NCBI GenBank assembly: GCA_046539225.1
Contig: JBKHHG010000018.1
Coordinates: 1-14,499 of the forward strand
Length of the DNA stretch: 14,499 bases
Direction: 5' to 3'
From: Candidatus Nanohaloarchaea archaeon
Lineage (GTDB): Archaea; Nanohalarchaeota; Nanosalinia; Nanosalinales; Nanosalinaceae
Part shown: in pieces, positions 1 through 14,499 of the stretch
Numbering within the stretch: the stretch's first letter is position 1
How the letters are laid out: the number at the start of each line of letters is the position of its first letter
Translations under genes and position numbers: made by a program
Notes under the pieces: generated by a model
Databases searched by the model: none
What the model saw: the letters and a program-made list of their open reading frames with translations, nothing else
Told to the model about the DNA's origin: nothing

Positions 1-388
1 CGTTCGAGTTTCTCTCCGCGTCGATTATCAGGTGGCTTATCACAGGATTTTTCTCCTTGTACTTTACATGGAGTTCTACTTCTCCTGAAGCCTCTGCATA
101 GATCATTGAATTAATATTTGCGGCGTGGAGCGCGTTCAACCTGTTTTCGTCCGACTTGATCAGATTAAAAGCTTTTTCACCTGCTTTCTCCAGTGCTTCA
201 TCTCCTGTGAAAACTTCAACGTCTCCTTCTGTCTCTATCTCCGGTTCTATATTCTCTTTATCTGTTATTTTTTCTTCAAGGTTTTCCGGGTATCTTGTCC
301 ATGTTCTTCCCGGTGTTCTGATGGATTCCGGCATTTCAAGGCCTTTAATTTTCTTACTGGATTCTTTCCTTATTTTTTCGAGTCTCAT
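1..388 (-). CDS. sufD: Fe-S cluster assembly protein SufD/SufBD family, 5' part; runs off the window
   Basis: Not in the ORF track. Manual translation from ATG at 388, which overlaps the sufB stop as ATGA: MRLEKIRKESSKKIKGLEMPESIRTPGRTWTRYP...ENRLNALHAAN...SHLIIDAERNS, open to base 1. NRLNALH and HLII parallel SufB NKFAALH and HTLIVA; position directly downstream of sufB. Confidence 0.85.
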   Translation of the reverse strand, partial: MRLEKIRKESSKKIKGLEMPESIRTPGRTWTRYPENLEEKITDKENIEPEIETEGDVEVFTGDEALEKAGEKAFNLIKSDENRLNALHAANINSMIYAEASGEVELHVKYKEKNPVISHLIIDAERNSN

Positions 389-1782
389 CCGAGGGAACCC
401 TCCATCTCGAGCTGGATTAACCGGTTTAGTTCGACGGCGTATTCAAGCGGTAGTTCTTTTGCGATCGGTTCTATGAAGCCTCTGACAATCATTTCCTTGG
501 CTTCTTCCTCGTCTATGCCTCTGCTCTGCATGTAGTGGATTTCCTCGTCGCCGATCCGCCCCACAGTCGCTTCATGCGCCATTTCTACATCATCTTCCTG
601 AACTTCGATGTATGGTTCTGTGTCACTTGTTGCTTCTTCTGAGAACATCAGTGCATCGCATTCAATCGATACTTTGCTGCCGTGGCTTCCTTCCGGTACT
701 CTGACCAGGCCTCTGTAGTTTGTTCTTCCGTCGCCCTGTGTTATGGACTTAGATTCGATTGTGGATTTGGTGTTTGGTGCGTTGTGGACGACTTTAGCTC
801 CTGTATCGATGTTCTGGCCGTCGCCGGCGTATCCAATCGTTATATGGTTGGCTCTGGCGCCTTCTCCGTTTAAATGGCTGGAGGGGTAGAGCATTGTGAC
901 TTTTGAGCCCATGCTTCCTGATATCCATTCCATGACGCCGTTTTCCGCGACTTTTGCTCTCTTTGTGTTCAGGTTGTACGTATTCTTGCTCCAGTTCTGA
1001 ACCGTTGAGTACTGGACGTGCGCATTTTCTTTTACGAATACTTCGACTGTTCCTGCGTGTAGGTTCGATTTCGTGTACTGGGGAGCGCTGCATCCTTCTA
1101 TGTAGTGGATGGTGCTGTTTTCCTCCGCTACGATCAGCGTGTGTTCGAACTGGCCCATTCCTTTCTGGTTCATCCTGAAGTAGGCCTGAACCGGGATTTC
1201 AACTTCTACACCTTCCGGTACGTAGACGAACGAGCCTCCGCTCCAGACTGCGCCGTGTAAAGCAGCGAACTTGTTGTCTTGCGGCGGGACGCAGCGGTTC
1301 ATGAAGTATTCTTTGACGAGATCCGGGTGCTCCTGCACTGCTTTGTCCATGTCCATGAAGATAACTCCTTTTTCCTCCCATTCCTCTTTCATGTTCTGGT
1401 AGACGACCTGGCTTTCGAACTGGGCGCCTACACCGGAGAGAGCTTCTTTCTCCGCTTCAGGGATTCCCAGCTTGTCAAAGGTCTCCTCTATCTCCTCCGG
1501 GACTTCGTCCCAGTCCTCTGCCTGTTCGGCATCCGGTCTAACGTAGTGAGAAATTTCTTCAAAGTCCAGTTCGGAGAGGTCTGGACCCCAGCTTGGCATG
1601 GGCCGTTTTTTGAAGTGTCTGAATGCTTCCAGTCGTTTTTCCAGCATCCATTCCGGCTCGTCTTTGTCTTCGGAGATTTTTCTGACTGTTTCTTCTGTCA
1701 GGCCTTTTCCTGCGTCGAATGCTTTCTTTGTACTGGTTACGTGGTTGAATCGTTCCTGGTTTTTCCGGATTTCTTCTGTCAT
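385..1782 (-). CDS. sufB: Fe-S cluster assembly protein SufB
   Basis: 465 aa with SufB hallmarks GQFEHTLI, YIEGCSAP, VQNWS, TNYRGLV, CDAL, HEATVG and ELPLEYAVELNRLIQLEMEGSLG. Confidence 0.97.
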   Translation of the reverse strand: MTEEIRKNQERFNHVTSTKKAFDAGKGLTEETVRKISEDKDEPEWMLEKRLEAFRHFKKRPMPSWGPDLSELDFEEISHYVRPDAEQAEDWDEVPEEIEETFDKLGIPEAEKEALSGVGAQFESQVVYQNMKEEWEEKGVIFMDMDKAVQEHPDLVKEYFMNRCVPPQDNKFAALHGAVWSGGSFVYVPEGVEVEIPVQAYFRMNQKGMGQFEHTLIVAEENSTIHYIEGCSAPQYTKSNLHAGTVEVFVKENAHVQYSTVQNWSKNTYNLNTKRAKVAENGVMEWISGSMGSKVTMLYPSSHLNGEGARANHITIGYAGDGQNIDTGAKVVHNAPNTKSTIESKSITQGDGRTNYRGLVRVPEGSHGSKVSIECDALMFSEEATSDTEPYIEVQEDDVEMAHEATVGRIGDEEIHYMQSRGIDEEEAKEMIVRGFIEPIAKELPLEYAVELNRLIQLEMEGSLG

Positions 1783-1805
1783 ATGTAAAGTTGGAGAAGC
1801 AAATC

Positions 1806-1811
1806 TTTAAA
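1806..1811 (-). promoter_or_regulatory. TATA box (TTTAAA) for leaderless sufB-sufD transcript
   Basis: TTTAAA lies at -29..-24 from the sufB ATG, typical archaeal spacing. Confidence 0.6.
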
Positions 1812-1822
1812 CTCTGGTATTT

Positions 1823-3061
1823 TTATCTAATCCGGTACCTGAGTATCGCCGCTACGCCGCCCATGTTTTCCAGTCTTCTTCCTTCTTCATGTTCGTTGCC
1901 TATGATCTCCAGGTCCGAGCTCATTTCTTCGGCTTTTTCTCCAAACTCGTCGACTATATCCGATAGCTCTTTCAGCTCCATGTCATGGCTGCATTCGCTG
2001 CATTCTTTTTCTTCAGGTATTGAGGCCTTGGCTTCGAACAGGTGGTCTTCGTGGCCTTCAGGACATTCAAACTCTGCGTAGTAGAGCTCGGTTGATCCGG
2101 AGATCAGGACGGTGTCGACTGCTCCAACGTCCAGGGCCTCTTTCACTCTTTCAGGTCCGTACTCGGATTTCCCGTTTTCTTTCTCCAGGTTTTCGAAAAA
2201 CTCTGTCACAAGGTTTTTCTCCTTTATAACCTGTGAGTCCTGGATTGCGTCTTCCGCCCGGGATACAAGTTCTTCGAGGCCTTCTTCTCCTGAAAAGTTT
2301 GTGGATTCTTTTGCGACTATTTCTTCCTGGAGCTCCTGGTGGATGTAGTTGTCCTCTATTAGTTTGTCCTTTGTGAATCCTGGGCCTCCGATTATCACTC
2401 CCAGCAGTTTGTCCTCTCTTTTCTTGGGTAGGAAGCTTTTCTTGGCGTTTTCTGCTATCTCGTTCATCCAGGTCTGGTACATCTCCTTTCTGAAACGCTG
2501 GAATCTCTGCGCTGACTGGCCTCCGGCCTTGGTCTTTCCGGGGACGTTGGAGCTCATCACGTGCTCGGTCTTGACAGAGTTGCCCTGGAGAAAGCCGATT
2601 GCTGCATCGTTTTTATCCGCTACCACGAGCCCATAAACTTTGTCGTCTACAACCATCTGCCTCAAAGGCTCCAGGACGAACTCTTTGTCGCAGCGGTAGT
2701 GCCGGGATTCGATGGGTTGCGGCGGGATAACCTCCCAGACATTGATATCAGGCCTTCCCTCTCGTTCCGACACGTTTCCGGCGAAGAACGCGACACCGTT
2801 TTCAGGGGTCTGCTGTTCTTCTTTCACTTTTCTCCCGATCTTGTCGAGCGCGGCCTGGACGTTTTTCCTGGTGTGTTTGGATTTGATGTTCTCTGCCTCT
2901 GAGGCCTCGCTGGTTACAAAGTCGGATATCTTCGACATGTCGTAACCCGCGGGGATATACAGTGAGACAAGCTCCGTGTTTCTTCCCCGTATGTCCTCCA
3001 GCTCTTTTATCAGCTTCTTCAGCTGGTACTTCGACATTTCCTGGTGTTTCTGGTCGCTCAT
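1823..3061 (-). CDS. prf1: Archaeal peptide chain release factor aRF1
   Basis: NIKS, YRCD and GGQS motifs, GPG, C-terminal GGVAAILRY, and a CPEGH...CSEC Zn-ribbon mini-domain. Confidence 0.97.
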   Translation of the reverse strand: MSDQKHQEMSKYQLKKLIKELEDIRGRNTELVSLYIPAGYDMSKISDFVTSEASEAENIKSKHTRKNVQAALDKIGRKVKEEQQTPENGVAFFAGNVSEREGRPDINVWEVIPPQPIESRHYRCDKEFVLEPLRQMVVDDKVYGLVVADKNDAAIGFLQGNSVKTEHVMSSNVPGKTKAGGQSAQRFQRFRKEMYQTWMNEIAENAKKSFLPKKREDKLLGVIIGGPGFTKDKLIEDNYIHQELQEEIVAKESTNFSGEEGLEELVSRAEDAIQDSQVIKEKNLVTEFFENLEKENGKSEYGPERVKEALDVGAVDTVLISGSTELYYAEFECPEGHEDHLFEAKASIPEEKECSECSHDMELKELSDIVDEFGEKAEEMSSDLEIIGNEHEEGRRLENMGGVAAILRYRIR

Positions 3062-3086
3062 GGTTCTGGTTACTCGGTAAAACTTA

Positions 3087-5642
3087 TTACTTCTTGACGA
3101 CCGCTGAAACCCCTTCGGTTTCGACGAGCTCTCCCTCGCCGGTGTAATTCTTCTGCTCGACTACTTCGAACATCTCGGGTTTGAGGTGTTCGCCCGCAAC
3201 CTCGAGTCTCCCGGATTCCAGCATGAACTCGTTGTTTTCAAGGGCCTCTTCTATCTCTCCGATTTTGTCGCCGTACTCGGGGCCTGCGTTCGAGTAGTTC
3301 AGCTTGATCTCCTTGATATTGGTCTCAAGCTCTGGAGCTTCTTCCTTTATCTCAAGCTGCTCGACGTGCATAACCTCTTTTACGGCTTCTTCAAGGCCTG
3401 TGATGTCGGTGAAGGCCTCGACCTTTTCCAGTTCCTGATTGAGCGGCATCTGGTTCTGCGACTTGTACTTTCGCAGGGCGGAGATAAGTTTCATCGCGTT
3501 CTCTCCTTTCTCAATGTCGGCCTTTACTCCTTCTTTTTCAGGCCATTCAGATCTGTGGATGCTGCTTTTTCTGTATACCGAGTTGTAGATCTCTTCCGTG
3601 ATATGCGGTGTGAAAGGCGCCAGCATTTTCAGAATCTTTCTATGGGTTTTTCTCAGGCCTGTCTCCGCGCTCGGGTTTTCGTCTTTCAGCCTCTGCTTGC
3701 TGATCTCCAGGTAGTCGTCGCAGAACGTGTTCCAGAAGAAGCTTCTGATCCTGTCCCGGGCCTTTGAGAACTCATGGTTTTCAAAGTTTTCAGTAACTTC
3801 TTCCACAACTTGATCGGTTTTCGCCAGCATCCATTCATCGATCGATTCTTCTACTTTTGTCTCTTCCTCTGTCAATGAGTCAACGAGCTTGGACGCGTTC
3901 CAGAGCTTTGTAAGCAGTTTCTCGCCCTCCACAAGGTCCTGATCCTTCAGTGGTAGGTCGTCTCCCGGCTTGACGGTTCCGGCCCAGTAACGCGCCGCAT
4001 CGACGGGATAATCTTCCAGTACTTCTTCAGGTGTTGTAACGTTTCCGCGGGACTTGCTCATCTTCTCCCGGTTTTCATCCAGGACATGCCCGTTTATCAG
4101 GACTTCATCGAAGGGAACTTCGCCGGTGTGCTCGTAGCACTTGACGACTGTATGGAAAAGCCAGAAACTTATGATGTCATGGCCCTGAGGCCTCAGATTC
4201 ATAGGGTATAGCTCGGGTCGCCCCATTTCCTCGCCGTTCCAGTCCGCGTTGATCAGAGGGGTCAGACTTGAGGTAGCCCATGTATCGAATACATCCTCTT
4301 CAGGCCTGAACTCTGTGTTTCCGCATTCGCTGCAGCTGTCGACAGGCGCGTCGTGTTCGATCGGGTCGACAGGCAGCTGGTCTCTATCCGCCACTACCTC
4401 TAACCCGCATTCTGTACAGTACCAGACAGGGAACGGTATACCCGAATCTCTCTGCCGGGAAATACACCAGTCCCATTCCAGGCCTTCGATCCAGTTCCTG
4501 TAACGGGTGAACATTTTCTCCGGGTTCCAGTCGATGTCCTTTCCTGCTTCAAGGTATTCCTCTTTCCTGTCCAGGACCTTGACGTACCACTGCTCTGTAA
4601 CCATGAACTCGATCTCTGTGTCGCATCTCTCGTGGACCTGCACGGTGTGATCGATCTCCCACCGATCAGTAAGTTTACCGTCTTCGTCCAGGTCTTCAAC
4701 TATTTCTTCACGGGCCTCTTCCGTCGAAAGGCCTTCATACTTCCCGGCTATACCTGTCATGGTTCCGGTCTCGTCGATCGCCTCCCGCAGATCAAGGTCG
4801 TGGGCCTGGTACCACTCGATATCGGTCTGGTCTCCGAACGTACAGCACATTACGACGCCTGTACCGGTCTCCATGTCAACCCTTTCATCTTCAATGATCG
4901 GGACCTCGTACTCGAAAAGCGGGACTTCGGCCTTCTCCCCGATAAGAGGCCTGTTACCTTCATCGTCAGGATGCACAAAGATCGCGACACACGCCGGAAG
5001 AAGCTCAGGCCTTGTCGTGGAGATAGTGATGGATCCGTTGCCTGTCGATAGGTCAAACTCTATATCGTTGAAATGCGAATGCTTCTCCATATCCTCGGTT
5101 TCAACCTGTGAGATAGCGGTGGAGCATTCAGGGCACCAGATGGCCGGAGCCTTTTCTCTGTATTCGCGGCCTTTCTCGTAGAGGTCGATGAACGAAAGCT
5201 GCGAAATCTTCTGCACCCTAGGATCAATAGTCTTGTACGTATTGTCCCAGTCCATCGAGAACGCGAACTCCTTCATGATATCCTCAAAGTTCTGCTCGTA
5301 CTCCTTACAGACCTCTCTAACCTTTTTCTGGAACTCGAAACGTTCAAAGTCCTGATGCCGGATACCGAGCTCTCTCTCCGTCAAACGCTCGGACGCGATA
5401 CCGTTGTTGTCGTAGCCGAACGGGAAGTACACGCTTTTCCCCCTCATCCTCTCAAACCGGGCCTTGAAATCCGTCAAAGTATTCCCATAGGTATGGCCAA
5501 AATGCAGATTCCCTGACACGGTTGGAGGCGGAGTATCTATAGAGTACACCTCCTCAGACTTGCTGTACTCGTAAGTACCTTCCTGCTGCCATTTTCCCTG
5601 CCATTTCTGCTCTATCCGCTCTGCATCGTAAGATCCATCCAT
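3087..5642 (-). CDS. valS: Valine--tRNA ligase, archaeal type
   Basis: DTPPPTVSG, HIGH-like HFGH, TTRPEL editing-domain motif, GTGVVMCCTFGD, DWCISRQR, DVFDTW, KMSKS. An SD-like GAGGT lies upstream. Confidence 0.97.
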   Translation of the reverse strand: MDGSYDAERIEQKWQGKWQQEGTYEYSKSEEVYSIDTPPPTVSGNLHFGHTYGNTLTDFKARFERMRGKSVYFPFGYDNNGIASERLTERELGIRHQDFERFEFQKKVREVCKEYEQNFEDIMKEFAFSMDWDNTYKTIDPRVQKISQLSFIDLYEKGREYREKAPAIWCPECSTAISQVETEDMEKHSHFNDIEFDLSTGNGSITISTTRPELLPACVAIFVHPDDEGNRPLIGEKAEVPLFEYEVPIIEDERVDMETGTGVVMCCTFGDQTDIEWYQAHDLDLREAIDETGTMTGIAGKYEGLSTEEAREEIVEDLDEDGKLTDRWEIDHTVQVHERCDTEIEFMVTEQWYVKVLDRKEEYLEAGKDIDWNPEKMFTRYRNWIEGLEWDWCISRQRDSGIPFPVWYCTECGLEVVADRDQLPVDPIEHDAPVDSCSECGNTEFRPEEDVFDTWATSSLTPLINADWNGEEMGRPELYPMNLRPQGHDIISFWLFHTVVKCYEHTGEVPFDEVLINGHVLDENREKMSKSRGNVTTPEEVLEDYPVDAARYWAGTVKPGDDLPLKDQDLVEGEKLLTKLWNASKLVDSLTEEETKVEESIDEWMLAKTDQVVEEVTENFENHEFSKARDRIRSFFWNTFCDDYLEISKQRLKDENPSAETGLRKTHRKILKMLAPFTPHITEEIYNSVYRKSSIHRSEWPEKEGVKADIEKGENAMKLISALRKYKSQNQMPLNQELEKVEAFTDITGLEEAVKEVMHVEQLEIKEEAPELETNIKEIKLNYSNAGPEYGDKIGEIEEALENNEFMLESGRLEVAGEHLKPEMFEVVEQKNYTGEGELVETEGVSAVVKK

Positions 5643-5769
5643 TTTTCAGTTAAACCTCATACAAAGCCGTTCATACCCAGCTTTAAATCCATTCCTCAGG
5701 CCTGTCGATCCACAGTATAAAGGCCTCAAGCTGGAACCGGAATTAGAAAGATTTTGAAAGTCCTGAAAC

Positions 5770-5853
5770 TCAAAGAGATTCAATGCCGTAGAAGCCATTC
5801 GGCTTCGAGTCCTGGAGCCGTACAAAACGGCCACCCTTGATTGAATAGGTCAT
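5770..5853 (-). other. Possible 27-aa small ORF (MTYSIKGGRFVRLQDSKPNGFYGIESL) and/or structured RNA element upstream of valS
   Basis: ATG at 5853, TGA at 5770-5772, TAATAA about 28-33 nt upstream. Overlaps nested inverted repeats at 5778-5846. Confidence 0.3.
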
Positions 5854-5878
5854 ACGGAGAGTATTAAATGTTCAACTG

Positions 5879-5886
5879 TTTTATTA
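5879..5886. promoter_or_regulatory. TATA-like element (TTTTATTA), possibly bidirectional
   Basis: At -32..-25 from ATG 5911 (+); its TAATAA complement is at -33..-28 from ATG 5853 (-). Confidence 0.5.
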
Positions 5887-5910
5887 GCTTCGCCACTGAA
5901 CACATTGAAC

Positions 5911-6474
5911 ATGAAAATCCTTGTGGTTGGGGACTGTCACGGTGAGAAACCGGAGATCCCCGAGGAGGATTTTGATCTTGTGCTCGCGGTCGGCGATATC
6001 TGCGGCGGGACGGATGAGATGCGTTCCGCCATGTTCGAGGCCTCTGAATCTGGAGAAGGGTGGTACGACGTTTTTGGAGAGGAAGAGGCGCGGAAAGCTG
6101 TCGAGGCTTCGATTGAAGAAGGCAGAGAAATCCTTGAAAAACTGGATTCTCTTGGCGTCCCTGTCTTCATTGTTCCCGGCAACTGGGACTGGACGGGAGA
6201 AAACTCTGACTGGGTCTTTCTCAAGGGCAGAGGCTTCCCGGAGATGCTGAAAGATTTTGAAAACATCTACAACATTAATTTTTCAGGTAAAAGCTTTGGA
6301 GGCCTCAGCTTCATCGGTTACGGCCCCTGCAGCGGCCCGGAGATTCCGCAGTACGAGGACGATAAACTGGGAGAAGAACTGAAACAGAACCCTGATTTGA
6401 AGGAGGGACAGCTCCAGATACTTGAAGAAGCCGAAGAACAGCTAAAGCAGGAAAAGCAGAAGATCCAGGCCTAA
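5911..6474 (+). CDS. Calcineurin-like metallophosphoesterase, apparently C-terminally truncated (187 aa)
   Basis: Start taken at ATG 5911 (MKILVVGDCHG). Motifs DxH, GD (VGDICG) and GNxD (GNWD) present; the late His and GHxH motifs are absent. Confidence 0.8.
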   Translation: MKILVVGDCHGEKPEIPEEDFDLVLAVGDICGGTDEMRSAMFEASESGEGWYDVFGEEEARKAVEASIEEGREILEKLDSLGVPVFIVPGNWDWTGENSDWVFLKGRGFPEMLKDFENIYNINFSGKSFGGLSFIGYGPCSGPEIPQYEDDKLGEELKQNPDLKEGQLQILEEAEEQLKQEKQKIQA

Positions 6475-7241
6475 AAACTGCTTAACTTTCTGTCCCCGGG
6501 ATACTCCATACCGTCTTCCGCGAAAACAACTTTCTGCTCCACTTCTTCGTCCAGCCAGGCCTTCTCCTCTTCCATATCCGAGTTCAGGAACTTCTCGCCG
6601 AAATGCGTGATTATCACGGTCGAGGCCTCGGAATCCCCGAGAATCTTCGGCACATCGTCCAGCTTTGTATGTTTCCGGGTGTTGACATCTCTCGGGAAGA
6701 AACAGTTGACGACGATGGTATCACAGTCGCTGTAGAAATCCACGAGTTCATCGCTGTAGGCTGTGTCGGTCCAGAAACCGAACTTTCTGTCGCCGTCAAA
6801 AACCTTGAGGCCTACACATCTGGGCTCGCTGTGGAACATCTCCTGCGACTCGACTTCAAGGCCTTTAACCTCGGCATCCCGGTCGGAGAGGTTGATGACA
6901 TCGGTGCACATTTTCTGATGGTAGTCCGAGACAGACGGCTGGATATCTCCATAACCGTTCAGAACCGATTCAGGCCCCATCAACCTACACGGGTTATCAT
7001 GTATCAACGAGACCAGCTCGATCAAAGGCTCCGCATCACTGTAATGGTCGAGGTGGGCGTGCGAAACAATCACGCCTTCAAGTTTCTCGGTGTCGTACCC
7101 CTGGCAGTGTACAGTGCTGCCTGGGCCCGGGTCCAGGTAGAGAGAGGCCTCATCCCCTTCAACTATAATTCCAGCGGTCTTCCTCAACTGCTTTCCCATC
7201 GTACGGTGGCCTCCGCCCGTACCAACAAAATGAAGCTTCAT
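6471..7241 (-). CDS. MBL-fold metallo-hydrolase (RNase Z/PhnP-like superfamily)
   Basis: Start taken at ATG 7241 (MKLHFVGTGGG). DPGPG, SHAHLDH (HxHxDH), later H, DT and THF motifs. Substrate unknown. Confidence 0.9.
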   Translation of the reverse strand: MKLHFVGTGGGHRTMGKQLRKTAGIIVEGDEASLYLDPGPGSTVHCQGYDTEKLEGVIVSHAHLDHYSDAEPLIELVSLIHDNPCRLMGPESVLNGYGDIQPSVSDYHQKMCTDVINLSDRDAEVKGLEVESQEMFHSEPRCVGLKVFDGDRKFGFWTDTAYSDELVDFYSDCDTIVVNCFFPRDVNTRKHTKLDDVPKILGDSEASTVIITHFGEKFLNSDMEEEKAWLDEEVEQKVVFAEDGMEYPGDRKLSSF

Positions 7242-7262
7242 AACCACGAAAGACCTGAGAAA

Positions 7263-7270
7263 TATAAAAA
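7263..7270. promoter_or_regulatory. Shared TATA element (TATAAAAA) in a 51-bp divergent gap
   Basis: TATAAA is at -30..-25 from ATG 7293 (+); TTTTTATA is at -29..-22 from ATG 7241 (-). Confidence 0.6.
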
Positions 7271-7292
7271 ACCTAAAAACCAAGACAGTATT

Positions 7293-7667
7293 ATGTCACT
7301 ACTCGAAAACAACATGTCTCTTGAGAAGGTCTGGCAAGCAGCGGAAAACCGCCTTGAAGAACCGGTAGAAAGATTCGAAAACCTTGTCATCGACTTAAAC
7401 CGCAACCTGGATGAGGCCTACCTCGCGGTCTACCCCGAACAGTCGGGAGAAGATGTAGAAAAGTGGTGGGAAGGACAGGAAGAAGGGAGAGACGTATACA
7501 TACTATCCCTCGACCAAGCTTACGCAGGCGACGAGTTCAACTACATAGGATCAAGGCTTGAAGGCCTTACACAGCTACAGGCCTACGATCTCGTCCATAT
7601 CTCGGGAGGTAAAATTCAGGCGGAAAGAGCCGAGAACCAGCTCGACACCCATACAAGGATAGTGTAG
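7293..7667 (+). CDS. Hypothetical acidic protein (124 aa, MSLLENNMSLEKVWQ...)
   Basis: 3' part of track ORF 6603..7667. ATG at 7293 follows a TATA box, and the acidic composition matches the real genes. The upstream part of that ORF is antisense to the MBL gene. Confidence 0.75.
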   Translation: MSLLENNMSLEKVWQAAENRLEEPVERFENLVIDLNRNLDEAYLAVYPEQSGEDVEKWWEGQEEGRDVYILSLDQAYAGDEFNYIGSRLEGLTQLQAYDLVHISGGKIQAERAENQLDTHTRIV

Positions 7668-7728
7668 AAATCTTTTCTCAATATGCTTAAAGTTTAGGCC
7701 TCAGTCAGGGGGTAGGAACCACAAAGTA

Positions 7729-7734
7729 TTTAAG
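7729..7734 (+). promoter_or_regulatory. TATA box (TTTAAG)
   Basis: At -28..-23 from ATG 7757. Confidence 0.55.
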
Positions 7735-7756
7735 TTGTTACTACTAAATAACAACT

Positions 7757-7870
7757 ATGAACTTTGTGGCGGAATCTTACGATGATGTCGTGGAAAAAGG
7801 CCTTGAAGACCTGAGGGAAGAGGTTGGAAGGCCTAAAATCCAGCATAAAAAACTGAGTATCTATACCTGA
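7757..7870 (+). CDS. Small hypothetical protein (37 aa, MNFVAESYDDVVEKGLEDLREEVGRPKIQHKKLSIYT)
   Basis: Below the track length cutoff. TATA box at correct spacing and acidic N-terminal half; stop is 1 nt before the next ORF. Confidence 0.55.
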   Translation: MNFVAESYDDVVEKGLEDLREEVGRPKIQHKKLSIYT

Positions 7871-7871
7871 G

Positions 7872-8216
7872 GTGGTTGAAATTATAGGAAGACGCGATGT
7901 TGATGTGGAGTATGAAGGTAAGACTTTCCGTGTGAACTCCCGTCACGAGGAAAGGCCTGGTGGAGGCGAGTCCAGAGTCATAAGTATCTTCGACTCTGAA
8001 GGCCTCTATGGTTTTCTCGAGATGGAATCGGGTTCTGGCCTTGAAGATGCAGAGGCGTATCTACAGCAGCCGGGAAAGGGAGGCCTTCAACAGGTAGATC
8101 CTGGCGAGTTTGAGGAGATATACGCTCAGCTTAATGACAAAGAGAAGAGCTGGGATACAGAGCTTGAGCTTGAAAACCCTGGTGAAACTGCGGAGCCTTA
8201 CAGGTGGGATAGTTGA
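7872..8216 (+). CDS. Hypothetical acidic protein (about 114 aa; start uncertain)
   Basis: Open frame with E/D-rich composition and no recognisable motif. GTG start, or alternative starts downstream of GAGGTG. Confidence 0.7.
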   Translation: MVEIIGRRDVDVEYEGKTFRVNSRHEERPGGGESRVISIFDSEGLYGFLEMESGSGLEDAEAYLQQPGKGGLQQVDPGEFEEIYAQLNDKEKSWDTELELENPGETAEPYRWDS

Positions 8217-8953
8217 ATTTTTCGCGTAGAGATACTCACTCGGCTGAGTCCATGAATGAAGATATTGATAACGGTGTCTGGCCTGATCACACGACTCAGG
8301 TTAACCGTTACGATAACTTTGTTGGAGCGTTGTATGGGAGAGCGGATTTTGATGAAAGCGGTGAACTCGATATACTTGATGTCGGTAGTTCGACGGGCGA
8401 GGCCTCGCGGTACTTTGCCGATCAGATCGAGTCAGAGTACGGTGTAGAGACCAATGTCATTGGGGCAGATGTTGGTGAGAAAGCCGCGAATAAAGCAGGA
8501 ACTCAGCTTGACGCAGCTGTTCAGGCGGATGCAAGAAATCTTCCTTTCGAAGATGATTCCTTTGATATTGTAACCTGTAAGACTCTGCTATCAAGGATTA
8601 GGCCTGAAGATCAGGCCGAGGCGCTAAGTGAGATTGAAAGGGTTGCTTCCGATGAGGCCTATGTGGCTGTTGAAGTTGACCCTGGTATGGATGATAGGCC
8701 TGTTACTGGTGAAAACTATGTTTTGCGGGGGGATGAGTTAAGCGATATCAAAGAGTCAACTGAAGGCTTTGAAAAGTTGCTTGAAGACGAGTTAGAGGGC
8801 TATGAGACCAGACGGTTTTTCCAGAGCTCGGAGGAGCCTGTTGATGCAGAGGTTTACAATGAAGGAGACTTCCTCGGGGCCACGATGCATCAAGCCGATA
8901 AGTATAAGGAAGAAGAGGAGGCAGGCGGCGAAGAAAACATGATAATCGCCTGA
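8213..8953 (+). CDS. Class I SAM-dependent methyltransferase (Methyltransf_11/25-like); start at 8213 (TTG) or 8252 (ATG)
   Basis: ILDVGSSTG (motif I variant), VIGAD, ADARNLPFEDDSFDIVTC, ALSEIERV, followed by an acidic tail. Confidence 0.85.
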   Translation: MNFSRRDTHSAESMNEDIDNGVWPDHTTQVNRYDNFVGALYGRADFDESGELDILDVGSSTGEASRYFADQIESEYGVETNVIGADVGEKAANKAGTQLDAAVQADARNLPFEDDSFDIVTCKTLLSRIRPEDQAEALSEIERVASDEAYVAVEVDPGMDDRPVTGENYVLRGDELSDIKESTEGFEKLLEDELEGYETRRFFQSSEEPVDAEVYNEGDFLGATMHQADKYKEEEEAGGEENMIIA

Positions 8954-11041
8954 CTACCTGACTTCGCTTCCTTTCTCTATTTCTTCTTCAAGGCCTAAAA
9001 GCTCTACGTTTCCTTCTTTGTCTTCCGCGGCGAGCATCATGCATTCGCTTTTTTCTCCTCTCAGTTCTGTGGGTTCAAGGTTGACAAGGACTATGACCTG
9101 TCGGCCTTCCAGTTCTTCTTCTGTGTAGTGGTTTCTGAGGCCTGCGCAGGTCTGAAGTTTTTGATCTCCGACATCGAGCTGTACTTTGTAGAGTCTGTCG
9201 GCGTTGGAGTGTTCTTCGACTTTCAGTACTTCTCCGACCCTTAGATCCATTTCCTGGAAATCTTCGAAGCTTACAAGGCCTTCCATCGAGTCTTCTGTGT
9301 CGGAGGCTTCAAAGCCCTGGCTCTCTTCATTTTCCTGTTTTTGGGGCCTGTCTTTTTCTGTATCGATTTTTTGGAACAGGATTTCTTTCTCACCGAGTCT
9401 ATGTCCTGGTTCCAGGTTTCCGAGCAGAGGCTCGACGAGCTCGTCGATACCTTCTTCTGTGTGTATATCGGTGTTCAGCATGTCCGCGATCTTCTGTGAG
9501 GCATCCGGTGTGTACGGATAAAGAAGTACTCCGATGGCCCTGATAAGGTGTAGAGCTACGTGTATGGTCTCTTCTCTTCTTTCTTTGTTGTTCCAGGGTT
9601 CTTCCTCGCTGAGGTACTGGTCGCCGGTCCTTGCGATCTCGACGGCTTTCTCAACCCCGGTTTTCAGGTCGTGGCCTTCGAAGGCCTCTATGTATTCATC
9701 TACCTTGTTCAAGGCCTCTTTTTCTACTTCCCTGTCTTTCTGCGTCAGCTCTGCTCCCGGCACCTTGTTTTCGAACCACTGTTCTGAAAGTGAGAGGGTC
9801 CGGTTGACGAAGTTTCCGACCGTATCATTCAGTACGTTGTTGATCTCTGATTCAAAGTCTTCCAATGAAAAGGTCGAGTCGTGGTGCTGCGGCAGGTTTT
9901 TCGCGAGATAGAATCTCCAGTAATCGCTGGGGTATAGATCCAATGCGTCCTCGGTTGAAAGGCCTTTTCCACGGCTCTTGGAGAACTTTGTGTCTTCAGC
10001 GAGCAGGAACTGCTGGATGAACTCGTAATGCGGAAGGCTGTACTCCTCGTCTTCAGTGGTTGCGCCCATCAACATGCTTGGCCAGATCACTGTGTGGAAT
10101 ATGGTATTGTCTTTCCCGATCGAGTAGTATACCTCGCTCCGGTCGTTCATCCAGTAATCCTTCCACTCCTCTTCATCGTTGAAGAGTTCGCGTGTAAACC
10201 CTATGTATCCTATAGGTGCGTCGAACCAGACGTACAGTACCTTGTCCCCGTAGATCTCTCCATCCAGTCTCTCCACATCGAGGCCTTCCTCCTCGATTTT
10301 TTCATTTACTTTTTCTACCGGGATGTCAAATCCCCAGTCGATATCCCTGGTGATGCATCTTGCCTCGGTATCTTCGATAGAGTTCTTGACTTCTTCAAGC
10401 TTGTTTTCCGGGATCGGGGCCTCTCCGCTCTCCAGCCATTCCAGAAGCTTGTCTTTGAACCTGGGAAGATCGAGGAAAAGATGTTTTGTCTCCCGGAACT
10501 CTATGTCTTCGCTGCCGGAGATCGTGGAGTAAGGATTGATAAGTTCTTCAGGTTCGAGCAGGGCGCCGCATTCGTCGCACTGGTCGCCCCGTGCAAGGCC
10601 TCCGCATTCAGGGCAGTCGCCTTCAATGTATCTATCCGGCAAGAATCTTCCGTCTTCCTCGGAGTAAGGCAGGGTCTGCTCTTTTTCCTGAATATAACCG
10701 TTTGTGTACAGCTCTACAAACATGTCGTGGGTCTGCCTTCGGTTAAAATCGCTGTGAGTATCTGAATAAATCGAGAAATCCATGTCGAAATCGTTCAGCA
10801 CAGACCTGACTTTTTCATGGTTCTGCTGCTTCAGTTCTTCTACTGGAGTATCCTTCTTCAAGGCCTCGAGTTCAAGCGGGGTTCCATGGACGTCGCTCCC
10901 GCATACGAAGATGTTGTCGTTTCCTCTCAGGTCCTGGTACCGGTGGAAAATATCGGCGGGTAAGAGACTGCCTACAATGTTTCCAAGATGCGGTACTCCG
11001 TGGATGTATGGAAGTGCTGAAGTAATTGTTTTCCGTGTCAT
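8954..11041 (-). CDS. metG: Methionine--tRNA ligase with C-terminal tRNA-binding (Trbp111-like OB-fold) domain
   Basis: ALPY..HLGN, GSDVHG, CPECG..GDQCDECG, YVWFDAPIGY, GKDN, KFSKS; C-terminal SFEDFQEMDLRVG..H.NADRL..NLEP..LRG..SECMMLAA. Confidence 0.97.
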   Translation of the reverse strand: MTRKTITSALPYIHGVPHLGNIVGSLLPADIFHRYQDLRGNDNIFVCGSDVHGTPLELEALKKDTPVEELKQQNHEKVRSVLNDFDMDFSIYSDTHSDFNRRQTHDMFVELYTNGYIQEKEQTLPYSEEDGRFLPDRYIEGDCPECGGLARGDQCDECGALLEPEELINPYSTISGSEDIEFRETKHLFLDLPRFKDKLLEWLESGEAPIPENKLEEVKNSIEDTEARCITRDIDWGFDIPVEKVNEKIEEEGLDVERLDGEIYGDKVLYVWFDAPIGYIGFTRELFNDEEEWKDYWMNDRSEVYYSIGKDNTIFHTVIWPSMLMGATTEDEEYSLPHYEFIQQFLLAEDTKFSKSRGKGLSTEDALDLYPSDYWRFYLAKNLPQHHDSTFSLEDFESEINNVLNDTVGNFVNRTLSLSEQWFENKVPGAELTQKDREVEKEALNKVDEYIEAFEGHDLKTGVEKAVEIARTGDQYLSEEEPWNNKERREETIHVALHLIRAIGVLLYPYTPDASQKIADMLNTDIHTEEGIDELVEPLLGNLEPGHRLGEKEILFQKIDTEKDRPQKQENEESQGFEASDTEDSMEGLVSFEDFQEMDLRVGEVLKVEEHSNADRLYKVQLDVGDQKLQTCAGLRNHYTEEELEGRQVIVLVNLEPTELRGEKSECMMLAAEDKEGNVELLGLEEEIEKGSEVR

Positions 11042-11065
11042 AACTCAGGTTTAGGCCTTGAATTC

Positions 11066-11100
11066 TTATTAGTTTCAAGTCTGGCGCTGTTGCTTTTTTA
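11066..11100. promoter_or_regulatory. Divergent TATA-like boxes for metG (TAATAA, 11066-11071, -) and the vWA gene (TTTTTTA, 11094-11100, +)
   Basis: Each lies at about -30..-25 from its ATG (11041 and 11125). Confidence 0.5.
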
Positions 11101-11124
11101 TTCCAGAGAGTCTAACTGGTGTTT

Positions 11125-13542
11125 ATGTTAAGGGCCTTTCTGCTGGGGGTTTTCCTCGTTTTCGTCCTGTCGCCGGCAGCCGCCCAGAGCGCGGATATTA
11201 TAGATTCGAGTATAGAGGATAGGAAAGGCGGCCAGGATGGTTTCGTACTTGGAAGGCCTGCTAAATCTACTTTTGAATACCGTATAAATGACCCCTATCA
11301 GCCTATTGACACGGCCCTGGCTATAGATGAGTCTGGGAGTATGGGCGGGGTTATGGACGACGCCAAGAATGGGGCCAAGAACTATGTTGAGAATACCAGG
11401 ACATCTGACGGGGATGAAAACGCAGTTATCTCGTTTGAGGACAGTGCTTATACAAGACAGTCTTTGACTACAGATAAGGATAAGGCTAAAGATGCTATAG
11501 ATAGTATCAGTGATGACGGCAGTACTGACTTGCCTGCAGGCGTTGAAAAGGCCCATGACGAACTTAAGAACGGTGATAATGATATACAGGTTATGATCGT
11601 GCTGGCGGACGGCGGGGGAGGGGACCCCGGCACTGAAGCGGATGCTGCGCGAAGTGATGGTATTGAAGTCCATGGAATAATGTATGGCAGCGGGGCGAGC
11701 ACGAGCGAGTTTGAGAGTATGACGGATTCCGACGACTGTACCACTGATTCCAGCGAGAATAACGACGATGATACCTGCTGGTACGCCGAATCAGGCACGA
11801 TCGATGAAGTTTATAATGCTATTCAGGAAGAGGTTGAAGAAGAAACAGATGTTGATCTCAGGCTGAGACTAAGAGATATGGCGTACACAGATGACAGCTA
11901 TGATAGTTACAGTGATCTTGGAGGCCCCAATGAGGAATACGTTAGAAGCTTTCAGGATGTTGAGGCGGGGGAAAAGACCGGATCGATTGAATGGTATCCA
12001 ACAGACTTCGGCAACTTTGATCTATTGACAGGAGATTCAATTTTGGAGGTTACGACCGATGACGGTACATCCCAGTATGATTTCAGCAACTCATTCAATA
12101 CAGATGTAGGATACGTGGATTTCGAATTAACTGATTTTACAGTAGAAAGGGATGATTCCCAGGTCAGGGCTGAGGCCGAAGTCACGAACACCGGAGACGT
12201 TGATTCTCTGGGCACTTCCGAAGCCTCCAGCACAAGAGAGCTCTGGTTGAAAGATTCATCCAGTCATGTATCGGCAGATATTCCTGAGGTACCGGCTGGA
12301 GATTCAAAGAACATCAGCTTGAATGTAGGCAACTCTAACAGCTTGGTCGACGGGAACGGTATCGAGGAACTATACCTGCATGCTGATCCAACAGGTTACT
12401 GGGACTCTGTAGACAGCTCAAGCATCGCTGTAGGGGGAGGCGAAGGAGAAGTCTTGGAGCCTAACGAGGATGATAACGAGGCCTCAGTCGGATATCCTCC
12501 AAGAGTTAATGCCCTGAACTTCGATGATATTTCGGGGCAGCACGCCTTCAGTATCGAGGCCTCTGTCGATATGCTGACTGATGGAAGCGACTTCGGAGAA
12601 TGCAGACTGAAGTTCACGAACCTGGAGAACGGCGAAGAGTTCCCGAGTAATGGACGGGTTCAGGGAAGTTTAACTGAGGAGGATTCGGATACCGCAACCT
12701 GTAGATACGATAACTTTAATTCCTCTGTCACAGGATTCGAACCGACTGATAACGTGGAGGTAAATATTACGGCAGAGAACAGGCAGGGAGGAACCGGCTG
12801 GAACGCCGATAACCATAGGATTCCGAATGAGCCGCCTGAAATCGTGAGAATGGAGCCCAGAAACGATGAACCTATACTGGATAGAGATGTTGAGCTCCTT
12901 ATCGAGGTAGACGATCCTGAAGGAGATGATATTGAACACGTGAGGTTCAACGACTCTGTTGAAAACGAGATTATTGAAGATAGGCCTAATCCGCCCCAGC
13001 AAAACACTTTTATCGTAGAATGGGAAGACCTGGATCTCGGAGAATATGAATGGGAAGCATTCGTAAAGGACAAATGGGGCTCCAGCGAACGTACTGCCTC
13101 TTTTGAAAGAGTTGTATCCCGGATATACAGGACCCAGAGCCGTATCGAACATGAGTACAGCTCCCTGATAATAGATGAAGGCGGTCAGGGAAGCTTCTTC
13201 TTTGAGGCGGATGTGGACACAGACAATAGAACAGTAACCACTTACCTTGAATCCAGTGATCTTGACGCAGAGTTCGTGGACTCAGGCCTCAGCCAGGAGA
13301 CATATGAAGTTGACACCGGCGACCCCGACAGGTTCCAGATCCAGGTATCAGGAGATAACCCTGGTAAACACGAGCTGAAGATAATTACAGAAGACGACAC
13401 GGTAGATACAAACACGACCGAAACTTTCCCGGTTTACGTCAGAAGCGCGGAGGCAGAAGGCAGAGAAGTTCCAGGCCTTTCACAGGCCTATATTCTTGCA
13501 GCAGCTTTCCTCAGTTCTGTTCTCTATTTTGCTTTACTCTGA
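11125..13542 (+). CDS. Secreted, C-terminally anchored vWA-domain surface protein with CARDB/Ig-like domains
   Basis: Signal peptide MLRAFLLGVFLVFVLSPAAA; MIDAS DESGS...T...LADG; CARDB-like VTNTGD..ADP..EPNEDDN; Ig-like NEPPEI..DDPEGD..YEW; C-terminal VPGL plus hydrophobic helix. Confidence 0.88.
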   Translation: MLRAFLLGVFLVFVLSPAAAQSADIIDSSIEDRKGGQDGFVLGRPAKSTFEYRINDPYQPIDTALAIDESGSMGGVMDDAKNGAKNYVENTRTSDGDENAVISFEDSAYTRQSLTTDKDKAKDAIDSISDDGSTDLPAGVEKAHDELKNGDNDIQVMIVLADGGGGDPGTEADAARSDGIEVHGIMYGSGASTSEFESMTDSDDCTTDSSENNDDDTCWYAESGTIDEVYNAIQEEVEEETDVDLRLRLRDMAYTDDSYDSYSDLGGPNEEYVRSFQDVEAGEKTGSIEWYPTDFGNFDLLTGDSILEVTTDDGTSQYDFSNSFNTDVGYVDFELTDFTVERDDSQVRAEAEVTNTGDVDSLGTSEASSTRELWLKDSSSHVSADIPEVPAGDSKNISLNVGNSNSLVDGNGIEELYLHADPTGYWDSVDSSSIAVGGGEGEVLEPNEDDNEASVGYPPRVNALNFDDISGQHAFSIEASVDMLTDGSDFGECRLKFTNLENGEEFPSNGRVQGSLTEEDSDTATCRYDNFNSSVTGFEPTDNVEVNITAENRQGGTGWNADNHRIPNEPPEIVRMEPRNDEPILDRDVELLIEVDDPEGDDIEHVRFNDSVENEIIEDRPNPPQQNTFIVEWEDLDLGEYEWEAFVKDKWGSSERTASFERVVSRIYRTQSRIEHEYSSLIIDEGGQGSFFFEADVDTDNRTVTTYLESSDLDAEFVDSGLSQETYEVDTGDPDRFQIQVSGDNPGKHELKIITEDDTVDTNTTETFPVYVRSAEAEGREVPGLSQAYILAAAFLSSVLYFALL

Positions 13543-13702
13543 CTATGTAACCCGCAACCCTGTTCCTGAGCCTCTTCGACTTGAACTCCTCGGTATCGCT
13601 CAAGATATCCTTGTTCTCATCGAAATCCTCGGAGAACTCTTTATCAGAGTCAACGAGATCCTTCGCCAGCCTCTTAATATAGGTCTGTCTAACTCTTCCC
13701 AT
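13511..13702 (-). CDS. rps17e: 30S ribosomal protein S17e
   Basis: MGRVRQTYIKR...FSEDFDENK...SKRLRNRVAGYI is the S17e signature. Confidence 0.96.
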   Translation of the reverse strand: MGRVRQTYIKRLAKDLVDSDKEFSEDFDENKDILSDTEEFKSKRLRNRVAGYIVRVKQNREQN

Positions 13703-13726
13703 ACCAGAAATACAGGCCTAAACCTT

Positions 13727-13732
13727 CTTAAA
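13727..13732 (-). promoter_or_regulatory. TATA box (TTTAAG) for rps17e
   Basis: At -30..-25 from the rps17e ATG, with a purine-rich stretch upstream. Confidence 0.6.
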
Positions 13733-13784
13733 CCCTCTTTCCAATCCCAAAGACAGAAAAACATCTGAGGCCTAAAACCCTTTC

Positions 13785-14499
13785 ATGACCAAAGAACTTT
13801 ACCTTCCCGGCAACGAGTACCTGAAAGAATTTGACTCAAAAGTTTCAAAAGTGAAGGAGGTGGACGGCTACATCGTTTTGGAGGAAACCCTGTTTTATCC
13901 TGAGTGCGGTGGGCAGCCTGCGGACCGTGGAAAGATTTCCTGGAGGGGGAGAGAACTTGAAGTAGTGGATGTTCAGAAAGAGGGCGGTGAAATCCGGCAC
14001 TTCCTGAGAGGAGAACTTCCCGAAAAGGGAGAGAAGGTTCACGGCGTGGTTGACTGGGAGCGCCGCTACAAGCATATGAGGATGCACACCGCTCAACATG
14101 TCCTGTCCTGGGTCGTTCTGAACATGTACGACGCCTCGACCGCAGGAAACCAGATCCATGAGGATTACTCACGGATTGATTTCGAGCCCGCTGATTTCGA
14201 TGAAAAAGATGTGGAGAGGATTGAGAACGGTGTGAACTCGTTGATAGAGAAAAAGTTAGGGGTGGAGAAGAAAGAAGTTCCGAGAGAAGAGCTTGAGGAA
14301 AAAGTCCAGGAAGGCCGAACCAACCTCGATATAATCCCCGACAACATCGACCCGCTCAGAGTAGTCATCATCGGAGACGAAGATTTGTGTCCATGTGGAG
14401 GAACCCACGTAGATAACCTCAAAGAAATCGGAAAAATCAACATCACCGACAGAAAATCCAAAGGCGCAAACGTAGAAAGACTGGAATTCGAGCTGGAGG
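13785..14499 (+). CDS. alaX: Alanyl-tRNA editing protein AlaX (AlaX-M type); runs off the window near its end
   Basis: Not in the ORF track. Manual translation MTKELYLPGNEYLKEFDS...TLFYPECGGQPADRG...RMHTAQH...CPCGGTH...KGANVERLEFELE contains the HxxxH and CxxxH Zn motifs. Confidence 0.93.
   Translation, partial: MTKELYLPGNEYLKEFDSKVSKVKEVDGYIVLEETLFYPECGGQPADRGKISWRGRELEVVDVQKEGGEIRHFLRGELPEKGEKVHGVVDWERRYKHMRMHTAQHVLSWVVLNMYDASTAGNQIHEDYSRIDFEPADFDEKDVERIENGVNSLIEKKLGVEKKEVPREELEEKVQEGRTNLDIIPDNIDPLRVVIIGDEDLCPCGGTHVDNLKEIGKINITDRKSKGANVERLEFELE

Follow-up and report, generated by a model that had tools for sequence, protein, structure and literature searches.

The palindromic hexamer AGGCCT occurs 2,850 times in the 606,781 bp of the nanohaloarchaeal genome G000 (1 per 213 bp) and behaves there as a highly iterated palindrome (HIP) of the type described for cyanobacteria as HIP1 (GCGATCGC) and as the alternate HIPs GGCGCC, GCsGC and rCCGGy (passages of PMC4390886, PMC5861425 and PMC13756078). 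It works like a HIP and is not a member of HIP1, being a different word in a nanohaloarchaeal host. The likeness consists of a short palindrome lying far above expectation in genes and spacers, of an excess of one-off variants that falls mostly on the first and last base, of retention between relatives above that of control palindromes and of sporadic absence among relatives. The differences are an archaeal host, a hexameric word and a GGCC core, the density (4,700 per Mb in G000, 300-2,700 for HIP1), the lack of a shared cognate methyltransferase in the rich nanohaloarchaea (three Pfam families searched), saturation over ~30-60 bp against a proposed 1,000 nt, and no detected long-range periodicity in the closed genome G022.

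HIP1 has gone three decades without an explanation, its study tied to cyanobacterial methylases, and an archaeal case that is denser than HIP1 and has no shared methylase separates the phenomenon from the methylase explanation. The sequence-only reading of this DNA had proposed a HIP-like, genome-wide and frame-independent excess, which stands, together with an (A)GGCC(T) methyltransferase as a possible source, which is not supported. The literature searched (mostly open-access, supplements aside) gives no account of an archaeal AGGCCT excess; AGGCC is not mentioned in main-text passages of PMC11001535, PMC10266531 and PMC10609329. As a tentative overall reading, held at well under even confidence, this archaeal HIP would arise from a methylation-independent short-range strand-bias system acting on AGGCC, which would toggle between close relatives and would have rewritten ~1 in 130 codon positions across the proteome.

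Abundance of AGGCCT in the window and the genome

The window, the whole stretch of 14,499 nucleotides analysed, is contig C18 of G000 (38 contigs, 82% complete). A recount of its letters returns exactly the 59 AGGCCT starts listed earlier (59/59, 0 missing), which account for 59 of its 106 GGCC (Table 1). The sites had been described as lying on both strands, in every frame and in intergenic gaps, and this is the case: 51 are genic, distributed over frames 0/1/2 as 5/9/6 on the + strand and 5/10/16 on the - strand, and 8 lie in spacers. The nanohaloarchaeal origin suspected from the letters is borne out by the window aRF1, whose named homologs are Nanohaloarchaea (e.g. 91% identity). Long pieces of the window recur with few differences in contigs of 2 of 3 sequencing runs, one of them possibly the source sample, while run X3 holds next to none of it. 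The class I SAM methyltransferase encoded at 8213..8953 matches no DNA-methylase family. The VWA-domain gene includes a 1.2-kb stretch (11260-12478) devoid of sites.

Table 1. Features of the window and the AGGCCT sites that they carry
Feature	Position	Strand	AGGCCT sites
AGGCCT set, 59 dispersed copies	339..13773	.	subset of 2,850 genome-wide
ORF, truncated at window end	2..388	-	1 (339)
SufB	385..1782	-	3 (707, 1182, 1700)
aRF1 release factor	1823..3061	-	4
Class I tRNA synthetase (probably valyl type)	3087..5642	-	9
Spacer pair	5698..5726	.	5698, 5721
Metallophosphoesterase	5905..6474	+	3
Metallo-beta-lactamase-fold protein	6471..7283	-	5
ORF	7293..7667	+	3
Spacer trio	7696..7834	.	7696, 7798, 7829
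ORF	7872..8216	+	3
Class I SAM methyltransferase (Methyltransf_11/25)	8213..8953	+	4
Methionyl-tRNA synthetase	8954..11041	-	9
Single spacer site	11053..11058	.	1
VWA-domain protein	11119..13542	+	7
Spacer pair	13714..13773	.	13714, 13768

Confinement to a single contig, which the sequence-only reading had named as the sign of an artefact, is not observed: all 38 contigs of G000 carry AGGCCT, at 1.7-5.8 per kb. The motif is the top hexamer of the genome, with O/E ratios of 20, 16 and 5.9 under models of order 0, 1 and 2 (the order-2 expectation is inflated by the motif itself), and Markov models trained with the motif masked expect 135-202 copies, corresponding to a 14-21x excess. When the genome is split into coding and spacer DNA by our own gene calls (733 genes), the coding copies number 2,557 vs 447 after a synonymous-codon shuffle and 199 after a full codon shuffle, and by frame they number 447/930/1,180 vs 85/179/183 expected. 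Spacers hold 278 copies in 49,071 positions (5.7 per kb) vs 8-33 expected. Arg-Pro pairs are written AGG CCT in 447 of 523 cases, yet a single codon-pair preference is insufficient, as had been argued, given that the excess extends to every frame and to spacers. The codon-pair question is answered by the spacer excess, since a dicodon-preserving shuffle would retain AGG-CCT by construction.

Occurrence among relatives and filling of permitted positions

Rich genomes (2.0-4.7 AGGCCT per kb, with genome sizes rounded) number 12 of 70 in the phylum, and all 12 fall within one family (12/50), none of the 20 genomes from the other families being rich. They comprise four genomes of genus g1 including G000, 3/3 in g7, 3/3 in g19 and 2/6 in g2; G003 (g1) is intermediate at 0.95 per kb, and 37 family genomes have 0.05-0.7 per kb. 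A 360-gene quartet joins G000 with the rich G022 (95 genes vs 21 and 18), and this grouping is unchanged after removal of the motif columns; a SufB tree in which rich and poor genomes interleave is contradicted by the quartet and was set aside. In a synthetase comparison g1, g19 and g7 are closest to G000, and the rich g2 genomes are no closer than the poor g2 genomes. On these sequence comparisons the rich genera look like a clade, with one origin followed by losses or a second acquisition in g2. The trait is labile, since among 29 metagenome loci the occupancy in close relatives ranges from 0.89 down to 0.43 (L348) and 1/7 (L343, a small sample). With genomes of 1 Mb, and single genera that span rich, intermediate and poor species, the gene search space is small, and the poor relatives make the cause of the excess testable.

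In G000 the motif occupies 2,557 of the 3,252 positions where the protein permits it (79%). The figure is 60% in the rich G022, 6.5% in the poor G018 and 1.7% in the poor G021, and three control palindromes occupy 0.5-12% of their permitted positions. The permitted positions are themselves more frequent, at 17.5 per 1,000 codons in G000 vs 8.9-9.3 in poor genomes, and the permitting peptides exceed expectation (RP 1.66x, GL 1.45x, [EKQ]A[FYCWLS] 2.0x), an excess of these three peptides being absent from the poor genomes. Across 360 orthologs 901 of 1,424 G000 sites stand at places where the proteins of both poor genomes rule the word out. Whatever drives the excess acts strongly enough to alter protein sequence, and a DNA-level force that reshapes proteins in a DPANN symbiont bears on binning, on the dating of horizontal transfers and on the phylogenetics of the group.

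Sites fill wherever they are tolerated. Their density declines with conservation, from ~5.3 per kb to 2.3 per kb in genes >80% identical to G018, the most conserved class, and genes that we take to be EF-1alpha-, GAPDH- and RadA-like carry 0-1 site each. There are 0 sites in the 11 and 33 tRNAs of the genomes examined, 0 in the 16S and 2 in the 23S rRNA of G022, and 5 in the 20 kb of an integrase-bounded G022 element (210-230 kb) vs ~47 expected. G000 shares 312 of its 1,424 sites with G022, and site positions are weakly common to the two (312/487 vs 65/134). At congeneric loci with identical amino acids 200/244 sites are retained vs 204/835 for other palindromes; this high retention reflects filling and not site-specific selection, synonymous sites being saturated. 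Fourfold sites show no added conservation in the vicinity of shared motifs, though these sites too are saturated.

These comparisons bear on the idea that the motif follows from preferences for codons, codon pairs or amino acids, from the avoidance of hairpins or from faulty assembly, an idea to which we give almost no credence. AGG, GCC, GGC and CCT are common codons, but the motif stands 5.7x above the synonymous shuffle, in three frames, and is densest in spacers; poor relatives with similar proteomes fill 2-7% of the permitted sites, and the excess recurs in 12 genomes and many metagenome contigs. The spacer excess and the comparison with relatives refute it.

The imprint on the proteome resembles that of the Pasteurellaceae and Neisseriaceae uptake sequences as presented in passages of PMC2817400, with encoded peptides doubled, poorly conserved genes preferred and sites scarce in recent foreign DNA. 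A signal that spreads because DNA carrying it is preferentially taken up, like DUS/USS, or recombined, in the Chi-like role proposed for HIP1, would account for this footprint, including the absence of sites from foreign genes, and HIP1 is reported to raise transformation (bioRxiv 10.1101/2024.09.10.611283). We nevertheless consider such a signal distinctly unlikely here, and the uptake reading, which the earlier note had also listed, is weakly disfavoured. The uptake protein DprA is found in 0/5 genomes, 3 of which are rich, and the exclusion between sites, at 30 bp, lies far below the size of DNA fragments. Known uptake sequences are longer than 6 bp and non-palindromic, unlike the palindromic 6-bp AGGCCT. 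In a viral scan with triple sites, none of the 80 full-flank loci listed had at least 2 sites per kb or looked nanohaloarchaeal (42 further listed loci were too short for judgement), and a proviral primase-like query gave no match.

Methyltransferases and candidate genes

No C5, N4/N6 or D12 methyltransferase family is common to the rich genomes, so the (A)GGCC(T) methyltransferase proposed earlier is not supported by these families. With the PF00145 and PF01555 profiles run on 25 family genomes and PF02086 on 50, a C5 enzyme (PF00145) is present in 1/7 rich genomes tested, an N6/N4 enzyme (PF01555) above cut-off likewise in 1/7 (a type III Mod), and a D12 enzyme (PF02086) in 0/13 rich or intermediate genomes. 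Two closed rich genomes have neither a C5 nor an N6/N4 enzyme, and G000 has no PF00145 or PF01555 match. The G000 and G022 proteomes were additionally scanned for methyltransferase motifs; those found in G022 belong to one type I and one type III system.

Type II restriction-modification systems share the GGCC core with the motif (StuI recognises AGGCCT itself, HaeIII and NgoPII the core), but their effect has the opposite sign. A HaeIII-like methylase with an NgoPII-family nuclease occurs in 2/50 family genomes, whose AGGCCT copies number 73 and 97; the NgoPII family is found in these 2 poor genomes and in 0/13 rich or intermediate ones. The relatives that bear the system avoid AGGCCT, whereas the rich genomes lack it. 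The poor genome G021 avoids GGCC (O/E 0.25).

A mark, or the enzyme that selects, could instead come from outside the cell, if a methyltransferase or nuclease of the host acted through the contact between cells, or the mark could be set by a modification enzyme of unrecognised type; either would drive a classical methylation-directed ratchet. We rate this a poor prospect, although an external source would explain both why no gene co-segregates and why richness is patchy inside one genus, and GGCC-type restriction systems do circulate in the family. Methylation across host-symbiont contact is reported in passages of PMC11001535 in the direction from symbiont to host. The clade-like arrangement of the rich genera favours an inherited factor over such a mark, and methylation alone enriches no word.

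The gene comparison set G000 and G022 against G018 and 76% of G021 (780 of 1,028 kb), the gene lists being made without any whole rich g2 genome, and yielded 47 shared candidates, 225 proteins found in G022 only, which were scanned with Pfam, and 83 genes with the reverse pattern. When 7 of the 47 shared and 1 of the 83 reverse-pattern genes were run across genomes, none co-segregated with richness. An OGG-like glycosylase is present in 8/8 rich or intermediate genomes and also in 9/17 poor ones (one partial); it is not sufficient, although it may still be necessary. An RHH-like protein, a wHTH-like protein, a cytidine deaminase, a DUF6884 protein and an 83-aa protein did not track richness in a panel of 5 genomes; an AbrB-like protein did so there but failed family-wide, and loss of Ogg (the reverse-pattern gene) failed as a cause. 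Mrr occurs in 2/3 rich and 1/2 poor genomes. A fourth histone type of G000 and G022 is apparently missing from the rich G005 and G010, which have 3 histones each. NucS is present in 5/5 genomes with about equal conservation in rich and poor. The cause may lie in a gene outside this set of eight, in an allele of some protein that rich and poor genomes share, or in the host.

Half-sites, short-range exclusion and possible mechanisms

The unit that is favoured looks like the half-site AGGCC, the palindrome being two overlapping half-sites. Each of the three end variants (NGGCCT) is in excess in G022, by 2.9-4.2x in genes and by 2.6-3.7x in spacers; the six internal variants there stand at 0.6-1.2x. 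In G000 the end variants stand at 0.9-2.7x and the internal variants at 0.5-1.6x, and the enrichment of half-sites is far below what the palindrome would imply.

Sites within ~30 bp exclude one another. Beside an occupied neighbour the occupancy in G000 is 12/51 (0.24) at 6-9 bp and 62/120 at 10-17 bp, reaching ~0.7 at 18-34 bp and 0.75-0.80 farther away, and G022 follows the same trend with a rise from 0.27 to ~0.6 with distance. The repulsion extends to half-sites and, more weakly, to direct pairs: in rich genomes GGCC-GGCC pairs closer than 18 bp reach 0.4-0.6 of baseline vs 0.9-1.25 in G018, with CCGG pairs and inverted WSSSS controls at 0.75-1.4. CCGG, TCGA, AGCT and GATC pairs show no such repulsion, nor do matched inverted 5-mers or the GGCC pairs of G018. 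A contrary control is provided by generic GC-rich inverted hexamers, which in genes fall to 0.65-0.8 of the synonymous shuffle in several 6-23-bp bins; these hexamers are reduced in both rich genomes and stand at 0.89-1.05 in G018.

The ratchet that Elhai proposed for HIPs predicts, in the passages of PMC4390886 that present it, that one-off words are enriched, that the palindrome is fixed once both strands are protected, and that new sites within reach of an old one are lost; it requires a methyl mark, with a proposed reach of 1,000 nt. The present data show all three predictions at a reach of tens of bases. The greater enrichment of end than of internal variants matches the one-round/two-round pattern of that model, local saturation is as a ratchet predicts, and so short a reach would at the same time account for sites denser than those of HIP1. 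With the methyl mark missing, we propose that a factor of repair or conversion reads AGGCC directly, a proposal to which we give somewhat less than an even chance. A putative cellular factor would bind AGGCC on double-stranded DNA, the palindrome offering a half-site on each strand, and would bias short-patch repair or conversion toward the site-bearing strand, which would be retained as template over a ~30-60 bp patch. Site-creating mutations would thereby be fixed and site-destroying ones erased, and a new site beside an existing one would gain little. Such a ratchet would be a molecular drive like that of Elhai's HIP model, short in range and operating without a dedicated methyltransferase; of this model we infer the factor itself, the bias between strands and the pathway of repair. 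To our knowledge the ratchet has no methylation-free analogue, and if this strand-bias reading is true, NucS-bearing cells would harbour a novel form of sequence-directed molecular drive. A counterpoint comes from strain variation: 8 of 29 SNPs (those checked, from 40 of 184) lie within 30 bp of sites vs ~24% expected, a small test that gives no support for local protection near sites.

A protein footprint explains the exclusion equally well. AGGCCT might accordingly be the selected binding site of an abundant chromosome-organising protein, a dimer that would contact two AGGCC half-sites and cover 20-30 bp; every site would confer a small benefit, and close neighbours would be redundant. We hold this to be unlikely, if a serious competitor. 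No DNA-binding candidate (RHH-like, wHTH-like or AbrB-like) co-segregates with richness, histones number 3-4 per genome in rich and poor alike (5/5 genomes), and the 10-bp AT phasing seen at sites is matched by control words, with nothing motif-specific or nucleosome-type. A Fourier test of the closed G022 in 1-kb and 5-kb bins, simpler than the periodicity test of PMC5861425, gives no peak above the 95% shuffle level. Both negatives, on phasing and on periodicity, count in favour of the repair reading. The retention of congeneric sites above other palindromes would fit selection on binding, but it equals independent filling at ~80%. The same reading has in its favour that the short-range exclusion is motif-specific, and that HIP1 has been argued to be selected for chromosome structure (in passages of PMC5861425).

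The half-site and 30-bp exclusion patterns yield concrete predictions on binding, footprints and mutation. Two further features of the sites are consistent with binding by a chromosome-organising protein. The gaps between sites (<2 kb) have a CV of 0.885 vs 0.94, slightly more even than random, and spacer sites show a weak preference for A at +3, with a frequency of 0.50 vs 0.35 for other CCT in G000 and 0.38 vs 0.32 in G022.

Position of AGGCCT at gene boundaries

In the source genome (G000), AGGCCT peaks at -21 to -17 upstream of start codons as placed by our own gene calls, and the same boundary analysis of the motif-rich relative G022 revealed no such peak before starts. Just across stop codons the motif peaks in both genomes. 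It is nearly absent from the 29-kb integrated element of G022, which encodes an integrase along with genes of heavy-metal type, and one of whose ORFs resembles a primase/helicase.

Avoided words and restriction-modification genes

A complete HaeIII-like C5 methylase is encoded together with an NgoPII-family nuclease by each of the motif-poor genomes G020 (locus L001) and G024 (L002), and both avoid AGGCCT. The motif-poor relative G021 avoids GGCC (O/E 0.25) and GATC (O/E 0.46); it also carries a pair of adjoining N6/N4 methyltransferases (L013). CTAG is strongly avoided in G000, with 133 occurrences against 980 expected genome-wide under an order 2 model, while it is not strongly avoided in G022 (O/E 0.8) and apparently escapes avoidance at the loci examined in the congeners G001, G002 and G004. 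The avoidance of CTAG in G000 is a pressure separate from that on AGGCCT, and a recent one.

Gene content and possible transfer within the family

The SufB tree (loci L037-L060) is at odds with the 360-gene quartet grouping of G000 with G022, and this disagreement suggests transfer of SufB within the Nanosalinaceae. The OGG-like glycosylase, a weak match to PF21790, and canonical Ogg are patchily and in part complementarily distributed across the family. G022 encodes ThyX, whereas G018 and G021, both motif-poor, encode ThyA with DHFR. The window metallophosphoesterase (187-189 aa) is possibly truncated; its G022 homolog has 268 aa, and the two align over 149 residues.

Coordinates of the features discussed
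Feature	Location
OGG-like glycosylase / canonical Ogg	G000 C1:9295-9813; L098:10346-10867
ThyX vs ThyA/DHFR	L069:513-2192; L122:14959-16579
29-kb integrated element of G022	L073:5191 to L074:14066
Metallophosphoesterase	window 5905-6474
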